Source: an uncultured Clostridia bacterium
GTDB taxonomy: Bacteria > Bacillota > Clostridia > Christensenellales > CAG-314
Direction of reading: 5' to 3'
Assembly: GCA_944364615.1 (NCBI GenBank)
Contig: CALVWF010000001.1
Coordinates: 65,840-129,839 of the forward strand
Length of the DNA stretch: 64,000 nt
Numbering within the stretch: position 1 is the first letter of the stretch; each line of letters opens with the position of its first letter. Made by a program: the position numbers and the translations under genes. The notes below the pieces were generated by a model. The model saw nothing but the letters and a program-made list of their open reading frames with translations. It made no database searches and was not told where the DNA came from. This document shows positions 1 through 64,000 of this stretch, in pieces.

Positions 1-580
1 TTCTGTTGGTAAAGGCGCGCGACAAAGTAACTTCATCGGCGTACTGCAATTCGCTGCCGATGGAAATACCCTGCGCGAGACGCGTGACCTTTATACCGTA
101 GTTTTTAATCATTCGGGCAATATAAGTAGCAGTGGCTTCGCCCTCCGCACTTGTGTCAGTGGCGATGATGACCTCGGACACGTTGTCGGTCAGTCTGTGA
201 AACAACTCTGCCAAACGCAGATCGTCCTTGCCCACTCCTTGCAAAGGATCGAGCACACCGCCCAGTACGTGATATACTCCCTTGTATTCGCCGAGACGTT
301 CTATTGCCATTACGTCCTTGGCTTCCTGAACAACGCATATCACCGAATTGTCACGTTGCGAACAAATCCTGCACGGATCGGTGTCGGTAAGGTTGCCGCA
401 CACCGAACACACCTTGACTTCCGATTTTGCGTCGACAAGCGCGTCGGCAAACGCTTTTACTTCTTCGGGGGACATATCCAGCACCTTTAACGCGTAACGT
501 TGAGCGGTTTTCAGTCCCACGCCCGGCAACTTGGCAAACTGATTTATAAGCCTTGCTATGGGAGCGATATAATTTATCAT
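1..580 (-). CDS. recR: Recombination protein RecR (C-terminal end cut by window edge)
   Basis: Own translation from ATG 580-578: MINYIAPIARLINQFAKLPGVGLKTAQRYALKVLDMSPEEV..., C4 zinc finger CSVCGNLTDTDPCRIC, Toprim-like VIIATDTSAEGEATA. Absent from ORF track because it is open at position 1. Start overlaps ybaB stop by 1 nt. dnaX-ybaB-recR order. Confidence 0.92.
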   Translation of the reverse strand, partial: MINYIAPIARLINQFAKLPGVGLKTAQRYALKVLDMSPEEVKAFADALVDAKSEVKVCSVCGNLTDTDPCRICSQRDNSVICVVQEAKDVMAIERLGEYKGVYHVLGGVLDPLQGVGKDDLRLAELFHRLTDNVSEVIIATDTSAEGEATATYIARMIKNYGIKVTRLAQGISIGSELQYADEVTLSRAFTNR

Positions 581-933
581 TAAAACATTCCTCTCATTGC
601 GGCAAAGGGAGCCATGAGTTTTTCCTCTTCGGCATCCGCCTTGGAATACGCGTCGTTGATTGCAGCCAGAATAAGGTCTTCCAGCATTTCGACATCTTCG
701 GGATCCACCGCTTCAGGCTTTACGGACAATGCCGTGATCTGCTTTTTTCCGTTGCAAGTAACGGTGACCAGTCCGCTTGCGCTTCCCTGCACCGTCAGTT
801 CTTCCAGTTGCTGTTGCGCTTCCTGTAACTTCTGTTGCATCTGCTGAGCCTGTTTTACAAGGTTCTGCATTCCGCCGCCCATTTTCATTCCGCCGCCACC
901 GGGGTTGTATCCGTATTTGTTACCCATTTTCAA
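580..933 (-). CDS. ybaB: Nucleoid-associated protein YbaB/EbfC
   Basis: 117-aa ORF. Gly/Met-rich head then MQNLVKQAQQMQQKLQEAQQQLEEL...VTVTCNGKKQITALSVKPEAVDPEDVEMLEDLILAAINDA. AAGGAG RBS upstream. Lies between dnaX and recR. Confidence 0.9.
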   Translation of the reverse strand: MKMGNKYGYNPGGGGMKMGGGMQNLVKQAQQMQQKLQEAQQQLEELTVQGSASGLVTVTCNGKKQITALSVKPEAVDPEDVEMLEDLILAAINDAYSKADAEEEKLMAPFAAMRGMF

Positions 934-1001
934 AAACTCCTTCGGTTTAAAACCACAATCATAGTATATATTTAAATTCGCTCACAACTTTGTTGTGCCG
1001 T

Positions 1002-2474
1002 CTACTTTTCAAATCGTACGTCCGTGCCCAGATTCTTCAACTGTTTGTCGAGATCGGCTTCCGTCTGCGGAGCAACTTCACGCAACACCAGATTGTACTG
1101 TGTCAGTCCCGCAAGTATTTCTCTGAGCGTCTGTTCGTACTGCAATTTTATCAGGTTGTACTGACCTTTATTGCACTTTACCACAAAGTCGTCGCCCTCG
1201 ATTTCCACTTCCACTTCGCTCCACACGGCGGAAAACAAAGGTTGCTTCAATCTTTCGATTGCTACCTTTACGCCCTTCCATACGGACTGACGGTTTGTTC
1301 GGTCCACCACCAGCATACTGTCGGAACGGAGTGCGGACGGCTGTTGTTCGAGTCGCGTCAGGCGTCTGTCCAGTCCTTCGACGTCCACTTCGCCGGTGCT
1401 TGAGGCAATGCGCAGACACATCGCTTCCAGCAACATCACGGGTGAAAGCGCAAACCGTAAATCCGCTTCCAGTCTTGCAAGGCAGTCGATCGCGTACAGC
1501 AATTTTGCAGTGGTAACGGTTTCCGCACTTTCCTGAAGCATATTGTACATATCTTCCGGAAGACACAGTAATTGCCGTGAATTCGAACAGGTCTTTACCA
1601 CAAGAATATCGTGAAAATAACCTGACAAATCCTTTGCCAACCTGCCCACATCCTTGCCCTGCCGTGTAAGATCGTAAATACCGTTCAGAATTTTGCCCGG
1701 ATCGTTTGCAATCACCGCTTCGGCAAGTTGCGCGATACTCCTGCGGGAAGACACCCCCAGAATACTCATCACGTCGTCGTAAGTCAGTTTACCTTTTACC
1801 GGTCTGCATCTGTCTGCGATGGACAGACTGTCACGCACACTTCCTTCCGCCGCCACCGCAATTGCGTTGACCGCTTCTTTGTCGTAATCGATGCCCTCTT
1901 TTTGGTAAATGTCTTCTATGTGTCGGGCAAGCAAAGGCACAGACACCAGTCGGAAATCGAATCGCATACACCTGCTTAAAATGGTTGCGGGTATCTTGTG
2001 TACCTCCGTTGTGCACAGAATAAACACTGCGTGTTCGGGAGGTTCTTCCAACGTCTTCAACAGAGCGTTGAACGCTCCCTGGCTGAGCATGTGCACTTCG
2101 TCGATGATGTAAACTTTGTATTTGCCCGAAACGGGAGGAAACTGTACTTTTTCGCGTATATCCCTTGCGTAATCCACACCGTTGTTGGACGCGGCGTCCA
2201 TTTCCACAATGTCTATACTGTTGCCCTGCAACTGTCTGCATACCGAACATTTAAGGCAGGGATTGCCGTCCTTGCTGTCGATACAGTTTATTGCACGGGC
2301 AAATATTTTGGCGGTACTGGTCTTGCCCGTTCCGCGCGTGCCTGTGAAAAGATAGGCGTGCGACACCTTGCCGTTTACTATCTGATTTTTCAGTGTTGCG
2401 ACAATGTGGTCCTGTCCTATAACTCCGTCAAATGTTTCCGGACGGTATTTTCGGTACAATGCAGTGTAGTTCAT
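1002..2474 (-). CDS. dnaX: DNA polymerase III subunit gamma/tau
   Basis: 490-aa ORF. Walker A GTRGTGKTS, Zn module CLKCSVC, Walker B IIDEVHML, SRC motif ILSRCMRFDF. Confidence 0.95.
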   Translation of the reverse strand: MNYTALYRKYRPETFDGVIGQDHIVATLKNQIVNGKVSHAYLFTGTRGTGKTSTAKIFARAINCIDSKDGNPCLKCSVCRQLQGNSIDIVEMDAASNNGVDYARDIREKVQFPPVSGKYKVYIIDEVHMLSQGAFNALLKTLEEPPEHAVFILCTTEVHKIPATILSRCMRFDFRLVSVPLLARHIEDIYQKEGIDYDKEAVNAIAVAAEGSVRDSLSIADRCRPVKGKLTYDDVMSILGVSSRRSIAQLAEAVIANDPGKILNGIYDLTRQGKDVGRLAKDLSGYFHDILVVKTCSNSRQLLCLPEDMYNMLQESAETVTTAKLLYAIDCLARLEADLRFALSPVMLLEAMCLRIASSTGEVDVEGLDRRLTRLEQQPSALRSDSMLVVDRTNRQSVWKGVKVAIERLKQPLFSAVWSEVEVEIEGDDFVVKCNKGQYNLIKLQYEQTLREILAGLTQYNLVLREVAPQTEADLDKQLKNLGTDVRFEK

Positions 2475-2477
2475 CCG

Positions 2478-3029
2478 TTACTCCTTCTGTGCAAGCAGTT
2501 TTTTGCGGGCACGTTGCAATGCCCCGTCCACCGCCTTGTAACTTTTACCCGTGGCGGCGGTAATGTCTTCGTAAGTATATCCTTCCGCAAACAGGTTGAG
2601 CACCTGCCTTTCCGTATTGGTAAGTTGACCGTCTATTACCCGACGAATCTTCTGTGCGTATTCCTTTTTGAGCAGTACTTCCAGAGGATTGTCCAGTCCG
2701 TCGGGAACTTCGGTAAGTGACGACAACTGCACCGAACCTGCAAGCGCCTTGTTTTTCTCGCTGTTGTTACTGCGCACGGCGTTTACTATCTGCCTGTAAA
2801 CGCACAGTTTTACAAAAGAGGGAAAACTGCCCTTGTTACCGTCGTAGTTGTTGACGGCATTAAAAAGTCCCAACATTCCTTCCTGCAAAAGGTCGTCCTT
2901 GTCGCCCCCCACAAGATAGAAATTGTTGGCAACGGAACGTATCAGTCCCTTATATTGTGCCACTACCGCAGACATGGCTTCGCTGTCGCCCTGCCTTGCC
3001 AAAGTTAAAAGATTTTCCTGCTGTTTCAT
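2478..3029 (-). CDS. sigH: Sporulation-type RNA polymerase sigma factor SigH
   Basis: ORF 2478-3131 trimmed to MKQQENLL (ATG 3029-3027, ATGA overlap with rlmB stop). Region 2 DDLLQEGMLGLFNAVNNYDGNKGSFPSFVKLCVYRQI and C-terminal HTH YEDITAATGKSYKAVDGALQRARKKL. Follows mrnC-rlmB as in Bacillus. Confidence 0.8.
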   Translation of the reverse strand: MKQQENLLTLARQGDSEAMSAVVAQYKGLIRSVANNFYLVGGDKDDLLQEGMLGLFNAVNNYDGNKGSFPSFVKLCVYRQIVNAVRSNNSEKNKALAGSVQLSSLTEVPDGLDNPLEVLLKKEYAQKIRRVIDGQLTNTERQVLNLFAEGYTYEDITAATGKSYKAVDGALQRARKKLLAQKE

Positions 3030-3730
3030 TGTCTTTGTCTGACCGCTTCGTATACCACGATACCGCATGCGACCGATGCGTTCAGCGAATTGACCTTGCC
3101 TTTCAATGCAATGGAAATAACCCCGTCGCACAGTGAACGCGTCAGTTTACCCACGCCGCTGCCCTCGCCGCCTATGACAAGCGCAACGTTTCCCCTGAGG
3201 TCTGCTTGGTACATACTCGCTCCGTCCATATCGGCGCAGTATACCCATACGCCCTCGTCGCGAAGTTGCTTTATCGTGTTGTTGATGTTGGTAACGCGCG
3301 CTATCTTGACGTGAGAAACCGCTCCCGCCGAACAGCGTTCCACAGTTTCGTTTACCGCTACCTGTCTGTTTTTACCTATGATTATGCCGTCAACGCCGGC
3401 ACATTCGCAAACTCTGATTATACTGCCGAAATTGTGAGGATCGGTGATCTCTTCCAGAATGACGAGCAACACGTTGTCTTTGTTGTTGCGCGGAAACAGT
3501 TCCTCAACCTCACAGTACGCAAAGTCGGAAACAAAAGCAATACATCCCTGATGTCTGCCCTTGTCGCTTTCGGCGTCGAGCACCGACCTGTCCACCCATT
3601 GCACCTTTATTCCCTTACGGCGCGCAAGCGCGACCACTTCCCCTTTGTCGCCCTTTTCCACCATCACCTTTTCTACCGTTCTGTCCGAACGCAAAGCCTC
3701 CGTTACGGCGTTTTTACCAAAAATTTTCAT
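3026..3730 (-). CDS. rlmB: 23S rRNA (guanosine-2'-O)-methyltransferase RlmB (SpoU/TrmH family)
   Basis: ORF 3026-3910 trimmed to MKIFGKNAV (ATG 3730-3728, ATGA overlap with mrnC stop). Motifs LVILEEITDPHNFGSIIR, ALVIGGEGSG, SLNASVACGIVVYE. Confidence 0.85.
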   Translation of the reverse strand: MKIFGKNAVTEALRSDRTVEKVMVEKGDKGEVVALARRKGIKVQWVDRSVLDAESDKGRHQGCIAFVSDFAYCEVEELFPRNNKDNVLLVILEEITDPHNFGSIIRVCECAGVDGIIIGKNRQVAVNETVERCSAGAVSHVKIARVTNINNTIKQLRDEGVWVYCADMDGASMYQADLRGNVALVIGGEGSGVGKLTRSLCDGVISIALKGKVNSLNASVACGIVVYEAVRQRQ

Positions 3731-4137
3731 ACTGTTTCTCCGAGTAACTGCATCAGACGTTCCGTATTGCCTGTAAGATAAAGATATCCTATAACCGCTT
3801 CGATGCCCGTTGCCATACGGTAATCGGCAAGCGTCTGGTTTTTGGCAACATGATGACTTTTGCCGTTTCTTCCCCGCATAAACACGTCGCGTTCCTCTTC
3901 GGTAAGACAAGGCAAAAGTTTTTCCGCCAACTGCGACTGACTGTGAGCGTTGACCTGACCGCTTGCAAGTTCGTGCATGCGTCCCGCCTTGAAGTCGTGT
4001 TCGTGCACGAGTTTTTCCCTCACTATGAGGCTGTGAACAGCATCTCCTACGTAGGCAAGCACCAACGGATTGACATTGACCGCATTACTCTTAGTCATTG
4101 TTCCGAAAAAATTCATTGAGCCGTCCTTTGCGCCCAT
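3727..4137 (-). CDS. mrnC: Mini-ribonuclease 3 (Mini-III)
   Basis: 136-aa ORF with RNase III-like signature LAYVGDAVHSLIVRE and ATGIEAVIGYLYL. True start may be an internal Met (4116 or 4098). Confidence 0.8.
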   Translation of the reverse strand: MGAKDGSMNFFGTMTKSNAVNVNPLVLAYVGDAVHSLIVREKLVHEHDFKAGRMHELASGQVNAHSQSQLAEKLLPCLTEEERDVFMRGRNGKSHHVAKNQTLADYRMATGIEAVIGYLYLTGNTERLMQLLGETV

Positions 4138-4168
4138 ACAATATAAGTATCGGCAAAATATTTATATA

Positions 4169-4768
4169 TTATTGTACCACATCGGGCTTGCAATTAGCAA
4201 GCAACTTGGACAATGTTACTACAAACAGAGTACATCCCCAATGTTCCGAATGTTCGGTAAAGCCGTACTTCTTGTAAAAGTTGCACCCTTTTACGTTGTC
4301 CGTCGAACACAACAGCATTACAGTGTGCGCTTTTTTGCTTTCGAGATGTCTTGCAAGCGCGTACAGCAATTTTCTTCCCACGCCCTGTCGCTGACATTTT
4401 TCGGTGATATCTATGTGCATATGAGCAACTCCCGAAAGCGCGGTTTTGTTCCAGAACCGTACCGTGCGTTTCTGCGAAATGTACTGTCTGAAACTTAATT
4501 TTCTTACAAGAGGCAGATAAAGACTGCGCATTTTGCGCGAAAAGTCGGCATGATCGTCGCAGGCAAGAATATACCCCGTCACTTCGCCCTCCTGTTCGGC
4601 TACAAAAGTGTTGTCGGTAAAATCGGTATAGTAATCGCTGTACAGCGAAGTCAGCATTGTGCGGTTTGTCGGGGTGTCGTTGTCTTTAAGCCATGACGTT
4701 TCCACACAAATGTCCTGAACGGCGGTTCTATCTTTGCGACAGTATTTTCTGATAGTAAGCATAAACAC
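4169..4768 (-). CDS. GNAT family N-acetyltransferase
   Basis: 199-aa ORF. Acetyl-CoA motif QRQGVGRKLLYALARHL and C-terminal FYKKYGF. Confidence 0.8.
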   Translation of the reverse strand: MFMLTIRKYCRKDRTAVQDICVETSWLKDNDTPTNRTMLTSLYSDYYTDFTDNTFVAEQEGEVTGYILACDDHADFSRKMRSLYLPLVRKLSFRQYISQKRTVRFWNKTALSGVAHMHIDITEKCQRQGVGRKLLYALARHLESKKAHTVMLLCSTDNVKGCNFYKKYGFTEHSEHWGCTLFVVTLSKLLANCKPDVVQ

Positions 4769-4820
4769 CTCCCGTACGATTCAATGCTACCACCTGCTGA
4801 CTTTTCTGTCAATAACGGTA

Positions 4821-4849
4821 TTGAAATACGTCCCGCCGTGTGATATACT
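4821..4849 (+). promoter_or_regulatory. Sigma-A-type promoter for the 4870 gene
   Basis: TTGAAA (4821-4826), 17-nt spacer, TGaTATACT extended -10 (TATACT 4844-4849), about 20 nt before AGGGAGG RBS. Confidence 0.55.
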
Positions 4850-4869
4850 TTAACAGGGAGGTAGAAGGA

Positions 4870-5907
4870 ATGAACCAACAGATTAAACTGACTCCGGGCA
4901 GACTTCTCGATGACAAGGGATGTCTTGTACAGGCGGGGTACGCAACCTCGATGGTAAAGCAGTACGACAGAAAGGACATTAAAGGACACGCATTTGCAAT
5001 AAAGGAGTGGGATTACTACATAGTAACCGACGGTCACCGTGCGGTTGCGCTTACCGTAGCCGACAACTCGTACATGTCGCTGGTGTCGGCAAGTTATCTT
5101 GACTTAACACAACCCCGTTACAAGACTACAAGTAAAATGGACTTTTTTACATTCGGGAAAACAGGACTGCCGTCCACGTTGGAAAAAGGCGACGTGATTT
5201 ACCGCTCCAAACGCGTTGATATGGAGTTTGCCAACGACGGAACGGCAAGGCGACTTTACTGCAGATTCAACGATTTTGCAGAGGGCGAAACACTGACCTG
5301 CGAATTTAAAGTTACCGACCAACCGAAAGAATACATGACAATAGCAATGCCATTTAAAGAAAAGAAACACGCGTTCTATTACAACGCAAAAGTAAACTGT
5401 ATGACTGCGGAAGGATACGCGCGGCTGGGAAAGGAAGAATACCTGTTCGACAAAAGAAACTCGCTTGCCACGTTGGATTGGGGCAGAGGCATCTGGACGT
5501 ACAAAAACACATGGTACTGGAGCAGTCTGCAAGCATACGACGACAACGGCAAGACAATAGGATTCAATCTCGGCTACGGTTTCGGAGACACTTCCGCTGC
5601 CACGGAAAACATGCTGTTTTACGACAAAAAGGCATACAAACTGAACGACGTCACCTTCAATATACCCAAAGACGACAAAGGCAACGACGACTTTATGTCG
5701 CCGTGGACGTTTACTTCGTCGGACAACGGCGTAGACCTGACCTTTACCCCTGTGCTGGACAGAAAGGACATCACCGATCTTAAAGTTCTGGCAAGCATAC
5801 AGCACCAGGTGTTCGGATATTTCAACGGCAGTATAACCGCGGAAGGCGTGACGGTAAAGTTTGACAACAAACCGGGTTTTGCGGAAAAAGTGTTCAACAA
5901 GTGGTAA
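4870..5907 (+). CDS. DUF2804-like protein
   Basis: ORF 4840-5907 trimmed to ATG 4870 behind AGGGAGG. KEWDYYIV and a beta-rich body recall DUF2804. Family assignment from memory only. Confidence 0.55.
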   Translation: MNQQIKLTPGRLLDDKGCLVQAGYATSMVKQYDRKDIKGHAFAIKEWDYYIVTDGHRAVALTVADNSYMSLVSASYLDLTQPRYKTTSKMDFFTFGKTGLPSTLEKGDVIYRSKRVDMEFANDGTARRLYCRFNDFAEGETLTCEFKVTDQPKEYMTIAMPFKEKKHAFYYNAKVNCMTAEGYARLGKEEYLFDKRNSLATLDWGRGIWTYKNTWYWSSLQAYDDNGKTIGFNLGYGFGDTSAATENMLFYDKKAYKLNDVTFNIPKDDKGNDDFMSPWTFTSSDNGVDLTFTPVLDRKDITDLKVLASIQHQVFGYFNGSITAEGVTVKFDNKPGFAEKVFNKW

Positions 5908-5925
5908 AAGGGCAAAACATTACAT

Positions 5926-5958
5926 CAAAAAAGCAGTTGCGATTTGCAACTGCTTTTT
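5926..5958. terminator. Bidirectional rho-independent terminator
   Basis: aaaaAAGCAGTTGC-gattt-GCAACTGCTTttt between convergent genes ending at 5907 (+) and 5960 (-). Confidence 0.8.
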
Positions 5959-5959
5959 A

Positions 5960-6235
5960 TCAGTCTTTGGGCAACATCCTGACGTAACCGCCGGGACCGC
6001 GATGCACCGCTCTCGAAACTCTGGACAGCGTGGCGGAAGATATTCCCGTTTGTTCGATTATTTCGCTGTAAGTTTTACCTTCCACGATAAGTTTGGCAGC
6101 CATTGCCCGCTGTGCCATCTGCTCCACTTCCTGAAAGGTGCACAGATCTTCCAGCAACTGTCTGCAATCTTCCACTGTCTTGCAATTGAGCAAGGTGCGG
6201 TACAGAACATCCTGCATGTGTTCGTAATCTTTCAT
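5960..6235 (-). CDS. TrpR-like YerC/YecD family protein
   Basis: 91-aa ORF. LLEDLCTFQEVEQMAQRAMAAKLIVEGKTYSEIIEQTGISSATLSRVSRAV matches the YerC/YecD pattern. Confidence 0.8.
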   Translation of the reverse strand: MKDYEHMQDVLYRTLLNCKTVEDCRQLLEDLCTFQEVEQMAQRAMAAKLIVEGKTYSEIIEQTGISSATLSRVSRAVHRGPGGYVRMLPKD

Positions 6236-6256
6236 ATGTCATTACCCCCTAAAACA

Positions 6257-6864
6257 TCAGGCTGTCTTTTGCAAAAACGCACGCAACTTGTCACTCTTCG
6301 GATTGAGCAACACCTCCGACGCACGTCCGTATTCCTCGGCAACCCCCTCCGAGAGAAACAAGACGTTGTCTGCGACATTCAATGCAAACTGCATTTCGTG
6401 CGTTACTATAATCATTGTTCGATCCGAACTCTTCAACGATCTGATGACTTTCAGCACTTCCCCGTCAATTCGGGATCCAATGCGCTTGTAGGTTCGTCGA
6501 AACACAGTACGGAAGGTTGAAGTATCAATGCACGCGCGATGGCAACACGCTGTTGCTGTCCGCCCGACAGTTGGTAAGGGTAGCAGTCTTTTTTGTCAGA
6601 CATTCCCACACGGACAAGCCACTGTTCGGCACTGACTGTCCATTCGCGCTGCAAGTCGTCACGCAACTGTCTGTACTGTTCGCTGAAAGTTTGTTTTAAT
6701 TGCCTTTTCTTTAAGCCCGACTCTTTTTTCAATTGTACCGCAATTTGCTTTTTCATGTCAACAAGTTGTTGCCTGCACAGCAATTTTTTTGCCAACGCCA
6801 CATTTTCCAGAGCGGTATATTGAGGAAACAGATTGAAGTGCTGAAAAACCATTCCGAACTGCAA
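6257..6864 (-). pseudogene. Remnant of an amino-acid-type ABC transporter ATP-binding protein (5'-truncated and frameshifted)
   Basis: Two overlapping ORFs in different frames. 6451-6864 has Q-loop [27 protein letters not shown] and Walker [15 protein letters not shown]. 6257-6505 has [10 protein letters not shown]...MIIVTHEMQFA. The Walker A region (about 75 aa) is missing, and a TAA lies just upstream in frame. No permease or binding-protein gene nearby. Confidence 0.8.
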
Positions 6865-6983
6865 CCTTAAACGATAAAACTTACCGCAATTGACCTTTAA
6901 TTACAGTGTAGTAGCGACTCGGTTATACCCTATGTCAAAGCCGCCGATAAAAATACAAAAAAAACATTAAACAGACGTCCGAC

Positions 6984-7013
6984 AAAAAAAAAGAGCAAGG
7001 TCGCCCTTGCTCT
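6984..7013 (-). terminator. Rho-independent terminator after galT
   Basis: Minus strand AGAGCAAGG-gcga-CCTTGCTCT followed by a T-run (plus-strand A-run 6984-6991). Confidence 0.8.
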
Positions 7014-7036
7014 TTATATGAGGTTGTTTTAAACCT

Positions 7037-8530
7037 TTATTTCAACGCGCTGTCAAGAAACTGCTCGAAAGCGGTCTGTCCCTGTTCGTCGGGTTTGAAC
7101 ACCGCCGTGTTGTACAGAATGTTTTTGCACACATCATCCACATACGCTCTTACGACGGCCTTGGCGTGTTCGGGCGTATTGGAATTACCGTTGTCGGCAA
7201 GCAGTTTGTCAATCATGTCGCCGTGTATCCGCATGTCGGAAGCAAGCGACGTTCTGTCGTAAGGCTCGCCGCACAGGTAACCTTCCACTTCTTTGAGTTG
7301 TCTGTCCAGACGTGCGGGCAAAACGAACAGTCCCATTGCTTCTATAAGTCCGATACCTTCGCTCTTTATGTTGTGGTACTGCTTGTGCGCGTGGAAAATT
7401 CCGTCGGGATATTCTTCGGAAACTCTGTTGTTGCGGAATATGATGTCCAGTATATACGTATCGCCATGCTTTCTTGCAATGGGAGCGAATATATTGTGTC
7501 TTTCGCCGTCGGTGTGAGAAATTATGTCAAGTTGCGCGTTGTCGTAATTTTCCCAGGCACAACTCAACTTCCACGCCAGTTTTTCAATGGCCTTGCGGTC
7601 GGCAGATTGAAGTCTGACCGCACTGTTGTACCAGTCAAGAATCTGCACTTCCACTCCGTCCGTCACTCCAAGGCTTTTTCTTGCATCCGCCTTCTGCATC
7701 GGCAAAACTTCCTTACCGCCCTGATAATGGTCGTGATTGAGTATCGAACCGCCCACTCTCGGCAAAGCGGCATTGCTTCCGAGAAAATAGAAGGGGAACT
7801 GATCCACGAAATCGAACAGACGCGGTACGGTGCGGTCCGTAAGGTTCATCGGTACATGATTGTAGTTTACCGCAATTCCGTGCTGATAAAAGTAGGCGTA
7901 AGGGGAAAACTGCCAGAACCACTTCTGTCCGTCCAGCGTAATGTTCGCCCAGCGCAAAGTCTGTCTTACGGTGTTGCCCGAACAATAGCCGATGTTTTCC
8001 GCGCACAACTGACAGGCAGGGTAACCCGTCTTGACGGCAGTAAGCAACTTGGCAATTTGTTTGTTGTCTTTTTCGGGTTTGGAAAGGTTGATTGTGATGA
8101 CAAGTCCGTCCTTACTTACCCACTTGATGTTGCGCGCTATTGCCGACGCTTTTACGTAGTCGTTTGCTATTCCGTAGGCGTGCAGATCGTTCATTGCCTT
8201 TTCGTAACCGTGGCGTCTGCCTTCTGCATGAAAACGTCTGTCAATTTCCGACGGGCGCAGACTGAGCAATGACAGTATATCTGCCGAAAACTTTTCGCTG
8301 TCGCCGTTGTCGCTGCCGTTTTGCTTGGCGAATTCAAGCAACGGCTTCATTACGTTGTCGGGATTGGTGTCGGAAATACGTCTTTTCTTCAACTTTTCCG
8401 TTGTGCCCTGCGCTCCTATCATGGACAAGACTCTGTTGTAGTAATACAGCGAGTCTTTTTTGTCGACGCCGAGATTTTTCTGCGCGTAAACGATAAGATC
8501 GTAAACTTTCTGCTGAATGGTGATTGCCAT
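7037..8530 (-). CDS. galT: UDP-glucose--hexose-1-phosphate uridylyltransferase (GalT, long Firmicutes type)
   Basis: 497-aa ORF. FSPYAYFYQHGIAVNYNHVPM and GGSILNHDHYQGG motifs typical of family-2 GalT. Confidence 0.9.
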   Translation of the reverse strand: MAITIQQKVYDLIVYAQKNLGVDKKDSLYYYNRVLSMIGAQGTTEKLKKRRISDTNPDNVMKPLLEFAKQNGSDNGDSEKFSADILSLLSLRPSEIDRRFHAEGRRHGYEKAMNDLHAYGIANDYVKASAIARNIKWVSKDGLVITINLSKPEKDNKQIAKLLTAVKTGYPACQLCAENIGYCSGNTVRQTLRWANITLDGQKWFWQFSPYAYFYQHGIAVNYNHVPMNLTDRTVPRLFDFVDQFPFYFLGSNAALPRVGGSILNHDHYQGGKEVLPMQKADARKSLGVTDGVEVQILDWYNSAVRLQSADRKAIEKLAWKLSCAWENYDNAQLDIISHTDGERHNIFAPIARKHGDTYILDIIFRNNRVSEEYPDGIFHAHKQYHNIKSEGIGLIEAMGLFVLPARLDRQLKEVEGYLCGEPYDRTSLASDMRIHGDMIDKLLADNGNSNTPEHAKAVVRAYVDDVCKNILYNTAVFKPDEQGQTAFEQFLDSALK

Positions 8531-8562
8531 ACTTTTCCTCCGTAAAATTAACCTCTGATTAT

Positions 8563-9222
8563 TTATTGCTGTTGATCCCTGTATCTGTTGATGACGGCGG
8601 ACACCGTGTCGTAATCGTATCCGCGCGACAACAGATGACGCTGCAATCTGACGAGAGTCGCAGTGTCGTTGGGCTTGTTTTTCATAAATTTGTCTGCTAC
8701 CGCATTGGCGTTGTCACGGGCGTAGCCGTCCTCCTGACTGCCGAAACGCAGGGCAATTTCCGTCAAGATGCCCTTCTGTCGCAACTCGTTTACTATGCGA
8801 CGTTGTCCGCGCGTTTTTCCGAACTGCTCGGCGTAAAGACGCGCGTATCTTGCGTCGTCTATATAGCCGTATTCACGCAATTTGTCCGCGACGCTGTCTA
8901 CCGTGTCCGAATCGTAGCCTTTGGACGAAAGAAACTTCTTTAACTGTTCCTCCGTGCGCATGGCGCGGGAAAGATATTCGACCGCCTTGGCAAACGCGCT
9001 TTCCCGTTCGCTGTCCGACAGCGCTTCTCTTAAACGTTCCTCCGAAATTTCCATGCCTGTTTTAAGACCGTTGCGCACCACCGAAATGGCCTCCGCTCCG
9101 CGCAGAAACTCACCGTCAACGTATATGTTGACTCGGTTTTTGTTGTTTTTCTGAACTTGAATGTCTGTAATTCGCGGCATCTTTTTTCCCTTAAAACGTT
9201 GTTCGGAAGGGGACTGCGTCAA
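8563..9222 (-). CDS. recX: Recombination regulator RecX
   Basis: 219-aa ORF (TTG start). ITDIQVQKNNKNRVNIYVDGEFL head and repeated helical modules. An alternative ATG start at 9180 (MPRITDIQ) is possible. Confidence 0.75.
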   Translation of the reverse strand: MTQSPSEQRFKGKKMPRITDIQVQKNNKNRVNIYVDGEFLRGAEAISVVRNGLKTGMEISEERLREALSDSERESAFAKAVEYLSRAMRTEEQLKKFLSSKGYDSDTVDSVADKLREYGYIDDARYARLYAEQFGKTRGQRRIVNELRQKGILTEIALRFGSQEDGYARDNANAVADKFMKNKPNDTATLVRLQRHLLSRGYDYDTVSAVINRYRDQQQ

Positions 9223-9265
9223 CCTTTCTCCGACATTGCAATTATATCACAGACTTTAAATATTT

Positions 9266-9649
9266 TCAACCGTGTAACTGTCTGTATTTTTCCACCGCTT
9301 CCTGATATTTGGCGGAAAGTTTCATCAGGTAGGTCTGACGCTGATAGGCGTTGAGCGTACTCATATACTGTTTGTCGGCAAGCAGACTTATAGGATTTGC
9401 CACCGTCTGTTTGCTTGTAAGTATTTCCTCTACCTTACGCTGAAACTGTTGCTCTCTGTTGTACCCCTCGCTGTCGTATATCAGACGTTCCAACTGTCTG
9501 TGCTGTTGCTGACGTACGGCATTGCAGTCCAGTCCTTTGGTGACCGCGACCTGCTTTTCCGTTTCCAGACGCAGACGTGTCTGCTCCCAGAAACCGCTTT
9601 TCATTCTCTCCTTGGCTTGACGTGCGAACTTCTTAAAGGTATCTTTCAC
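9266..9649 (-). CDS. Hypothetical protein (127 aa)
   Basis: C-terminal part of track ORF 9266-9952. GTG 9649-9647 preceded by AGGAGGGAG. The N-terminal 100 codons of the track ORF overlap rpsU in another frame and are discarded. No family recognised. Confidence 0.5.
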   Translation of the reverse strand: MKDTFKKFARQAKERMKSGFWEQTRLRLETEKQVAVTKGLDCNAVRQQQHRQLERLIYDSEGYNREQQFQRKVEEILTSKQTVANPISLLADKQYMSTLNAYQRQTYLMKLSAKYQEAVEKYRQLHG

Positions 9650-9675
9650 TGTTGCTCCCTCCTGTGTCTTTGCAT

Positions 9676-9711
9676 AAAAAATAAACTGCCTGTTCAGCAG
9701 AACAAGCAGTT
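9676..9711 (-). terminator. Rho-independent terminator after rpsU
   Basis: Minus strand AACTGCTTG-N10-CAGGCAGTT (one G-U pair) followed by TATTTTTT. Confidence 0.65.
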
Positions 9712-9734
9712 TTATCTTTAGTGAAAATACTTTA

Positions 9735-9914
9735 TCAGTTCTTAGAATTACGTTTTCTTGCCGCTTCGGCCTTCTTCTTACGACGAACGCTGGGCTTTTC
9801 GTAATGTTCCTTCTTGCGGAGGTCACCGATGATGCCGTCTCTGGCGCATCTTCTCTTGAATCTACGCAATGCGCTGTCCAAAGTTTCGTTTTCACCAACT
9901 CTGATTGTAGACAT
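9735..9914 (-). CDS. rpsU: 30S ribosomal protein S21
   Basis: Own translation: [59 protein letters not shown] (59 aa, below the track cutoff). GGAGG RBS at 9921-9926. TGA stop 9735-9737. Confidence 0.93.
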
Positions 9915-9979
9915 GTTCTCGCCTCCTTCCCCGCAATCGGGACAAACTGCAATTTTCCTTTCGGGAAAATCTAATGAAT

Positions 9980-10008
9980 ATTTTACTCAATGACACCCTA
10001 TTTGTCAA
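9980..10008 (-). promoter_or_regulatory. Sigma-A promoter of rpsU
   Basis: Minus strand TTGACA (10008-10003), 17-nt spacer aatagggtgtcattgag, TAAAAT (9985-9980). Confidence 0.6.
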
Positions 10009-10047
10009 CGGTTTGTAAACAAAAAAGCAAACTAAATTGCAAGGCGA

Positions 10048-10452
10048 TTATTTCATTCTCAGAGCCTCGTGTAGCGCTTTGAGGTCGACGCCCAGTTTTT
10101 CTCTTGCAGGCCACAGATCCACTCCGTCGTCGGACTTGCGGGGAAGTATGTGCACGTGGAAATGCATCACGCTTTGTCCGGAACATTCTCCGCTGTTGTT
10201 GATGACGTTGACTCCCTGAAATCCGCAGTCTTCGACATAATGACGGGAAATCTTCTGTACGGCGTGCATTACCGCGTTCAATGTCTGACTGTCGCAGTCG
10301 AGAATGTTGGTGCAATGCTGCTTGCTGACTACCAGCGTGTGACCGTAGTAGTCCTCGGCAATGTCCAGAAAAGCAAACACTTTGTCGTCTTCGTAAATTT
10401 TAAACGAGGGAATATCCCCTTTGATGATTTTGCAAAAAATACAATCTGTCAT
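10048..10452 (-). CDS. HIT family (histidine triad) protein
   Basis: 134-aa ORF. CIFCKII head and histidine triad HFHVHILPR. Confidence 0.9.
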   Translation of the reverse strand: MTDCIFCKIIKGDIPSFKIYEDDKVFAFLDIAEDYYGHTLVVSKQHCTNILDCDSQTLNAVMHAVQKISRHYVEDCGFQGVNVINNSGECSGQSVMHFHVHILPRKSDDGVDLWPAREKLGVDLKALHEALRMK

Positions 10453-11681
10453 AACAAATCTCCTTTTACACCGTCTTTATAAAGTTCCTTGGCAATCACT
10501 TTTACCGTCTGTCCTTCCGTGGCGTTTCCCTTGAAGTACACTCTTGTGTAATTGCGGGAATAGCCCTCCCACATTCCGTTTCTTGACCGTTCCGCAAGCA
10601 CTTCTTCCGTCTTGCCTATCTGCGAATTGAGAAAATCGCTTTTGAGTTTGCGCTTGATTTCGCCCAGACGCTCGGCACGCAGATGTTTGACTTCCGCAGG
10701 AGTGTCCTCCCAACGTGACGCCACAGTACCCTTGCGCGCGGAATAGGGGAAAACGTGTATATCCGCAAACCCTATCTGCTCCACAAACCTGCACGTTTGC
10801 TCGAATTCCTCTTCCGTTTCGCCGCAGAAACCGACTATAACGTCCGTTGTAAAGGCTGCGTCGGGAAAATAACCTCGTATCAGTCTGACGCCGTCGGCAA
10901 ACTGTTGCGCGGTATAATGTCTGTTCATTCGCTTTAAAACGCTGTCGCTTCCGCTTTGCAACGACAGGTGAAAATGAGCACAGAAGTTCTTCCTTTTAAG
11001 ACTTTCCAACACGTCTTCCGTCAGTGCGCTTTCTTCCAGACTGCCCAGACGGTAACGCTTGTCGTCAGGCAATGCGTCAAACAACTGTGCCAGAGAAGTG
11101 CCGTTGTCACGGCCGAACTGAGTGATGTCTATACCTATCAGCACCACTTCTTCGGACGTAGCCTGCCGTACTTCATTCACAATGTCCTCTATTTTACGAC
11201 TGCGACTTCTTCCTCTGAGATAGGGGACTATACAGTAACTGCAAAAGTTGTTGCATCCGTCCTGTATTTTTATAAAACTTCTTGTACGCTGTCCGTCGGC
11301 AAACAGCGTTTCGCTGTACCTGTCGGACGGCGGACAGATGCCTACGCCTGCATTTTCCAGTATATCCGCGACATCGGTCTTGCCTTCCGTACCTTTAATG
11401 AAGGTGACGTTGTCCAGATTTTCAAACTGCGTTGCGTTGTTCTGCGAAGCACAGCCCATCACCACGATTCTGCAATCGGGATTGAGTTTCCTCGCCCTTG
11501 CCACCGCCTGACGAGATTTTCTTTCCGCTTCTGCCGTGATGGCGCAGGTATTCAACACGAATATGTCCGCCTTTTCAAGCCCTTCCGACGCGTCGTGTCC
11601 CAGTTGTTTCAATGCCGCGACTATCTGCTGACTTTCGTAAAAATTGGTCTTGCAACCCAATGTAAATACACTGATTTTCAT
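10449..11681 (-). CDS. mtaB: tRNA t6A37 methylthiotransferase MtaB (radical SAM)
   Basis: 410-aa ORF. UPF0004 N-domain, radical SAM CNNFCSYC, C-terminal TRAM-like region. Follows rsmE as in the Bacillus dnaK operon. Confidence 0.85.
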   Translation of the reverse strand: MKISVFTLGCKTNFYESQQIVAALKQLGHDASEGLEKADIFVLNTCAITAEAERKSRQAVARARKLNPDCRIVVMGCASQNNATQFENLDNVTFIKGTEGKTDVADILENAGVGICPPSDRYSETLFADGQRTRSFIKIQDGCNNFCSYCIVPYLRGRSRSRKIEDIVNEVRQATSEEVVLIGIDITQFGRDNGTSLAQLFDALPDDKRYRLGSLEESALTEDVLESLKRKNFCAHFHLSLQSGSDSVLKRMNRHYTAQQFADGVRLIRGYFPDAAFTTDVIVGFCGETEEEFEQTCRFVEQIGFADIHVFPYSARKGTVASRWEDTPAEVKHLRAERLGEIKRKLKSDFLNSQIGKTEEVLAERSRNGMWEGYSRNYTRVYFKGNATEGQTVKVIAKELYKDGVKGDLL

Positions 11682-12409
11682 TATTTTGTCCTGCCGAGTA
11701 TTCCGTCCGTCAAAGACAGTACGTAAAGCGGAGCGGTCTCCGCACGCAAAATGCGTTTGCCCAGAGTAACGGCCGTAGCGCCCGCATCAACTGCCGCCTG
11801 CGCCTCCTCGGGAGAAAATCCTCCTTCGCTTCCTACAATTATTGCGATGTTTTTTACCGGTTTCGAATCCAGCACGTCAAACACAGTACCTTCACGCTGA
11901 TTTTCGTAGCAAAACAACGCAATGTCGTAATTTTTCAATTCTTCCGTCAATCGGGCAAAGTTACAACGGCTGACTTGTACCGCAATCGCTCTTCCGCACT
12001 GTTTGGAGGCTTCCAGCGCAATACGGTTAAGCCTTTCCAGTTTTTTGTCATCACACTCTCCTACGGTATAACGGCTGTCAAACAGCACTACGCGGTTTAC
12101 TCCCAGTTCCACCGCTTTCTGTACTACAAAGTCGTTTTTGTCCCCTTTGCAAACGCCGAAATAAAGCGTGGTCAAGTACCCGTTTTCCGCGGAGGAAACT
12201 CGGCTTTCTTCTATACGCAAGACCACACTTTTGCCGTCGATGTTTTCCACTACCGACAAATGTTCCCATCCGTCGTTGAAACAAATCACCGCTTTGTCAC
12301 CCGCTTTCATTCGCAAGACTCTTGCCATATGGTGATATTCGCTTGTGACGTTGACTATGTCGCCCTGCCGTTCTTCGGGCAGCGCAAAAAATCTTCGTAT
12401 CTGACTCAT
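11681..12409 (-). CDS. rsmE: 16S rRNA (uracil1498-N3)-methyltransferase RsmE
   Basis: 242-aa ORF. HHMARVLRMKAGD head, IIVGSEGGFSPEE and LGKRILRAETA C-terminal motifs. Confidence 0.88.
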   Translation of the reverse strand: MSQIRRFFALPEERQGDIVNVTSEYHHMARVLRMKAGDKAVICFNDGWEHLSVVENIDGKSVVLRIEESRVSSAENGYLTTLYFGVCKGDKNDFVVQKAVELGVNRVVLFDSRYTVGECDDKKLERLNRIALEASKQCGRAIAVQVSRCNFARLTEELKNYDIALFCYENQREGTVFDVLDSKPVKNIAIIVGSEGGFSPEEAQAAVDAGATAVTLGKRILRAETAPLYVLSLTDGILGRTK

Positions 12410-13314
12410 AAACGTTTAAGCAGAAGGGCTGTCCATTCGCCCTCCGTAGTACTTTTGATCCCGGTAAATCCCTGACGGGCGAAAGCCTGTTCCACCTTGT
12501 CCGCTCTGTCGTTGAGAATACCGGACAATACAAGTCTGCCACCGGGAAGAGTCACGCTGCCTATTCCCTCCGCCAACAAATACAAGATGTCCGCCGTGAG
12601 ATTGGCGAAAACTACGGGAAACCGTCCCTTGACGTCTTTGGCAAGATCGCCGCAGATAATCTCGCATCTGTCTTCCAGTCCGTTGAGACGTGCATTTTCC
12701 AGCGTCGCTTCCGTAGCCTGTGAGTCTATGTCGGTAAACACCGCACGACTTGCGCCTTTGAGCAGTGCCGACAGTCCGAGTATACCGCTGCCGCACCCCA
12801 CGTCCAGCACTTCCTGTCCGCAGACATCCGCTTCGTCGATTAGTTTAATGCACATAGAAGTAGTTTCGTGCTGACCTGTTCCGAATGCCGTACCGCTGTC
12901 CAGATACAATACCGGCAATCCTTTCTGACTGTCATCGGGTGTAAGCCATCGGGGACACACGACGATGCCTCCTATCGTCATCGGGCGGAAGGTCTTCTTC
13001 CAGTTGTTTAACCACATCTCCCCGTCCACTTCTTCCACGGAAATTTCAAGACTTCCGGCGTCGGTAAGCGAACAAAGCGCACCTTTAAGATAGTCGAGCG
13101 CCGATTGCACGTCTTCGTTGTTGCAATATCCCTTGACCAAAACTTCGTCGCCGTAAACGTCCGTTGCGCTTTCGTCGGCGTAATCCCACGACGCGTTGTC
13201 GAAATCCTTGCGATCGTAGATGCTTACTCCGTCCATACAACATTCCTGCAAAAAATACGCCACAAGTTCGCTTGTGGCTGTGTTTGTACTAATTGTAATC
13301 TGTGAATATTTCAT
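12406..13314 (-). CDS. prmA: Ribosomal protein L11 methyltransferase PrmA
   Basis: 302-aa ORF. SAM motif VLDVGCGSGILG, FGTGQHETT. Confidence 0.9.
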   Translation of the reverse strand: MKYSQITISTNTATSELVAYFLQECCMDGVSIYDRKDFDNASWDYADESATDVYGDEVLVKGYCNNEDVQSALDYLKGALCSLTDAGSLEISVEEVDGEMWLNNWKKTFRPMTIGGIVVCPRWLTPDDSQKGLPVLYLDSGTAFGTGQHETTSMCIKLIDEADVCGQEVLDVGCGSGILGLSALLKGASRAVFTDIDSQATEATLENARLNGLEDRCEIICGDLAKDVKGRFPVVFANLTADILYLLAEGIGSVTLPGGRLVLSGILNDRADKVEQAFARQGFTGIKSTTEGEWTALLLKRL

Positions 13315-13322
13315 ATGTAAGC

Positions 13323-13646
13323 TCAGTTAATCAGTATGTCAATAAGTTTTTTGGCGTTTTCCCATTCACGCTTGTTTACCAGATACAACGCCCTGCCACG
13401 TTCGGTGATAGTATAGTATTTGCGTGTAGCACCGACGTTTTCCCCCCACGAACCTTTGATACATTCCATATCTTCCAGACGGTGATAAGCCGAATACAGA
13501 CTCTGTTCGTTGGGAACATACAGATTGTCTGTTTTTTTGGCAATGAACTTGCGTATCTCGTTGCCGTATTTAGTTCCGTCCATCAACGCCGACAACACGA
13601 AAGTGTCGATGTGCCCGCGAAGCAGATCGCTTGAAATTACCTTCAT
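13323..13646 (-). CDS. PadR family transcriptional regulator
   Basis: 107-aa ORF. LLRGHIDTFVLSALMDGTKYGNEIRKFI...YSAYHRLEDMECI...RKYYTITERGR. Confidence 0.85.
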   Translation of the reverse strand: MKVISSDLLRGHIDTFVLSALMDGTKYGNEIRKFIAKKTDNLYVPNEQSLYSAYHRLEDMECIKGSWGENVGATRKYYTITERGRALYLVNKREWENAKKLIDILIN

Positions 13647-13669
13647 AAATTTTCTCCTATGTCTAACAT

Positions 13670-13711
13670 AAAAAGAATACCACTTTACAAAGTTTTTGTA
13701 AAGTGGTATTC
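13670..13711 (-). terminator. Strong hairpin (terminator or attenuator) between dnaJ and padR
   Basis: Perfect 15-bp stem GAATACCACTTTACA / TGTAAAGTGGTATTC (13675-13711), 7-nt loop, followed on the minus strand by TTTTTA. Only about 25 nt before the padR ATG. Confidence 0.65.
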
Positions 13712-13773
13712 GGTAACAATAAAATAATTGTCTTTTTGTTTTTTTTTAGCGTGAAAAGACCGTCAGCCCGTAA

Positions 13774-14907
13774 TTACTTCTGCTGATACATTCTGGCAAG
13801 TTCATCGAGATACTCCTTGCGTTTGGGGTAACTGCTTATGGTGGAGTCACGCTCGAAATCTTCAAGGCTCTTGCGTTGAGCACGAGTGATGCTTCTCGGC
13901 ACTTCCACCTTGAAAGTAACGTAAAGGTCTCCTGACTGACCGCGTCCGGACTGTATGCCCTTACCGCGGAAACGCAACGTTTCGCCGTTGCCCGAACCGC
14001 TTGCAAGTTTGTGTACAAACATTCCCTGCAATGAAGGTATTTCCACTTCGCCGCCCATTACCGCGGTGGAAAATGTCACCGGCACTTCGGTGTATATGTC
14101 CAGATTGCGACGGCTGAAAACCTTGCTGGGTTTTATGCTGAGCACCAACAGAAGATTGCCGTTTCTGCCTGCGCCTCTGGGGCTGTTGCCTTCACCCGCG
14201 ATTTGCAGTACCGAACCGTTTTCCACTCCTGCGGGAATGGTAACGTTCATGACCTTGTTTTTTCTGACAACGCCGTTGCCGTTACAATCCGGGCATTTGT
14301 CTGTTACGATTTTACCGGTACCGTTACAGTTTGTACAGGTTCCGATGCTTATCTGCTGTCCGAACAATGTATTTTGCGTATAACGAACCTGACCGGTACC
14401 GTTACACTTGGGACAGGTCTTCAACGAATCGGAGTTCTTCGCACCCGTACCGTTACAGGTTTTGCAACGTTCCAGACGTGTAAAACTAATGGACTTTTTA
14501 CAGCCGAGAGCCGCCTCCATAAACGTCAGTTCTATTGTCTGGGTGATGTCGTCTCCCACGGCCTGCCGTGTGCTGCGTCGCGCAGATCTCGCGCCACCTC
14601 CCATAAAACCGCTGAAAATATCGAAAATGTCGTCAAATCCGCTGGCGGTAAAACCTCCGCCGTTGCCAAAGGGATTGAAGCCCTGACTTTCGTCCATTTC
14701 TCCGCGATCGTATTTCTGACGCTTGTCGGGATCGCCCAGCACGGAATACGCTTCGTTACATTCCTTGAACTTTTCCGCACATTCCTTGTCATCCGGATGC
14801 AGGTCGGGGTGATATTTTTTGGCAAGTTTACGGTAGGCCGACTTGATCTCATCCTGCGACGCCGTCTTTTCTACGCCCAGAATCTTGTAGTAGTCTTTCA
14901 TTGCCAT
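13774..14907 (-). CDS. dnaJ: Molecular chaperone DnaJ
   Basis: 377-aa ORF. J domain with [11 protein letters not shown]. Four Zn repeats [32 protein letters not shown]. Confidence 0.97.
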
Positions 14908-14928
14908 AATTTTTTCCTTTAATCATTA

Positions 14929-14963
14929 TGCATTGCACGCAACGGATTGTTGCGTGCAATGCA
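14929..14963 (-). other. Intercistronic 15-bp hairpin between dnaK and dnaJ
   Basis: TGCATTGCACGCAAC-ggatt-GTTGCGTGCAATGCA. No T-run follows on the minus strand, so more likely an mRNA processing or stability element than a full terminator. Confidence 0.5.
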
Positions 14964-14979
14964 GTAAAACTTCATTAAA

Positions 14980-16797
14980 TTATTTGTTGTCGTCGCTCAC
15001 GTCGTACTTGACTTCTTCGCCCGACTGAGGATCCGTTGTGCTACCCTGCTGATGTTGAGCCGCAGCCTGATAGAATTTCTGGAAGATAGACGCGCTTGCC
15101 TGAGCAATACGATCCGTTTCCGCCTTCATTTCGTCGGAAGTACCCTTTTCCAGAACTTCCTTGCCCTTCTTGATTTCTTCTTCGAGTTTTTCCTTGTCGG
15201 CGGCTTCGAGTTTGTCACCGCTTTCACGCAGGAACTGTTCCAAAGACAAAATCATCTGGTCAAGTCCGTTACGGTTTTCCACTTCCTGTTTACGTTTCTT
15301 GTCTTCTTCGGCATACTTTTCGGCGTCTTTGATAGCCTTGTCGATGTCCGCTTCGGACAGGTTAGAGGAAGATGTAATTGTTACGGACTGTTCCTTCTGA
15401 GTACCGAGGTCTTTTGCGGTTACGTGTACGATACCGTTTGCGTCGATATCGAATTTTACTTCGATCTGAGGAACTCCTCTGGGAGCGGGAGCAATACCCG
15501 TCAGAGAGAAACGTCCCAACGTCTTGTTGTCGGCAGCCATTTCACGTTCGCCCTGCAACACGTGAATGTCGACGCTTGTCTGATTGTCTGCCGCAGTACT
15601 GAATATCTGCGATTTGCTGGTGGGGATGGTCGTGTTACGCTCGATGAGTTTTGCAGTTACACCGCCCAGCACTTCGATACCCAATGACAACGGAGTTACA
15701 TCCAGCAACAGCACGTCCTTGACTTCGCCGCCAAGCACACCGCCCTGAATTGCAGCGCCGATAGCGACGCATTCGTCGGGGTTGATGCCCTTGTAAGGTT
15801 CCTTACCGCTGAACTTCTTGACTGCTTCGACCACTGCGGGGATACGTGTGGAACCACCCACCAGAATTACACGGTTGATGTCGTTGGTGGTAAGTCCGGC
15901 GTCCGCCAAAGCCTGCTTCATAGGATCGATGGTCTTCTTAATGATACCTTCGATGAGCGATTCGAACTTAGCACGGGTAATTTCTATTTCAAGGTGTTTA
16001 GGACCTGTTGCGTCTGCCGTGATGAAGGGCAACGACACTGTTGTCTTAAGAGTAGAACTCAGTTCGATCTTAGCCTTTTCGGCTGCTTCCTTCAATCTCT
16101 GCATTGCCTGCTTGTCTTGCGACAGGTCAATACCGTTGGACTTCTTGAATTCGTCGATGAGGTACTGCATTACGATGTTGTCGATGTCGTCGCCGCCCAG
16201 ACGGTTGTTACCGTTGGTGGCAAGAACTTCGAATACGCCGTCACCGATTTCCAGTATAGACACATCGAACGTACCGCCGCCCAGGTCGTAAATAAGTATC
16301 TTCTGATTCTTGTTTTCGCCCTTATCAAGACCGTAAGCAAGTGCAGCCGCTGTAGGTTCGTTGATGATACGCAACACGTCAAGACCGGCTATCTTACCTG
16401 CGTCCTTAGTTGCCTGTCTCTGTGCGTCAGAGAAATACGCAGGCACCGTGATGACGGCCTGAGTTACTTTTTCACCGAGATAACTTTCGGCGTCGCTCTT
16501 CAATTTGGAAAGAATGATACCGCTTATTTCCTGCGGAGAATACTTCTTTCCGTCTATATCCACTGTATAATTTGTTCCCATTTCACGCTTGATGGACAAC
16601 ACAGTACGATCGGCGTTTACCACCGCCTGTCTTTTAGCAACCTGACCTACCAGTCTTTCGCCGTCTTTAGTAAAACCTACGATGGACGGAGTTGTACGGT
16701 TACCTTCCGCATTGGTTATAACAACGGGTTCACCGCCTTCCAATACTGCAACACAACTGTTAGTTGTTCCCAAGTCAATACCAATAATCTTTCCCAT
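14980..16797 (-). CDS. dnaK: Molecular chaperone DnaK (Hsp70)
   Basis: 605-aa [38 protein letters not shown]. Confidence 0.98.
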
Positions 16798-16862
16798 AAT
16801 CTATATCTCCTTTAATGTAAATGTTCTTTATATTACAGGGAAGTCACATCCGTTTCTTCCCG

Positions 16863-17468
16863 TTATTGTCCAACGACTACTTCTGCGTAACGCAACACCT
16901 TGTCGTTGAAGGTGTAGCCGTCTTTATAAACTTCCACGACCAAATCCGTCTTGCCTTCTTCGGCAGGAACTTTTGCAAGTGCGTTCATTGTCGTTGCGTC
17001 AAACGGTTTGCCCAAGACATCCATTTTTACAACGCCCAGTTCGTCAAGCACGTGCCTGAACTGTTCTTCCACCATTTCGAACGCTTTCAGGTTTTCGTCG
17101 TTGAGATGCTTTCTTGCAATGGCGAAAGTGTCCAGAATAGGAAATATCTTTTCCACCACGCCTGCTATACCTTGCGCCTTGCTGTTTTCTTCATTGAAAC
17201 GCATGCGCTTTTTATAACTGTCGAAATCGTTTTTCAAAGCGACCAGTTGAGTCAGGTAACTGTCGCTCTTGTCCGCCGACGACTGTAATCTGTTTACCGT
17301 GGCGGTAAGTTTGTCGCTTTCCTGTATCAGCCGTTCGTTTTCTTCCGTAAGCAACTTGTAGTTTTCTTCCAGTTTTTCCAATTTCTGTTCCGCTGTAAGT
17401 TCTTCCTGTTGCGCAGGGATTTCCGATTGCTGACAGACTTCTTCCGTCTGTTGTTTCTTTTCTTTCAT
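16863..17468 (-). CDS. grpE: Nucleotide exchange factor GrpE
   Basis: 201-aa ORF. Coiled-coil N-terminal half and GrpE C-terminal beta domain (GKPFDATTMNALAKVP...VVEVYKDGY). Lies between hrcA and dnaK. Confidence 0.9.
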   Translation of the reverse strand: MKEKKQQTEEVCQQSEIPAQQEELTAEQKLEKLEENYKLLTEENERLIQESDKLTATVNRLQSSADKSDSYLTQLVALKNDFDSYKKRMRFNEENSKAQGIAGVVEKIFPILDTFAIARKHLNDENLKAFEMVEEQFRHVLDELGVVKMDVLGKPFDATTMNALAKVPAEEGKTDLVVEVYKDGYTFNDKVLRYAEVVVGQ

Positions 17469-18494
17469 TTATTGCTGCTCCTTCGGGTTCAGCATGTCGG
17501 TGAGCAATTCGCTTATACGGTCCAGCACGGCAACTACCTTGCTGTAATTCATTCTTACGGGACCGATGACTCCGAAATTACCGCTGACATTTTCGCCCAA
17601 ATTGATTTTTGCCGAAACTACCGAACATCCTTCCGGCACACTGTCTTCACTGCCTATTTTGATAGCCAGATTGTCATCGTCGGTGTCGGTAAATATCCGT
17701 GCCAGTTCGTCCTTGTGCTCCAACGTGGAAAGGAAACATCTTGCATTGTTGACATCCTTGTATTCGGTGTGATTGAAGATGTTGTTACTGCCTTCCGTCA
17801 CCACATCCATACCGTTGGCAAGGGAAACTTTTTTCAATACGTCGATTATTTTTTTGAACAGTGCGTTGAACTGTTCAAACTGACTGTTGACCAACGCATA
17901 GGGATAACGGAAATTGATGAAGTCGGAAATATGTCTGCCTACAAAAATTTTGTTGAGCCAGTTTTCCGCCTGCACGAGCATTTCCGAAGTAAAGTTTTGC
18001 GGAAGGTCAATGACCGCGTCTTTGAGCAGACGCGAATCGGTGACTATTACCACAAGCATCTGACCGTTGGACAAATCCAGCAGTTTTATCACCTTGATAC
18101 AGTCGGACAGGTCTTCCTTTACCACTACCGATGTGTAGTGCGTCACTTCGGAAATTACCTTCGCAACTGCGGAAATGACATCTTCCACGTCCGACCACTT
18201 CTGAGCGAAATACCTGTCGATCATGTCCACTTCGGCAACGGTCAGCGGTTCACGGTGCATGAGTTCGTCCACATAAATGCGAAACGCTTTCTGCGACGGC
18301 ACTCTGCCCGCGCTGACGTGAGGCTGTACGAGATAACCCATACTTTCCAAAGCGGACAACTCGTTGCGGATTGTAGCCGACGAGCAGTCACGCAGATGGT
18401 TTTCCTGAATATCCTTACTGCTTATCGGACTTGCCGTTTCAATATAACTGTCTACTACCGCACACAGTATTTTTTTCTTACGTTCCGATAACAT
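17469..18494 (-). CDS. hrcA: Heat-inducible transcription repressor HrcA
   Basis: 341-aa ORF. N-terminal winged helix LSERKKKILCAVVDSYIETASPISSKDI. First gene of the dnaK operon, with CIRCE upstream. Confidence 0.93.
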   Translation of the reverse strand: MLSERKKKILCAVVDSYIETASPISSKDIQENHLRDCSSATIRNELSALESMGYLVQPHVSAGRVPSQKAFRIYVDELMHREPLTVAEVDMIDRYFAQKWSDVEDVISAVAKVISEVTHYTSVVVKEDLSDCIKVIKLLDLSNGQMLVVIVTDSRLLKDAVIDLPQNFTSEMLVQAENWLNKIFVGRHISDFINFRYPYALVNSQFEQFNALFKKIIDVLKKVSLANGMDVVTEGSNNIFNHTEYKDVNNARCFLSTLEHKDELARIFTDTDDDNLAIKIGSEDSVPEGCSVVSAKINLGENVSGNFGVIGPVRMNYSKVVAVLDRISELLTDMLNPKEQQ

Positions 18495-18527
18495 ATCAGG
18501 TCACCTGTCACGAATATTTTAAGAGTG

Positions 18528-18554
18528 TTAGCACTCTCGACGTAAGACTGCTAA
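18528..18554. promoter_or_regulatory. CIRCE operator (HrcA binding site)
   Basis: TTAGCACTC-tcgacgtaa-GACTGCTAA versus consensus TTAGCACTC-N9-GAGTGCTAA (1 mismatch). 33 nt upstream of the hrcA ATG and just downstream of the promoter. Confidence 0.88.
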
Positions 18555-18565
18555 TTCTTGATTAA

Positions 18566-18594
18566 AATATATCACCGCTCGTCACGTTTGTCAA
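18566..18594 (-). promoter_or_regulatory. Sigma-A promoter of the hrcA-grpE-dnaK-dnaJ operon
   Basis: Minus strand TTGACA (18594-18589), 17-nt spacer, TATATT (18571-18566), immediately upstream of CIRCE. Confidence 0.7.
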
Positions 18595-19132
18595 TGATTT
18601 TTGCTAAAATTTAAAAATTTTCTTTAAAAAAATCATTGTACGAGGACTTACGGCGAAATTTTTTAATTTCTTTTCAATTACAGTATACCTCAGACAGCAT
18701 TGCAATATACCGTCATACATTAATATTATACACCGCAACGCTTTAACAGACAACAAAGTGCGACGGTTTATTTTGTGTAGGCGTGATGCGCGGTAAATTT
18801 TGATTGCGGACAGACAAACCGGGCAACCGTCCGCTTGTTGCTTTTCGGGCAAACATTTTCTCGTTGAGGGTTACGCACGCAATTTGATACATACCACATT
18901 ACATTACGCAAAGAGACAGAGATGTGTTACGGTATCGGAACGCAAAGGAAATTTACCGCAAATTTTCTACCGAAACACTTTTCCACGCAAAATGGAAATA
19001 AACTTTTACTTCACATACGGAAGTTTAAGCCTTGTTGCGTACGCCCGCAGCAACATCTCTGTTATTACTTTTAATTCCTATTATAAATAATATATCCTTA
19101 TTAATTGACGCAACCGCAGTTGAATGTGTACG

Positions 19133-20053
19133 TTACGACTTTTGCCCGTCATCCGACTTATTCCGACAGGCAAACACAGGTTTGTCGGAACCGCACAGCC
19201 ATGCGCCCGTTCCCATTAGAGCAAGCGCAATGAAAAATGTCCATTGAGGAATTTGCCTGAACAGAATAAAGGACAACACTACTCCGACAAAAGGCGACAC
19301 TGCATAATAGGCACTGGTGCGCGACGCTCCTATATAACGCTGAGCGTTGACGTAGAAAAAGATACTGAGGCCGTAGGCGACAAGTCCTACCGCCATTACC
19401 GCAAATACAGCCCACACCGCCGACACACTCTGACTGAGAGCAAGTGCTATTGCAAGAGAGCCCGAGCCGGAAAATATTCCTTTTAATATAACCACCTGCA
19501 ACGGATCGTTGTCGGACAATCTTCTGGTGCAGTTGTTTTCCACGCCCCAGCACACGCAGGCGAGCAACACGAATACCGAACCGTAGGAAAACCGAAACGC
19601 GGTGAAACTTTCCACCGACAGCACGGCGCAGGAAATCACCACAAAAATTATACCCGTCCACAGACGCGCGCTGATTTTCTCTTTAAACAGCAACAACGCT
19701 ATAACGGCGGTTGCCACAATTTCGAAATTGTTCAGCAAGGAAACGTTTTCAGCGGTTGTAAGATTCAGTCCCGCAAGCAACAGGACGGGAGCGGTTATAT
19801 CAAGCAATATCATTGCCAATATATAGGGCCACTGCCTGACGGTGAAAGGTTGTGCCGTCATGGCGGTGTGTCTGAATTTGCTGCCCAATGCCACAAATAT
19901 CATTCCCACGCCTGCTCCGAGATACAGAAATCCCGCCATCATCACGGATCCCATATACCGCAACAGCAATTTCGACAGCGGAGAACTTACCGCATACAAT
20001 ACTGCGGCAAGCACTGCCAGTAATATTCCCTTTCTGTTGTCGGAAAGTTGCAT
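19133..20053 (-). CDS. EamA/DMT family transporter
   Basis: 306-aa ORF, about 10 hydrophobic segments in two halves typical of duplicated EamA domains. Confidence 0.75.
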   Translation of the reverse strand: MQLSDNRKGILLAVLAAVLYAVSSPLSKLLLRYMGSVMMAGFLYLGAGVGMIFVALGSKFRHTAMTAQPFTVRQWPYILAMILLDITAPVLLLAGLNLTTAENVSLLNNFEIVATAVIALLLFKEKISARLWTGIIFVVISCAVLSVESFTAFRFSYGSVFVLLACVCWGVENNCTRRLSDNDPLQVVILKGIFSGSGSLAIALALSQSVSAVWAVFAVMAVGLVAYGLSIFFYVNAQRYIGASRTSAYYAVSPFVGVVLSFILFRQIPQWTFFIALALMGTGAWLCGSDKPVFACRNKSDDGQKS

Positions 20054-20144
20054 AAATACGTTCCTCGGTCAATTTTGTTTCAGATTTCGTTCCGCAGCGT
20101 ACCGAAATGACATTGTCGGTCAATGGGGAGAATTTCCGATGTCT

Positions 20145-20171
20145 AAACAAAAAGCCGACGGTCAGTCGGCT
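20145..20171 (-). terminator. Rho-independent terminator after the 20197 gene
   Basis: Minus strand AGCCGAC-tgacc-GTCGGCT followed by TTTTGTTT. Confidence 0.7.
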
Positions 20172-20196
20172 TGTTTATTCTCATGTGCAAAGGCGA

Positions 20197-20802
20197 TCAT
20201 TTCAGCCCGAAACGGTCTTTAATGGCGTCGGCAAGCAGTTGCACCGTACCTTCGATGCCGCACACGCTGCTGTTTATCGTCATGTCGTAACTGTGAAGAT
20301 CCGCCCAGTTGTCCTCACAATAAGTACGGTAGTAATTTGCACGTCCCTTGTCGTGCTGTATTGCGGTTTCTCTTGCTTTGTCGGGATCTACGCCGTAACT
20401 TTCGATTGCACGTTTTACCCTGTCTTCAAAGGGAGCGTGAATAAAAATACTGAATTTGTCTTGTCTGTCACGCAACACGTAGCCCGCGCAACGGCCTACA
20501 ATAACGCAGGAACCTTGCTCGGCAACTTCTTTTATTGTACGGCATTGTACCGCATACACTTCGTCGGAGGCGCAGTATCCCACATTGAAATTTGTTCCTC
20601 TTGCAAGATTCTGCCAGAATGTATTTGTAGGACGTGACTGTGTTTCCTCGATAAAGTCAGGCGACAAACCGCTGTTTTCCGCAGCAAGTTCTATCAGTTT
20701 TCTGTCGTAAAACGGAACGCCCAGTTTTTTTGCCAACATTTCGCCGATTATACGGCCGCCGCTGGCGTATTCTCTGTTTATGGTAATAATAAACTTGTTC
20801 AT
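20197..20802 (-). CDS. Cytidylate kinase-like family protein
   Basis: ORF 20197-20829 trimmed to MNKFIITINREYASGGRIIGEMLAKKLGVPFYDRKLI (ATG 20802 behind GGGAGGG). Pattern of the cytidylate-kinase-like family. Confidence 0.75.
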   Translation of the reverse strand: MNKFIITINREYASGGRIIGEMLAKKLGVPFYDRKLIELAAENSGLSPDFIEETQSRPTNTFWQNLARGTNFNVGYCASDEVYAVQCRTIKEVAEQGSCVIVGRCAGYVLRDRQDKFSIFIHAPFEDRVKRAIESYGVDPDKARETAIQHDKGRANYYRTYCEDNWADLHSYDMTINSSVCGIEGTVQLLADAIKDRFGLK

Positions 20803-21007
20803 AAAATTCCCTCCCGAATAACACAGCAACAGCAGATGTCACGTTTATTGTTTAATATATTATAGCACCAATGCAAAAGTTTTTCAACCCATAGCGCAAA
20901 TTAACGGCAAATTTGATGTACTTTCCTTGCGTTCGGACAACGTCGGTATTGACAACAAGGCTGCAATTTATTAAAATAAATTCAATAAAAACAGGCAGGA
21001 AAAAATT

Positions 21008-22057
21008 ATGATAAGACTTGCACGAGATACGGACATCGACGTTTTGGAAAAAATTTACATTCAGGCAAAAGCATACCTTCGTTCGATAGGAAACAATATA
21101 CAGTGGACGGGAGAGTACCCGTCGCGCCGTACCGTGTCGGACGACATTGCGCTTAAAAGGCTGTACGTGTGCGAATACGACGGCATTATCGCAGGGGCGT
21201 TTGCGCTGTGCGACAGCCCCGATCCGACCTACGGCTACATCGAAGGAAAATGGAGAGGAAACGACAACTACAAAGTCATACACCGAATGGTGTCGGCGCA
21301 CACGCACCCGAGAGTAGCCAAAGCGTGTATTCAATGGTGTCAGAGTCATTACGACAACCTGCGCATAGACACGCACCAATGCAATGCGCCAATGCTTACC
21401 GCAATAGCCTATACGGAATTTACTTACAGCGGAACGGTATATATGGCGGACGGAACGGAACGAATGGCGTTTGAATGGTTCAAACCGGAAAAATACGAAA
21501 TAGCCACAAATACAAGTATAGAAACGCCGAGGCTGTTACTGCGTCCGTGGAAACAGGAAGACGTCAGCGACCTTTTCGAATACGCATCCGACAAAGACGT
21601 GGGACCCGACGCAGGATGGTTGCCCCATTCCACTCCGCACGATTCGCTCAACATATTGAACGCTTTTATCAAGGCAGGGGACGTATTCGCGATACAACAC
21701 AAACAGGACGGCAAAGTTATAGGGTCGGTGGGAATACACCACTGTGCGTGGAACTGCCAATATCTGCCGATTGCCGGCAAACGTGTAAAAGAAATCGGCT
21801 ACGTGTTGAGCAAAAACTACCACAACCGCGGGCTAATGACGGAAGCAATAAATCACGTTACGCAATACTGTTTCGACAGTCTTAAACTGGATGCGGTAAC
21901 GGCGAGTTGTTTTTCTTACAACGTACCGTCACGACGTGTAATGGAGAAAAACAAAATGCTGTATTTGGACAAAGTCACCGAGCACGTAGCAACACTCGAC
22001 AAAGAGATGACGTTGCTCAGATATTATCTTATAAACCCCACCGAAAAAGACCGATAA
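21008..22057 (+). CDS. Fusion of two GNAT acetyltransferase domains
   Basis: 349-aa ORF. Residues about 1-160 form a GNAT domain (AGAFALCD...RVAKACIQWC). Residues about 165-349 are RimJ/RimL-type (ETPRLLLRPWKQEDVSDLFEYASD...IGYVLSKNYHNRGLMTEA). Confidence 0.75.
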   Translation: MIRLARDTDIDVLEKIYIQAKAYLRSIGNNIQWTGEYPSRRTVSDDIALKRLYVCEYDGIIAGAFALCDSPDPTYGYIEGKWRGNDNYKVIHRMVSAHTHPRVAKACIQWCQSHYDNLRIDTHQCNAPMLTAIAYTEFTYSGTVYMADGTERMAFEWFKPEKYEIATNTSIETPRLLLRPWKQEDVSDLFEYASDKDVGPDAGWLPHSTPHDSLNILNAFIKAGDVFAIQHKQDGKVIGSVGIHHCAWNCQYLPIAGKRVKEIGYVLSKNYHNRGLMTEAINHVTQYCFDSLKLDAVTASCFSYNVPSRRVMEKNKMLYLDKVTEHVATLDKEMTLLRYYLINPTEKDR

Positions 22058-22090
22058 ATTGCGACAATTTCTTAGGCGTTGATATTAAAA

Positions 22091-22121
22091 ACAGGGAACA
22101 ACTCAGTTGTTCCCTGTTTTA
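22091..22121. terminator. Bidirectional terminator
   Basis: aaaaACAGGGAACAAC-tca-GTTGTTCCCTGTtttt between convergent genes (22057 + / 22165 -). Confidence 0.85.
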
Positions 22122-22164
22122 ATTTGTTTGTGATTGTCGATTATGTATTCTTTGCCAGTTCGCA

Positions 22165-23712
<1,548 letters not shown>

Positions 23713-23738
23713 TTACTGCGTCAAAGGACTTAATATGC

Positions 23739-23771
23739 AAAAAATTGCTTGTTGAAACAACAAGCAATTTT
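23739..23771 (-). terminator. Rho-independent terminator after the HAD phosphatase gene
   Basis: AAAATTGCTTGTTG-aaa-CAACAAGCAATTTT, with a T-run on the minus strand (plus-strand A-run 23739-23744). Confidence 0.75.
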
Positions 23772-23914
23772 AAGTTTCATGCTGATATAACACGGCACGT
23801 GACGCAGAAATCAAAATCCGTTGTCCGCTTCCGTGATTTTGTAATATTCTACCAAACAGGCGTAAAATTGTAAACTGATTTTTATATATCCTTGCGATTT
23901 TTTTTATAACGGCA

Positions 23915-24706
23915 CTATCTTCCTGACATTCCGATAATATATTCCCCCACACCGCCGTCATTGTTAGAGCAACACACTTCATCCGCTTTGTCGCGCACCT
24001 GACGGGGCGCATTGGCAACGGCGACAAATGTGCCTGCCTCCGCCATGGGCAAATCGTTGAAATTGTCACCGAAAGCAACACAACGACTGCTGTCCGCGCC
24101 GTAGTAAGCGAGAGCCACCCTTACCGCTCTGCCCTTGTCGGCAGCGGCGTCTGTGACTTCGAGGTAAAATCCGCTGGACTTGGCAAAGGAAAACTCGCAG
24201 AACATACGAGGTAAGGTCGTCAGCATTTCTTTAAGTACATCTTCATCGGGAACATAGTAAAGCAATTTGTAGATGTCATTGTTTTTTACGATCCGTTGCT
24301 GATCGCACACAATGGGCTGTATTTTAACTATGTTACTTTCCCACCGCACTATGTCCGTCACTTTTTCCACATACCAGTTGTCACGCTCGTAAACGAAACA
24401 TTCGACGTTCCACCGTTGCTTTATATACCTGAAAATTTTAAAGGTTTCTTGCCTGTCCATTGTAATGCTGTCGATTGTTTCGCCCCGTTCGTTCAGTGTG
24501 AGCGCACCCCCGAAAGCACTGTACACGCACGGGTAATCCAGTTTGTCCAGCACTGTTTTCATTCCCTGAGGGGAACGGGCGGAACAACAAACGAAAGGAA
24601 TTCCATTGTCCTTGCACAATTTAACCGCCGCAAGGTTTTTTTCGGGAATTTCACTTTCGGAGTTTAAAAAAGTACCGTCAAGATCGCTTACAAAAAGTCT
24701 GTTCAT
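23915..24706 (-). CDS. Cof-type HAD-IIB family hydrolase
   Basis: 263-aa ORF. Motif I FVSDLDGTFLN and C-terminal GDNFNDLPM. Confidence 0.88.
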   Translation of the reverse strand: MNRLFVSDLDGTFLNSESEIPEKNLAAVKLCKDNGIPFVCCSARSPQGMKTVLDKLDYPCVYSAFGGALTLNERGETIDSITMDRQETFKIFRYIKQRWNVECFVYERDNWYVEKVTDIVRWESNIVKIQPIVCDQQRIVKNNDIYKLLYYVPDEDVLKEMLTTLPRMFCEFSFAKSSGFYLEVTDAAADKGRAVRVALAYYGADSSRCVAFGDNFNDLPMAEAGTFVAVANAPRQVRDKADEVCCSNNDGGVGEYIIGMSGR

Positions 24707-24895
24707 CTAAGCCTCCGGATTGATGATACGTCCGCGCAACAATTTTGTCAACATTCTGCACGGGTGTACGGTTGAAAATATGTCAGAACAAAAGCAAACA
24801 GTTTAAAAGTTAAAAAAGGTAGCGAAAATGTATATTGCCACAGGTGGAAAAATTGTTTTCTTTGTGGTAAAATCAACTGTGAAAGGAGAAACGAT

Positions 24896-25339
24896 ATGCA
24901 ATTGGGAACAAAACTTTACAATGCAAGAAAAAAGGCTTCGCTTTCACAGGAAGAAGTTGCGGAAAAACTGGGAGTCAGCAGACAAACGGTTTCCAAATGG
25001 GAACAGGGAGAAAGTATTCCCGACGTGCGTTGCGGCAAACAACTCGCCATACTGTACAACACTACTCTTGACGAACTGCTGGGATACGAGGAAGAGGAAC
25101 GACATCTTGAAAAAATCATTTTACAAACGGACAGCCGTCTTAACGACAAGGTAAACTGGACAAAGGTGTGGAGCAAGAAATATCCCGTACTGGCACGTTA
25201 CACGGAGGAAGTTGACACAGTTTACTACGCATCGCAATTGCGTGTTTTGCTGGAAAGTCTCAAAACAAACTACCGCTACAACGAACTGGACGCCGTGCTG
25301 GTGTTAAAAGACATACTCGCCCACGAAATGAAAAAGTAA
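24896..25339 (+). CDS. XRE family HTH transcriptional regulator
   Basis: 147-aa ORF. LSQEEVAEKLGVSRQTVSKWEQGESIPD HTH_3 pattern. GGAG RBS. Confidence 0.85.
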   Translation: MQLGTKLYNARKKASLSQEEVAEKLGVSRQTVSKWEQGESIPDVRCGKQLAILYNTTLDELLGYEEEERHLEKIILQTDSRLNDKVNWTKVWSKKYPVLARYTEEVDTVYYASQLRVLLESLKTNYRYNELDAVLVLKDILAHEMKK

Positions 25340-25682
25340 CAAACTCGTATATAAATCTGTCTTAACGACGATACAACGAGCGCTTACCCAAAAGTTTTTA
25401 CATTTAAACAACTTTCGGTAAAAAAGTACCGATCGATATTTAAATCGAAATCACAGGTTGCAACGTCACGTTTTCCGTCGGTCAGCAACGAATCGTTGTC
25501 GACAGGGTTGCACTGCACGTATTCAGACGAACAGGCAGTCATAAGACGCACAATCGTCAGCACTGGCGGAATCAGTCGTATAAACGCTGTTTGTCCGACC
25601 TGCATTTTTACGCCCTTTTCACCGATACGGTAAATTTGCGTAATTAAGCCTGTTCAGTGCCAACACCGCACCCGTACACAAT

Positions 25683-25719
25683 AAAAAAGCAGAGAACAAC
25701 TAAACCGTTCTCTGCTTTT
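25683..25719. terminator. Bidirectional terminator
   Basis: aaaaaaGCAGAGAAC-aactaaacc-GTTCTCTGCtttt. Lies about 120 nt downstream of the minus-strand phosphatase gene. Confidence 0.7.
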
Positions 25720-25840
25720 CCGTTATGCAGCATTAAATAAAAACCGCGATTTTTCCGTTTGCGCAACGAGTACAAAGCGGTAAATTCGGGCGAGTTTCGC
25801 TGTCGTTTGATATTTTTATAAAAAAAATTCAAGACAACTC

Positions 25841-26530
25841 TCATTTCCCTTTGTCCGTTACGTAAAAGCACCGACAGTCGTCCGTGCAGATACATCCCAA
25901 CGTTCCGCCAAGATATACTCCCGTGTCAATGTGCACCTTGAAGAAGTCTTCGATGTTACCGCTATCCGATTTTTTGCCGTCACGCGGGTACTTCAATATT
26001 TCGTCCCTGCCCGTCAGCCAACGCACGGGCGTGTGTCCGTATATTACGCATTTTTCCCCTTGCAACACAAATTCTTTGTCTTTAAACGCGCGGTCGTAAA
26101 CAAACTGCTCCGCCCTAACTTTGTTTAAAGGCACTTTTACTCCCTTTTCAACGGGCAATCCTGCATGTACTGCAATAAAATTGTCCCTCTCCTCGTAAAA
26201 AGGAAGAAATTCCAGCCTGTCTATAACGTCCCAATCCAAGAGGTTGCCGTCGGCAAAATAATTTCTGCATTTGTGCAGTACGGCATCGTAGTCTTCCGTC
26301 TGTTTCATCAATGAGTGATAAAACTTTAAAAAGTCGTATTCGTGATTTCCCGCAAGACAACTGACATTCGGCATAGAAAACAGCAGTTTTACAAGGCGTA
26401 TGCTGTCCGCACCCTTGTCCACCATATCTCCCAGCACAATCAATCTGTCGCTTGCGCAAAATTTAATTTTTTCCATCAGACGGCAAAACAAATCGTAATG
26501 CCCGTGAATATCGGAAATGCAGTAATTCAT
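25841..26530 (-). CDS. Metallophosphoesterase (Ser/Thr phosphatase 1 / ApaH-like)
   Basis: 229-aa ORF. ISDIHGHYD, GDMVDKG, GNHE motifs. Confidence 0.85.
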   Translation of the reverse strand: MNYCISDIHGHYDLFCRLMEKIKFCASDRLIVLGDMVDKGADSIRLVKLLFSMPNVSCLAGNHEYDFLKFYHSLMKQTEDYDAVLHKCRNYFADGNLLDWDVIDRLEFLPFYEERDNFIAVHAGLPVEKGVKVPLNKVRAEQFVYDRAFKDKEFVLQGEKCVIYGHTPVRWLTGRDEILKYPRDGKKSDSGNIEDFFKVHIDTGVYLGGTLGCICTDDCRCFYVTDKGK

Positions 26531-26812
26531 GACGCTATTTTAACACAATAAATCATTCGACACAATACTTTCCTTCGGTAATCCTTAAAACCGTCCGCGC
26601 GTACTGTACCGCTTCAAGCAAGTTGCCACGTTGTTATGTCAAAGCGGTAAATCCGTTTGGTCTGAAATGTTCCGTTTCAGGTAATGTTTGCGCACTAAGT
26701 AAAGCAGTTTAAGGGAAACGGCGCACAAAGTCGCACGCTCGTCGCAGTACCTGAAACAAACGTTTATTTGTGTTTATTTGCGCAACCCAAAGAGTCTGTA
26801 AACCAACAAATG

Positions 26813-26857
26813 AAAAGACAAAACGGACAGCCCGCAGGTATCTTGCGGGCTGTCCGT
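26813..26857 (-). terminator. Rho-independent terminator ending the V-ATPase operon
   Basis: 14-bp stem ACGGACAGCCCGCA / TGCGGGCTGTCCGT (26823-26857), then TTTTGTCTTTT on the minus strand. Confidence 0.88.
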
Positions 26858-26872
26858 ACTGTACAATATTTC

Positions 26873-27499
26873 TTACTTTTGTGCAAGCATATCTTTTACT
26901 TTCATCAGTCTGACTGTGGAAGAACGTTCGTTTTCGTCCAGTTTCATCTTGATGTACTTGATTGTTTCCTGCAACTGCGGAATCATAATATTTTCCAGTG
27001 CGTTTACACGGCGTTTGTTTTTTTCTATTTCGTCGGCAAGCATATTGCAGGTTTTTTCCACCTCGGCAAGATGCACCATTTGCGCAAAAACGTCGTTCAA
27101 CCTGTTGACGGAGTTGTCCAACTGCTCGGGAACGGTCAAAAAACCGTAGGGATAAACTTCCCCCTTGCTCTCGGCAATTTCTATTGACGGAACGCTGATG
27201 CCCATTACGCTGTGTTTACCGCACTGCAAGGACACCGCACGCGAAGGCATCATCACTGCCTCGTCGATGGTACGGCTGTCGGAAAAAGTGCGCGCCAAAG
27301 CAAAACTCTGCAACGCGGCGGCAAGTTGTTCTTCCACCTGCTTGCGCAGACTTTTGTTTTCACGGGCAAGAATAATGAATTTGCGTATCATTTCATCCGT
27401 CTTGTCTTTCAGCAATTTGTAACCCCTCGACGCGGTTTTAAGTCTGGCTTGCAGACGTTTCAACTCCATACGTGTCGGGTTGACATTCATTATTGACAT
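26873..27499 (-). CDS. ntpD: V-type ATP synthase subunit D
   Basis: 208-aa ORF. MNVNPTRMELKRLQARLKTASRGYKLLKDK head, coiled coil. Last gene of the ntp order. Confidence 0.92.
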   Translation of the reverse strand: MSIMNVNPTRMELKRLQARLKTASRGYKLLKDKTDEMIRKFIILARENKSLRKQVEEQLAAALQSFALARTFSDSRTIDEAVMMPSRAVSLQCGKHSVMGISVPSIEIAESKGEVYPYGFLTVPEQLDNSVNRLNDVFAQMVHLAEVEKTCNMLADEIEKNKRRVNALENIMIPQLQETIKYIKMKLDENERSSTVRLMKVKDMLAQK

Positions 27500-27503
27500 C
27501 TGT

Positions 27504-28886
27504 TCACTCCGTAACGGTAGGTTTGTAGTATTTGTCCAGTAACGTGTCGGAAATACGTTTCAGTTCGCTTCTCGGCAAAATTCCCAGCAGTTCCCAACCG
27601 AGATCCAACGTCTGTTCTATTGTACGGTTGGTTTCGAATCCCTGTGCGATGTAGCGTTTTTCGAATTCCACGGCAAACTTGGCGTACAGTTTGTCAATGT
27701 CCGTCAATGCCGATTCGCCTAATATCGTGGCAAGTTCCTTGGCCTGTTTGCCCTGAGCGTAAGCGGAAAACAACTGATTCATTGTGCTTGCGTGATCTTC
27801 GCGCGTCTTGCCTGCGCCGATACCTTTGTCTTTAAGACGTGAAAGGCTGGGCAATACGTCAATAGGAGGATTGTAACCTCTCTTGTAAAGATCACGTGAC
27901 AAAATGATCTGTCCTTCCGTAATGTATCCCGTAAGGTCGGGAATGGGGTGCGTCTTGTCGTCTTCGGGCATGGACAAAATGGGTATCTGCGTTATACTTC
28001 CGCGTTTGCCTCTGATACGTCCCGCTCTTTCGTACAGCGACGCAAGGTCGGTGTACATATAGCCGGGGTAACCGCGTCTGCCCGGTACTTCTTTACGGGC
28101 GGCACTTGTTTCACGCAACGCTTCGGCGTAGTTGGTGATGTCGGTAAGTATTACCAGCACCTGCATGTCTTTTTCAAAAGCCAGATATTCGGCGGCGGTA
28201 AGAGCCATACGGGGAGTGCTGATACGTTCTATCGCAGGGTCGTTTGCCAGGTTCATGAACAGAACAGCACGCTCTATTGCGCCCGTTTTGTTAAAGTCGC
28301 TGATAAAGTATTCCGCTTCTTCGTAGGTAATACCCATTGCGCCGAAGACAACGGCGAACTTTTCGTCACCTTTAAGCACACGTGCCTGACGTGCAATCTG
28401 CGCCGCAAGTTGAGCATGAGGAAGACCGCTTGCCGAAAACACCGGCAACTTCTGTCCGCGGACAAGCGTGTTGAGTCCGTCGATTGCGGAAATACCCGTC
28501 TGAATAAATTCGTTGGGGTAATCCCTTGCGTAAGGATTTATAGGCTGACCGTTGATGTCCATTCGCTTGTCGGCAATGATTTCCGCGCCGCCGTCGATGG
28601 GTTCGCCCATACCGTTGAAAACTCTTCCCAGCATTTCTTCCGAAACGGCAAGTTCCAGACTTCTGCCCAAAAACCTTACCTTGCTGGTAGATACCTGCAA
28701 TCCCTGTGCGCCTTCGAACATCTGAACCAACGCACGGTCGCCGTTTATTTCCAACACCTTGCCTTTACGGATTTCGCCGTTTTTCTGCACGATTTCAACA
28801 AGTTCGTTGTAACTGACTCCTTTGACGCCTTCCACAAGCATCAACGGTCCCACTACCTCTTTGATCGTCTTGTATTCTTTAAGCAT
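27504..28886 (-). CDS. ntpB: V-type ATP synthase subunit B
   Basis: 460-aa [33 protein letters not shown]. Confidence 0.96.
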
Positions 28887-28889
28887 CGG

Positions 28890-30650
28890 TTACTCTCCTT
28901 TATTAGTCAAAGCGTTTATTTCTTTGCGGATGTTCTTGGCAATGTCGTCCAGTCTGTCAAGACTTGCTTCTTCTACGTACTTGGCACGGCCTATCTGTTC
29001 ACGGCAGGGCAGTTGCAGAATATCGTTCAGTTCCGCATCCTTTTCCAGTGCCTGCAATGCAAGATGATAGAATCCCAGTATCAGTTTCATCATTTTGTAC
29101 TGCTTTTTGAGGGACGTGTACGTGTCCACTTCATGGAAAGCGTTCTGGTGCAGGTAGTCTTCTCTGATGGACTTGGCGGTTTCCATTACAAGGCGATCGC
29201 TGCTGCCCAGAGCGTCCATACCTACCAGACGCACTATTTCGTTCAGTTGACTTTCTTCCTGCAACAAGTACATGAGTTCTCTCTTGCAGTCGTTAAAGTC
29301 TTCCGCAACGTTTTCGCTGTACCAGTTTGCCAGTTTGTCGTCGTAGAGCGAATAACTCTGCAACCAGTCTATTGCTGGGAAATGTCTTTGGTACGCGAGA
29401 GTTGCGGACAATCCCCAGAATACCTTTACTATACGCAAAGTACTTTGCGCGACGGGTTCCGACAAGTCGCCTCCCGGAGGGGACACCGCTCCTATTGCGG
29501 AAATTGCGCCTACGGTGTTACCGCTGCCCAATACTCTGACTATACCCGCACGTTCGTAAAATTCCGCGATACGGCTTGCCAGATAAGCAGGGTAACCTTC
29601 TTCACCGGGCATTTCTTCAAGCCGTCCGCTCATTTCACGCAACGCTTCCGCCCAACGGCTGGTACTGTCCGCCATTATTGCGACAGTGTAACCCATGTCA
29701 CGGAAATATTCGGCAATCGTGATGCCTGTGTAAATGGACGCTTCACGGGCGGCAACGGGCATATCGCTGGTATTTGCGATAAGCACGGTACGTTTCATCA
29801 ACGCTTCGCCCGTCTGAGGGTCTTTCAGTTCGGGAAATTCGTTCAGAACGTCCGTCATTTCGTTTCCGCGTTCGCCGCATCCTACGTAAACTATTATCTG
29901 TGCGTCAGCCCACTTGGCAAGTTGGTGCTGAACAACCGTTTTACCGCTTCCGAAAGGACCGGGAACGGCAGCCACACCGCCCTTTGCAATGGGGAACAGC
30001 GTGTCGATTACTCTCTGTCCCGTCACCATAGGATAAGACGGAGGCATCTTTTCCTTGTAGGGACGACCTTTACGGACAGGCCACTTCTGCATCATTGTAA
30101 GTTGATGTACTTCACCGTTGCCTTCCACTTCGGCAATGACGTCGGTAACGGTATATTCGCCCTGTTTTGCAATGGACTTTACCACACCGTCTTTACCGTA
30201 AGGCACCATTATCTTGTGCACTACAACGGAAGTTTCGCGAACCGTTCCCAACACATCGCCTGCGACAACGCTGTCGCCGACGTTTACAAGGGGTATAAAC
30301 GTCCACAGTCTTTTACGGTCGAGGGCAGGCGCTTCGATACCTCTGCCTATACGGTCGCCCGACAGATCGCGCAACACGTTCAAAGGACGCTGAATACCGT
30401 CGAAAATACTTTCAATCAATCCGGGACCAAGTTCCACAGACAGAGGAGCGCCGGTGGAAACAACCTTTTCGCCCACCGACAAACCGCTGGTTTCCTCGTA
30501 AACCTGAATGGACGCCTTGTCCCCTCTAAGTTCGATGACTTCGCCGATAAGTTTGCTGTCGCTGACCTTAACAACGTCGTACATCTGCACGTCCGCCATA
30601 TTCTCCGCAACGATAAGCGGACCGCTGACTTTAATAACTCTTCCTTCCAT
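28890..30650 (-). CDS. ntpA: V-type ATP synthase catalytic subunit A
   Basis: 586-aa ORF. P-loop [31 protein letters not shown]. Confidence 0.97.
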
Positions 30651-30979
30651 TATTTGTCCTCTTTATTAAATAAAATGTCCGTTCCCAATGCCTTTTCCAC
30701 GTCTTTTTTGATGCCGTCCATTCCGAAACCGTTGGAATTGGAAGACACGGGAATAGGAACTATTGCAGGGAAAGGTTGCGATTTAGCCTTTTGCAAAGTA
30801 TCGGCTATCTGAACTGCCAACTGCTCGGTAATAAACACTACCGCAAACTTTTCACGTGTCAGCCGTTTAACGAGTTCGCGCGCTTCCTCCGCAGTGTCGG
30901 CGTTGAAAATCTCCGCTCCCACCACTTTGAGAGCAGTTACCGAATCTTTGTCGCCTATTACGCCCACTTTGTTATACAT
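30650..30979 (-). CDS. ntpG: V-type ATP synthase subunit F
   Basis: 109-aa [25 protein letters not shown]...[11 protein letters not shown]. Symbol follows the E. hirae naming, where this position is ntpG. Confidence 0.85.
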
Positions 30980-31955
30980 ACAATTCTTTGATCCTTTCTT
31001 TTATAGCAGATTTATCCACACCGTTTTTGATGCATATAAGCACTGTGCGGATATTGTCCGTTTCGGCAACCTTGCTGAGATAATAGCAAATTACCGGTTC
31101 TACAGAAATGTTGTTTTTGCATGCCGCAAGGCACTGACGTTTGCGCTTTTCCGTTTCCTCGTAGCACTTGCCGAAATCCTTATTTTCCGCAAGACACTGA
31201 CTGCATTTTTCCGCAAGCCAGCGGTAATCGGTTTTTGCAAAGAATTCCGTCAACAGTGAAACATCCTGTTCGTACAGAGCAATGAGATCGTTTACACAAA
31301 AAGTAAATTCTTCCGCAAGAGTCTGTCTGACTCTCTCGGCGGGTAACGAGGCACGTTTTGCGCGGTACAGAGCGATGATATTGTTGCAGTCAGCCTGCAA
31401 AAAGAAATATTCTTTTACCGAACGGGGGACGGAACCTTTGAGATGACGACGAATATCCTCGTACATTGCCTTGTCCAGCAAAATGTCTATGATTGCCGGT
31501 TCACGCTTGCCTTCGGCAAAACTCCAATCGATTTTTTCAAGAGCGGCAGCCATAGGAGCAGGCAAATCTCTGTAATCGTCCAGCGATATGTCATGCCACA
31601 TTTTGTCCTTGTCAATAAGACCGCAATCGTAACACAGATAGGTGTTGTCGGTGCGCATGTACTTGCTCTTCATCATAATTTTGGCGTTGATATAGTCGTA
31701 GCACAGCACAAACGTATCCGTAACGCGAGGTTCGGAAGTCATTTCTTTAAGATACGCAACAGCGTCGTTCAACTGCCTTTTGAGCATTTCCTCGTAATCG
31801 GCGGAAGCAACCGTGTCGTATCCCGTTTCACGCAACATCTTCATTGCCTGTTGTACGCTCTGACAGTCGGCAAGTCTGTTGAAAGCCTCTGCCGACAACA
31901 GTCTCTGAGACAGCACTGCCGTTCTGCCTGCAGCAAAATATTTACTGACAGCCAT
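30972..31955 (-). CDS. ntpC: V-type ATP synthase subunit C
   Basis: 327-aa helical ORF at the C position of the ntpFIKECGABD order. Confidence 0.8.
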   Translation of the reverse strand: MAVSKYFAAGRTAVLSQRLLSAEAFNRLADCQSVQQAMKMLRETGYDTVASADYEEMLKRQLNDAVAYLKEMTSEPRVTDTFVLCYDYINAKIMMKSKYMRTDNTYLCYDCGLIDKDKMWHDISLDDYRDLPAPMAAALEKIDWSFAEGKREPAIIDILLDKAMYEDIRRHLKGSVPRSVKEYFFLQADCNNIIALYRAKRASLPAERVRQTLAEEFTFCVNDLIALYEQDVSLLTEFFAKTDYRWLAEKCSQCLAENKDFGKCYEETEKRKRQCLAACKNNISVEPVICYYLSKVAETDNIRTVLICIKNGVDKSAIKERIKELYV

Positions 31956-31958
31956 TTG

Positions 31959-32534
31959 TTAATCTCCGAAAAGAATTGCCGAAACCTGCGATTCGTACTG
32001 AAAACGCAACTGTTCGAGCAAAGTCTTTAATGTAACGTCTTTATCGTAACCGTTGCCTTCCAGAATAAAACCGCCCTTAAAATCCGCGACTTTTTCCGAC
32101 AACGTAACTCCGTATTGAGAGGCAACGCCCGATGTGACTACTTTACGTCCCTTTTCGCACAGCACAAGTTTTTCGCCTTTTTCGGCGTAAGCGGACAACA
32201 ACCTCTTTATAAGCGAAAGGTATTGTTCGTCTTTCAGGTTCAGCACCTTTTCGAAAGCCTTGTCGAACACTTCCGAAACGGTCTGCTGTTTGAGCGAAAG
32301 GACGTATTTTTTAATGTCGAGATCGGCAACAGCCAGTTTTCTTTTCAGAATTTCCTGTTTGTCCGCCACACACTTTTCTTCGGCGGATTCCCGTGCCTGT
32401 CGCACTTCGTTTTGTGCCTTTTCGCACAACTGTTCGCCGTTCTGTCTGGCATTGCTTACGACGGCGTCGCATTTAGCGGCAGCGTCCTCCAGAATACGTG
32501 CTATAATTTTATCTTTACCGTTCATATCCGTCAC
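31959..32534 (-). CDS. ntpE: V-type ATP synthase subunit E
   Basis: 191-aa ORF. Long charged N-terminal helix (KIIARILEDAAAKCDAVVSNARQNGEQL...) and globular C-terminus. Confidence 0.85.
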   Translation of the reverse strand: MTDMNGKDKIIARILEDAAAKCDAVVSNARQNGEQLCEKAQNEVRQARESAEEKCVADKQEILKRKLAVADLDIKKYVLSLKQQTVSEVFDKAFEKVLNLKDEQYLSLIKRLLSAYAEKGEKLVLCEKGRKVVTSGVASQYGVTLSEKVADFKGGFILEGNGYDKDVTLKTLLEQLRFQYESQVSAILFGD

Positions 32535-32538
32535 CGAA

Positions 32539-33003
32539 TCACAGTGCCTGCAACAGAAGAATGGAAACTACCAGAGCAAGCAGAGCGTATGTTTCGACCA
32601 TTGCGGGGAACATGATAAGTTTACCGGAAATTTCCGATTTCTTGCCTACTGCATTTATTGCCGCAACGGATGTCTGTCCTTGAAGTATAGCCGATGCAAG
32701 ACCGACGATCATCATTGGAAGAACCGCACCGAATACCGACCAACCGGAAGAAGCCGCAGCGTCCGCTCCGGGGATGTGACTCATAGCCATAAACGCAATG
32801 AGCAGTCCGTACAGACCCTGTGTCGCAGGAAGCAGCACCAGCACGATGATACGGCTGAACTTTTTAGGTTCTTCAGCCATAACTCCTGAGGCGGCAGAAC
32901 CGGTATACTTCAGACCGATAGCAGAACCGATTCCGCAGGTGATCGCACAAAGAGCAATACCCAGTATAGCAATTACTTGTCCATTCATTATTTTGTCCTC
33001 CAA
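32539..33003 (-). CDS. ntpK: V-type ATP synthase proteolipid subunit K
   Basis: 154-aa ORF, 4 TM. LLPATQGLYG, ILQGQTSVAA, PAMVETYALLALV align with E. hirae NtpK motifs. Confidence 0.92.
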   Translation of the reverse strand: MEDKIMNGQVIAILGIALCAITCGIGSAIGLKYTGSAASGVMAEEPKKFSRIIVLVLLPATQGLYGLLIAFMAMSHIPGADAAASSGWSVFGAVLPMMIVGLASAILQGQTSVAAINAVGKKSEISGKLIMFPAMVETYALLALVVSILLLQAL

Positions 33004-33047
33004 AATATTGTTTTAAAATTTAGATATATTAACGCACAATGGCGTAA

Positions 33048-35087
33048 TCACTTGATTAAAGTGTAATTCAGACCGCTTCCCAAAGGAGCAAACAGTTGAC
33101 CTTCGCCCTCGTAGAATTTGCCGAAAAATTCGACATACTGCAAACGCGAGTCGTGCACATAAGCGCCCAGTACTGCAAGAGCAAGGTTAAACAGGTGAGC
33201 AAAAATATACAGCACTATTGCAAGAACGTAACCTATCGCGCTGGTCATGATCATCTGACCTATCTGGTTGATGATAAATCCGAAAACCGCTCCTGACAGC
33301 ATAAGGCCGAATATACGGACGTAACTGACAATGTCGCTGAAATAGTTAATGACGCCGTACACACCGCCGAATCCGCCGAGAATCTTACCGAAAATTCCCT
33401 TCCTTCCGCGACCTGCCGTCAGCAGCACCACAACAAGGGCGCCCGCAATTATATACAGACCGATCATCGTCATGTCGGGAATGTTTGCAAGAACAAGTAT
33501 CTGAGGTTGTTTCAACGCACTGTCGATGTTGCTCATTATCATATCGCAGGCAGGTTTCAGTGCGAGCAATATAACTCCCGCGAAAAACACTTCCCAGATC
33601 AAAGCGTCAAATATAACGCCCGCCGCGTCCCGTCTTGTAGCCAACTTGTGAGCGTTGCATGCAACGCCTGCCATCAGGTGAACTATTCCCAACGCCAGCG
33701 ACACTATCATCGTGATTATAGGATAGTTGCTCGGCGACGGCAACAACGGATACCAGTCGGGGCAGTTGGGTATCACGGTAGCAAGATCCACCGAGAACAA
33801 ACTGCCGTATATCACGCCCCACAGTATTGTGGAAAATCCGCAGTAACCGATAAGAGTAAGCAACGACTTCATCCCGGTCCTCTGTTTGATACGTGATGCA
33901 ACAAACAGTCCCACTATTGAAAGCACCAGCCCGTAACCTATATCCGCAGTCATCAGACCGAATATAAGGAAATAGAACACCGACATCACCGGATTGGGAT
34001 CAGGTTCGTGGTAATTGGGTGGCGTATAGGTGTTGGTTATAGTTTCGAAGGAACGAACGAATTTGTTGTTTTTGTTCAACGTAGGAGCAAATTCGCCCTC
34101 TTTTATGTCATCGATATTGAGCACTACCCCGTCTGTCACCGAATATATTGCGTCGGTGACGCGCTGTTGATTTTCCGCGGGGAAAAAGCCCTGCATTACA
34201 AATGTTTCCGCAGTGTTCTGCAATGCGTCGTCGTGGTTGCATTGACGCATTTTTACCGTAAAATAGTCCACGTAAAGTTTCAGACAACGCATAAGAGCCG
34301 TCTGCCTTGCGCATTGAAGCAGACATTCGTTGCTTTCGCTGCGGTAACCTTCAAGAGACTTGTTGAGTTTGGCATTATATTGCACGGCATTTACATCCAC
34401 GTCACTGAATTTGCAATTGTCCAGAAGGCCTCTTTCGAGACTTTCTATAATTGCGCTTTCGCTCTTGTGGCACATCACTTCCACGCCTCTTACCTTGCCG
34501 GTGGCAATAAGTTCGGAATACTGAGCAAGACTGTCATCGGTAAACAATGCCTTGAAATTGCCGTAATTTTCCTCCGAAACCGTGCCTACTCTGTAAAACA
34601 CGCTGTCGGTATCTTTGTAGAAGGTAAAGGGATTTCTAAGCGTCAGATAGGGACGAAGCGCGTCGATAAGTTGCAAAGTTTCCTCGATCTGCTGTTGCAG
34701 AGCGTTGTATTTACGCTTGATGTCCAGCAATTTGTTCAACCGACTGAAGGTTTCGTCAACAGTACCCTCCAACCCCTTGAACTGATCAAAGGTCACCTCG
34801 AAAAGCGGTTGGGAAAAACTTCCCTTGCCTTCGCTCAACTGTTGCTTGTCAAGTTGTTTTTTTACAATCTGACCGCACTTGTCTATCCAGTCGATACCTT
34901 CTTCCACCGCTGCGATACTTTCCTGCAACTTTTTGATCTCTGCGGTGCTGTCGGTGCGGAAACACTGTTCCACTTCGGCGCTTTCCGTCAGTTCGACACA
35001 GCCCGTACGAATCATTTCGTCGTACAAAGCCTGTTTGTCGCAGTCTAACGCAACAAGTGTAAACTTTTTCATCGTTACAATTGCCAT
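33048..35087 (-). CDS. ntpI: V-type ATP synthase subunit I
   Basis: 679-aa ORF. Soluble coiled N-terminal half plus polytopic C-terminal half. Position after ntpF. Confidence 0.9.
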   Translation of the reverse strand: MAIVTMKKFTLVALDCDKQALYDEMIRTGCVELTESAEVEQCFRTDSTAEIKKLQESIAAVEEGIDWIDKCGQIVKKQLDKQQLSEGKGSFSQPLFEVTFDQFKGLEGTVDETFSRLNKLLDIKRKYNALQQQIEETLQLIDALRPYLTLRNPFTFYKDTDSVFYRVGTVSEENYGNFKALFTDDSLAQYSELIATGKVRGVEVMCHKSESAIIESLERGLLDNCKFSDVDVNAVQYNAKLNKSLEGYRSESNECLLQCARQTALMRCLKLYVDYFTVKMRQCNHDDALQNTAETFVMQGFFPAENQQRVTDAIYSVTDGVVLNIDDIKEGEFAPTLNKNNKFVRSFETITNTYTPPNYHEPDPNPVMSVFYFLIFGLMTADIGYGLVLSIVGLFVASRIKQRTGMKSLLTLIGYCGFSTILWGVIYGSLFSVDLATVIPNCPDWYPLLPSPSNYPIITMIVSLALGIVHLMAGVACNAHKLATRRDAAGVIFDALIWEVFFAGVILLALKPACDMIMSNIDSALKQPQILVLANIPDMTMIGLYIIAGALVVVLLTAGRGRKGIFGKILGGFGGVYGVINYFSDIVSYVRIFGLMLSGAVFGFIINQIGQMIMTSAIGYVLAIVLYIFAHLFNLALAVLGAYVHDSRLQYVEFFGKFYEGEGQLFAPLGSGLNYTLIK

Positions 35088-35089
35088 TT

Positions 35090-35395
35090 TCAGATTTTCT
35101 CCACAATAAACTCTACTGCTTTGTCAATGTTTTGGCGGTATTTCTGCGACAGGGCGTTGGCTTCGGCTTGTCCCGCCTTGACCTTTTTTTCCGCTTCGGC
35201 AGTCGCGAATTCGTTGGACGCAGCCGTGTTTTCCTGCACGAAAGCCTTCAACCGTTCTGCGCCTTCGCTACGTATCTTTTCCGCCTGAGCCTCGTAGGAT
35301 GCGGTCAGTTCTTCCGCCTGTTTTTCTGCGTCGGCAACCTGCTGTTCGGCAGTTTTTTCCGCTTCCACTATTGATTCGATCACATTTTCAAGCAT
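35090..35395 (-). CDS. ntpF: V-type ATPase peripheral-stalk subunit (G/H-like, NtpF position)
   Basis: 101-aa all-helical Ala/Glu/Lys-rich ORF. First gene of the ntp block. Confidence 0.65.
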   Translation of the reverse strand: MLENVIESIVEAEKTAEQQVADAEKQAEELTASYEAQAEKIRSEGAERLKAFVQENTAASNEFATAEAEKKVKAGQAEANALSQKYRQNIDKAVEFIVEKI

Positions 35396-35399
35396 AAAT

Positions 35400-35837
35400 T
35401 CACCTCTCGAGATCCATGAGTTTGTCTACACGTTTACTATGTCTTCCCCCTTCGAAATCGGTGGAAAGAAATACGTCCGTTATTTCAAACGCCTGTTGCG
35501 CGGTTACGTACTTTGCGCCCATCGCAAGCATATTGGCGTCGTTGTGTTTGCGCGTCATCGAAGCCATATCGGTGTTGAGACACAGGGCGCAACGCACGCC
35601 TTTTATTTTATTGGCGGCAATGCCTATACCTATGCCCGTCGTGCAGATGACTATACCGCGCTGACACTTTCCCTCCGAAACCAACCTTGCCGCTTTTGCT
35701 CCGAAATCGGGGTAATCGCAACTGTCGGAAGAGTATGTTCCGCAATCGGTCACCTCGTAGCCCTTGTCTTTAAGATACTGTGAGACACGTTCTTTCAATG
35801 CGAATCCGCCGTGATCGCTGGCAATGGAAATGTTCAT
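35400..35837 (-). CDS. rpiB: Ribose-5-phosphate isomerase B
   Basis: 145-aa ORF. SDHGGFALKE, GIVICTTGIGIGIAANK. Confidence 0.93.
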   Translation of the reverse strand: MNISIASDHGGFALKERVSQYLKDKGYEVTDCGTYSSDSCDYPDFGAKAARLVSEGKCQRGIVICTTGIGIGIAANKIKGVRCALCLNTDMASMTRKHNDANMLAMGAKYVTAQQAFEITDVFLSTDFEGGRHSKRVDKLMDLER

Positions 35838-35861
35838 CGGAACCTCCTGTAATTGTGATTT

Positions 35862-36851
35862 TCACAAAATATTCTGTCCTGCCGACTTGGTGATACGGTT
35901 GAGCACGCTGAACGCCACTTCTCCCGTGCCGTTGTAACAGGCAATGATATAATCGTATTTTTTTTCGCATCGGCGCAACGCTTCGAAAAGATTGTGCGCC
36001 ACTTCTTCGTCTGTAGTACCAAGATACCAGGTACTGCAATCGGGATAAAGTCGGGGATACCTTGTAAGTATCACGGGATTGTACCCGTCTTGCTCACAAC
36101 GCCGATAGAAATCCAGCACCTTGTCTTTATTTCCGTCAAGGTTGAGCACCATAGGACATCTCGGAGCATAGTGTTTGTATCTCACTCCGGGCGAGTTGAC
36201 CTTTTCTTTGGGATTGGTAACTACCCTTACGGGTTTTCCCAAAACGGCGGAAATACCGTTGGGGGTAACTATACCCGGTCTTAAAACCGTCGGTTGCTCT
36301 CCGCACAGATCCAGCACGGTGGATTCTATTCCCACCTTGCAGTCGCTTCCCATAAGCAATGCGTCAATACGTCCGTCCATGTCCTCTTTTACCGACTGCC
36401 ACGTCGTAGGACTGGGACGTGTGGAAGTATTTGCACTCGGAGCACACACCGGAACGTGACAACTTCTCAAAAACGCCAGAGCCTCATGTGAAGAAGGCAT
36501 GCGCACCGCAACGGTGGGAAGTCCTCCCGTCACGCAGTCGTCAATACAACTTTTCTTGGGAAGCACTATAGTAATACTGCCCGGCATAAAAGCGTCTATA
36601 ATCTTTTCGGCGTCAGCACTGACGCTCAAAGCGATGTCCGCCAACTGACTTTTGTCGTAAATGTGTACAATGAGCGGATTGTCCGACGGTCTGCCCTTGG
36701 CAACATATATTTTCTTGACCGCCTGCACGTCAAGAGCGTTTGCTCCCAGCCCGTACACTGTTTCCGTAGGAAACGCCACAAGACCGCCGCCGCGTACTAT
36801 TTCGCCCGCTATTTCCAAATCTTCGGGCGTCATCTGTAAATATTTTGTCAT
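35862..36851 (-). CDS. tsaC: L-threonylcarbamoyladenylate synthase (TsaC/Sua5 long form)
   Basis: ORF 35862-36905 trimmed to MTKYLQMTPEDL. YrdC motif GGLVAFPTETVYGLGANA plus a C-terminal Sua5 domain. Confidence 0.9.
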   Translation of the reverse strand: MTKYLQMTPEDLEIAGEIVRGGGLVAFPTETVYGLGANALDVQAVKKIYVAKGRPSDNPLIVHIYDKSQLADIALSVSADAEKIIDAFMPGSITIVLPKKSCIDDCVTGGLPTVAVRMPSSHEALAFLRSCHVPVCAPSANTSTRPSPTTWQSVKEDMDGRIDALLMGSDCKVGIESTVLDLCGEQPTVLRPGIVTPNGISAVLGKPVRVVTNPKEKVNSPGVRYKHYAPRCPMVLNLDGNKDKVLDFYRRCEQDGYNPVILTRYPRLYPDCSTWYLGTTDEEVAHNLFEALRRCEKKYDYIIACYNGTGEVAFSVLNRITKSAGQNIL

Positions 36852-36864
36852 AAAAATTGCCTTT

Positions 36865-37413
36865 TTAATCGGTAATGAGCACCGCACGGACGGGACTTGC
36901 TTCACAACCGCCGAATTTCAGCGGAAAGCACGCAAGAGTATATTCTCCTTCTATGACGTCTTTAAGCACAAGACCTTCCAGCACAACCACGTTGTGTGAC
37001 AACAATATCTTGTGTACCTGATCGCACTGCTCGTCCGCAATGCTTATTTTTGTAGTGCCCACAAGCACGACGCCCTGTGCGACTATTCGTTCCGCAAGAG
37101 CGACGTCCAACTGTCCGCCCTTGAACAACAACCGCTTATAAGAAAAATTTATGCCAGATATATCTATATTCCGACCGTGACAAAACACCACTTGACATTT
37201 GCCGAAACAGTACTCAAGAGGTATCTCGTCCACCGTTGCGCCGTCACTTATATAATGGGAGGGCGCATCTATATGGGTGCCGTTGTGCAGGCACATCGTG
37301 ACATCGGTAAGGCGGTAGCCCTGCTCTATATCCCTGACGCGCGTAAATGACGGCGGCGTATCGCCGTCAAACACTCTGCACCCCGCGATGTTCTGTGAAA
37401 TGTCTATTACCAT
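36865..37413 (-). CDS. Cyclase family protein (kynurenine formamidase-like)
   Basis: 182-aa ORF. HNGTHIDAPSHY metal-binding motif. Confidence 0.75.
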   Translation of the reverse strand: MVIDISQNIAGCRVFDGDTPPSFTRVRDIEQGYRLTDVTMCLHNGTHIDAPSHYISDGATVDEIPLEYCFGKCQVVFCHGRNIDISGINFSYKRLLFKGGQLDVALAERIVAQGVVLVGTTKISIADEQCDQVHKILLSHNVVVLEGLVLKDVIEGEYTLACFPLKFGGCEASPVRAVLITD

Positions 37414-37430
37414 ATTTATTACTGTTTAAA

Positions 37431-37459
37431 AGTATATCACATACTCTTTTTTTTGTAAA
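37431..37459 (-). promoter_or_regulatory. Sigma-A promoter of the cyclase-tsaC-rpiB-ntp unit
   Basis: Minus strand TTTACA (37459-37454), 17-nt spacer, TGaTATACT (TATACT 37436-37431). Confidence 0.55.
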
Positions 37460-37571
37460 TAGACTTTACCATTCTTTACAGTGTTCATACAATTGATATA
37501 TAAAATTACTCTGTCAGTGCAATATACACTTTACGACGCACACCGTGGCATGGACGTTTTTGCCAAAACGT

Positions 37572-37600
37572 TTGACACCTGATGCTGTTTTTGATATAAT
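37572..37600 (+). promoter_or_regulatory. Consensus sigma-A promoter of the 37639 gene
   Basis: TTGACA (37572-37577), 17-nt spacer, TGaTATAAT (TATAAT 37595-37600). GAGGAGG RBS follows. Confidence 0.7.
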
Positions 37601-37638
37601 AATCAGGCTTTTGAAAAACATCCGAGGAGGCAATTAAA

Positions 37639-38814
37639 ATGGATTACCAAGGAACAATTTCAAGAGGAATTCGCGCCCCTATAATCAAGAAGGGCGATGA
37701 TCTTGTGACAATCGTTTCAGACTGTATCGTCAACAGTGCAAAAACGCACAACATACAGTTGCAGGACAGAGACGTGGTAGCGGTCACCGAAGCGGTGCTT
37801 GCCCGTTCGCAGGGAAACTACGCTACGACCGACCAGATTGCACAGGACATCAGAAACAAGTTCGGCGACAAAACCGTGGGACTTATACTTCCCATATTTT
37901 CGCGCAATCGCTTTTCTATGATATTGAAGGGAATTGCTAAAGGTACGAAAAAACTGATAATTCAACTGTCCTACCCATGCGATGAAGTGGGCAACAGTTT
38001 TATTTCGCAGGAACAGTTGTACGAAAGCAAGGTAAATCCCTACACCGACGTGTTTACCGCAGACGAATTTCACCGGGTTTTCAAAGACACCAGACACACT
38101 TTCACCGGAGTGGACTACATAGAATACTACCGTGAAATGGCCAAAGGTTGCGAAATCATACTTGCAAACAATCCGTTGAAGATACTCGACTACACTCCTT
38201 ACGTAATAAACGCAGACATACATAGTCGCAAACGCACAAAAAAACTGTTGCTTGACAACGGCGCAAAGCAGGTGGTATCTCTTGACGAAATACTGACTCA
38301 GTCTGTCAACGGTTCGGGTTACAACGAACAGTACGGCGTACTGGGAAGCAATCTTGCCACACAGGACAGCGTGAAACTGTTTCCGCGCGACAGCCAGAAG
38401 TTTGTGGAAGAACTGCAAAAAAGACTCATCGACCTGACGGGCAAAAACATCGAATGTATGGTTTACGGAGACGGAGCATTCAAAGATCCGGTAGGCGGTA
38501 TCTGGGAACTTGCCGATCCCGTGTGTTCTCCCGGTTACACCAAAGGACTGGAAGGCCGTCCCAACGAACTCAAACTCAAATACATTGCCGACAACGAACT
38601 GTCCGATCTGTCGGGTGAACAGGCAGTGGCGGCAATGAAAGACCTCATCAAAAACAAGGAAAAAGACCTCGTCAACAACATCAAAAGTCAGGGAACGACT
38701 CCTCGCAGACTCACCGACCTTCTGGGTTCGCTTGCCGATCTTACCAGCGGAAGCGGCGACAAGGGTACCCCCATAATACTTATACAAAATTACTTTAAAA
38801 ACTTTGCAGACTGA
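37639..38814 (+). CDS. F420-0:gamma-glutamyl ligase-like (CofE-fold) family protein
   Basis: 391-aa ORF. SRGIRAPIIKKGDDLVTIV...RDVVAVTEAVLARSQGNYATTDQIAQDI resembles the long Firmicutes proteins annotated as coenzyme F420-0:L-glutamate ligase. From memory only. Confidence 0.55.
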   Translation: MDYQGTISRGIRAPIIKKGDDLVTIVSDCIVNSAKTHNIQLQDRDVVAVTEAVLARSQGNYATTDQIAQDIRNKFGDKTVGLILPIFSRNRFSMILKGIAKGTKKLIIQLSYPCDEVGNSFISQEQLYESKVNPYTDVFTADEFHRVFKDTRHTFTGVDYIEYYREMAKGCEIILANNPLKILDYTPYVINADIHSRKRTKKLLLDNGAKQVVSLDEILTQSVNGSGYNEQYGVLGSNLATQDSVKLFPRDSQKFVEELQKRLIDLTGKNIECMVYGDGAFKDPVGGIWELADPVCSPGYTKGLEGRPNELKLKYIADNELSDLSGEQAVAAMKDLIKNKEKDLVNNIKSQGTTPRRLTDLLGSLADLTSGSGDKGTPIILIQNYFKNFAD

Positions 38815-38842
38815 TACAGTCAGAGCAAAACTTACTGTAAAA

Positions 38843-38877
38843 CAAAAAAAAGACGGCGATACACGCCGTCTTTTTTA
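38843..38877. terminator. Bidirectional terminator
   Basis: aaaaaaaAGACGGCG-ataca-CGCCGTCTttttt. Confidence 0.85.
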
Positions 38878-38971
38878 TTTACCAACATTCGTTTACCGAA
38901 TAAATTGCTCGTATTCATTTACTGTTTTAATTTTTTACATCAAAAAAGGCGGTAGATTTCCGCATTTGAGT

Positions 38972-39220
38972 TTACATATTGCCGGCCTTGTATTCTTTCA
39001 AAGCCTTGCTGAGTTGGTCGGGACAAGACGTTGACTTGAATCCGCATCTGATTCCTTCGAGACGTTTGATTGCCTCGTCTATATCCATACCTTCTACCAG
39101 TCTTCCGATACCCTGCAGGTTGCCGTTACAGCCGCCCACGTAACTTACGTTGTGCAGTTTGCCGTCCACCACTTCGAAATTTATCTCTCTGGAACAAACA
39201 CCGCTTGTCTTGTATTTCAT
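38972..39220 (-). CDS. TIGR03905-type TSCPD-domain small protein
   Basis: ORF 38972-39235 trimmed to MKYKTSGVCSREINFEVVDGKLHNVSYVGGCNGNLQGIGRLVEGM...CGFKSTSCPDQL (four-Cys pattern). Confidence 0.8.
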   Translation of the reverse strand: MKYKTSGVCSREINFEVVDGKLHNVSYVGGCNGNLQGIGRLVEGMDIDEAIKRLEGIRCGFKSTSCPDQLSKALKEYKAGNM

Positions 39221-39371
39221 TATTTTTCTCCTCATATGTCACAAAATTCGAATGTGACGTAATTATACAACATTACATTGCATTAAGTCAAGTTTATTGC
39301 GCTAAACGCCCTTCCGTTGATTGCTTAAGTCGATTTGCGACTTTGCCTTTACCGTACTGAAACGTAAAGAC

Positions 39372-39401
39372 AAAAAAAACAACGTCCCTTGCGGGACGTT
39401 G
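39372..39401 (-). terminator. Rho-independent terminator after the 39417 gene
   Basis: Minus strand CAACGTCCC-gcaa-GGGACGTTG followed by TTTTTTTT. Confidence 0.85.
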
Positions 39402-39416
39402 CGATAAGCAATGTAA

Positions 39417-39707
39417 TTACACCAACAGCGGTACTACGATACAAGCAAGTATTACCAGAAGCACTACGATGTACAGTACTTTCCAAACGGTGGGCTTGTT
39501 CTTTATATATCTCCATGCGATGTAAGCGACAACGCCGATCATAAGGGCGCTTGCAACACCCTGCAATGCCGAAACGATTTTCAGATTTACGTTGCACAAC
39601 GACAGAATCATTGCGACAAGATAAACGATAGCAGTTGCAACCAGCAGGTAGAATGACGCCTTGTTGATGCTGAAACCGCTACCCGACTTAGTAGTTTTTT
39701 TTGCCAT
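39417..39707 (-). CDS. Small membrane protein (3 predicted TM), unknown function
   Basis: 96-aa ORF. MAKKTTKSGSGF head then three hydrophobic stretches. GGAGG-like RBS (AGGAGGAA). Confidence 0.6.
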   Translation of the reverse strand: MAKKTTKSGSGFSINKASFYLLVATAIVYLVAMILSLCNVNLKIVSALQGVASALMIGVVAYIAWRYIKNKPTVWKVLYIVVLLVILACIVVPLLV

Positions 39708-39763
39708 ATAAAATTCCTCCTGATTAGGTAGTATCTATATTATAAGTCCAAGTCGATATTTTT

Positions 39764-40312
39764 TCAAGTATTTTTATCGGATGGAGTCAATTTTTTTGTC
39801 TTATCCGACGGAGGAGTCACAACAACTCTCTTGTTGAGGGAAGCGACGAATTTTCTGAAATCCGCAGTGCTTATTACTACCGTTGCGGTGTTGTCACAGG
39901 GATGAAATTTGACGCTGTTGCCGTTCCACACGTCGTAGTCGACTATCAGCGGAATGTCGTTGCCCCGTTCGTTCAGAAATGCAAACGGAGATACCGAACC
40001 TCTGTGCACATTCAACTTCTGCCACAACACTTCTTCCGTTGCAAATTCGAACTTTGCGCACCCTACCAACGACGCAAGTCCTCGCATGTCCGCTCTTTTG
40101 TCGAAGGACAGCACCACCAGATAGTAATTGTCGCTCTTTTTATCTTTAACAAACAGCGACTTGCACGATGTACAGTTGTCTACGTGTATCACTTGTCTTG
40201 ACTGTTCGGTAGTAATTACCGCCTCGTGACGCAGCAGTCTGTACGGAATGTTGAGTTTTTCAAGATAATCGATAACTTTTTTTATCATAGGTACATTGTA
40301 ATACCGCGACAA
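39764..40312 (-). CDS. YbaK/ProX-type aminoacyl-tRNA editing domain protein
   Basis: 182-aa ORF. CKSLFVKDKKSDNYYLVVL...HRGSVSPFAFLN pattern of YbaK/EbsC deacylases. Confidence 0.7.
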   Translation of the reverse strand: MSRYYNVPMIKKVIDYLEKLNIPYRLLRHEAVITTEQSRQVIHVDNCTSCKSLFVKDKKSDNYYLVVLSFDKRADMRGLASLVGCAKFEFATEEVLWQKLNVHRGSVSPFAFLNERGNDIPLIVDYDVWNGNSVKFHPCDNTATVVISTADFRKFVASLNKRVVVTPPSDKTKKLTPSDKNT

Positions 40313-40331
40313 AAATATTGCAACCGATTGA

Positions 40332-41021
40332 CTACAACGAATACAAATACATCATTACTCCGTCGAAAACGGCACGTGTAAGTTTTTCACGGCGTTCGGC
40401 AGTATTCAGCAACCGCTCCTCTTCCGCATTGCTCAAAAACCCGAATTCCACTATTACCGACGGGCAATCGGACGTTCTCGTAATATAAAAATCTCCTTTC
40501 AGCGCTTCGAGATTACGCGAGTTTAATTTGTTGACGCAATCCTGAACGCTTTGCGCAAGCGTCTGTCCTTCCTCATTGCCTTGCTGAAAAAACACCTGTG
40601 CGCCCGTCCTGTATGAAGATGAATACTTGTTCATATGCACCGATATAACTATATCGGCGGAGGAATCTTCGATTATCTGACGGCGTTTTTCCATATCGCG
40701 CATTTTAAAGCCTTCGGTGGGAAGTCCATACAATCCGCCTTCGTCGGTGCGTGTGTAAACGACGTTAAATCCGCACTGCTCGAACCATTTGCCCAACTGC
40801 CTGGAATACAACAGATTGAGATGGCTTTCCCTCGTGCCGTTGACTCCTGTGACTCCGCAGTCCACACCGCCGTGTCCTGCGTCTATTACTACCGTAAAAT
40901 CTATAAGCGACGTGGTGTTACTGGACATTCCGAACAACAGATAAAAAGTTAAAGTCAGTTGCAGGGCGCACAGCAACGCCACCACGGTCAACAATTTTCT
41001 ACCATTCAAAGCAACTATCAT
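40332..41021 (-). CDS. cwlD: N-acetylmuramoyl-L-alanine amidase, CwlD-like
   Basis: ORF 40332-41105 trimmed to MIVALNGRKLL (ATG 41021 behind AAGGAAG). N-terminal TM. Amidase_3 motifs VVIDAGHGGVDCGV, ADIVISVHMN, IVEFGFLSNAEE. Confidence 0.8.
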   Translation of the reverse strand: MIVALNGRKLLTVVALLCALQLTLTFYLLFGMSSNTTSLIDFTVVIDAGHGGVDCGVTGVNGTRESHLNLLYSRQLGKWFEQCGFNVVYTRTDEGGLYGLPTEGFKMRDMEKRRQIIEDSSADIVISVHMNKYSSSYRTGAQVFFQQGNEEGQTLAQSVQDCVNKLNSRNLEALKGDFYITRTSDCPSVIVEFGFLSNAEEERLLNTAERREKLTRAVFDGVMMYLYSL

Positions 41022-41105
41022 CACTTGCACTTCCTTACTGACAAAATACGACACAAAGGGGCAAAATTCTGCTCTTTTTTGTGCAAAAATCCCCGAGTTA
41101 TACAC

Positions 41106-41149
41106 TTATCCACAAAGTTATCCACATAAACACATGTTCGTGTGGACAA
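41106..41149. promoter_or_regulatory. Cluster of three DnaA boxes
   Basis: TTATCCACA at 41106-41114 and 41118-41126 (both perfect consensus) and inverted TGTGGACAA at 41141-41149 (rc TTGTCCACA, 1 mismatch). Confidence 0.7.
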
Positions 41150-41383
41150 CCTGTTTCACAATATTCCATGAAACCGCAACGGAGTTTTATACAACTAACA
41201 TATGTGTCTGTACGCCGCTTTAACACCTGCTTTAAGTGAAAAATCGCACTGCTTGTCCGCTTATACGCGTCAAAAAGTTACTTTTGTAAAATAGTGTCGA
41301 ATTTGCCTGTTTACGGAAATTTACATTTCGGCTGTAAGAAAAAACTGTAATATGTCAATACTTACACACATAAGGAGGCAACA

Positions 41384-42631
41384 ATGAATTTCAATCCATT
41401 TGCAGAAAAACCGATAAAGACTAAAGCAGAGTTTTACGACTGGAAACAACTTGCGGTAAAGCCGTACAACAAATTTCAGATAGACCCGATGACAAGACTG
41501 CGTGTAATACTTGCCAACGGCTCGGAATTTGAGGCAGTATGGTTTTCACACCGCTTCAACAGACATTGCGACAACAACGACATAAGACGTCAGTTGGCGG
41601 TTACGCGACGTCAGGAACAGCAACAGCAAAAGCGTATTGCCGCTCTCAAACCTATAAACGAAGATTTGCTCGAACACACGATAGGTTACGAACAACTGGC
41701 GGTAGAACTGACGGCAACATTTGCGCAGAGGGAAACGGACAAATACGTTCAGCAGGCAATGAATTTTGCATTGATAGAAGACTTCGATCACCTGTACCGT
41801 TACGCCAATCTGCTTGATATGGATCAGGGGGTAAAGGTGGAAAACCTCATCGGAAACTACACCGAAGCGATGCCCGGACGCCCTACCATTTCCGAACACC
41901 GCTACCCGTCGGATGAAATAAAAAGATTTGTCAATTTCCACAAATGCGACAGTCTGACAGCGTTGGACATTTCGATACTTGTCAGCGCAGAACAGCAGAC
42001 GATGAACTATTATATGAATCAGGCGGGATTTTACCACAACAATTTAGGAAAGCAATTGTACAGCGAAATAGCGATGATAGAAGAACAGCACGTCTCGATG
42101 TACGGAAGTCTGCAGGACGTCAACGGTTCGTGGCTGGAAAAACTGCTCATGCACGAATACGCGGAATGTTACCTGTATATGTCGCTGTGGCAGGACGAAA
42201 CGGACAAAAACGTAAAGAAGATATTTGAAGAACACTTCAACACCGAACTGCAACATCTGCACGACGCTACGGAAATGCTGGAAAAATACGAAAAGAAGGA
42301 ATGGAAACAGATAATACCCAACGGAACTTTCCCCGAATTGCTTAAATTCGGCAGACAGAGCAACGTCGACTACATCAGAAAGGTCATTGCAGAGGAAATA
42401 ACTCTTACGGGAGTACGCGAAGATTACTCGGAAGTATCGCAGTTGCCAAAAGACTCGATGTTTTTCCAATACCAGAAAGACGTCAACAGCAACGTAAAAA
42501 GTGTGGCAAGCCACAACGTAATAGAAAAGCGTATTGCCGACGAAGGAGAAGACATGCGCATTGAAAAGCAGATGCATCCTCTGCCCGAAATGCGTGACCG
42601 CACTCAAGACAACACCGAAGCGGGACGTTGA
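41384..42631 (+). CDS. Ferritin-like di-iron-carboxylate superfamily protein (long form), function unknown
   Basis: 415-aa ORF. GGAGG RBS. Paired acidic/His motifs (YEQLAVE...IEDFDH; SAEQQ...IEEQH) suggest a four-helix-bundle di-metal site. No family name recognised. Confidence 0.45.
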   Translation: MNFNPFAEKPIKTKAEFYDWKQLAVKPYNKFQIDPMTRLRVILANGSEFEAVWFSHRFNRHCDNNDIRRQLAVTRRQEQQQQKRIAALKPINEDLLEHTIGYEQLAVELTATFAQRETDKYVQQAMNFALIEDFDHLYRYANLLDMDQGVKVENLIGNYTEAMPGRPTISEHRYPSDEIKRFVNFHKCDSLTALDISILVSAEQQTMNYYMNQAGFYHNNLGKQLYSEIAMIEEQHVSMYGSLQDVNGSWLEKLLMHEYAECYLYMSLWQDETDKNVKKIFEEHFNTELQHLHDATEMLEKYEKKEWKQIIPNGTFPELLKFGRQSNVDYIRKVIAEEITLTGVREDYSEVSQLPKDSMFFQYQKDVNSNVKSVASHNVIEKRIADEGEDMRIEKQMHPLPEMRDRTQDNTEAGR

Positions 42632-42650
42632 GCGTTGTCTTTACAGACAA

Positions 42651-42696
42651 AAAAAACAAAGGACGTATCTCGGATACGTCCTTTCGCTGTTTTTTC
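42651..42696. terminator. Terminator between convergent genes (best for pepT)
   Basis: AAGGACGTATC-tcg-GATACGTCCTT. T-run directly follows on the minus strand (plus-strand A-run 42651-42658). On the plus strand the T-run is 7 nt away. Confidence 0.75.
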
Positions 42697-42723
42697 AAAC
42701 TGTTTTACCGCATTTGTCAAAAA

Positions 42724-43932
42724 CTATTTTCCTGCGTAAATTTCCGCAAGATTCAATATTACTTCCACTGCCTTGTTCATATCTTCAAGGGGAATGTACT
42801 CGTATCTGCCGTGGAAGTTGTAACCTCCCGTAAACAGGTTGGGACAGGGCAAGCCTTTATAAGACAGAGTTGCGCCGTCCGTTCCGCCTCTTATAGGACG
42901 TACAAGAGCATTGATTCCTGCCTTTTCCATTGCCTTGACAGCATTGTCCACAAGGTGTATGTTGTGCTCGATTATTTCTTTCATATTGTAGTAACTGTCT
43001 TTGATGTCGCATCTGACAGTGCCTTTGCCGTACTTCTTGTTGAGAAAATCCACGCACTGAGCAAAAAAGCGTTTCTTGGCTTCGAACTTAGTTCTGTCGT
43101 GATCTCTGATTATATAGTGAGCGACTGCGCTGTCAACCGTTGCCGTCATATTGTCCAGGTGATAAAATCCTTCGTACCCTTCTGTGTACATCGGATTTTC
43201 AAATACCGGCAGCAACGACTGCAATTCCATAAGAACAAGACCTGCGTTTATCATTTTACCCTTTGCGGTACCGGGATGCACCGACTTGCCGGTAACGGTC
43301 ACTTTGACGCCTGCCGCATTGAAGTTTTCGTATTCCAGTTCGCCCAGTTCACCTCCGTCAAGAGTATATGCTCCGTCGCAGGCAAACCCTTCTACGTCGA
43401 AGTGTTCCGTACCTCTGCCCACTTCTTCGTCGGGAGTAAACGCCACCTTTACGGTAGGACGATTGACGTTGCTTTCGACAAGTTGTCTTAAAGCCTCCAT
43501 TATTTCCGCTATACCCGCTTTGTCGTCCGCTCCCAACAGCGTTGTGCCGTCGGCACTGATCAGCGTCTTGCCTATGTGATTTTTAAGTTCGGGAAATTCT
43601 TCGGCACTTATTTTAACGCCCTTTTTAAGCACAATGTCGCTTCCGTCGTAATTGTCGGTAATTACGGGACGCACGTTCGCACCGCTTACCGCACTCGACG
43701 TGTCCATATGCGCAATAAATCCCAGTCTGTAACTGCTGTCGCAATTGGTGGGAAGCGTTGCGTAAACGTATCCGTACTCGTCTGTTTTAATGTCCGACAA
43801 TCCAAGTTCGCGCAATTCGTCCGTCAATAAACGGGCAAGATTTTTCTGTTTTTCAGTAGAGGGCGAAGACGTGGATTCGGGATCCGATTGCGTATCTATT
43901 CTTACATATTTCAAAAATCTTTCAAGCAGCAT
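42724..43932 (-). CDS. pepT: Peptidase T (tripeptide aminopeptidase, M20B)
   Basis: ORF 42724-43980 trimmed to MLLERFLKYVRIDTQSDPES. GFIAHMDTS, LLGADDKAGIAEIM, RGGTDGA. Confidence 0.93.
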   Translation of the reverse strand: MLLERFLKYVRIDTQSDPESTSSPSTEKQKNLARLLTDELRELGLSDIKTDEYGYVYATLPTNCDSSYRLGFIAHMDTSSAVSGANVRPVITDNYDGSDIVLKKGVKISAEEFPELKNHIGKTLISADGTTLLGADDKAGIAEIMEALRQLVESNVNRPTVKVAFTPDEEVGRGTEHFDVEGFACDGAYTLDGGELGELEYENFNAAGVKVTVTGKSVHPGTAKGKMINAGLVLMELQSLLPVFENPMYTEGYEGFYHLDNMTATVDSAVAHYIIRDHDRTKFEAKKRFFAQCVDFLNKKYGKGTVRCDIKDSYYNMKEIIEHNIHLVDNAVKAMEKAGINALVRPIRGGTDGATLSYKGLPCPNLFTGGYNFHGRYEYIPLEDMNKAVEVILNLAEIYAGK

Positions 43933-43936
43933 ATTT

Positions 43937-44509
43937 TTAACCTCTTTCTTCATCGATATAAGTTGCGGTAAGATCCGCAATGTGCATCAAGAGCGACAAC
44001 TTGTATTTATAAAAAGCATCGCTTACCGCATAACTTCCTCCCAGCACTCTGCTGTCGAATGCGCCCATGTGCCAATTTATGGCCATTGCTTCTTCTGGAG
44101 TAATGCGCATATACTGATTTATTATAAACACGCTTTTTTCGCCGTGACCGAAGGGGAACTTTTCGTTGGTGACGTAACGCGGTTTTTTAACCCATTCGTT
44201 ACCCTCCTTTACGTTACGCATTTCCACCGAATAGTAGTTGACCTTGCACACGTCGTGCAACAATCCCACTACCGCAATGGTTTCGTCGGAATATACCTTG
44301 GAATAATCTTCGCCAAGTTCCGACTTGACGATTCTGAGCAGTCTCTTGTAGACGTTGACCGAGTGTTGGGCAAGTCCTCCCTCACATGCAAGGTGGAACC
44401 GCGTGCTTGCCGGAGCCGTGAAAAAATCGCTTTTTTTGAGATAATCCAACAAGGCGTCTGAGCCAGGGCGTGTAATGAATTGTTTGTAGATTTGTTCGAA
44501 TTGATTCAT
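43937..44509 (-). CDS. HD domain phosphohydrolase family protein
   Basis: ORF 43937-44596 trimmed to MNQFEQIYK (ATG 44509 behind GGAGG). HLACEGGLAQHS and GLLHDVCK (HD) motifs. Confidence 0.7.
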   Translation of the reverse strand: MNQFEQIYKQFITRPGSDALLDYLKKSDFFTAPASTRFHLACEGGLAQHSVNVYKRLLRIVKSELGEDYSKVYSDETIAVVGLLHDVCKVNYYSVEMRNVKEGNEWVKKPRYVTNEKFPFGHGEKSVFIINQYMRITPEEAMAINWHMGAFDSRVLGGSYAVSDAFYKYKLSLLMHIADLTATYIDEERG

Positions 44510-44647
44510 AACATACCTCCGTTTATTTAATTGTAGCACACAATTAAACGAATGACAACAACTAAAACAACGTAAAAAAAAGCATCGGGCAAACATACCC
44601 GATGCCGAAATAAGAATTTTTACTTTTTATAAGACACATAGTTATAC

Positions 44648-45115
44648 TCACTCTTTATACGTCAGCAGTTTGCGCCAGACCTCTATATCGAACCGCACGT
44701 TGGCGGGACTGGTACTGGGAGCGTACTCTATCTGCGCGCAACGGGAAAAGTTTTTTACCGTAAGATTGTAACTCAACCTGCCGTTGCACACGATAAGCGG
44801 AATACGGTACCGATTTATAAGTCCCTCCACGTCTGCAAGTTCTATATTTCTTATAGAATCGTCCCTGCTATTTACTACGGTGCAACGCTGCACTACGTCC
44901 CACAAAGCCACTCCGCTTGCGCAGAGAAGTTTTATTTTGTCTTCCACGGTGTCTATACTTCCGCCGAAAAACAGTTGCATCATCGGCCAGAATCTGTTTC
45001 TGTTGTTGCCGTAATAAAATCCGTTGCTTCGTGACATCACGCTGGGGAAACTGCCCAACACCAGAACACGGCTGTTTTCCGTCACACACGGTTGAAATCC
45101 TTGTATAAGTTGCAT
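44648..45115 (-). CDS. Uracil-DNA glycosylase superfamily protein (DNA-deoxyinosine glycosylase-like)
   Basis: ORF 44648-45151 trimmed to MQLIQGFQP. VLVLGSFPSVMS and NRFWPMM motifs. Confidence 0.7.
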   Translation of the reverse strand: MQLIQGFQPCVTENSRVLVLGSFPSVMSRSNGFYYGNNRNRFWPMMQLFFGGSIDTVEDKIKLLCASGVALWDVVQRCTVVNSRDDSIRNIELADVEGLINRYRIPLIVCNGRLSYNLTVKNFSRCAQIEYAPSTSPANVRFDIEVWRKLLTYKE

Positions 45116-45175
45116 TTGTCGACACCTGCGTTTTTTTTCAGTATAACGCACAGCGAAAAAAGTGTCAACAATGCG

Positions 45176-46249
45176 TTACTCTTTAAGTTTGCCGTCATTG
45201 GCAAGACTGTCGAAAAAACTTCGGTTGTACCTGACCGAGGCATTGTCGGGATACATTTTTTCCGCCTTTAAAAAATATTTGTACGCTTTTTTTTGATCAT
45301 TCAAGTAATAATAACAGACGCACAGTTGCATCCACGGAAAAAAAGTATGGTAATCGAGGTTTACAAAGCCTTTGTCGGGAGGCTTTAAGCGCGTTGCGCT
45401 TTCAAACCAGAACGCGGCGGTTTCATACTGATTGCGGTCAAGAAAAATTTTGCCTATCTTGTAGCAACATTCCGCCGACGGATACCCGAAACTGAGCAAA
45501 GCGACAAGCGTTGTAAGCGATTTGTCGGGCATCTGCATTGTGCTGTAACAATCGGCAAGCATCAGCATGGCGTGCACTCTGTCCACTTCCCATGCGTCGC
45601 GCCGTGCGATGAAGTTACGAAGATTTTCCGCGCTTTGACTGTAATACCCGTTGTAAAACAACTCTCTTGCGTAGTAGTAACTGTTACGGGCATCCAGCAC
45701 CTCACCCCGTTTCAACATATTGCGGTATATTTGAAGATTACGCGAACCGTGACTTCCAACAGGCTTGTGCCACACTTCTATGTCGCTGTACACTATTTTA
45801 CCGAACGGCACCACCACTTCGTGCACCTTGTTTACCCACACCGCTCTGCCGTCGTTGACAAAGATGCGCTCACGGTAAAAATAAAATGTAGCAACGTCGC
45901 CTTTAAAAGCCGTACAGTACTTTGCCATTACGGTATCCGGGCGGTCGTCGGATTTTTTCCACTTTACAATCTTTTTAACGTTGGCAGGAGTGACTATATC
46001 GTCGGCGTCCAGCCACATCACGTACTGCATTGTAGCCTTGCTCAATGCAAAGTTGCGTGCAGAAGAAAAGTCATCCTGCCATTCCACTCGGTATACCTTG
46101 TCGGTGTAATTGCGGGCAATTTCCATTGTGCCGTCGGAAGACCCCGTGTCCACCACCACAATCTCGTCGGCAAATGACAGACAGTCCATCAACCGCTTTA
46201 ACACCCTCTCTTCGTTTTTTACTATCAACGTTACGGACAATGTTTTCAT
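45176..46249 (-). CDS. Family 2 glycosyltransferase with C-terminal TPR-like repeats
   Basis: ORF 45176-46432 trimmed to MKTLSVTLIVKNEE. VVVDTGSSDGT, WQDDFSSARN, DxD as WLDADD. Helical repeat C-terminal half. Confidence 0.8.
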   Translation of the reverse strand: MKTLSVTLIVKNEERVLKRLMDCLSFADEIVVVDTGSSDGTMEIARNYTDKVYRVEWQDDFSSARNFALSKATMQYVMWLDADDIVTPANVKKIVKWKKSDDRPDTVMAKYCTAFKGDVATFYFYRERIFVNDGRAVWVNKVHEVVVPFGKIVYSDIEVWHKPVGSHGSRNLQIYRNMLKRGEVLDARNSYYYARELFYNGYYSQSAENLRNFIARRDAWEVDRVHAMLMLADCYSTMQMPDKSLTTLVALLSFGYPSAECCYKIGKIFLDRNQYETAAFWFESATRLKPPDKGFVNLDYHTFFPWMQLCVCYYYLNDQKKAYKYFLKAEKMYPDNASVRYNRSFFDSLANDGKLKE

Positions 46250-46422
46250 ACTGCACTGTATGCGCGACAAAAAACTTTTGCCACAAATGTCCGTCGGAGC
46301 ATATTTACATATGCTCATATGAATATGTCGGCAACGGCGCATATGACAGGACAAAGGAAAATATTCACACAAATTCGGATTTGCACATACCAATATACCA
46401 AAAAACATCGAAGGAGAAATAA

Positions 46423-46977
46423 ATGCAACCAATAAAGGCGGATCTGCCCTACCCCTCCACCGACTGTCTTACATACGACCCTCATTCGGGCAAAATAATT
46501 GCTTTTGCCTACGCTTCACTTCACAGCGAACTTACGGCGATACTGCAATACACTTACCACGCACTGCAATTCAAACAATACGGCAAAGAATTTGCCGACA
46601 CAATGGAAGGAATTGCTTTAACGGAGATGCAACACCTGTTTTTGTTGGGAGAAACAATGTTAAAAACAGGTGTGGATCCGCGATTCGTACAGTATGCCTC
46701 ATGTAACGCGCCGTTTTTCAATTCGTCGACGGTTGCTCAATCCACATCGCCGCAAAAAATGCTGATGGACAATATAGAGGGAGAACTCAACGCCATTTCC
46801 GACTACAAAAAAATGCTTATGTTGCTTAAAAATCAGCAAGTTTCGGCAATAGTACAGCGCATAATTCTCGACGAGCAACTTCATGTCGAAACGCTCAAAA
46901 AACTGCTGGAAAAAACAAACGCATTGGGTCTGTGCGGTACGAATACCGACTGTTGCGGTGAAACGTACTGCGACTGA
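46423..46977 (+). CDS. Ferritin-like / CotJC-type (Mn-catalase superfamily) four-helix-bundle protein
   Basis: 184-aa ORF. GAAGGAG RBS. SELTAILQYTYH...TEMQH and GELNAISDY...DEQLH (two E...ExxH pairs). Cys-rich tail LGLCGTNTDCCGETYCD. Confidence 0.6.
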   Translation: MQPIKADLPYPSTDCLTYDPHSGKIIAFAYASLHSELTAILQYTYHALQFKQYGKEFADTMEGIALTEMQHLFLLGETMLKTGVDPRFVQYASCNAPFFNSSTVAQSTSPQKMLMDNIEGELNAISDYKKMLMLLKNQQVSAIVQRIILDEQLHVETLKKLLEKTNALGLCGTNTDCCGETYCD

Positions 46978-47058
46978 GACAACATCGACGTGCGCGTCGC
47001 CGTCTGACGTCGAAAACCATTTGGGAGCGGTTTTACTGAAAACAGTTAATTTCGCGCA

Positions 47059-47087
47059 TAAAAATCCCCGTCCGTACGGATGGGGAT
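47059..47087 (-). terminator. Rho-independent terminator after the 47132 gene
   Basis: ATCCCCGTCCGTACGGATGGGGAT hairpin (47064-47087) followed on the minus strand by TTTTTA. Confidence 0.75.
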
Positions 47088-47131
47088 AAATTCTGTCTAT
47101 TACAAATATCGTACTGTAACGTCAGTTCATT

Positions 47132-49120
47132 TTACGCAAAGAATCCTGCGTAAGGATAGGACGCCGCTGTATTTGCAACAGTGATTATCGTAAACAGCAA
47201 TGTGTTTACTACTGCGCCGAGCCAAGCGTTTCCTGTACGTTCGTACAGTCTTCTGGAGTAGATAGTAGCAATCACCAGAACGGGGACTATCGGGAACAAT
47301 ACGATGTAGCCCAGATTCATGTCAGCCTGCCACAATACGCCTGTGGAACGGAATGTTCCGTATTGAATAGCCATTACCAACACGATTCCCAGCACGTTGA
47401 ATACGGCATTGATTGCAATCGTTGCCCATTCGGGAAGGTTCTTTACCCTGTAACCCTGATTGAATACGCTGTTGATGAAGTAGAAGATGAAGAATACTAC
47501 TGCGTAACGCAACATCGTAGGCAACATTACGGCGACTTCGAATACCTTGACGTCAAGCGTCCAGAAACGGAAGTCGACCTTCCAGATTGCCCAGTTGATA
47601 AACACTACCACATACATCAGAGCAACTACCAGTGCGCCTGCAACGACCGTCTTGACAACAGCGCCCAAACCGCCTTGGATTCGTGCAGGTTGCATGGGAC
47701 TGCCTGCAAGAGGCACGTCGCGCTTGCCGACAACGTCTATTATTCTGTTGATCAACCAGATTATTCCCGTTACGAGCAAAGCAAACAAACCGCACACTAC
47801 AGCCCAGGTTGCCACTGTTCCCGTAGTATCCTGCGGGAAGTAGGTGTTCTGAGTGAACATCAATTCTTTGAAATCGCTCAGCCAACCGTCACCGCTGTAA
47901 ACCCACTGTATGGAGAAACCGCTGAACAATGTCGTTATGACTGCCGCTACCCAGTAAGAGATGTGTTTGCGCACGCCTGTAAGAGAAGGAAGAACTTCGG
48001 TGTTGTCGACTTCACCTTCTTCCGATTGCTTTTTCTTCAAAGAAGCGAATGCAGGCATCGAAAGTACTACATCTGCAAGAGGAATAAGCAATGCAAAGAA
48101 TGCTATCAGACCTAAAGTGGAGAACAGTTCTTTTACCCACCATGTCTGATTGCCTTCGGCAATGTATTCGTAACCGTTGGGAGTGCCGAATGCGGTATAG
48201 AAGAAGTTAGTTACATATCCTGCACTTTCAATCGAGAAGTGGTTCAACGGGTGAATTTCATCCGCCTCGTAAATGACACGGAACGCGCTTGCGGCAGCCT
48301 GTCCGCCGGCAACTTCCGTGAGAGTTCCGCCTATGTAAATACCGCCGTTTTCAACGTTGATGGCGTCTGCCGTTGTGCCGTAGTCACCTTCGCCCCAACC
48401 GATAAATGTAGCGGCGGCAACCGAATGAAGATATTGTCTTGAAATAGAGGCGGTTCCGTCTGCCAATTTGCTCTGGAAGAAGAACTCGTCGTCTTTGGCT
48501 TTGAGTATACCTACAGAAACGTCGGCGCCCGCTCACATAAACGTGCTCCAACCTTGAATGAGACCTGCGGAAACAAGACCGTTTGCCATATCGGATATAA
48601 GAGTCATTGCTGTTGTAAATCCGCCCATCGAGTGACCTGAAATACCTATCTTTGCAACGTCAACGTAATCCTGCAAAGCAAGATATTTTACCGCTTCGTA
48701 CATGCCTGACGTGTTCATCATCGCACTTGTGGCTTCACTCAATTCGTTGTTACCGTGGCCGCCTCTGTCGATGGTCAACACGACAAAACCTCTGCGGGCA
48801 AGTTCTATTGCGTTTTGCAGTTGCAGTTCGCGGTTGTTGAGGTAACCGTGCGTCAACACTACTGCCGGCAACTTGTTGGTTGCGCTTGCCGTTTTCGGTA
48901 CGAAAAGGATACCGCTCGCAACAGTTCCGTTGACCTCCACTTCTGTTCCGTTTTTGTTGGTAACCGTTCCTTCAAACGGTACATCGCGAAGATCCGTTAC
49001 CGTCACTCTGAAAGCGTCGCTCTGTATCATGCTTGCACAGAAACTGGACACCAGAATGACTGCCAGTGCAATTGCCAAGATCATCAACGAAATCTTGTGT
49101 TTTTACATGTAGTTTTTCAT
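47132..49120 (-). pseudogene. Alpha/beta-hydrolase fused to a large polytopic membrane domain, interrupted by two in-frame stops
   Basis: One frame reads MKNYM-TAA(49105-49103)-KHKISLMILAIALAVIL...GHSMGG...GWSTFM-TGA(48535-48533)-AGADVSVGIL...(444-aa membrane part). GGGAGG RBS precedes ATG 49120. Track ORFs 48533-49087 and 47132-48466 share this frame. Confidence 0.7.
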
Positions 49121-49221
49121 TGTTTTCCTCCCTGAAGTTTTTTTATTAACCTCCCGAATTCCTTTCGGGTAAAGTTCCTGAATAATCTTTTCCCTGATTT
49201 TCTTATTTCCTGAATTTATGT

Positions 49222-50709
49222 CTATTTAAGACGAGCCTGTCTGACGCTGTGCGCCCAACCCTCTAAGAGCGCGCGCCGTTTTTCCTCATCCATATGAGGT
49301 TCAAACACTCGTTCCACCTTGATATTGTCTTTGATGTCGTCGATGTCTTTCCAGTAGCCGACATTAAGTCCCGCAAGGTAACACGCTCCCAATGCCGTTG
49401 TCTCTATAACGCTTGGGCGTACCACTCTTGCATTTAAAATATCTGCCTGAAACTGCATCAGAAAGTTGTTCATGCTTGCCCCGCCGTCAACGTTTAAAGA
49501 AACGACTTCCGTTCCGCTGTCCTTTTGCATTGCGCTGACAAGATCGTAAACCTGGTAGTCAATGGATTCCAAGGCGGCACGTATAAAGTGTTCCTTGTTT
49601 GTGCCTCTGGTAATTCCGGTAATCGTTCCTCTTGCCTGAGCATCCCAATAAGGCGCGCCCAATCCCGTAAATGACGGCACGATGTACACTCCGTTTGTGT
49701 CGGGAACCTTTTCGGCGTAAGTCTCTGTTTCGGCGGCGGTTTTAATCATTCGCATTTCGTCGCGCAACCACTGATTGACTGCTCCGCCTATAAACACACT
49801 GCCTTCCAATATGTATTGCGGTTTCTGATCGGCAAGACACGCAGAAAGAGTAGTTACCAAACCGTTTTTACTTTTAACGGCGTTTTCGCCCGTGTTCATC
49901 AACAGGAAACAGCCTGTTCCGTAGGTGTTTTTTATGTCCCCTTTGTTGACACACAGATGTCCGAACAAAGCCGACTGCTGATCTCCGACTACACTGCAAA
50001 TGGGAATGGATCTGCCTATAAAAGTTTCGTCGGTGCATCCGTAATTGTAACTGCTGGGATGCACTTCCGGCAACATACAACGCGGAATGTCAAACAACTC
50101 GAGTAATTCGTCGTCCCAGTCGAGAGTGTGGATGTTAAACAACATCGTACGACTGGCGTTTGTGTAGTCTGTAGCATGTATCTTGCCTTTGCTCAGTTGC
50201 CACATAGTGTAAGTGTCAACCGTGCCGAACAGCAATTCGCCCTTGCGCGCACGCTCTCTCGCACCCTTTACGTGGTCCAAAATCCATTGGAGTTTGGTGG
50301 CTGAAAAGTAAGCGTCGATTACGAGACCCGTTTTATCGTAGATTTTTTCCGCCCAACCCTGCTGTTTAAGTTGGTCGCAGTAATCCGCCGTACGCCTGCA
50401 CTGCCACACGATGGCATTGTAAATGGGGGTACCCGTAACCTTGTCCCACACAAAGGTAGTTTCACGCTGATTTGTAATTCCGATTGCCGCAACGTCGGAC
50501 ACAGACACGTTGGCTCGTATCAATGCTTCCACGATTACGCCTACCTGCGAACCGAGAATGTCGTGCGGATCGTGTTCCACCCATCCCGATTGCGGATATA
50601 TCTGCGGAAACTCCTGTTGCGCCTTACCCATAATCTGTCCCTGTTTGTTAAAGACTATTGCACGCGAACTTGTTGTGCCCTGATCAAGAGCAAGAATGTA
50701 TTTGGTCAT
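49222..50709 (-). CDS. glpK: Glycerol kinase
   Basis: ORF 49222-50757 trimmed to [24 protein letters not shown]-family motifs throughout. Confidence 0.96.
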
Positions 50710-50743
50710 GACTGATCTCCCTTTTTGTCGGTAAAGTATTGTT

Positions 50744-51106
50744 TTACGCCTCGGCAATTTCCTTGGTGGCGATTACATCCACACCGCAACCCGCAACGTC
50801 GACAATTACCACGTCTCCTATGTGTACCGGGGCTTTGAGCGTAACTGTTTTTAACTGTTCGAGACAGTCGAAAATCAGTTGTTTAGGAATAGCCTCGCGT
50901 GTTTTTACAGACGCCATAGGTATCTTTCCGCCTGTGACGCGTACGGAACCCGTAACCATACGTTTGGGTGCTATTATTTCGTTTCTGGCGTAAATAGGTC
51001 CTCTCGGACATGTGTTGCCCGTGACCTTTATATCGTTGATGTCCGTTGCGTCAACCGTCAGGTGACATCCCATAGGACAACTTATACAAATCATTTCCTT
51101 GATCAT
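50744..51106 (-). CDS. DUF1667 domain protein (third component of clostridial glycerol-3-phosphate dehydrogenase clusters)
   Basis: 120-aa [15 protein letters not shown] Cys motif. Sits after the two flavoprotein genes. Confidence 0.8.
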
Positions 51107-52368
51107 TGCTGACCTCCTTCCAGAGAAATGACAATTTCTTTGGCTTTTTTAAGTTGCTCGATCTGCTGCGAGTTGAGAGTAATGTTTTCCATTTCTCCCG
51201 GCGTTACAACAGGACGTTTCTTGCCGTAAACCTTAACCCCGTCCGCCGTGACGGTAAGTTCAACTTTCTTGTAGACGTTGCCTACGCGCATTTTAAAGTT
51301 GAGCGACTGAAAATTGTCGTCGCAGTTGAGTTTGTGCGGAACGCAATAGCGTACCCCCTTGGTACATTTAATTGTGACCTGTTCGCACTTCTCGGCACCT
51401 TCATTGATATATTTTACTGCACAGGCTCCGGCGTTTTCACTTTCCTGCGAAACAAAGTCTACCAGATCGTGGACGTGAAGAACGTTTCCGCACTGGAAAA
51501 TTCCTTCCACGTTGGTCATCATCGTGTCGTCCACTTCCGCTCCGCCGGTAACGGGCGACAGGGCAACGCTTGCGTTTTTGGCAAGTTCGTTTTCCGGAAG
51601 AAGTCCGACAGACAACAGCAACGTGTCGCATTTGATAAACTGTGCCGTTTCGGGCATGGGACGCAATTTGTCGTCCACCTCGGCAATGACTACGCCTTCA
51701 ACTCTGTCTTTGCCCTTGATGTCTATTACCGTGTGACTGAACATCAGAGGAATGTCGAAGTCGTTCAAGCACTGAACTATGTTACGGTTGAGTCCCGACG
51801 AATAAGGCATCAGTTCCACCACCGCCTTGACCTTTGCGCCTTCGAAAGTCATACGGCGCGCCATGATAAGTCCTATATCGCCCGAACCGAGTATGACTAC
51901 TTCCTTGCCGGGAAGATATCCTTCGATGTTTACGAGTTTCTGCGCGGTTCCTGCGGAAAACACTCCCGCTCCTCTCATTCCCGCAATGTTAATTGCTCCT
52001 CTTGGACGTTCGCGGCATCCGCAGGCAAGCACTACAGCCTTGGCCTTTACCTGAACCAGACCGTCCGTCGAATTGACATAGGTGACTACCTTGTCTGAGG
52101 AAATGTCTATTACCGTAGAGGAAAGTTTGTACTCGATGTTGCGTTTTTTTACTTCGTCGATATAGCGTGCTGCGTATTCGGGACCTGTAAGTTCTTCCTT
52201 GAAGGTGTGCAGCCCGAAACCGTTGTGAATACACTGATTTAAAATACCGCCCAGTTCGCTTTCTCTTTCCAGAATCAATATATCTCTTTCACCGCAATCG
52301 TAGGCGGACTTTGCTGCGGCAAGACCTGCGGGACCTCCGCCCACAATAACAAGATTTTTAGCAATCAT
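51103..52368 (-). CDS. NAD(P)/FAD-dependent pyridine nucleotide-disulfide-type oxidoreductase
   Basis: 421-aa ORF. VGGGPAGLAAA and VVILGSGDIGLIMA dinucleotide folds. Confidence 0.85.
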   Translation of the reverse strand: MIAKNLVIVGGGPAGLAAAKSAYDCGERDILILERESELGGILNQCIHNGFGLHTFKEELTGPEYAARYIDEVKKRNIEYKLSSTVIDISSDKVVTYVNSTDGLVQVKAKAVVLACGCRERPRGAINIAGMRGAGVFSAGTAQKLVNIEGYLPGKEVVILGSGDIGLIMARRMTFEGAKVKAVVELMPYSSGLNRNIVQCLNDFDIPLMFSHTVIDIKGKDRVEGVVIAEVDDKLRPMPETAQFIKCDTLLLSVGLLPENELAKNASVALSPVTGGAEVDDTMMTNVEGIFQCGNVLHVHDLVDFVSQESENAGACAVKYINEGAEKCEQVTIKCTKGVRYCVPHKLNCDDNFQSLNFKMRVGNVYKKVELTVTADGVKVYGKKRPVVTPGEMENITLNSQQIEQLKKAKEIVISLEGGQQ

Positions 52369-53795
52369 TATTTCGTCCTCCCTTCAACAATAAAACTTTC
52401 GCCTCCGCATTTAGTGACGTCCGCCATGTCTTCGCCCAATTCGCGGGCAAGAATCTGCATTACCCTTGCAGTGCAGAACCCTGCCTGACATCTGCCCATA
52501 CCCGCACGCGTACGGCGTTTGATTCCGTCAAGATCTTTTGCTCCTACGGGACGTCTTATAGCGGACACTATTTCCCCCTCGGTGACCATTTCGCAACGGC
52601 ACACTATCTTGCCGTACAAAGGATTGGAATCGATCAACTTCTGTCTTTCGGTATTGGACATTGTTGCAAAGTGAGGAATACCCTTTCTTGTTTCCGTAAA
52701 GTGTGAATTTAATTTAAGTTGCAGTTTAGTTGCCACCTGACCGGCAATTTCCGTCGCAATAGCGGGAGAAGCGGACAAACCGGGAGATTCTATGCCTGCA
52801 ACATTGTAAAATCCTTCCACACTGCTTTCACCTATTATAAAGTCGTCACAGTCTTCATGCGCACGCAATCCGCTGAACTGTGTGATTATGGTACGACGGG
52901 ACAGTTCGGGTACTGTAAGCGAAGCCTTGTCGAAGACAATGTTGAGTTGTTCGAGACTTGTCGACACATTGTCCTTGTCTTCCACGTCCACAGCGGTAGG
53001 TCCGATGAGAATATTTCCGTGAGTTGTGGGCGTTACAAGCACACCCTTGCCCATCTTGGTAGGCAACTGGAACAATGTGTGATCGGCAAGATACCCTGCC
53101 GTCTTGTCCATCAGAATATAGTCGCCCTTGCGCGCTACGATGTGCATCTTTTCGGGACAAACCATATTGTTTATTTCGTCGGCATGAACGCCTGCACAGT
53201 TGATTACCGTTCTGCCGTGATATACGGAACCGTCGGCACAAGTTACTTCAAACGTTCCGTCTTTCTTGGAAACGTTTGTAACCTTTTTGCAAAACTCGAA
53301 TTTTACTCCGTTTACCGCAGCATTTTCCGCGTAGGCGATGTTCAGTTCGTAAGGGGAAACTATACCTCCGGTTTCCGCAAGCAGACACGCCACAACCTTG
53401 TCGGAAAGATGAGGTTCTATTTTTCTCGCCTCCTCTCCCGTAATAACAGACAGTTTTTCCACGCCGTTGGCGACGCCCTTGTCGTACAGTTGCTGCAATG
53501 CCCCTATATCTGCGCTGTCGAAACACAGTACCATAGATCCGTTACGGCGGAAAGGAAAGTCCAGCGTCTTGCTGAGTTCATCAAACATTTTGTTGCCCGC
53601 AACATTGTACTTTGCTTTGTTACTTCCGGGAACAGCGTCAAAACCTGCGTGCACGATACCGCTGTTCGCTTTGCTTGTGCCCACGGAAACATCGTCGCCC
53701 TTTTCCAACACGACAATGTCAGCCGAGTACCTTGACAACTCTCTTGCGATGCCTGAACCTATGACACCGCTTCCGATAATAATTACGTCTTTCAT
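52368..53795 (-). CDS. FAD-dependent glycerol-3-phosphate dehydrogenase/oxidase-like flavoprotein with BFD-like [2Fe-2S] domain
   Basis: 475-aa ORF. IIIGSGVIGSGIARELS, and CRCEMVTEGEI...C motif near the C-terminus. Sits in the glp cluster. Confidence 0.85.
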   Translation of the reverse strand: MKDVIIIGSGVIGSGIARELSRYSADIVVLEKGDDVSVGTSKANSGIVHAGFDAVPGSNKAKYNVAGNKMFDELSKTLDFPFRRNGSMVLCFDSADIGALQQLYDKGVANGVEKLSVITGEEARKIEPHLSDKVVACLLAETGGIVSPYELNIAYAENAAVNGVKFEFCKKVTNVSKKDGTFEVTCADGSVYHGRTVINCAGVHADEINNMVCPEKMHIVARKGDYILMDKTAGYLADHTLFQLPTKMGKGVLVTPTTHGNILIGPTAVDVEDKDNVSTSLEQLNIVFDKASLTVPELSRRTIITQFSGLRAHEDCDDFIIGESSVEGFYNVAGIESPGLSASPAIATEIAGQVATKLQLKLNSHFTETRKGIPHFATMSNTERQKLIDSNPLYGKIVCRCEMVTEGEIVSAIRRPVGAKDLDGIKRRTRAGMGRCQAGFCTARVMQILARELGEDMADVTKCGGESFIVEGRTK

Positions 53796-53923
53796 CTGAC
53801 CTCCTGCAACAAAAAAAGCGTCAAACAGCGAAAAGAACAGCGCTGATTACAGCACCGCACTTCGCTTGTGTCTGACACTCCTTTGCTCCTTAGACATTCA
53901 GCATTTTATTTATTTGCGAATTG

Positions 53924-53952
53924 ATTGTAGCACAAGGTATTAGCAATTTCAA
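53924..53952 (-). promoter_or_regulatory. Sigma-A promoter of the glp dehydrogenase/glpK operon
   Basis: Minus strand TTGAAA (53952-53947), 17-nt spacer, TACAAT (53929-53924). About 125-nt leader with imperfect hairpins and a T7 run (plus-strand A-run 53811-53817) before the RBS. Confidence 0.55.
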
Positions 53953-53983
53953 TACCTTTATTAATTTTCGTTATAGAATCTTT

Positions 53984-54538
53984 TTATTGATATTCCGTTT
54001 TCCATAAAGATAAGTTACTGGTAGAACACGCAAAAGCCCCTACCTCGAACGCGCTGTCCAGATTTTCACGGGTGCGCAGAAATCCTCCCGCAATGACATT
54101 CGCTTCGGAACGCTCCTTTAAAGTCTTAATTGCCTCGTACGCGATTCCGGGCATAAGTTCCACAAAGTCGGGGTGAGTCTTTTCAATGTTTATCAGTGCG
54201 AGTTCCATCGACTGTGCGTCAATCAAAAAAACCCTGAACACTGTTTTAAGCCCGAGGTCGCGTGCGATACGGATGACGTTGATTCTGGTGGAAATTATTC
54301 CGTCGGGTTTTACTTCCCTGCTGATGTATTGCAGCGACGCCTCGTCCTTGCCGAATCCCTCCGCCAAATCGATGTGAATATACACTCTTTTACCCGCGTT
54401 GTGACAACGCTCCACCATTTGCTTTGCAGTATTGATATTCGCTTTCAGTAAAAATATATGACGGCAGGGACTGGTTAAAGCCTCTTCGAAAGAATCGTCT
54501 CCTTTTACCGCCGCAATGATTATCTTTTTACAACACAT
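53984..54538 (-). CDS. glpP: Glycerol-3-phosphate responsive antiterminator GlpP
   Basis: ORF 53984-54577 trimmed to MCCKKIIIAAVKGDD. GlpP family pattern (IFLLKANI..., DGIISTR...). Immediately upstream of the glp operon leader. Confidence 0.85.
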   Translation of the reverse strand: MCCKKIIIAAVKGDDSFEEALTSPCRHIFLLKANINTAKQMVERCHNAGKRVYIHIDLAEGFGKDEASLQYISREVKPDGIISTRINVIRIARDLGLKTVFRVFLIDAQSMELALINIEKTHPDFVELMPGIAYEAIKTLKERSEANVIAGGFLRTRENLDSAFEVGAFACSTSNLSLWKTEYQ

Positions 54539-54800
54539 TTTGTTTCTCCTTTTGCTGACGCGTTTAAAGTATAACACAGCAAAAACACAAATTCAATAGC
54601 AAAATCCGACAAAAATTCGTTAAATTGCAAACAAACAGTAGCAGCGTCACCGGTCTGACCGTTGCTTTGAAACACGTAACGCTTTGCCGACGTAAACAAC
54701 GCGCAATAGCACGGCGTTTGTTACTTTGAGCGTCTTTACTTTAATCCCCGACGGAACAGAACGCACGCAATGCTGTCCGCACGCAGAATATAATCTTTTA

Positions 54801-54834
54801 AAACAAAATGCACTTCGGCAAAAACCGAAGTGCA
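54801..54834 (-). terminator. Rho-independent terminator after yfcE-like gene
   Basis: TGCACTTCGG-caaaaa-CCGAAGTGCA (54809-54834), with TTTTGTTT on the minus strand. Also has a T-run on the plus side. Confidence 0.85.
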
Positions 54835-54838
54835 TTTT

Positions 54839-55390
54839 TTATTGTTTACAGAATGAAAAACTGTCTGTCACCTTGCCGTCCTCCAGCGACACGAGTCTAA
54901 TCGAATTGCCGTCCACTACGCAAAATGACGGTACGCCGTCCTTAGGCAAAGCACATGAACCCACATTCACGCATATAACGCCGTTGACTTCTGAAATGCG
55001 ATTTATATGGAAATGCCCCATAAACATAACGTCTCCTGCCGAAAGAGCGGGCAGATTGTCGCAATTGTACCTGTGCCCGTGCGTCAGGAATATCCTTCTT
55101 CCGAAATGGAAAAGCACATTGTTTTCCAAAAAATCAAAACTACTGATCATTGAGTCCACTTCACTGTCGCAGTTACCCTTTATCACCAGCAATTTGTCTT
55201 TTACACCGTTGAGCAGTTCAGCCACTTCCATAGGGGCATACTCTTGCGGAAACGGATTACGCGGGCCGTGGTTGTAAATATCTCCCAACAGTACCAGCAG
55301 ATCCGCCTTTTCCTTTTCAAACCGTTGCAATATACGTTTAACGGCATATGCCGAACCGTGAATATCGGTTGCAATAAAAATCTTGTTCAT
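54839..55390 (-). CDS. YfcE/MJ0936-type phosphodiesterase
   Basis: 183-aa ORF. IATDIHGS, LLGDIYNHGPRN, GNCDSEVD, THGH. Confidence 0.85.
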   Translation of the reverse strand: MNKIFIATDIHGSAYAVKRILQRFEKEKADLLVLLGDIYNHGPRNPFPQEYAPMEVAELLNGVKDKLLVIKGNCDSEVDSMISSFDFLENNVLFHFGRRIFLTHGHRYNCDNLPALSAGDVMFMGHFHINRISEVNGVICVNVGSCALPKDGVPSFCVVDGNSIRLVSLEDGKVTDSFSFCKQ

Positions 55391-55464
55391 AAATTACCTC
55401 TTTAAGTATAATAACACAAAACAGTAATTTCTTGCAACATACGCAACGGTATTTTCAGACGTCG

Positions 55465-57060
55465 TCATCCTTTAAAATCTCCGCCGCCGAGGAATTCTTT
55501 TACCAACGAGTTGGCGGGAACGATGTCTTCGGGAATTTCCTTGAAATTTTTCAGTATATCCATCAGTCGTTGCGCTTCGGCGTATTCGGGCACGTCGTTG
55601 GTAATTTCTTTGAGCAGCGCCATTGCCTTGTGTTTAAGCACCGCCAATTCGTAAATAAGCGAAGTGTTGAATATACTGTCGGCGTCTTCCTGGAATGGGA
55701 ATATGTTTTGCTGCTCGCCTTTGTTGACGTTGGGCCAAGTCTTGATTGTGTTAAGCGCGCTGTACGCCCTGAACTGATGGTCTCTTACGATTCTTCTGAT
55801 AAACCTGGTGTCCGTTGTGGATATTCTGTTAAAGGCGTCAATGTTGAGCACCGTCAGTGCGCTGATGTACACCTTGTACTTTCTGTCTTTGGGAATACGC
55901 GCCGTCAGTTTGTCGTTGAGGCAGTGTATTCCTTCTATTACCAGCACTTCCTCGTCGGAAATTCTGGTCTTTTTGCCGTTGAACACTTTTACGCCGTTTT
56001 TAAAATCGAACTCGGGCATTTCCACTTCTTCGCCGTTGAGCAATCCCAGCAGATCCTGATTGAACAGGTCGATGTCTATTGCTTCAAGACATTCGAAATC
56101 GGGCTCGCCCTTTTCATTCAAAGGCGTCTGACCTCTGTCAACGAAATAATTGTCAACGGAAATAGTTACGGGTTTTAGACCGTTGAGTCGCAACTGTATA
56201 CCCAGTCTCTGAGCAAACGTCGTCTTGCCCGATGAGGACGGTCCCGCAATAAGCACTATCTTGACGCCCTTTCTCCTGGCAATCTGGTCGGCGATGTTGG
56301 CAATCTTCTTTTCGTGCAACGCTTCCGACAACAGTATCAGTTCGCGTATCTTGTTGTTTTCTATAACCGTGTTCAACTTGTGAATGGTTCCGACATTCAA
56401 GATCTTGTATATTGTTTCGTATTCTTCCAATGCCCATTGCAGTTTTTTGGTCTCTTTGAATACAGGCAAAACGTTTACGTTGTCCGAACTGGGGTAACGC
56501 AACAAAAAGCCCTTGCCGTATTTTACAAGATCGAATGTACGTGTGGCGCCCGTGTGCGTTGCTATTGTCTCGTAAATGCAATTGTAGTAATCTTCGCAGT
56601 AATACAGATTGATTGTTTCGTTTTCCTCTACGTCCAGTTGCAATCTGCCTTTCGCGGTTTTTTCGCTGTTGTAAAATTCCGTCGCCTCTGCCCTCGTCAT
56701 CACGACTTTTCTTATTTCCAGATCGGCGTCTATTATTTCCTGCATTCTGTCCTTTACCGTCTGCAACATTTCTTCGGTGACGTCCATATTGTCCAAAGTG
56801 CAGTACATTGCGTTTGACAACTGGTAGTCCACCGTAAGACGTGCACGGCGGAAAGTTTCGAAAAATGCCTTGCTCATCGTGTAAGTAAGGGTGGCACGGT
56901 ATATCTTCATACCCTCTTTGCAATTGATGTCTATGAGAGATACCTTTTCGTTACCTTCTATTTCGTCGTTAAGGTTACTGTAAGTGTTGTTGACCGTAGC
57001 CCCCACTACGGGGTACTTGCTTTGCGCTATTTGCTGTTGATACTTTTCCGATATTTTCAT
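55465..57060 (-). CDS. Nucleoside (uridine-type) kinase with N-terminal ThrRS/TGS-like extension
   Basis: 531-aa ORF. P-loop IAGPSSSGKTTFAQRL and uridine-kinase-like body. Long N-terminal domain. Confidence 0.75.
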   Translation of the reverse strand: MKISEKYQQQIAQSKYPVVGATVNNTYSNLNDEIEGNEKVSLIDINCKEGMKIYRATLTYTMSKAFFETFRRARLTVDYQLSNAMYCTLDNMDVTEEMLQTVKDRMQEIIDADLEIRKVVMTRAEATEFYNSEKTAKGRLQLDVEENETINLYYCEDYYNCIYETIATHTGATRTFDLVKYGKGFLLRYPSSDNVNVLPVFKETKKLQWALEEYETIYKILNVGTIHKLNTVIENNKIRELILLSEALHEKKIANIADQIARRKGVKIVLIAGPSSSGKTTFAQRLGIQLRLNGLKPVTISVDNYFVDRGQTPLNEKGEPDFECLEAIDIDLFNQDLLGLLNGEEVEMPEFDFKNGVKVFNGKKTRISDEEVLVIEGIHCLNDKLTARIPKDRKYKVYISALTVLNIDAFNRISTTDTRFIRRIVRDHQFRAYSALNTIKTWPNVNKGEQQNIFPFQEDADSIFNTSLIYELAVLKHKAMALLKEITNDVPEYAEAQRLMDILKNFKEIPEDIVPANSLVKEFLGGGDFKG

Positions 57061-57342
57061 TTTTTTTCACTACCTTTATTACTGATTTGGAATGTGCCGT
57101 CGTAATGCCGTAAAGAACATTTTTTTAAGGAATATTCAGCAACCCTTTACATAAATATTCCTTAACGATTGGCAAAAATCCTAATATGATTTTATGGGTG
57201 ACATCTATTTTACCATTACTCCGCCACAAAGTCAATAGTGAATTACTTATATGTCAATATCAATTTTTTATACTGTTGCGGTATCAAATGAACCGCATCG
57301 GTATTTCAGACAGAAGGAAGGAACGGTTTGTTCCGAGTAACG

Positions 57343-58296
57343 CTATTCGACGGTAATATAGCGACCTCTTCCCTTGATTTTGTCTGCCGAGTACTTGCAA
57401 CCGCATTTGTCTCCGAAGTAAAGCAACTTTAACGAGTCCGCAAAAGGCTTTCTGAACACCACTGCATTGCCTTTTTTACCCAGTTCCAGAAGCAGAGTGA
57501 ATATTTCGGAGTCAGCAGGATGCCAGTGCGTGGAGTAACTTTTGCCGCCTATACATGCGAAGAATTCAAGAACACATTCCGAATCGACATATACGTATAA
57601 TGTAAAACCGTCAAAATTCCAGACAAGCGTGTCGCCGTCGACGCTGTACTTTCCACCGAGGTCGGGAACGCTTTCCAACATTTCGTACAACTGCCGTGCG
57701 TTACGTGGTACAAAAGGCTCAACGCATTGGTAACGTGGATCGAATGCATGCAGGTAACCTGCCGTAAGTACTATCGATTCGGGCAAAACCCGCCCGACGG
57801 TAAACGTTTCGTCAAACAACGAGCAATCGAGCAGAACCTTGACGGTAAAATCAGCCGTCAGACCGCCGTCGAGTAAAGCGATTCTGAACTGTAACCATTG
57901 ATCGAACTCCATAGATGAATCCTTTTCGTCGTATTTTCCCCGCCTTACAATCATGCACTTACCATTTTCGCCAAAGGACAAAAAGTCAAAATCGGGAAAA
58001 ATGTATAAATCGCCTCCGTACAAAAAATAACTGCGACTTGTATTCCTGTGAAAAACGCATTGTACGGAAAGATCGCGCTGTCTGACGCCTTTATAAAACA
58101 TGTATTGCGGCGAATAAGTTACGTTACTTTTATACGGTATGTGAAATTGTTTGTAATAATCGCTTCTCCTATATTGTACCGCCTCGGCAAGGGACGCAAA
58201 AGGGAAAATAAACGCAATGAAAACAAATGCAACAACTATTATCGGAAAACACACAATAAACATCAACACATACAGTAAGACTTTATACCATTTCAT
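57343..58296 (-). CDS. Hypothetical membrane-anchored protein
   Basis: ORF 57343-58350 trimmed to MKWYKVLLYVLMFIVCFPIIVVAFVFIAFIF (ATG 58296 behind AAAGGAAG). One N-terminal TM region then about 270 aa with no motif I recognise. Confidence 0.55.
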   Translation of the reverse strand: MKWYKVLLYVLMFIVCFPIIVVAFVFIAFIFPFASLAEAVQYRRSDYYKQFHIPYKSNVTYSPQYMFYKGVRQRDLSVQCVFHRNTSRSYFLYGGDLYIFPDFDFLSFGENGKCMIVRRGKYDEKDSSMEFDQWLQFRIALLDGGLTADFTVKVLLDCSLFDETFTVGRVLPESIVLTAGYLHAFDPRYQCVEPFVPRNARQLYEMLESVPDLGGKYSVDGDTLVWNFDGFTLYVYVDSECVLEFFACIGGKSYSTHWHPADSEIFTLLLELGKKGNAVVFRKPFADSLKLLYFGDKCGCKYSADKIKGRGRYITVE

Positions 58297-58944
58297 ATTC
58301 TCGCACTTCCTTTCATTAATTAAAACACAAAAAAAATTATTTTGCAACATTATGTCAATGAGATGTTGCTTTGCCCCTTTCAGCGTTTGAAAAAGCGTGA
58401 CGGTATCGACAGATTGTAATGAAAAAGCGACAATGCTTCAAGCGTCAGAAGTGTACGGAAACAGTCTGTTGCAGGTTTTAAGTCGACGATAAATCTTCTT
58501 CCTATTACTGCGGTAACGCACGACTTTTTTTAAAACGTTTTCCGGCACATTGGTGCACGACGACACTTCAAACGTTACGCAACCGACAACACACAACCCC
58601 GAAACAAAAACGGAAAGCCAAAAGATTTAAAACCGACAAACCGTATTTTAATTCAAAAAATACGTTGAAACGTATGGTAAAAGCATACGACAGTAAACGG
58701 GCTCGGTAAGGTCAGATTCTTTCGGTAAATAATTATTGTGCAAATGAAATACGAAAAACATTCAAACGCAAAAACCGCAAAAGTGTGCCTCGACTGACCG
58801 CCTGTGCACTGCATAAACACACCAATACCTGACTTACAACCGATGTGCAGGATACAGCAATACCGCTCTCAGTAAGAGCGGTACGCATTGAATACCGTTA
58901 AATGCAGAACAAAGGCTGTTTGCAACCACAAAACGATTCAATAG

Positions 58945-58973
58945 AAAAAGGGCGCATTGTGTGCGCCCTTTTT
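58945..58973. terminator. Bidirectional terminator at the left edge of the AT-rich island
   Basis: aaaaaGGGCGCA-ttgtg-TGCGCCCttttt. About 90 nt downstream of the NTase-like gene on the minus strand. Confidence 0.85.
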
Positions 58974-59006
58974 AATCGATTTGTTTTTGTGCTATCGCTT
59001 TAATAC

Positions 59007-59066
59007 AAAATGACACCCCTACTTGCAAAACGACACCCTTACTAGATAAACGAAACCCCTAAATTA
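59007..59066. repeat. Left-end array: three tandem 20-bp repeats
   Basis: aaaatgacacccctacttgc / aaaacgacacccttactaga / taaacgaaacccctaaatta (16/20 and 13/20 identities between neighbours). The last unit overlaps the stop codon of the NTase-like gene. Confidence 0.8.
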
Positions 59067-59726
59067 AGACTTTTTTCTATGATTGTATCGATCATAAACT
59101 TCGTTAACTGCTTCGATATAACAAATAAACGATGGATGATTATAATCATTTCTTGTTAAATACATATTTTTCTTATTTAAGTACCCTTCTCTTACTTCAT
59201 TCCAATAGTTATGGTTTTTAAGCCAATCAACTTTTTTATTTAAATTATATGAATTACGTCCTTCATTCCAAATCCAGACATCATTGCGTGTATTACCAGT
59301 TTTCTGATGAATTAGTCTCCACCATGAGCCATTTGAATCTTCAACAACGATTCCTAAGTCAATGCTAAATCTTGTCTTATTTCCACTTGTAAAATTTCGA
59401 TTTTCAGTAGTTAAAGCAGACGTAGAATCTTGGCAATCACCCCATCCATTTCTGTTTAAGATTACATTAAACTTTTTCCTTATATATTCTTTGATTCCTT
59501 GACAATCATTAATATTCCAAGAACGAATAATAGAAATATTGTAATCTAAATCAACTGGTTCAAATTCGTTTTGAGTTTCTAAATTTCTAGAACCACTGCC
59601 AACACTATGTGCCACAACTATCATCTTGCCTTCGTTATTAATTTCTTGAACCAACTGATTAACTAAATTAGAGCAAACTGATCTTAACTTCTTTAGAAAT
59701 TCTTTATCTTCTATATAATGATACAT
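59064..59726 (-). CDS. Pol-beta-superfamily nucleotidyltransferase-like protein (220 aa)
   Basis: GGAGG RBS. hGS at G43-S44 (HSVGSGSR), DxD at D59/D61 (PVDLDYNI) and a third acidic strand FSIDLGIVVED (D123), in the spacing of minimal NTase folds. W/N/Y-rich helical C-terminal half. Family not identified. Confidence 0.55.
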   Translation of the reverse strand: MYHYIEDKEFLKKLRSVCSNLVNQLVQEINNEGKMIVVAHSVGSGSRNLETQNEFEPVDLDYNISIIRSWNINDCQGIKEYIRKKFNVILNRNGWGDCQDSTSALTTENRNFTSGNKTRFSIDLGIVVEDSNGSWWRLIHQKTGNTRNDVWIWNEGRNSYNLNKKVDWLKNHNYWNEVREGYLNKKNMYLTRNDYNHPSFICYIEAVNEVYDRYNHRKKS

Positions 59727-59801
59727 ACTTAAAAACCTCCTAAATAAATATTATCCCCATGCCTACCATTTGAAGTATGTATCTTTTCTTCAAATCCTAT
59801 T

Positions 59802-59830
59802 ATTATACATTTCAATTACCAATTTGTCGA
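59802..59830 (-). promoter_or_regulatory. Sigma-A promoter of the NTase-like gene
   Basis: Minus strand TCGACA (59830-59825), 17-nt spacer, TATAAT (59807-59802). Confidence 0.6.
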
Positions 59831-59884
59831 TGGTTATCGTTCATTTTCATTATTTCAATGATTTCACATTAAAACTTGAAATGC

Positions 59885-59925
59885 AAAAAAACGCACGAAA
59901 TGACACTAAATCACTTCAATGCGTT
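59885..59925 (-). terminator. Rho-independent terminator after the 2-TM gene
   Basis: Minus strand AACGCA-tt-GAAgTGA-loop-TCAtTTC-g-TGCGTT followed by TTTTT. Separates the NTase-like gene from the upstream pair. Confidence 0.65.
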
Positions 59926-60029
59926 TATATTTGTTATCAATGTAATTATTTAAACCGAAATCACTATTATTATTTCTTATTGGAAGTATACTAAATTTTA
60001 ATTTAAGAAAGATAACTATAATTTCAATT

Positions 60030-60500
60030 CTATCTATAAAGTACAACAATTTTAGGATCTGACAAATCTTGTTCTCTAACAAAGCATTCTGCGTAATCTC
60101 CAACTTGATATGAAGTAAAATATTTTGAGAATATTCTATATACAAATCTAATTCTAACTTTTTTATTTAAATTATCTGTTTCGATTTTTCCATACATTAC
60201 ACTACCTATGGATCTTTCTAGGATTTTAACATGAATCAATTTTCCTTTTGAATTAATAAATGGCAAAAATCTATATAGATATATAATCAAAGAAGCAATA
60301 AAACAAATAGCAAACAATACATCTATCAATATTAGAACACTAAATATTTCATTAACTGCTTCTTGATTAGCATTTGTGGAATCAAAAGACTTTAAATAAA
60401 ATATCAAGCATAAAAAGCAAATAAATGTTATTAGTTGAATTGCTAAGGAAATAATCATCCAATAAAAACCGTACATTCTTTTAATATTGAATTTTTCCAT
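60030..60500 (-). CDS. Two-TM protein with small beta-rich C-terminal domain
   Basis: 156-aa ORF. TM1 about residues 10-36 and TM2 about 52-79, then about 75 aa of alternating beta-like sequence ending YQVGDYAECFVREQDLSDPKIVVLY. GGAG RBS inside the upstream gene's end. Confidence 0.6.
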   Translation of the reverse strand: MEKFNIKRMYGFYWMIISLAIQLITFICFLCLIFYLKSFDSTNANQEAVNEIFSVLILIDVLFAICFIASLIIYLYRFLPFINSKGKLIHVKILERSIGSVMYGKIETDNLNKKVRIRFVYRIFSKYFTSYQVGDYAECFVREQDLSDPKIVVLYR

Positions 60501-60502
60501 AT

Positions 60503-61039
60503 TTAAACTCCATATTTATAATTTATGTTTCCAACAACCATACTACCACGGTTATTCGTGTTGTTAACATAGTTTGTTCTTATAATGAATCTTATCTTTG
60601 TAGCGCCAGATTCGAATACATCTACATAATTTGTTAGGTTATCTTTATTAGTTGACATCTCTTTTGGATTAAAAATTCTTTTGGTTTTCCAACCATTATT
60701 ATAATATTCTAAAGTAATTGAACTTTTTTTAATAAGTGATTCATCATCACTCCAAAGGGCAATATTGTAATTGAATTCAAAAATACTAACATTTTCATCA
60801 ATCAAGTTTTCTTCTTCAATTTCAACTTCTTCTTTTTCCTGTGGAATATAATTATCAATATAAGACATACTTGATAAATTTTCCACATCATTACCTTTTG
60901 TAAGTTTTAATAGCTTTTTATCAACAACAACTTCCTGGGAATTATAAAACCCCTTATTAAAAGTCGATAATGTGCTAGAGGATACAATTCCCATTCCTAA
61001 AATCATTAAAAGAACCAATTTTTTTAAATGTTTTTTCAT
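60503..61039 (-). CDS. Secreted or membrane-anchored protein with acidic linker and beta-rich C-terminal domain
   Basis: 178-aa ORF. Signal/anchor MKKHLKKLVLLMILGMGIVSSS, acidic stretch QEKEEVEIEEENLIDEN, then Asn/Tyr-rich domain. Stop lies 2 nt before the next start. Confidence 0.55.
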   Translation of the reverse strand: MKKHLKKLVLLMILGMGIVSSSTLSTFNKGFYNSQEVVVDKKLLKLTKGNDVENLSSMSYIDNYIPQEKEEVEIEEENLIDENVSIFEFNYNIALWSDDESLIKKSSITLEYYNNGWKTKRIFNPKEMSTNKDNLTNYVDVFESGATKIRFIIRTNYVNNTNNRGSMVVGNINYKYGV

Positions 61040-61080
61040 TAATAAAACCTACTATGTCTTGGTTAGTCGGACCTAACTAA

Positions 61081-61108
61081 AGTATACTACTTCCTTTTTA
61101 TATGTCAA
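61081..61108 (-). promoter_or_regulatory. Sigma-A promoter of the secreted-protein/2-TM pair
   Basis: Minus strand TTGACA (61108-61103), 16-nt spacer, TATACT (61086-61081). Confidence 0.55.
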
Positions 61109-61159
61109 TAATTCTAATAGTGATTTCACATTGGAATATAAAAAACAAATTCATTTAAC

Positions 61160-61339
61160 TCACAAAAAATTAGAAATTATAAGCATTGGATACTCTTGCT
61201 CCAATAATGACTTAACACCGTACTGATTGTCAGAAACTTCCTTATCGTGAATTTGTGCCTCCTCCCCGAAAATGCCAATTACTCCGTGGGAATGTTTATG
61301 CTGTTCAGTTAATCTCTTCGATTGATTCTTTTTTGCCAT
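61160..61339 (-). CDS. Small hypothetical protein (59 aa)
   Basis: Track ORF 61160-61357 trimmed to MAKKNQSKRL (ATG 61339, GAGGTG 6 nt upstream). The longer form starts at an ATG overlapping the HTH stop by 1 nt. No family recognised. Confidence 0.4.
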   Translation of the reverse strand: MAKKNQSKRLTEQHKHSHGVIGIFGEEAQIHDKEVSDNQYGVKSLLEQEYPMLIISNFL

Positions 61340-61356
61340 TCTCTTCACCTCATTCA

Positions 61357-61551
61357 TTAATTATCTAGTTTCATGCCAATCTCGTTAAAGAGAACGACAA
61401 ATTTCTTCTTGGTATCCATAGTTGGTTCAAATCTACCTGTTTCCCATCTACAAACGGAAACATAACTAACATTTAATATTTTAGCTAGTTCTTCCTGTGT
61501 TAAGCATTTTCTTTCACGGTATTCTTTTATTTTCTTTGCATAATCAAACAT
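61357..61551 (-). CDS. XRE family HTH protein (Cro/CI-like, 64 aa)
   Basis: LTQEELAKILNVSYVSVCRWETGRFEP HTH_3 pattern. GAGGTG RBS. Confidence 0.8.
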   Translation of the reverse strand: MFDYAKKIKEYRERKCLTQEELAKILNVSYVSVCRWETGRFEPTMDTKKKFVVLFNEIGMKLDN

Positions 61552-61650
61552 ATGGTCACCTCAAATGGTTATCATTATTTTAACACAAACAAGTTTAAGT
61601 TTCGATATTTTCATGCAGCTTTGATGAGATTTTTTCTCAAAAAGAGTGAG

Positions 61651-61749
61651 TTGAAAATGGGGTGTCATTTATATAGTAGGGTATCGTTTATCTAGTAGAC
61701 TAACGTTTCTCTAGTAAGGGTATCGTTTATCTAGTAGGACTAAAATCTT
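61651..61749. repeat. Right-end array: five tandem 19-21-bp repeats, inverted relative to the left array
   Basis: ttgaaaatggggtgtcattta / tatagtagggtatcgttta / tctagtagactaacgtttc / tctagtaagggtatcgttta / tctagtaggactaaaatctt. Unit 4 (61710-61729) matches the reverse complement of left unit 2 at 18/20. Confidence 0.8.
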
Positions 61750-61835
61750 AAATTCCGTAGGTTCGAACCAATTCATATCTACTAGCAAAACGCAATTTAT
61801 AAAAAAATGCCCGATTTCTCGGACAAATATCGTTA

Positions 61836-61855
61836 ATTTTGACACCCTTACTTTG
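61836..61855. repeat. Solitary repeat copy in left-array orientation, 23 nt from the tRNA 3' end
   Basis: attttGACACCCTTACTttg. The 12-mer GACACCCTTACT (61841-61852) is identical and co-oriented with 59032-59043. Confidence 0.75.
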
Positions 61856-61877
61856 TATCAAAATGTTAGTTATAAGA

Positions 61878-61953
61878 TGGTGCTGGCGAGAGGATTCGAA
61901 CCTCCGGCCTATTGATTACGAATCAATTGCTCTACCGACTGAGCCACGCCAGC
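61878..61953 (-). tRNA. tRNA-Thr (anticodon CGU), CCA encoded
   Basis: Manual fold of GCTGGCGTGGCTCAGTCGGTAGAGCAATTGATTCGTAATCAATAGGCCGGAGGTTCGAATCCTCTCGCCAGCACCA. 7-bp acceptor, U8, D arm GCTC/GAGC, anticodon stem ATTGA/TCAAT with loop TTCGTAA, T arm GGAGG-TTCGAAT-CCTCT (one G-U), discriminator A. Confidence 0.9.
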
Positions 61954-61973
61954 ACATTTTTGCTTACCTGAAA

Positions 61974-62002
61974 AGTATATCAAAAACTTTTGAAAAAGTC
62001 AA
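61974..62002 (-). promoter_or_regulatory. Sigma-A promoter of tRNA-Thr
   Basis: Minus strand TTGACT (62002-61997), 17-nt spacer, TATACT (61979-61974), about 20 nt before the mature 5' end. Confidence 0.55.
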
Positions 62003-62029
62003 AATAATTATTGCATTTTTACAAAAACA

Positions 62030-62578
62030 TTATTTGTCAATGTCATTCACGGTGCTTTTATACCGTTGTTCCAGGTCGGCAAGAAATTTTTCCGCCTCCT
62101 TAGGACGTCTGAATGTGACAAGATCGAGGTGCTCGGCATGCAGTTGCAACTGTCCGACCAGATAAGGTCGTACATTGCGCCGAAAGTTGTATATGTATTT
62201 AAGAAAGTAGCCGTCCAGTTTTTCCTTACAGCCGTGAGCGATGTCGTAACGCTGTTTGCCGTGAAAACGTATTCTGCGTTTGATTGCACGCATCATACAA
62301 ACGCGTCTCGGGTAATCGAGAAAAAACACTGCGGTGGCACGCTCTATACGTTCGGCAACGTGACTGCGCCACATACCGTCTATTATCCATTGCGAGTTGC
62401 CGATTATTCCGTCGTGTATTTCTTTACGTTGCGAGTAATCCATCATCTGCCAGTCAGGCAACCACAGTAACTTGTCAAGGTGGATGACTTCCCTTCCGAG
62501 AATTTTGCCCAGACGAGTAGCGAATGTCGTTTTACCGCTTCCGGGACAACCCACCACCATTATTCTGTCGGAATTCAT
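62030..62578 (-). CDS. P-loop NTPase, adenylate-kinase-like (topology modulation/FlaR-type family)
   Basis: 182-aa ORF. IMVVGCPGSGKTTFATRLG Walker A. Start overlaps smpB stop (4 nt). Confidence 0.65.
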   Translation of the reverse strand: MNSDRIMVVGCPGSGKTTFATRLGKILGREVIHLDKLLWLPDWQMMDYSQRKEIHDGIIGNSQWIIDGMWRSHVAERIERATAVFFLDYPRRVCMMRAIKRRIRFHGKQRYDIAHGCKEKLDGYFLKYIYNFRRNVRPYLVGQLQLHAEHLDLVTFRRPKEAEKFLADLEQRYKSTVNDIDK

Positions 62579-63030
62579 CTGCCGGAATACTCCTTTAAAG
62601 CACGTTGCTTGTCACGTTCGATGTCTTTTTCCATTAGAGACTGTTTTTTATCGTACAGGTGTTTGCCCTTTACAAGCGCCACTTCCACTTTGACAAGACT
62701 TTGCTTGAAGTAGATTTTCAAAGGAACAAGCGAATACCCTTTTTCACGCACCTTGCCCAACAAGCGCATTATTTCCCTTTTGTGAGCAAGCAGACGTCTG
62801 TCCCTGCGCCCGTCAACATTGCTGAAACTGCCCTTGTCGTAGTTTTTAATATAGCAGTTGTTAAGTATCAACTGTCCGTCCTTTACGGTGCAGTAGGAAT
62901 CGGTAAGATTGAGTTGTCCCATTCTTACTGATTTTACTTCGCAACCTATAAGGTTTATTCCGCATTCCATGCGCTCCACCACCGTGTAGTCATGTAACGC
63001 TTTTTTGTTGAGTACCACAGGATTGTTCAT
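62575..63030 (-). CDS. smpB: SsrA-binding protein SmpB
   Basis: 151-aa ORF. NKKALHDYTVVERMECGINLIGCEVKS...RRLLAHKREI...LVPLKIYF. Confidence 0.95.
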   Translation of the reverse strand: MNNPVVLNKKALHDYTVVERMECGINLIGCEVKSVRMGQLNLTDSYCTVKDGQLILNNCYIKNYDKGSFSNVDGRRDRRLLAHKREIMRLLGKVREKGYSLVPLKIYFKQSLVKVEVALVKGKHLYDKKQSLMEKDIERDKQRALKEYSGR

Positions 63031-63139
63031 ATTGTTGTCCGAATTACATTACTCCTTTCAATTTATGATATTACCCTAAGTGCCGTTTGTCAACCGCAAA
63101 ACCGCAACGCGATGCAAAAATATTTATACCGTTGCACAC

Positions 63140-64000
63140 TTAAAACCGCGACGGTCTGTTTTGTTCGTCCGTACCGTAAACGGGAGCAAAGTATATCTTG
63201 CACGCACTCATATTTACGGACAGCACTTTTATCCTGATTTCGTCGCCCAGTCGGTAACGCACGTTGTCGTTGTACAGACTGTAGGAACTGCCGTCAAAGG
63301 TAAGATCGTCCTCAACTAGATCGTTGCGTTCGATAAAACCTTCCACCGTGTCGGGCAATTCGACGAACAGACCGTTTTCCGTAACGCCGCTTATTCTTCC
63401 GTCAAAGCATTGTCCGACAAGACGCAGACAGTAACGGCATTTCAGCATATCGTCCGCCTTACGTTCCGCTTCCATTGCAACCTTTTCACGGATACTGGAC
63501 TGAACTGCGCACCTTTCCGTCATTTCCTCGTACGCGGAAACGGCTTTGTCCGTCATTTTGTTGCACAGAATACTTTTTACCACTCTGTGCACTACCAGGT
63601 CGGGATATCTTCTTATAGGTGAAGTGAAGTGACAGTAGCAGCGGCTGGACAATCCGAAGTGTCCTGCGTTGACGACGGAGTAACGCGCTTTCTGCATTGT
63701 GCGCAACATAACGTCGCTGATCATATTGCCGTAGGGCGTCTGTCGCGCCTGCTCGAGAGCCTTTTGCAATGACGATGCGTGAATATTCTGCGTTTCCTGA
63801 ATGTTGATGCCAAGGGCTTTGAGCAACTGTATAAGTACGGCAAGTTTTTCGCCGTCGGGCTTTTCGTGGATGCGGTAAACCATGGGATAACCGCAATTGA
63901 ATACAAACTGCGCCACCGTTTCGTTTGCGCTTATCATAAACTGTTCTATTATGCGGTGCGCGAACAGCCGTTTTTTCGGAACGACGGCGGTTACGTCGTC
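63140..64000 (-). CDS. rnr: Ribonuclease R, C-terminal part (N-terminus beyond window)
   Basis: Frame stays open to position 64000. RNB end HFGLSSRCYCHFTSPIRRYPDLVVHR and S1 domain FDGRISGVTENGLFVELPDTVEGFI. rnr-smpB order. Confidence 0.9.
   Translation of the reverse strand, partial: DDVTAVVPKKRLFAHRIIEQFMISANETVAQFVFNCGYPMVYRIHEKPDGEKLAVLIQLLKALGINIQETQNIHASSLQKALEQARQTPYGNMISDVMLRTMQKARYSVVNAGHFGLSSRCYCHFTSPIRRYPDLVVHRVVKSILCNKMTDKAVSAYEEMTERCAVQSSIREKVAMEAERKADDMLKCRYCLRLVGQCFDGRISGVTENGLFVELPDTVEGFIERNDLVEDDLTFDGSSYSLYNDNVRYRLGDEIRIKVLSVNMSACKIYFAPVYGTDEQNRPSRF

Follow-up and report, generated by a model that had tools for sequence, protein, structure and literature searches.

A recombinase-less island behind a tRNA-Thr gene as a probable member of an integrative-element family of gut Bacilli-type bacteria

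Closest described systems

The SCC elements of staphylococci carry the large serine recombinases CcrA and CcrB and use the 3' end of rlmH as attB, and recombinase-less pseudo-SCC cassettes exist beside them. In the window, by which we mean the whole 64-kb stretch of DNA analysed here, an AT-rich island adjoining a tRNA-Thr gene probably belongs to an element family that resembles SCC in several respects: paired large serine recombinases (LSRs), insertion at the very 3' terminus of a conserved gene, which stays undisrupted, an attB of which just the half on the gene side is conserved, tandem or composite arrays in which some cassettes lack recombinases, and accessory and defence cargo. Unlike SCC, which targets one gene, the family sits behind the CCA of numerous tRNA and tmRNA genes; its LSRs are distant from the Ccr proteins, its autonomous members include prophages, its ends bear arrays of 19–20-bp units, and its elements can be as short as 135 bp.

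Phages with serine integrases (phiC31, Bxb1, A118, SPbeta) share with the family an apparent crossover dinucleotide of 2 bp and an attP of about 50–60 bp that is an imperfect palindrome; in both, the integrase gene is found near att where the prophage ends, and accessory genes lie in between. These phages use one specific attB, usually in a protein-coding gene, whereas the family has an apparently generic attB in RNA genes, two tandem recombinase genes and accessory repeat arrays. Islander-type islands likewise land in tRNA and tmRNA genes and accrete in tandem at one tRNA, but there the crossover lies inside the tRNA gene, a replacement 3' fragment is supplied and a given integrase recognises a single tRNA, whereas the family inserts flush after the CCA of many tRNA species without duplication. 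The island itself resembles cis-mobilisable elements (CIMEs) and other integrase-less derivatives of integrative elements, being bounded by functional-looking attL and attR sites, lacking a recombinase and apparently derived by internal deletion from an autonomous element; by analogy it is potentially mobilisable in trans. CIMEs have been described for tyrosine-integrase ICEs, whereas the parent here would be a prophage or island with serine recombinases.

The island and its junctions

The island spans positions 58984–61877 (2,894 bp), and its G+C content of 0.284 against 0.469 for the remaining window bears out the sharp drop noted in a sequence-only reading of this DNA, as do the five minus-strand ORFs, which were found where that reading had placed them (Table 1). 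The locus is polymorphic within the host species: about half of the sampled contigs are occupied and the others are cleanly empty. Comparing six empty with four occupied sites fixed the exact junctions. The distal junction, given by the six empty sites, is 58983/58984, and on the proximal side the island lies flush against the 3' CCA of tRNA-Thr(CGU), which was found abutting the island as claimed and has the same sequence in empty and occupied sites. The insertion is clean, between the CCA and the tRNA's own terminator, and the dinucleotide CA is the only sequence common to both junctions. Because this presence/absence polymorphism is precise and the flanks are otherwise 98–99.5% identical, horizontal acquisition, which had been proposed from the sequence, is supported. 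The bidirectional terminator that had been taken as the island's end is indeed strong on both strands, but it lies outside the island: it is the ancestral terminator of tRNA-Thr, which starts 8 nt past the CCA in empty sites and stands 2.9 kb from the tRNA owing to the insertion.

Table 1. Features of the island and its borders, by position in the window
Feature	Position	Strand	Basis or detail
tRNA-Thr(CGU), intact	61878–61953	−	ARAGORN; Rfam tRNA, 76 bits
Terminal CCA of tRNA-Thr	61878–61880		Insertion point, left half of attB
Conserved head, attL side	61800–61877	−	nhmmer head profile, E = 3e-24
Inner arm of head	61848–61877		TCTTATAACTAACATTTTGATACAAAG...
Repeat unit in head	61838–61857		
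Head hairpin terminator, then U-run	61808–61825		Fold −10.1 kcal/mol, z = −3.0
GGTTCGAACC palindrome, T-loop-like	61760–61769		Head alignment
Proximal array, four 19–20-bp units (AGGGTATCGTTTATCTAGTAG)	61659–61737	+	Repeat search, family D1
Promoter-like site, XRE gene	61577–61605		Consensus match
XRE/HTH_3 regulator, C-protein-like, 64 aa	61357–61551	−	Pfam HTH_3, E = 1.4e-8
EcoRI-family restriction endonuclease stub	61160–61357	−	Pfam, PADLOC and PDB matches to EcoRI N-terminus
EcoRI homology in stub	61181–61339		PDB EcoRI residues 1–53, E = 7e-11
Promoter-like site, signal-peptide gene	61081–61108		Promoter scan, 11/12
Signal-peptide protein, 178 aa	60503–61039	−	N- and C-terminal match to L074 718-aa protein
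Protein with two TM helices and C-terminal OB-fold barrel (2TM), 156 aa	60030–60500	−	AlphaFold pLDDT 76
Intrinsic terminator after 2TM gene	59885–59925	−	Fold −18.6 kcal/mol, z = −4.3
Cassette-flanking direct repeats (family D2)	59859–59887, 61121–61149		
Promoter-like site, NTase gene	59802–59830		Consensus match
CD-NTase-like nucleotidyltransferase, 220 aa	59064–59726	−	AlphaFold pLDDT 91.5; Foldseek
Conserved tail, attR side	58982–59061	−	nhmmer tail profile, E = 9e-25; empty-site junction
Distal array, three units	59012–59070		
Inner arm of tail	58984–59013		
Distal CA	58982–58983		
Ancestral bidirectional terminator of tRNA-Thr	58945–58973		Fold −18 and −19.7 kcal/mol, two strands

Both ends carry arrays of a 19–20-bp repeat in opposite orientation, confirming an earlier observation: four units at the proximal end, upstream of the XRE gene, and three in the tail, where they overlap the NTase stop codon. 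Apart from the single unit in the head, such units occur nowhere else in the 64 kb and gave matches in 0 of 100 shuffles; islands at tRNA-Trp have a homologous four-unit array at the equivalent position. Between head and proximal array, the spacer contains a short palindrome that is conserved in both head types. When the head arm is reverse-complemented, the tail arm agrees with it at 19 of 30 positions, a value reached by 13 of 100,000 shuffles; linked by the CA, head and tail make up an imperfect palindrome some 60 bp long. The stem of the head hairpin is kept in other copies through paired base changes (judged by eye and unscored), and the hairpin would end transcription of the tRNA now that the original terminator is displaced.

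Neither Pfam nor NCBIfam gave a recombinase match in the island, and tblastn with the recombinases of the element family found no match, whole or fragmentary, anywhere in the window, in agreement with the absence first reported. The cargo is decaying in the host population, with a deletion in one copy (L009) and a truncated NTase in another (L089). The exact NTase and XRE proteins are confined to one locus, so there is no direct evidence that the 2.9-kb unit has moved more than once.

An element family at tRNA ends

The ends of the family are a conserved head and a conserved tail of about 80 nt each, which form an imperfect palindrome about CA (20 of 30 positions in the family consensus). Besides the window, the nhmmer head profile matches about 35 loci. 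A head pattern scan returned 24 genome loci, and in 20 of these, in gut Bacilli-type genomes, ARAGORN calls a tRNA or tmRNA that ends with the CCA of the motif. The targets are tRNA-Arg (TCT, CCG), Glu, Leu (TAG, GAG, TAA), Ser, Gln, Ala, Trp, Met and Pro, with tmRNA twice; a tail-based scan that did not demand CCA found heads flush with tRNA-Leu(CAG), tRNA-Val and tRNA-Leu(GAG). Two different tRNAs are occupied in the single genome of Clostridium sp. CAG:288 (L052, L055). Head orientation relative to the tRNA is the same throughout, and elements often stand in tandem. Past the tails there is another head or unrelated DNA, mostly starting with a terminator hairpin, and the first base after the CA is variable. 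Sizes range from whole prophages down to 135-bp head-plus-tail miniatures, and the cargo of related elements includes hsdM, N4/N6 and C5 methyltransferases, Schlafen/AlbA_2, RhuM and HipA-like genes.

In relatives, the tail is adjoined by a module encoding an HTH protein, a SHOCT protein and two LSRs (LSR-A and LSR-B). The module lies at the right end of a prophage in several cases and is reduced to gene fragments in others. At one locus (L064) an intact pair of LSRs is separated from a full tail by 570 nt, and LSR fragments were found inside six head/tail elements detected by DNA pattern alone (L071, L067, L043, L069, L053, L066). The loci retrieved through LSR-B (L072–L074) run from prophage tail genes through LSR-A, LSR-B and cargo to the tail, and two IMG/VR viral contigs (L079, L080) have the same order. 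LSR-B matches PHROG 95 'integrase' at E = 9e-143. The best NCBIfam matches of both LSRs are CcrB, CcrC and CcrA, but at 135–166 bits against a cut-off of 900, and scores so far below the family cut-offs indicate that they are not Ccr orthologues. No locus combines tRNA, head, intact LSR pair and tail on one contig, all being too short; nearest to a complete element are L028/L029, found through the 2TM protein, which also hold LSR fragments, with LSR-A broken and the tail beyond the locus.

The island is probably a non-autonomous, recombinase-less member of this family of low-G+C gut Bacilli-type bacteria, whose elements appear to rely on the serine-recombinase pair for insertion after nearly any tRNA gene. 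It looks like a left end (head, array, XRE gene and start of the restriction gene) fused by a single deletion to cargo of the L074 type, which in L074 lies between LSR-B and the tail. That prophage end is 95–98.5% DNA-identical to window 61143–59856, and its positions 11612–11674, directly past the LSR-B stop, are 92% identical to window 61182–61123. One internal deletion, with its junction at about 61182/61183 in the stub region, would thus have joined the EcoRI-type stub to DNA that originally followed the recombinase genes. The island may have arrived as a small circle, with recombinases acting on it in trans, or as a whole prophage of which one deletion left this remnant.

Integration would have proceeded by serine-recombinase exchange at CA. 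TCAAA lies 16–20 bp from the CA in both attP arms, in the same register as the T-loop-coding TTCRA of every tRNA, and TCRAN occupies positions 16–20 in 25 distinct targets and both arms. The recombinase may read the T-loop plus CCA, in which case any CCA-encoding tRNA gene could serve as attB. Known serine integrases use two half-sites, and the right half of the apparent attB here is arbitrary sequence, which counts against such an enzyme; we also know of no precedent for arrays of 19–20 bp at serine-integrase att sites.

It is just as conceivable that an enzyme of another type generated the CA as a 2-bp target duplication. The island would then be a non-autonomous DDE-type transposon, MITE-like or Tn7/Mu-like, whose termini bear 27-bp inverted repeats, with transposase-binding arrays in subterminal position, and which a target-selector protein steered to tRNA ends. 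The arms, matching at 19–20 of 30 positions, are inverted repeats; CA flanks both ends; and the three to four subterminal units are in opposite orientation at the two ends, as in Tn7, Mu and Tn5053. The 135-bp miniatures are MITE-like as well. Nevertheless, we consider this origin very unlikely: no DDE transposase was noticed in about 55 family loci (Pfam on selected ORFs plus precomputed gene tables), serine recombinases or their fragments recurrently adjoin the tail, the orientation to the tRNA is fixed as an asymmetric crossover dinucleotide would make it, and the unit inside the head is wrongly oriented for a symmetrical transposon end.

The position next to a tRNA, together with direct-repeat arrays of opposite orientation either side of the att site, also recalls a classical island or prophage remnant that has lost its tyrosine integrase gene, the arrays being arm-type sites like those of lambda. 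Such an ancestry is hardly credible here, given that no tRNA 3' segment is duplicated, that attB and attP share 2 nt where tyrosine integrases normally require 6–8, that the insertion lies outside the tRNA, and that the Pfam annotations inspected for family loci include no Phage_integrase domain.

Cargo genes as separable modules

Of the first unit, which had been read as an XRE-HTH gene plus a 59-aa ORF, the XRE regulator stands, whereas the ORF proved to be the N-terminal 53 residues of an EcoRI-type nuclease. The stub covers positions 1–38 of 257 in Pfam EcoRI and 6–59 of 283 in PADLOC REase_II (E = 1.4e-13); the catalytic part and about 80% of the R gene are gone, and by its sequence the restriction gene is dead. 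As in C-protein type II restriction–modification systems of the EcoRI family, the small HTH gene overlaps the R-gene start (ATGA at 61357), but the island lacks a methyltransferase and most of the R gene. The XRE protein may be a left-end regulator that formerly controlled this gene; in L041, an 80% identical copy is followed by hsdM of a type I system, not by a type II R gene.

The signal-peptide protein matches nothing in Pfam, PADLOC, PHROG or NCBIfam. Relative to a 718-aa protein of the related prophage L074 it is shortened internally (94% identical over the N-terminal 89 aa and 77% over the C-terminal 122 aa). The adjoining 2TM protein is 97% identical to its L074 counterpart and has 27 homologue clusters only. 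This pair is itself a repeat-flanked insertion; the flanking repeats are 105–130 bp long in L026, L028 and L074, and one copy here embeds the terminator after the 2TM gene, whose computed fold agrees with the initial assignment. From fold and position, we infer that both proteins are prophage accessory genes, and our best guess is a role in membrane-level exclusion of incoming phage.

The last gene had been called a Pol-beta-type nucleotidyltransferase, and AlphaFold with Foldseek bears this out. All top 50 PDB matches are CD-NTases, cGAS or DncV (best E = 2.7e-6; query-normalised TM 0.45–0.55), and no Pfam or PDB sequence match was obtained, even with a profile query. The signature GSG...DxD...D is intact, with G43, D59, D61 and D123 invariant or nearly so.

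Hailong, as outlined in PMC13434031, pairs an NTase with a transmembrane effector kept shut by a constitutively made ligand. With that precedent, a CBASS- or Hailong-like system of two or three genes can be imagined in which the OB domain of the 2TM protein reads the NTase ligand and gates membrane damage during infection. The Pol-beta fold, the intact catalytic motif and the adjacent membrane-protein gene are shared with CBASS CD-NTases and HalB/HalA, OB folds commonly bind oligonucleotides, and three independent lineages have the two genes side by side (28–48% NTase identity). We regard this coupling as unlikely. The genes belong to different transcription units divided by a strong terminator, each frequently occurs without the other, PADLOC gave no HMM match to a CBASS or other effector, and Cap15 and Hailong are absent from the top 50 structural matches. 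The OB match to IF1-type folds is weak (Foldseek E = 2e-3, target-normalised TM 0.75) in a model of moderate confidence, and this soluble domain is no known CBASS or Hailong effector domain; the NTase falls about 100 residues short of characterised CD-NTases and is usually solitary rather than co-operonic with a membrane protein.

The sequence-only reading had joined all five genes into one anti-phage or abortive-infection cassette. Its point that the combination fits no named system holds, as PADLOC returned none, its matches being limited to the nuclease stub and the HTH. The cargo of related elements is of defence type, and the secreted, 2TM and NTase-like genes recur together in the window, L074 and L062 and more loosely in L028/L029. 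As a unit, however, the system is largely refuted, and we hold joint action of the five products to be highly improbable: the small ORF is a dead fragment, the secreted–2TM pair is an insertion of its own, every unit has its own promoter-like site and terminator, and the genes are being lost in the host population. The three sigma-A-like promoters proposed earlier are consensus matches only (11/12, 11/12 and 9/12). NTase-like genes without a 2TM gene are found in L066 and L071–L073, and 2TM genes without an NTase in L022–L027 and L030–L033. The five genes are thus separable modules: the XRE gene with the dead R stub, the secreted–2TM-OB pair, and the solitary CD-NTase-like gene. Judged by its fold and place, the last would be an independently expressed accessory gene; such genes stand by themselves in over 1000 clusters and in settings that are unrelated, and in six elements the NTase-like gene is the last before the tail.

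Boundaries of the insertion at tRNA-Thr(CGU)

The G+C profile of the window falls from approximately 0.45 to 0.23–0.33 between about 58.9 and 61.9 kb, where the sequence-only reading had noticed a sharp drop and proposed an acquired five-gene defence cassette; on the final boundaries, the island has a G+C content of 0.284 as opposed to 0.469 for the remaining window. The same reading had pointed to the tRNA-Thr/smpB locus of relatives as the place where presence/absence polymorphism would define the junctions. We looked up the exact SmpB protein of the window in public assemblies and found the same chromosomal neighbourhood many times (compared loci carry handles L001–L091). Among the displayed places, six lack the segment (L002, L003, L005–L008) and four carry it, three at 99.9–100% identity (L001, L004, L010) and one with an internal deletion of window 60636–61524 (L009), confirming the polymorphism. 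Occupied contigs make up about half of those sampled when the places listed as similar are included.

With a slash marking the junction, the empty site reads ...GCCAGCACCA/AATCGATTAAAAAGGGCGC..., and the occupied site reads ...GCCAGCACCA/TCTTATAAC... on the tRNA side and ...GCACAAAAACA/AATCGATT... on the far side. In short form, CCA/AATCG is replaced by CCA/TCTT... and ...AAACA/AATCG, with CA alone as the common part. This comparison defines the insert as window 58984–61877 (2,894 bp) plus one ambiguous CA. The insertion lies outside the tRNA gene, between the tRNA and its own terminator (58945–58973), so that this terminator, first taken as the edge of the island, is outside the insert. Both this hairpin and the one at 59885–59925 fold far more strongly than shuffled sequence. 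A repeat search and the junction comparison revealed no duplicated tRNA segment at the far junction beyond CA. The five minus-strand ORFs are present as described, and the repeat arrays at the two ends are indeed in inverted orientation, with zero further copies of the units in the 64-kb window. The flanking genes, which encode a 182-aa AAA_18 kinase-like protein overlapping smpB by 4 nt (62030–62578) and a 317/335-aa membrane-anchored protein of no family (57343–58350), are kept in empty and occupied strains.

Coordinates of features in the island, its flank and related elements (window positions unless a locus handle is given)
Feature	Position	Strand	Basis or remark
tRNA-Thr(CGT)	61878-61953	minus	ARAGORN and Rfam
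19-20-bp repeat units	61838-61857 (one); 61659-61737 (four); 59012-59070 (three, opposite orientation)
Gene 1, 64-aa HTH_3/XRE protein	61357-61551	minus	Pfam
Gene 2, EcoRI-type stub	61160-61357	minus	PDB, Pfam and PADLOC matches
Gene 3, secreted protein		minus	178 aa, signal peptide
Gene 4, 2TM protein		minus	156 aa, two transmembrane helices
Gene 5, CD-NTase-like by predicted fold	59064-59726	minus
Cassette-flanking direct repeats, window	61121-61149 and 59859-59887
Cassette-flanking direct repeats, L026 (tRNA-Trp island)	7382-7486 and 8551-8655
135-bp miniature, L053 (stacked element)	7781-7916	reverse
135-bp miniatures, L066 (stacked element)	10201-10336 and 10339-10472

A family of elements at tRNA and tmRNA CCA ends

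The tRNA-Trp islands of other species and the window share a non-coding head directly after the CCA (CCAT-N14-TTTGATACA-N7/8-GTGTCAA...), behind which come a T-run, a GGTTCGAAC motif and an array of four units repeating every 20 bp; an inverted array of similar units at the far end runs up to ...CCA or ...ACA. A scan for the head motif in one genome per GTDB species yielded 24 loci from uncultured gut Bacilli, Mollicutes or Acholeplasmatales-type MAGs, CAG:288 or CAG:449, with three exceptions (one bin labelled Parabacteroides and two uncultured-bacterium bins without taxonomy). The pattern demands the CCA and makes no demand for a tRNA end. At 20 of the 24 loci, ARAGORN calls a tRNA or tmRNA gene that ends in this CCA: Arg-TCT, Arg-CCG, Glu-CTC, Leu-TAG (two), Leu-GAG (five), Leu-TAA, Ser-TGA, Gln-CTG, Ala-GGC, Trp (two), Met, Pro-TGG and tmRNA (two). 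The remaining four have acceptor-like or tmRNA-like ends or lie at contig edges. A tail scan, which requires no CCA, also found heads flush with tRNA-Leu(CAG), tRNA-Val and tRNA-Leu(GAG).

Some 80 nt of the window-type head, with a hairpin terminator, are near-identical in 17 loci. The stem of this hairpin, judged by eye, is kept by paired base changes in some copies, and the tail, consisting of three units and TTTTGTATCAAAGCGATAGCACAAAGACA, is as well conserved as the head. Because tRNA alone passed the Rfam threshold in a search that included the head region, the head is not a known RNA. Complete head-to-tail elements span 2.0–4.6 kb (window, L056, L058, L063, L053/L066 and L065). In addition, 135-bp miniatures, composed of nothing but the head joined to the arm and last unit of the tail, stand in tandem directly after a full element. 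The DNA following the tail is another head in 8 of 19 distinct cases, that is, tandem stacking, and is otherwise unrelated DNA in which a terminator hairpin most often comes first, the arrangement that insertion between a tRNA and its terminator would produce. Searches of PLSDB plasmids and INPHARED phages with the head DNA, and of IMG/VR with the head pattern, gave no match; the family is not represented among the phages or plasmids of cultured organisms. Three tRNA-Trp islands (L022, L026, L052) are followed by a second, degenerate head (about 8813–8990 in L022 and L026), a sign that one CCA received insertions repeatedly and that older copies were displaced distally.

Sites of serine recombinases characteristically have palindromic arms around an asymmetric central dinucleotide, share no identity beyond it and are used in a fixed orientation. 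The tail and head of the island joined through CA form an imperfect palindrome centred on this dinucleotide, the inverted-repeat form (about 50 bp) of an attP for a large serine recombinase (LSR). Its arms match at 19 of 30 positions in the window, a value attained by 13 of 100,000 shuffles, and at 20 of 30 in the consensus, and both contain TCAAA at 16–20 bp from CA. Contiguous tail-CA-head junctions are present in the tandem arrays. On the target side, the T-loop-coding TTCRAN occurs in identical register in 25 distinct targets (consensus gGTTC.A.TCc...CCA), the far half of attB is arbitrary sequence, and the first base after CA varies across 19 tails, leaving the dinucleotide CA as the only identity between attB and attP. 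In our model, the recombinase would read the T-loop motif at a set distance from the encoded CCA.

Paired recombinases and the origin of the island

The sequence-only reading had seen no recombinase in the island. This observation stands, since neither Pfam nor NCBIfam gave such a match in the island, and no LSR (Resolvase, Recombinase and Zn_ribbon_recom domains) is encoded there or in the 64-kb window. LSRs are present in the relatives L064 and L072–L077, so that the island can only be a non-autonomous member. L064, which was found without a recombinase query, has two intact LSRs of 437 and 524 aa (LSR-A and LSR-B), each with all three domains, within 570 nt upstream of a full tail, and upstream of them a 133-aa HTH/zinc-ribbon protein (phrog_2308) and a 63-aa SHOCT protein. 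Fragments of these two genes, likewise found without such a query, lie within other head/tail elements (L071, at 87% identity; L067, an A/B deletion hybrid; L069) and next to a head in L043 (66% identity), and a remnant of 34 C-terminal residues is left in L053 and L066. The tRNA-Trp island L028/L029 contains the whole recombination module at 41–55% identity. The arrays co-vary with this module, as these diverged LSR and HTH proteins are accompanied by different units. In this island, LSR-B is intact and the LSR-A homologue is split in two ORFs (12003–13326), a pseudogene.

Close homologues of LSR-B (77–92%) are located at the right end of prophages, in the order tape measure, Dit, tail genes, XhlA-like, HTH, SHOCT, LSR-A, LSR-B and cargo. 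Beyond the cargo, L072, L073 and L074 have a family tail; in the more distant L076 (77% LSR-B identity), none was found in the 2.3 kb after LSR-B. Two IMG/VR viral contigs show LSR-B, cargo, tail and then the host terminator. The phage tail genes with LSR-A and LSR-B also occur, at 77% LSR-B identity, on contigs of 58.5% G+C (L076 and L077), all other members having 29–39%. A more distant LSR (46% identity; L081 3818–4169, from a host of 52% G+C) is oriented towards the CCA of a tRNA-Leu(GAG) 265 nt away, where TTGATACA occupies the register that it has in the family heads, and by this arrangement the target preference may be older than the window-type family.

The prophage end in L074 links the island to these elements. 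There, LSR-B is followed by genes for a secreted protein of 718 aa and a 2TM protein of 156 aa (97% identity to the window protein), an NTase-like gene and the tail; the DNA is 95–98.5% identical to window 61143–59856, and the 60 nt after the LSR-B stop codon are 92% identical to window 61182–61123, where the EcoRI homology of gene 2 ends. These matches indicate that the island is a left end (head, array, XRE gene and EcoRI-type start) that a single deletion fused to the cargo slot following LSR-B. A second deletion, internal to the secreted-protein gene, cut its product from 718 to 178 aa. In six elements (window, L066, L071, L072, L073 and L074), no gene lies between the NTase-like gene and the tail, and the left-end cargo of relatives is mostly of restriction-modification or defence type (hsdM, N4/N6 and C5 methyltransferases, Schlafen/AlbA_2, RhuM and HipA-like). 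A tRNA, head, intact LSR pair and tail were not found together on one contig among the loci obtained. Look-ups of the exact NTase and XRE proteins returned the same locus only and no other tRNA, indicating that the host acquired the island once. It would have arrived either as a circle of 2.9 kb, mobilized in trans, or as a complete prophage from which the middle was later lost. The low-G+C contig of L062, which has a 97% identical copy of the 2TM and NTase region of the window, also carries a Cas9-type gene (1291 aa) and cas1- and cas2-like genes (8465–13580), about 750 nt downstream of a tail-head junction.

The island belongs neither to SCC, tyrosine-integrase tRNA islands or Tn7-like transposons nor to CBASS or intact restriction-modification systems, as a defining feature of each is missing. 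It resembles a pseudo-SCC or CIME-type cassette in having att sites without a recombinase. Among curated families, the two L064 LSRs best match CcrB, CcrC and CcrA of the staphylococcal SCC, at scores far under the threshold (166 bits for LSR-A and 135 bits for LSR-B against CcrB, at a cut-off of 900), so they are not ccrAB/ccrC orthologues, and the family targets are tRNA/tmRNA CCA ends rather than the 3' end of rlmH. A tRNA island of a tyrosine integrase would have an integrase and a direct repeat of the tRNA 3' end; the island has no Phage_integrase domain in Pfam and no repeat beyond CA. It shares subterminal arrays with DDE transposons of the Tn7/Mu type, which differ in their DDE transposase and fixed (5-bp or other) target duplication: at most 2 bp is duplicated here, and neither the island nor the Pfam annotations seen for the family loci, where some ORFs were partly checked, contain a transposase domain. 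Single-strand or rolling-circle insertion at the CCA by an IS200/IS605- or Helitron-type element was rejected because head and tail are inverted copies and the annotations seen contain no HUH domain. Host Xer recombination (IMEX-like) was rejected because the targets are not dif sites.

We tentatively propose, with somewhat less than even confidence, that these elements are an apparently undescribed family with paired LSRs and a generic attB, namely the T-loop motif and CCA of any CCA-encoding tRNA or tmRNA, which ranges from whole prophages through islands of a few kb to 135-bp miniatures, all with common ends, and forms SCC- or integron-like tandem stacks of exchangeable defence and accessory cassettes behind tRNA genes, with recombinase-less cassettes moved in trans. 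If true, the generic attB would explain both the occurrence of one element type at about 20 tRNA/tmRNA loci and the tandem build-up of recombinase-less cassettes and miniatures, and developers of integrase tools would be interested in a recombinase pair whose natural target is short and universally conserved. To our knowledge, it would also be the first serine-recombinase system with an attB that every tRNA gene provides as a structural constant (T-loop and CCA), in place of one specific gene. A literature search, whose incomplete coverage is no proof of novelty, gave no account of any serine recombinase with tRNA CCA ends in general as its target, and the word tRNA is absent from a large serine-recombinase survey (PMC10083194). 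Any novelty would lie in the family revealed, not in the island, which is an ordinary decaying, recombinase-less remnant of a prophage-type element with three uncharacterized accessory genes. For the genome in hand, the reading as a new defence system is accordingly downgraded to such a remnant.

Cargo genes and the proposed defence cassette

Gene 2 aligns to EcoRI residues 1–53 (PDB, E = 7e-11) and then continues as unrelated sequence; its matches cover positions 1–38 of 257 in Pfam EcoRI and 6–59 of 283 in PADLOC REase_II. It is no independent gene but the stub of a C-protein-controlled restriction gene. The ORF list and Pfam gave no methyltransferase in the island, which thus has neither the intact endonuclease nor the cognate methyltransferase of a type II restriction-modification system. 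Genes 3 and 4 match no family in Pfam, PADLOC, NCBIfam or PHROG. The model of the 2TM protein (pLDDT 76) has a C-terminal five-stranded barrel, with weak closest structural matches to IF1-type OB folds (E = 2e-3).

Gene 5 belongs to a large and tight family, with more than 1000 clusters at 60–68% identity and about 600 representatives at 50% identity, in which nearly every member has 210–230 aa and the catalytic signature GSG...DxD...D is invariant or nearly so. The family has no sequence match in Pfam, NCBIfam, PHROG or PDB, profile included. In the AlphaFold model of gene 5 (pLDDT 91.5), the best 50 PDB fold matches are all CD-NTases, DncV or cGAS (best E = 2.7e-6, query-normalised TM 0.45–0.55), and the product is about 100 residues shorter than CD-NTases. 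The protein is therefore described here as CD-NTase-like by predicted fold, and no sequence criterion makes it a CD-NTase. It represents a well-defined, widespread and completely uncharacterized enzyme family at prophage ends that has no Pfam model.

A nucleotide-gated effector pairing of the NTase and 2TM genes, like CBASS or Hailong (PMC13434031), has only their adjacency in its favour and is unlikely. CBASS has a CD-NTase recognizable by family HMMs in an operon with an effector; gene 5 has no PADLOC, Pfam or NCBIfam match and resembles CD-NTases at the fold level only, and a terminator and a promoter-like site separate it from the 2TM gene. For Hailong, we found no PDB-chain sequence match with the profile at E ≤ 10 and no entry in the best 50 fold matches of the NTase or 2TM models. 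PADLOC found no named system, its matches being the stub (REase_II) and the HTH gene, and structure comparison upheld the nucleotidyltransferase-like fold of gene 5.

The two genes also occur apart. Solitary NTase-like homologues adjoin rpsT and a tRNA (L011), lie between eutH and a 687-aa gene (L013–L018) or sit within a prophage tail module (L019). No repeat units were found around the solitary homologues, and since the window has none elsewhere either, the arrays belong to the element ends and not to the NTase gene. An apparent serine-recombinase element inserted in the NTase-like gene of L028 (21-nt inverted repeat) was rejected, as this gene has its full length. With 27 clusters, the 2TM family is small; its members accompany an XRE gene, a nuclease stub and a secreted protein without the NTase in the tRNA-Trp islands L022–L027, and are entirely alone near a Schlafen/AlbA_2 gene in L030–L033. 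Direct repeats bracket the secreted-protein and 2TM pair (29 nt in the window; 105–130 nt in L026, L028 and L074), which makes the pair an insertion in its own right. These repeats consist of the 3' end of the preceding ORF and a terminator, a signature of insertion with duplication. With a dead stub as gene 2, an NTase and a 2TM gene that occur apart and a separately inserted pair, the five genes are not one defence cassette. From fold and position, our best guess is that the secreted protein and 2TM-OB pair form a prophage accessory module at the membrane, like superinfection exclusion, and that the NTase is a separately expressed enzyme.

The cargo is eroding within the host population, as the deletion in L009 removes the stretch from the XRE gene to the secreted-protein gene and the NTase in L089 is shortened to 189 aa (9826–10395). 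Three assemblies (L086, L090 and L091) break within the secreted-protein/2TM region of the island at contig ends, which is consistent with near-identical cassette copies elsewhere in the same metagenomes, for example in prophages.

Follow-up and report, generated by a model that had tools for sequence, protein, structure and literature searches.

A family of miniature nucleotidyltransferases with a predicted cGAS/DncV-like fold and no conserved partner gene

The DNA analyzed here (the window) is a stretch of 64,000 nt from an uncultured Clostridia bacterium. It includes an AT-rich island, with a G+C content of 24-31% versus ~45% in the flanks, that has been inserted between a tRNA-Thr gene and a G+C-rich hairpin. 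Comparison of the junctions indicates that this hairpin is probably the original terminator of the tRNA gene. The island is built of cassettes, and its last gene encodes a small nucleotidyltransferase-like protein, hereafter called the NTase (Table 1). A conserved cassette-start sequence (TCTTATAACTAACATTTTGATAC...) abuts the 3' end of the tRNA gene. At the head of the island, the genes for an HTH_3 controller-like protein and for a fragment of an EcoRI-like restriction enzyme (61160..61551) are the remnant of a restriction-modification module, an arrangement that is also present at two other loci (L142 and L143).

Table 1. Features of the cassette island and of the NTase gene (positions within the window)
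Feature	Position	Strand	Basis or remark
G+C-rich hairpin with T-run, 3' of the NTase gene and cassette end	58948..58975	-	
Conserved cassette-end element, directly 3' of the NTase stop codon	58982..59063	-	
Miniature CD-NTase-like nucleotidyltransferase, 220 aa, ATG start	59064..59726	-	ORF call, family, conservation, model, fold match
D123 codon	59358-59360	-	Predicted catalytic
D59-L-D61 codons	59544-59552	-	Predicted catalytic
V42-G43-S44 motif; G43/S44 codons	59595-59600	-	Predicted catalytic
Ribosome-binding site AGGAGG, 9 nt 5' of the ATG	59736..59741	-	Direct reading of sequence
Sigma-70-like promoter TCGACA-17-TATAAT	59802..59830	-	Consensus match only, 11/12 positions
156-aa protein, two N-terminal TM helices and small OB/IF1-like beta-barrel	60030..60500	-	Neighbor, not conserved partner
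178-aa protein, N-terminal signal-like hydrophobic segment	60503..61039	-	ORF call; no family match
65-aa N-terminal fragment, EcoRI-like restriction enzyme	61160-61357	-	EcoRI 1.1e-6; REase_II 1.4e-13
HTH_3 controller-like protein	61357-61551	-	HTH_3 1.4e-8
Cassette-start region adjoining the tRNA	61659..61877	-	Four contiguous inverted 20-nt unit copies at 61659-61737
tRNA-Thr (CGT), insertion point of the AT-rich island	61878..61953	-	

The element at the distal end of the island consists of three units of ~20 nt (GGGGTTTCGTTTATCTAGTAA, GGGTGTCGTTTTGCAAGTAG and GGGGTGTCATT) followed by a conserved 27-mer (TTGTATTAAAGCGATAGCACAAAAACA). It also occurs 3' of NTase homologs that are only 50-52% identical to the NTase (L122 and L132), and 3' of other cargo genes at two loci (L003 and L005). 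A Tn7-like reading of the repeat arrays was considered and set aside, since the junction comparison better fits site-specific tandem accretion. The only recombinase genes seen near the repeat elements are those for large serine recombinases. The cassette structure around the NTase may mark further defense cargo.

An earlier note on this DNA had reported a small NTase-like reading frame with a GGAGG ribosome-binding site and a TCGACA-17-TATAAT promoter. All three are present on the minus strand, and the ribosome-binding site extends to AGGAGG. The promoter-like site suggests that the NTase gene is transcribed separately. However, its assignment is plausible rather than proven because sites of this type occur in the AT-rich DNA about as often as expected (23 found versus 19.1 expected), with no enrichment.

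The Pol-beta superfamily is recognized by three motifs in a mixed sheet: strand 1 is followed by hG[GS], strand 2 carries [DE]h[DE]h, and a later strand carries h[DE]h. The ordered signature claimed for the NTase by the earlier note (GS at residues 43-44, DxD at 59/61, and D123) lies at the positions given, and the corresponding motifs (residues 42-44, 59-62 and 122-124) fall on predicted strands. The complete GS/DxD/D motif is kept in 311 of 326 family members, whose identities range from 21 to 98%. Individually, G43 is conserved in 98%, S44 in 96%, D59 in 97%, D61 in 99%, and D123 in 98% of these proteins. Because the residues are kept across 326 members, the matches are not due to chance. 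Additional residues conserved throughout the family are K79, D100-S101-T102-S103, W153, W175, Y182, K186, and S199-F200. The topology of the predicted structure would bring the carboxylates of D59, D61, and D123 together in one cluster.

An AlphaFold2 model of the NTase (pLDDT 91.7, pTM 0.86) predicts a two-lobed architecture in which the N-terminal helix is long, the NTase core has five strands, and the C-lobe is short, with three helices. In this model the GS motif follows a strand at residues 36-41, the DxD motif opens a strand at 58-68, and D123 lies within a strand at 120-129. The helical C-terminal half described previously is present in part. Helices are predicted in residues 162-219 only, and two strands (135-141 and 150-155) lie between D123 and these helices. 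When the model was compared with the PDB by using Foldseek, ranks 1 through 37 were all CD-NTase, cGAS, or DncV chains, and the best match was DwCdnB (E 2e-6). These alignments have a probability of 1.00, span up to 228 columns, and give TMq values of 0.45-0.55 at sequence identities of 10-16%. DNA polymerase beta appears first at rank 38, and no ANT, Lnu, KNTase, MenT, or MNT chain is found within the first 50 matches.

Thus the fold search returned the cGAS/DncV-like branch to which the NTase had provisionally been assigned. The CD-NTase/cGAS/OAS family has an N-terminal spine helix, an NTase core, and a helical C-lobe that closes around the active site. The predicted protein has the two lobes typical of CD-NTases with a much reduced C-lobe, and its small size, also remarked upon earlier, is borne out (~215-220 aa versus 272-342 aa for the bacterial CD-NTases that were matched). 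At the sequence level, homology to CD-NTases was not detected by searches with the Pfam SMODS (PF18144) and Mab-21 models, and the family profile retrieved no PDB chain at E<=10. Aligning this profile with PDB-verified DncV by using hhalign likewise gave no alignment (probability 0.4%), which does not count against the fold match because a single-sequence target makes for a weak test. The kinship with CD-NTases that we propose is therefore one of predicted fold, at a moderate TM score of ~0.5.

The family to which the NTase belongs is large: at E<=1e-3 it comprises 1091 clusters, it has 599 representatives at 50% identity, and it occurs in 209 species genomes. The hosts are gut and rumen Firmicutes and Mollicutes, and a second subfamily is found in a temperate phage. 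No sequence match for the NTase was obtained from Pfam, NCBIfam, PADLOC, PHROG, or the PDB (by phmmer and family profile), and Pfam likewise yielded none for 69 diverse family members. None of the sources consulted names the protein, and a literature search returned no relevant description of a minimal or orphan CD-NTase. Some members carry HeH-like or Lys-rich C-terminal tails, and a fusion joins the NTase to a PIN7 domain and adjoins a replication module. These additions fit a role in nucleic-acid transactions or in conflict.

Genomic context was examined for evidence of a partner gene. Reading frames within four positions on each side were clustered for 84 loci, albeit with crude gene calling, and the 138 nearest neighbors were scanned with Pfam and PADLOC. 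No conserved partner emerged across 81 non-redundant loci, and no cluster of neighbors is shared beyond close lineages. Recurring upstream proteins of ~200-220 aa were checked specifically, and these too are conserved no further than close lineages. A gene of at least 100 aa on the same strand lies within 60 bp in only 16 of the 81 loci, and those genes differ from one another. In 13 of 64 loci, the NTase gene has genes of the opposite strand on both sides. The NTase is an autonomous single-gene unit that is often monocistronic.

Its surroundings are those of mobile and defense-associated DNA. The NTase is cargo of integrative elements, prophages, conjugative elements, and defense islands, and the Pfam families among its neighbors include serine recombinases, TerL and portal proteins, and PrgI and TraG. 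PADLOC models match ~19-21 of the 138 nearest neighbors (PDC-S01, AbiEi, AriA-like proteins, MTases, retron RT, and PDC-S04), although this apparent enrichment of defense genes is approximate and amounts to guilt by association. In the copies that are 96-98% identical, DruE and a NERD helicase are encoded upstream and PDC-S04 is the next cassette, while genes for TIR, HipA, and DUF4143 proteins lie near the NTase at another locus (L138). Some copies also sit among housekeeping genes.

From bacteria to humans, nucleotide-based immunity centers on cGAS/DncV-like enzymes. On balance, we lean toward the view that the NTase is an active, autonomous, miniature enzyme of this kind, as judged by its predicted fold, and that it acts in conflicts involving phages or mobile elements. 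The protein would bind one or two (d)NTPs with Mg2+ or Mn2+ through S44, D59, D61, and D123. In the C-lobe, K186 and S199-F200 may help to hold the nucleotide; we take them as a counterpart of the Lys ... Ser-aromatic arrangement in the donor pocket of OAS and cGAS. The acceptor of the nucleotidyl group would be the sugar hydroxyl of another nucleotide or of a nucleic-acid end, and a short nucleotide product would result. Enzymes of the CD-NTase/cGAS/OAS family synthesize cyclic or linear oligonucleotide second messengers. To our knowledge, CD-NTases almost always adjoin an effector gene, and all characterized bacterial examples work with an effector encoded adjacently. Because members of the present family are not located beside an effector, any signaling role would be one without a known receiver. 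The enzyme would act alone, and rather than signaling to an adjacently encoded effector, its product may act in trans or may itself be the antiviral agent.

The genes immediately upstream in the window nevertheless raise the prospect of a minimal CBASS-like system, in which the NTase generates the signal and the 156-aa and 178-aa proteins are the effectors. The earlier note had described these neighbors as membrane proteins and had proposed that the NTase serves them. Their character as membrane or exported proteins was upheld, since the 156-aa protein (hereafter the 2TM protein) has long predicted helices at residues 10-38 and 46-82 and the 178-aa protein has a signal-like N terminus. Three points favor such a system. 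The 2TM and NTase genes are linked on a 1.5-kb segment shared by the window, L003, and L005 at 96-98% identity; a 2TM gene that is 57% identical recurs at L105 with an NTase gene 48% identical and 1.3 kb downstream; and the layout of two TM helices plus a small beta-barrel is superficially like that of a Cap15-type effector. However, ~95% of NTase loci have no 2TM neighbor. The 2TM family is itself small (27 clusters) and is mostly found without an NTase, as at L099-L104, where the 2TM gene is instead tightly coupled to the gene upstream. There it belongs to another module with the order HTH, small ORF, a 142-, 178-, or 719-aa protein, and then the 2TM protein, and at L099-L105 the position of the 178-aa gene is taken by the 142-aa and 719-aa proteins. 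In the window, the 2TM and NTase genes are ~300 bp apart, and the intervening DNA holds a separate promoter-like site. The 178-aa gene, by comparison, ends 2 nt ahead of the 2TM start, and its product is therefore likely to be the true partner. The predicted 2TM structure (pLDDT 78) has a C-terminal barrel that weakly matches IF1/OB folds (best E 3.5e-3), no PADLOC or Pfam effector model matches the protein, and no Cap15 chain is among its top 50 fold matches. A Cap15-like effector was accordingly rejected, given a barrel that resembles IF1/OB rather than any CBASS effector and a contrary comparative context. This context largely refutes the CBASS-like arrangement, which we regard as very unlikely, and in our reading the NTase has no functional link to the membrane proteins beside it.

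Three other explanations dispense with these neighbors. The NTase might modify a macromolecule, either by adding nucleotides to RNA, tRNA, or DNA 3' ends in the manner of MenT/AbiEii or by (oligo)AMPylating a protein in the manner of MNT. The basic and HeH-like tails and the PIN RNase fusion of some members would suit such an activity, as would the AbiEi neighbors seen in 2 of 138 cases. The NTase-PIN7 fusion may moreover have a parallel in fused MNT-HEPN proteins, which control an RNase through oligoAMPylation (PMC13000451). We give this idea a low probability, since no antitoxin or target gene is conserved next to the NTase, no Pfam or PADLOC sequence match to MNT, DUF1814/AbiEii, or HEPN partners was found, MenT and MNT structures do not appear among the first 50 fold matches, and a lone gene for a tailing toxin free of regulation would be difficult to maintain. 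A comparably improbable alternative is that the NTase is a resistance enzyme of the ANT/Lnu/KNTase kind that adenylylates a hydroxyl of an antibiotic or toxic metabolite. ANT and Lnu enzymes are ~160-290 aa long, a range that includes the ~215 aa of this family, and the NTase similarly combines an NTase core and a short helical C-domain in a single gene with its own promoter-like site, which integrative and conjugative elements have spread horizontally between Firmicutes of the gut and the rumen. Arguing against this possibility, no model matches in Pfam or in NCBIfam, which includes the NCBI resistance-gene models, and no ANT, Lnu, or KNTase chain is among the first 50 structural matches. A plasmid-borne resistance gene was rejected as a candidate because the family is absent among 72,556 plasmids searched. 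In addition, the family is deeply diverged rather than recently spread, the candidate catalytic base E205 is replaced by Gln in 26% of members, and neither the PIN7 fusion nor the nucleic-acid-binding-like tails fit a resistance enzyme. The remaining alternative, which we consider unlikely but better than these, is that the NTase is a counter-defense factor. It would benefit its prophage, conjugative element, or cassette by making a nucleotide that imitates an immune signal of the host or silences it, or by nucleotidylating a component of host immunity. It is well established that small NTases can make inhibitory nucleotide signals (PMC12265719; review PMC13276650), and those of Hailong, Clover, and Panoptes serve as the model for this proposal. 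The NTase gene is found within a conjugative T4SS operon between the genes for PrgI and a VirB4-like ATPase (L080-L083), adjoining TerL and portal genes, apparently between terminase and portal (these loci being assigned by gene sizes), and, in phage NatCom_17901, between an integrase gene and genes for replication and nucleotide metabolism. The NTase-PIN7 fusion gene, moreover, lies beside genes for a PIF1 helicase and a primase-helicase. Positions within conjugation operons or between terminase and portal would suit an anti-defense factor as well as a host defense gene. On the other side, the NTase is rare in sequenced phages (2 of 50,697 GenBank phage records, and 14 IMG/VR viral contigs), many copies reside in chromosomal defense islands, which are the typical place for defense genes, and we know of no anti-defense protein with its fold.

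Returning to an autonomous cGAS/DncV-like enzyme, a bolder proposal is possible, if doubtful. At ~215 aa, the protein may be smaller than any other known cGAS-like enzyme, and its single gene may form an entire immune or counter-immune module, which senses infection and makes its nucleotide unaided. The receptor of the product would be encoded at another site in the genome or by the invader; alternatively, comparable to the products of viperin, the product would itself be an antiviral or anti-immune agent. If this is true, the family represents an unrecognized branch of nucleotide-based immunity, widespread in Firmicutes and Mollicutes of the gut and reshuffled in cassette form at a tRNA-Thr hotspot. 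The question raised is what a lone CD-NTase-like enzyme produces and what reads this product. Because the family is common in bacteria of the human and animal gut and in their mobile elements, the NTase may affect phage-host dynamics or gene transfer in the gut.

Several known systems share features with the NTase. Hailong HalB and Clover CloB are Pol-beta NTases of phage defense with a [D/E]h[D/E]...h[D/E]h motif, and the mutated DxD of CloB lies near residue 60-70 (D61/D63 or D71/D73 in the Clover preprint) (PMC12265719; PMC13276650). The NTase resembles both in its superfamily motif, and CloB in the location of its DxD. Unlike the NTase, HalB and CloB invariably share an operon with their effector, which is the HalA ion channel for HalB and the CloA HD-domain dGTPase for CloB. 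The Pfam families that occur most often in the 138 nearest neighbors include no HD-domain or HalA-like protein, and none of the first 50 PDB fold matches is named as a HalB structure. Membership in Clover or Hailong was therefore rejected on the grounds of genomic context and of the published descriptions of these systems (PMC13276650; PMC12265719). MNT/HepT antitoxins and AbiEii/MenT toxins are likewise small Pol-beta NTases with GS and DxD motifs that belong to conflict systems and mobile elements. They require an adjacent HEPN or AbiEi partner, however, and none is conserved beside the NTase. MNTs also differ in having no C-terminal helical lobe. ANT(2''), ANT(4')/KNTase, and Lnu/Lin enzymes share its stand-alone character, its NTase core with helical C-domain, and its spread by mobile elements, and they are set apart by the sequence and structural comparisons, the plasmid search, and the old divergence described above.

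The best and most consistent fold match is to the CD-NTases (CdnB, CdnE, CdnC, CdnD, CdnG, and DncV; SMODS PF18144) and to animal cGAS and OAS. The NTase differs from CD-NTases in being 50-120 residues shorter (50-60 below the smallest Foldseek match), in a C-lobe cut down to three helices, and in sequences whose similarity is undetectable. In CBASS, a CD-NTase gene adjoins a gene for an effector such as a phospholipase, TM, nuclease, or TIR/SAVED protein, and Cap2/Cap3 or HORMA/TRIP13 genes are optional. The NTase differs in that none of the 81 loci has an effector, Cap2/Cap3, or HORMA/TRIP13 gene next to it. In common with the CD-NTases and with cGAS and OAS, it has the ordered GS ... DxD ... 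D signature, and with CD-NTases it shares a progression from long N-terminal helix to NTase core to helical C-lobe as well as a location in defense islands and mobile elements. Its spacing is also close to that of the residues that we take to form the DncV active site, with 15 versus 17 residues from S44 to D59 and 62 versus 60 from D61 to D123. What distinguishes this family is that it is large, conserved, and unannotated, and that it keeps the predicted fold of these enzymes and an intact active site while having a stripped-down C-lobe and no partner gene. With these properties, it would represent the cGAS/DncV-like class reduced to its catalytic minimum.

The 220-aa nucleotidyltransferase (NTase) carries the GS, DxD and D motifs at the residues named in an earlier note made from the sequence alone. 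Across an alignment of 326 family members, which are 21-98% identical to the protein of the window, each of these residues is nearly invariant (G43, 98%; S44, 96%; D59, 97%; D61, 99%; D123, 98%), and 311 of the 326 retain all five together. Other positions conserved throughout the family are K79, D100-S101-T102-S103, W153, W175, Y182, K186 and S199-F200. Judged by this conservation in aligned sequences, the motifs are not chance matches. The ribosome-binding site and promoter-like element that had been assigned to this gene were likewise found. We consider the promoter itself no more than plausible, because such matches, at 23 in the region versus 19.1 in shuffled AT-rich sequence, show no excess.

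An AlphaFold2 model built with a 40-sequence alignment (pLDDT 91.7, pTM 0.86) predicts an N-terminal helix (8-32), a strand (36-41) leading into GS, and a second strand (58-68) that begins with DxD. These are followed by a helix (75-92), a strand containing D123 (120-129), two further strands (135-141 and 150-155), and three C-terminal helices (162-171, 175-191 and 199-219). The Foldseek comparison suggested in the earlier note gave a consistent answer, in that the first 37 PDB matches are all CD-NTases, cGAS or DncV, including DwCdnB, ClCdnE, CdnD, BfCdnB, EmCdnE, CdnG and CdnC (best E 2e-6, probability 1.00, at most 228 columns aligned, query-normalised TM 0.45-0.55). DNA polymerase beta comes in at rank 38. 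The Pol-beta active-site signature is intact and sits on a CD-NTase-like fold that is predicted with high confidence.

A search of 5.8 billion clustered proteins returned 1091 relatives at E<=1e-3, and the family comprises 599 cluster representatives at 50% identity. Nearly all of the best 120 of these 1091 are about 215-230 aa long, and they are 59-98% identical to the query. A relative is encoded by 209 of the 185,579 species genomes, with hosts that include Clostridia (Oscillospiraceae, Lachnospiraceae and Acutalibacteraceae), Acholeplasmatales and "Mollicutes", Metamycoplasma faucium, and one Melainabacteria genome bin. The Clostridium sp. CAG:307_30_263 bin holds two copies (contigs MNRZ01000052 and MNRZ01000006), as would fit a family carried by more than one mobile element. 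Neither the query nor its diverse relatives match anything in Pfam, NCBIfam, PADLOC, PHROGs or PDB sequences. The few source names given for homologues are all "hypothetical protein," and none were found among the cluster members read. At their C-terminus, rare longer variants have a PIN7 nuclease domain, a HeH-like motif or a Lys-rich tail, and a PIF1 helicase and a primase-helicase adjoin the PIN7 fusion.

In the window, an AT-rich island (24-31% G+C, compared with about 45% in the flanks) harbours the gene. The hairpin at its far end looks like the original terminator of the tRNA-Thr, so the island was apparently inserted between the two, which now stand about 2.9 kb apart. Other samples of this species (L142 and L143) share the HTH_3 gene and EcoRI-like remnant. 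Just outside the island lies a 335-aa protein (57343-58350) whose N-terminus has a membrane segment, and which is kept along with the chromosomal flank in loci L142-L144; it gave a weak PADLOC "2TM effector" match in one scan (E 0.017) and none at E<=1e-3.

Coordinates of the NTase gene, its island, related cassette boundaries and longer family proteins (window positions unless a comparison locus is named)
Feature	Location	Strand	Remarks
NTase ORF	59064-59726	-	220 aa, ATG start
Ribosome-binding site AGGAGG	9 nt upstream of NTase ATG	-	read from sequence
Promoter-like TCGACA-17-TATAAT	59830-59802	-	consensus match
tRNA-Thr(CGT)	61878-61953	-	adjoins AT-rich island
Cassette start sequence and four inverted 20-nt units	61877-61659	-	head of island
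HTH_3 controller-like gene, then EcoRI-like fragment	61160-61551	-	fragment 65 aa, N-terminal; no methylase
178-aa signal-bearing protein	60503-61039	-	after EcoRI-like fragment
156-aa 2TM protein	60030-60500	-	after 178-aa protein
Spacer	between 2TM and NTase genes		~300 bp, promoter-like site
Cassette end: three 20-nt units and conserved 27-mer	59063-58982	-	3' of NTase gene
Hairpin terminator	58948-58975	-	far end of island
Cassette ends/starts elsewhere	L003 6745-7057, 8664-8706; L005 1116-1183, 2676-2753, 4308-4385; L107-L133		
P0208	L145 482-1537		NTase with C-terminal PIN7 nuclease domain
P0222			NTase with ~140-aa C-terminal extension
P0170, P0198			NTase with small C-terminal HeH/SAP-like motif
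P0209			NTase with Lys/Ala/Pro-rich basic C-terminal tail

The end element of about 85 nt behind the NTase gene (two to three 20-nt units and the 27-mer TTGTATTAAAGCGATAGCACAAAGACA) recurs in comparison loci L003 and L005, and the 27-mer located it in 27 further contigs. Very often this 27-mer is directly followed by TCTTATAACTAACATTTTGATAC..., the start sequence that in the window comes right after the CCA end of tRNA-Thr. This means that cassettes stack head to tail, the first of them against the tRNA. Among the cargo they carry are the NTase, PDC-S04 and the 2TM module. In locus L122 (10174-10472), three tandem 136-bp units consist of just a cassette end and a cassette start, and resemble empty cassettes or recombination sites that have been repeated. 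In L122 and L132, the end element lies directly against NTase homologues of only 50-52% identity. The recombinase genes seen near these repeats are large serine recombinases only; the C-terminal part of one lies upstream in L132, and L003 has an ORF with a recombinase zinc-ribbon ahead of an end element. Based on these sequences, the arrays suggest that small integrative cassettes accreted in tandem, and their structure supports the NTase as a self-contained cargo unit.

The earlier note had also linked the NTase to the adjacent membrane proteins, and this suggestion did not hold. The 156-aa 2TM protein has only 27 relatives, and in loci L099-L104 the 2TM gene occurs without any NTase, always directly behind a gene for a protein of 142 or 719-724 aa. 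In L099-L101 and L103-L105, that gene comes right after an HTH gene and a tiny ORF (the L102 contig ends within the 724-aa gene), and the 2TM loci mirror the window order of HTH, EcoRI fragment, 178-aa and 2TM genes. Only L105 among them has an NTase (48% identical), located 1.3 kb downstream past two other ORFs. The 178-aa/2TM-type pair is tightly coupled, and neither of its proteins has a family match. As side observations, the first protein of the pair (60030-61039 and L099-L105) is exported or variable, at 178, 142 or 719 aa, the 2TM gene follows 2 nt after its stop codon, and an HTH gene with a 42-aa ORF takes the place of the HTH_3/EcoRI-like remnant in L099-L105.

Across 84 NTase loci, of which 81 are non-redundant, neighbour families recur within close lineages only. 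Just 16 of the 81 have a gene of 100 aa or more on the same strand within 60 bp, and the kinds differ; both flanking genes are on the opposite strand in 13 of the 64 loci that have both neighbours. When the 138 nearest neighbours were scanned with Pfam and PADLOC, the commonest Pfam families were SpoVAD (whose frequency reflects synteny of one lineage), DUF4143/AAA_14, large serine recombinases, TerL and portal, PrgI and TraG, Fic, and DNA methylases. PADLOC models match roughly 19-21 of the 138, an approximate count with no measured background, and include PDC-S01, ABC-ATPase models (mad3, mad8, AriA), PDC-S04, AbiEi, type II MTases, SoFic and a retron RT, among others. DruE, a NERD helicase and PDC-S04 flank copies that are 96-98% identical (L003 and L005), and TIR, HipA and DUF4143 occur near the gene in L138. 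In L080-L083 (for example L083 4509-11625, Bariatricus massiliensis), a 50%-identical NTase sits inside a conjugation operon with the order TrbL/VirB6-like protein, PrgI, NTase, VirB4/TraG-like ATPase, sortase and CHAP hydrolase. Housekeeping genes surround some other copies. The family is found on 14 IMG/VR contigs and in two GenBank phages, and the plasmid search found it on none. The NTase is autonomous, and its context is one of mobile elements and defence islands.

Defence signals, inhibitory ones included, are among the known products of small NTases, as with Clover (PMC12265719) and Hailong (reviewed in PMC13276650), and one CBASS effector was shown to function without its cyclase (10.1101/2025.06.19.660554). 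By analogy, a lone NTase need not be implausible, although it is unprecedented. We propose that S44, D59, D61 and D123 would let the enzyme bind a (d)NTP and metal, that it would form a phosphodiester with a second nucleotide or with a nucleic-acid 3' end, and that it may act alone in conflicts among host, phage and mobile elements. In OAS and cGAS, the donor pocket is formed by Lys ... Ser-aromatic residues, and K186 with S199-F200 in the C-lobe could serve in the same manner.

Other readings are each unlikely, although not equally so. The strongest of them holds that the NTase is a counter-defence factor. A distant subfamily (about 205 aa, 26% identical, GS/DxD/D retained) resides in a temperate gut phage. 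In that phage, NatCom_17901 (PV036423.1; L106 4312-5581), the gene lies between a serine integrase gene and anaerobic ribonucleotide reductase/thymidylate kinase genes, and the preceding gene has a weak Abi_2 match (E 1.3e-3). An antibiotic-modifying enzyme is a poorer prospect; chains of antibiotic NTases, MNT or MenT are missing from the first 50 Foldseek PDB matches. We give just as little credence to a macromolecule tailing or AMPylation enzyme (compare PMC13000451). The slimmest chance belongs to a CBASS-like pairing with the adjacent 2TM protein, and the NTase-free 2TM loci largely exclude that pairing. As an effector candidate the 2TM protein was rejected: its model (pLDDT 78) has two long helices and a small barrel with a weak match to IF1/OB folds (best E 3.5e-3), its structural matches include no CBASS effector, and PADLOC does not match it.

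Two known systems invite comparison. SCC elements are moved by large serine recombinases, and we see a likeness to them in the apparent tandem accretion of cassettes. As for the enzyme, its predicted fold and motifs are those of CD-NTases, but it differs from them in showing no sequence homology and in departing from their operon rule. What a specialist would want to learn is its product and the receiver of that product. With function read from fold and neighbourhood only, the NTase probably works most like a CD-NTase, and its relatives would constitute a miniature, partner-less, CD-NTase-like family that is new within a known kind of enzyme.

Follow-up and report, generated by a model that had tools for sequence, protein, structure and literature searches.

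Organization of the cassette and its repeats

The window, a 64-kb stretch of DNA from an uncultured Clostridia bacterium, contains an inserted AT-rich cassette of 2896 bp (58982..61877), as defined by comparison of the empty and the occupied site. Its cargo genes all read from the right end towards the left end. Nearest to the right end lies a 64-aa XRE/HTH_3 gene (61357-61551, minus strand; Pfam HTH_3, E 1.4e-8), followed by a 65-aa ORF (61160-61357, minus strand) with an EcoRI-like N-terminus only, which aligns with profile positions 1-38 of 257 in Pfam EcoRI (E 1e-6) and with positions 6-59 of 283 in PADLOC REase_II (E 1.4e-13). Judging from these profile matches, the two look like a decayed restriction-modification module; the XRE homologues at two other loci (L019 and L041) precede ORFs that resemble type I restriction-modification subunits when their translations are judged by eye. 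The next two proteins, one of 178 aa (60503-61039, minus strand) and one of 156 aa (60030-60500, minus strand), appear secreted or lipoprotein-like and membrane-like, respectively, labels that come from reading the translations only, and neither matches a known family, while the 156-aa family recurs in other cassettes. The last gene of the cassette (59064..59726, minus strand) encodes a 220-aa protein that was termed NTase-like in a preliminary description of this DNA. This protein has no match in Pfam, NCBIfam, PADLOC or PDB sequences; a GSGS...DLD string is visible in its translation, and in 8 loci its homologues likewise lie proximal to the left end.

Three head-to-tail 20-bp units make up the left array (59007..59066, plus strand): unit 1 (59007-59026) reads AAAATGACACCCCTACTTGC, unit 2 (59027-59046) reads AAAACGACACCCTTACTAGA and unit 3 (59047-59066) reads TAAACGAAACCCCTAAATTA, exactly as given in the preliminary description, whose claim of a tandem array is also borne out by Tandem Repeats Finder (59006-59061, period 20, 2.8 copies, 80% matches, score 70). 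Units 1 and 2 match the core GACACCCYTACT without a mismatch (59012-59023 and 59032-59043); in unit 3 it is degenerate (59052-59063; GAAACCCCTAAA). The stop codon of the 220-aa ORF falls within unit 3 and a hairpin with a T-run is found at 58945-58973, both in agreement with the earlier account, which had also reported a matching inverted array at the other end of the island. The latter is present as a right-end distal array of four units at 61659..61738 on the minus strand, inverted relative to the left array, with a period of 19-20 bp (Tandem Repeats Finder: 4.1 copies, score 100) and a third unit whose degeneracy is conserved. Complementarity between the arms 59018-59052 and 61704-61738 is 86%. 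An extra unit adjoins the right junction, with its core at 61841-61852 in the orientation of the left array.

In the 64-kb window, matches to the core with 0-1 mismatch are confined to the island, except for one 1-mismatch match at 56884. When up to two mismatches are allowed, 12 matches are obtained against 4.6 expected, a number reached in 0 of 100 shuffles; the enrichment of the core in the island is above chance, and the core is not dispersed across the window as a randomly scattered motif would be. The left array starts 25 bp inside the left junction (58981/58982), and these 25 bp form a conserved half-site, whose distal part is overlapped by the 5' part of unit 1. The array is hence sub-terminal, with a recombinase half-site between, and does not lie exactly at the junction as had been considered earlier. 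On the right side, 139 bp separate the array from the junction.

The long-form right-end spacer (61760..61793) includes a palindrome, GGTTCGAACC (61760-61769), that resembles a tRNA T-arm, and the string CTACTAGCAAAACGC (61779-61793), which equals the unit 1/unit 2 junction of the left end. One relative (L061, 85-220) is a cargo-less cassette of 136 bp in which the CTACTAGCAAAACGC string is the point of fusion between a left and a right end. An intrinsic terminator for minus-strand transcripts (61798..61825, minus strand), detected in a terminator scan and composed of the stem TGTCCGAGAAATCGGGCA and a T-run, falls within 75 bp conserved in all right ends and replaces the native tRNA-Thr terminator displaced by the insertion.

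Insertion site and att half-sites

Near-identical strains carry either an intact empty site or the 2896-bp insert, with 2903 bases between the anchors in occupied contigs vs 7 in island-negative contigs; ERZ24773240 and ERZ28615193 are examples of island-positive samples. Empty-site contigs with identical flanks read ...AATCGATT|TGGTGCTGG..., and the only ambiguity in the cassette boundary is the shared dinucleotide TG (58982-58983 and 61878-61879), which corresponds to the CA of the tRNA-Thr CCA end. Apart from this TG, no target duplication is seen in the comparison of empty and occupied sites; the insertion is precise, without duplication or loss of target bases, as expected of elements moved by large serine recombinases (LSRs). 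Homology with other cassettes breaks off precisely at 58982 and 61879, and the GC content is 25-33% in the cassette vs 45-50% in its flanks. The island-negative relatives L005, L006, L008 and L009 are free of the repeats, as a reading of the left array as an island end needs. The chromosomal side of the left junction (58945..58981) comprises the native bidirectional terminator (58945-58973) and then 8 bp, AATCGATT, that directly follow the tRNA in empty-site strains. The 19 extra bases at the left junction (AGCACAAAAACAAATCGAT) were first read as a displaced tRNA end or a duplication, a reading that was rejected because the empty site of L008 and L009 (AATCGAT) and the family alignment identify them as the conserved half-site of the element. 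The expected circle junction is TTAGTTATAAGATGTTTTTGTGCTATCG, and the empty site is TTTAATCGATTTGGTGCTGGCG.

The left-end att half-site (58982..59011, plus strand) consists of the crossover TG followed by TTTTTGTGCTATCGCTTTAATACAAAAT (family consensus TG TCTTTGTGCTATCGCTTTGATACAAAA) and is the best-conserved part of 45 non-redundant left ends, with a mean of 1.66 bits per position. At the right end, the proximal unit and half-site (61836..61877, plus strand) comprise the core GACACCCTTACT at 61841-61852 and then the half-site TTTGTATCAAAATGTTAGTTATAAGA, and are conserved at 1.5-2 bits per position across 29 right ends. The left half-site and the reverse complement of the right one are identical at 17/27 positions in the window and at 19/27 in the family consensus, the latter compared by eye on the consensus lines. 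Joined together, the ends form an imperfect palindrome of ~56 bp around TG that has the shape of an LSR attP and is laid out as TTGTATCAAA-N15-TG-N15-TTTGATACAA, with the crossover at TG. Both features by which LSR sites are recognized, an imperfectly palindromic attP of ~50 bp and a central dinucleotide identical in attB, are present.

The target is a tRNA-Thr (CGT) gene (61878..61953, minus strand), identified by ARAGORN and Rfam (tRNA, 76 bits), with its position confirmed by the empty site. The first base of the cassette lies directly after the CCA end of this gene, and the terminal CA of the tRNA appears on the opposite strand as the crossover TG. Wherever a right end lies beside a tRNA gene, it abuts the CCA end (9/9 loci), and seven different tRNAs are used in this way: Thr-CGT, Arg-TCG, Arg-TCT, Leu-TAG, Leu-GAG (twice), Trp and Met. 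The far junction contains no tRNA fragment, only TG, and an att core within the tRNA was rejected on the basis of the empty site and the family alignment. In the tRNA half, the T-arm motif GAYTCGAA lies 5 bp nearer the centre than GATACAAA does in both attP halves, and for serine integrases the same 5-bp offset is on record for their zinc-ribbon-domain motif (PMC3783163). The T-arm match, at 6/8 positions and at one of several possible offsets, is only suggestive. In the Rfam scan, the tRNA alone scored above threshold, and weak sRNA matches at 58895-59006 represent the terminator hairpin.

Distribution of the cassette family and its recombinases

Ends and units of this kind were found at 53 loci in many genomes of uncultured gut Bacilli/Acholeplasmatales, and the cassettes often stand in tandem with unrelated cargo. 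At no fewer than 17 loci, all within large chromosomal contigs, tandem cassettes meet in an attP-like junction that joins the right end of one to the left end of the next (...TTATAAGA|TG|TCTTTGTGC...). Nearly all left ends, including those outside the selection of the search pattern, contain two to three units in the same register. Conservation decreases from 1.35 through 1.03 to 0.70 bits per position over the successive units of the left end and to 0.35 beyond them, which places the units between the att core and background; the values for units 1 and 2 are inflated, as the search pattern selected these units in most left ends, and the conservation could partly reflect recent common descent of the ends. 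The long-form right end, with three to five distal units, accounts for about half of the right ends in the family, and in a few left ends the units have decayed. At least part of the repeat set is thus dispensable for persistence, given that about half of the right ends do without the distal array and that some left units have decayed. The units are confined to element ends in the window and in the prophage stretches examined, and an internal-deletion variant (L010) keeps them.

Annotated phage and plasmid records contain no match to the att/array region, the tRNA part alone being matched, and this family of gut-bacterial cassettes and prophages is widespread and apparently undescribed. Covariation of the unit variants GACACCC, GATACCC and GAAACCC between the two ends of a cassette was considered and dropped, as inspection by eye gave no clear pattern; the same holds for unit variants compared by eye with recombinase variants among the few autonomous elements.

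The search for the motif beyond the window, a check proposed in the preliminary description, led to a linked recombinase. Two adjacent genes at L012 and L014 encode proteins of 437 and 524 aa with Pfam Resolvase, Recombinase and Zn_ribbon_recom domains; in L014 the two genes occupy 4797-6110 and 3219-4793. The distance between this pair and the left end is 0.2-3 kb in L012, L014, L052, L054 and L057. In the reverse test, which started from the recombinase, a left end with units was found 190-900 bp downstream in 4/4 informative relatives with at least 90% identity (L088, L089, L091 and L092). The left-end array follows the two LSR genes in 9/9 informative loci. Autonomous relatives are tailed prophages with two adjacent LSR genes, the viral contigs that bear the recombinase pair being partial. 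In L074 and L079, contigs that share the tail genes, these ends were not found within reach, and the more distant recombinase relatives L070 (34% identity) and L071 (44%) have no comparable arrays in the sequence seen. Neither the window cassette nor the rest of the 64-kb window contains a recombinase gene, which makes this cassette a non-autonomous member at best; it is assumed to have been moved in trans. With respect to the earlier proposal that the repeats are a transposase- or recombinase-binding array, the mobile island end and its linked recombinase are retained, whereas the Tn7 or Mu type is not.

Proposed role of the repeats

The repeats may be sub-terminal cis-acting sites of a small mobile cassette with LSR attP ends on which LSRs act in trans, a reading to which we assign about an even chance. 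The two cassette ends represent the two halves of an LSR attP, and the prophage recombinases (437 and 524 aa) would supply activity in trans to the window cassette. The units lie directly outside the half-sites, three pointing inward at the left end and one, of identical absolute orientation, adjoining the right half-site, and would bind protein in phase, with one site per two helical turns. Candidate binders are either recombinase or a small protein encoded beside them, such as a 134-aa helix-turn-helix/zinc-ribbon protein (phrog_2308; L014 6331-6735) or a 64-aa ORF (L014 6162-6356). With such binding, each cassette boundary would become a complex att site that could pair or orient the ends for excision, integration or cassette shuffling. 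This would depart from the usual pattern, as canonical large serine integrases integrate without accessory proteins or auxiliary DNA (PMC3783163), and the units may therefore serve another purpose. What argues for functional sites is the register kept beside the core across unrelated cargo and many species, together with the intermediate conservation of the units, their restriction to element ends and their retention in L010, and a precedent is provided by the serine recombinase TnpA of IS607/IS1535, which assembles an end complex on helically phased sub-terminal repeats (PMC6188088). From the sequence comparisons, accessory protein-binding sites are the best inference for the units. The comparisons establish the boundaries, the att architecture, the family, the targeting of tRNAs and the link to the recombinase pair, while protein binding by the units, the identity of the binder and its control over recombination are inferred.

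Several other explanations of the units have to be weighed against this one. It seems unlikely that they are transcriptional signals, either operators or insulators for cargo or recombinase expression or an outward promoter, TTGCAA-17-TATTAA in unit 1, driving a short junction-crossing transcript to the next right-end or chromosomal terminator. The right array does lie upstream of the first cassette gene, with the cargo reading from the right to the left end, and a conserved terminator is located ~55 bp inside every right end; the left array, however, sits at the 3' end of the last gene, which is no position for a promoter, the gene beside the right array varies by cassette, and many right ends have no array. 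The promoter-like string noticed earlier exists and has a counterpart, TTGCTA-17-TATCAA, that is conserved in the family, but the outward site is not called in the promoter scan, the only candidate for the XRE operon (61605-61577) lies outside the repeats, and the hexamers coincide with the att half-site and a unit, so that their conservation is already explained. An operator array for XRE or a C-protein was likewise rejected because the gene beside the array varies between cassettes. The island XRE protein, earlier suggested as a binder, does not fit that role: of the cassettes seen, just those of the window, L019 and L041 have an XRE gene beside the array and that of L053 an XRE-like one, and the XRE gene goes along with restriction-modification cargo.

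Iterons and parC-type centromeres typically consist of three to five direct repeats, each 19-20 bp long, within AT-rich DNA. The units match this pattern, and a circular cassette would bring the arrays together around the junction, where a helper Rep or ParR-type protein could replicate or segregate the excised circle. Against such a function, raised in the preliminary description as iterons, no Rep or Par gene was found linked in the cassettes or near the recombinases, the register is fixed to the att core whatever the cargo, units flank this core in every cassette and are retained in cassettes down to 136 bp, and none occur elsewhere in the stretches of the autonomous prophages examined, which makes it improbable. 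Similarly improbable is a functionless origin of the units as inherited decoration, for instance old duplications of the outer half-site carried along with the att sites. Such an origin would suit the overlap of unit 1 with the half-site and the likeness of the units to the outer part of the half-site (TTTGATACAAAACGAC vs TACTAGATAAACGAA), as well as the decay of units in some left ends and the lack of the distal array in half of the right ends; yet the number, 20-bp register and core of the units are kept across many species and unrelated cargo, conservation drops to 0.35 bits beyond unit 3, and the third unit of the right array is degenerate alike in many elements. Transposase-binding arrays at the ends of a DDE transposon of the Tn7, Mu or Tn402 type, the first two of which had been named in the preliminary description, can be discounted almost entirely. 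Multiple sites of ~20-22 bp are inverted between the ends at ~20 bp spacing, with three sites at one end and four contiguous ones at the end nearer the conserved gene, and the element starts with TGT, but the junction-side right unit has the left-end orientation. There is no 5-bp target-site duplication, and the right end finishes in ...TTATAAGA, not in ACA/CA, so that 5'-TG...CA-3' termini are absent. Neither a DDE transposase (TnsB/MuA/TniA) nor a TnsC/TniB-like gene is found in the five island proteins, and none occurs among the scanned L012 and L014 proteins or the most widespread ORF families of related loci. Instead, the two ends combine into a palindromic att site whose crossover spans 2 bp, and the adjoining enzymes are two LSRs. 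An island of the tyrosine-integrase tRNA type was also considered and set aside, with no tyrosine integrase found and no duplicated 3' fragment of the tRNA.

Beyond the role of the units as cis-acting sites, a wider and more tentative possibility is a serine-recombinase "cassette platform" in uncultured gut Bacilli/Acholeplasmatales, in which a prophage-borne recombinase pair would recognise the generic T-arm plus CCA end of many tRNA genes and all boundaries would be complex att sites. The phased accessory repeats would then follow the layout seen in the res sites of resolvases, and cargo-only cassettes, many with restriction-modification or other accessory genes, could be integrated, accumulated in tandem, released again and reshuffled by enzymes acting in trans. 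If true, this would represent an integron-like outcome reached by serine-recombinase chemistry.

Comparison with known systems

SCC elements of staphylococci and enterococci, mobilized by CcrA/CcrB, share with the present family two adjacent LSRs of ~440 and 525 aa in A-then-B order and insertion at the 3' end of a conserved gene that is left undisrupted. Tandem cassettes at one site, as in composite SCC islands, recombinase-less att-flanked cassettes (pseudo-SCC) and accessory or defence cargo are further likenesses (PMC6222049). The recombinases described here differ in that their best NCBIfam matches are to CcrB, at 167 and 137 bits vs a cut-off of 900, with no CcrA, CcrB or CcrC equivalogs. 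In addition, the target is the CCA end of several tRNAs and not rlmH (orfX) as in SCC, autonomous members are tailed prophages, and phased arrays of 20-bp units flank the att core. To our knowledge, SCC has no equivalent of such arrays.

Phage large serine integrases such as those of A118 (LI), Bxb1 and phiC31 resemble the system in their attP of ~50 bp, an imperfect palindrome with a non-palindromic central dinucleotide shared with attB, in the location of the integrase gene beside attP at the prophage end, in the lack of an insertion duplication and in the 5-bp shift of the outer motif between attP and attB (PMC3783163). Here, in contrast, there are two recombinase genes, a single conserved attB half (the tRNA) and several target tRNAs, and the outer motif lies ~4 bp further from the centre than with LI integrase. 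The phased repeats outside the core are a further difference, as none are needed by those enzymes (PMC3783163). The IS607 family (IS1535 TnpA) likewise involves a serine recombinase without terminal inverted repeats or target duplication and has short sub-terminal motifs, directly repeated in helical phase, as a platform for the assembly of multiple protein dimers (PMC6188088). The IS607 enzyme, however, is small, has an N-terminal winged-helix, shows minimal target specificity and uses a motif spacing of ~10 bp, whereas the present recombinases have the domain order of LSRs and a specific target.

In res accessory sites and the arm sites of tyrosine-integrase attP, extra protein-binding repeats beside the crossover impose architecture and direction, and a run of three adjoining direct repeats on a single arm is reminiscent of P'1-P'3 and the Xis sites in lambda. 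Accessory sites of res differ in being inverted-repeat dimer sites bound by a small resolvase, and arm-type sites belong to tyrosine integrases, none of which is linked here.

According to a 2014 survey of tRNA-gene islands, serine integrases are not known to target tRNA genes (PMC4383910). Large serine integrases are prized for genome engineering because they are thought to need two short sites only and no auxiliary DNA (PMC3783163). The present family would differ in its precise CCA-end insertion at many tRNAs, its tandem cargo-only cassettes, its phased repeats on both sides of the crossover and its replacement terminator for the tRNA. If the repeats are accessory sites, they would offer a new handle on partner choice and direction in serine recombinases and would point to a route of gene flow, for restriction-modification and other accessory genes, in poorly known human-gut bacteria.

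Tycheposons of Prochlorococcus and streptococcal CIMEs also integrate at tRNA genes, form tandem junctions, include cargo-only elements that use the integrase of a relative and are polymorphic for presence and absence within a population (bioRxiv 10.1101/2020.12.28.424599). Their integrases are mostly tyrosine integrases (910/937) that recombine inside the tRNA gene and leave a duplicated tRNA fragment, whereas in the present gut Bacilli-type hosts the crossover takes place at the terminal CA and no tRNA fragment is duplicated; island finders that search for such fragments would therefore miss these elements.

Boundaries and repeat arrays of the island

Public assemblies, searched with a flanking 182-aa kinase-like protein, yielded both island-positive and island-negative contigs of the same organism, of which 23 were read (~15 positive and ~8 negative; L numbers denote fetched public contigs and loci). 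The empty site reads tRNA...CACCA|AATCGATTAAAAAGGG in L008 and L009 and is the same with one SNP in L005 and L006. Because 2903 bases separate the common anchors in occupied contigs versus 7 in empty ones, the insert amounts to 2896 bp (58982-61877), next to a tRNA-Thr (CGT) gene on the minus strand (61878-61953). No target bases are duplicated or lost, and the sole boundary ambiguity is a TG at both junctions, which on the opposite strand is the CA of the tRNA CCA end. In BLAST comparisons with loci of the same family, homology begins exactly at 58982 (L037, 96% over 1583 bp) and stops exactly at 61879. One contig of the window species (L010) has lost 889 bp internally (window 60636-61524), including the XRE gene, the endonuclease fragment and most of a 178-aa gene, and keeps both repeat-bearing ends. 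Just outside the island, a 335-aa ORF (57343-58350) without a Pfam or NCBIfam match occurs in both island-positive and island-negative strains and is therefore chromosomal.

The three 20-bp units lie head to tail precisely where the preliminary description placed them: unit 1 at 59007-59026 (AAAATGACACCCCTACTTGC), unit 2 at 59027-59046 (AAAACGACACCCTTACTAGA) and unit 3 at 59047-59066 (TAAACGAAACCCCTAAATTA), the last of which, as also reported there, contains the stop codon of the 220-aa ORF. Tandem Repeats Finder gives this left array a period of 20, 2.8 copies and a score of 70. The inverted array described at the opposite end is equally real (61659-61738; period 19, 4.1 copies, score 100), and a repeat finder pairs arms 59018-59052 and 61704-61738 at 86% complementarity. 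Within the 64-kb window, the core GACACCCYTACT with 0-1 mismatch is confined to the island region apart from one 1-mismatch match at 56884; with ≤2 mismatches there are 12 matches versus 4.6 expected, a count reached by no shuffle. The left array had been taken to form the island end; it does belong to the terminus, but comparison of empty and occupied sites shows that it starts 25 bp inside the left junction. The right array stops 139 bp inside the right junction, and an extra unit (core 61841-61852), oriented as the left array and 25 bp from that junction, is flanked by the tRNA and a minus-strand terminator (61798-61825). The distal right array is inverted with respect to the left one. The core-proximal units of both ends share the same absolute orientation, so that the two arms of the site are distinguishable. 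GC content between the arrays is 25-33% versus 45-50% in the flanks.

A family of tandem cassettes

Viral contigs scanned for the exact pattern TACTAGATAAACGAWACCC gave two matches, L012 and L014, both with the three-unit array and the adjoining outer 25 bp of the window. A survey with a two-unit pattern, limited to one genome per species, recovered 53 loci, nearly all in genome bins of uncultured gut Bacilli, Acholeplasmatales or 'Mollicutes', with a median GC of 31%. In every locus, the left end consists of TG TCTTTGTGCTATCGCTTTRATACAAAA and then two or three units in constant 20-bp register. All right ends have their last 75 bp in common, made up of a unit, TTTGTATCAAAATGTTAGTTATAAGA and a terminator hairpin. 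Roughly half of the right ends are longer, with a further 3-5 inverted units, the palindrome GGTTCGAACC and the string CTACTAGCAAAACGC. Right and left ends are joined directly (...TTATAAGA|TG|TCTTTGTGC...) in at least 17 loci, and these joins are located within chromosomal contigs of up to 157 kb, which indicates that cassettes of 0.14-5 kb are stacked in tandem. The left part of the window cassette recurs with 96% identity within a different tandem array in L037, an 'uncultured Mollicutes' bin. As the cassette GC (25-33%) is unlike that of the host (~47%) and close to that of most family-carrying genomes (~31%), its composition suggests transfer from low-GC Bacilli-type bacteria.

A 136-bp 'empty' cassette (L061, 85-220) has lost all cargo and retains both att halves, with left-end unit 1 fused to the right end at the common string CTACTAGCAAAACGC. 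The GGTTCGAACC palindrome, which lies at 61760-61769 between the inverted array and the terminator and in the long-form right ends of L016, L025, L027, L030, L034, L035 and others, reads the same as a tRNA T-arm consensus on either strand; it may be an additional site that binds the recombinase or acts as a decoy.

Annotated phage and plasmid records contain no match to the att/array region. The searchable full-text literature yielded no account of such a cassette family, although other literature may hold one; among published concepts, tycheposons (bioRxiv 10.1101/2020.12.28.424599) and the SCC and enterococcal cassette chromosomes (PMC6222049) come closest. Mobile elements integrated by serine recombinases are known; the targeting, the tandem cargo-only cassettes and the accessory repeats, if such they are, set this family apart.

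Recombinases and attachment site

L012 and L014 each contain two adjacent genes (437/438 and 524 aa) whose products both have Resolvase, Recombinase and zinc-ribbon domains, and L052, L054 and L057 have the same pair at a distance of 0.2-3 kb from the left end. The motif therefore has recombinase-linked copies beyond the window, a linkage the preliminary description had proposed to look for. Conversely, when a profile of the 524-aa recombinase was scanned over metagenome contigs, the left end and units were located 190-900 bp downstream in four of four informative relatives with at least 90% identity (L088, L089, L091, L092). In NCBIfam, the best-scoring names (CcrB, XisF, CcrC and CcrA) fall far short of their cut-offs, and the pair resembles SCC recombinases just at this level. 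Tape-measure, Dit, tail and holin families mark the autonomous elements as tailed prophages, and at four loci a 64-aa ORF and a 134-aa helix-turn-helix/zinc-ribbon protein (phrog_2308) are immediately upstream of the pair. No further units are present in the window or in readable prophage stretches. Since neither the window cassette nor the remainder of the window contains a recombinase gene, this cassette is a non-autonomous relative.

At a junction, the right and left ends combine into an imperfect palindrome, TTGTATCAAA-N15-TG-N15-TTTGATACAA, with half-sites (the conserved ~25 bp between junction and first unit) identical at 19/27 positions in the family consensus, by eye, and 17/27 in the window. 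The central dinucleotide TG is non-palindromic and the same in the chromosomal site. With these features, the end structure has the anatomy of a large-serine-recombinase attP/attB pair (PMC3783163). Integration of the cassette by a serine recombinase is highly probable.

Targeting of tRNA genes

Right ends that are beside a tRNA gene rather than joined to a cassette all abut its CCA end. The targets comprise Thr-CGT (window), Arg-TCG, Arg-TCT, Leu-TAG, Leu-GAG (twice), Trp-CCA and Met-CAT; no tRNA was called in the sequence after the right end in L027, L028 and L029. The tRNA halves have in common TG-G-N11-12-GGAYTCGAACC, which is the T-arm, and the distance of GAYTCGAA from the crossover is 5 bp shorter than that of GATACAAA in both attP halves. 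In serine integrases, the outer motif of attB is moved 5 bp inward relative to attP (PMC3783163), and a match at 6/8 positions is suggestive of the T-arm motif being the attB counterpart of the outer attP motif. The second attB half is whatever sequence trails the tRNA, often its terminator. With the crossover at its last two bases, the tRNA is left whole by the insertion, which duplicates no part of it. A terminator supplied by the element lies ~55 bp downstream of the tRNA and is conserved inside the right end of every element (window 61798-61825; L016-L065); it is oriented so as to stop transcripts from the tRNA and replaces the native terminator (58945-58973) pushed away by insertion. The conserved tRNA trailer of ~70 nt could be a small RNA.

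Possible function of the units

The units are directly outside both half-sites, in a register that is constant among cassettes from many species with unrelated cargo. Conservation is 1.66 bits per position in the half-site, 1.35, 1.03 and 0.70 in units 1-3 (units 1-2 being partly chosen by the search pattern) and 0.35 beyond. That the units are functionless relics is conceivable but less likely, being hard to square with this conserved register and the sharp drop past unit 3. Regulation of a neighboring gene is likewise disfavored: the gene adjoining the right array differs among cassettes, the XRE protein, a conceivable operator-binding partner, goes along with restriction-modification cargo, and the outward promoter previously read in unit 1 did not register in a promoter scan and coincides with the half-site. 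The Tn7- or Mu-like (DDE) transposon ends and iterons favored in the preliminary description are also disfavored. Against the former, there is no duplication or transposase and the termini are wrong; against iterons, and equally against a centromere, no Rep or Par gene is linked and the register between units and att core is constant.

Whether the units serve as accessory sites of att is an even call. Most economically, they would bind, in phase, a protein supplied in trans, either recombinase of the pair or a small neighboring protein being candidates. The bound protein would lend the att site additional architecture; it might, for instance, pair cassette ends for excision or mark sites where recombination is permitted. 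In the IS607 family, a serine recombinase assembles on helically phased sub-terminal repeats (PMC6188088), and resolvase res sites and the arms of tyrosine integrases are functional parallels. Counting against accessory sites, canonical large serine integrases require no auxiliary DNA (PMC3783163), half of the right ends are without the distal array, and some left-end units are decayed.

Cargo and distant relatives

Cargo varies between cassettes and includes the window's 220-aa and 156-aa families along with diverse other ORFs, several of which, judged from their translations, resemble a cytosine methyltransferase, an ATPase and antitoxin-like, kinase-like and ABC-like proteins. The 220-aa 'NTase-like' protein (59064-59726) contains a GSGS...DLD string and matches nothing in Pfam, NCBIfam, PADLOC or PDB sequences; in eight loci (L037, L047, L048, L054 and others), a member of this family is the gene closest to the left end. 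At 61160-61551, a 64-aa XRE gene precedes a 65-aa ORF that aligns with EcoRI-like type II restriction enzymes over just their first ~40-55 residues; the two look like a decayed controller-plus-endonuclease module. Two ORFs after XRE homologues in L019 and L041 resemble, by eye, subunits of type I restriction-modification systems.

Relatives of the 524-aa recombinase with ~46% identity (L093-L135) occur in human-gut metagenomes 0.4-4 kb from the CCA end of tRNA-Met (for example, L106 11575-11949 and L118 3379-3765), with the recombinase-proximal end facing the tRNA. Their repeats differ, being three copies of TTTTGTCC with a 10-bp period, and a terminator hairpin containing TTGTATCAA adjoins tRNA-Met. 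Within this recombinase clade, tRNA ends may be a more widespread target.
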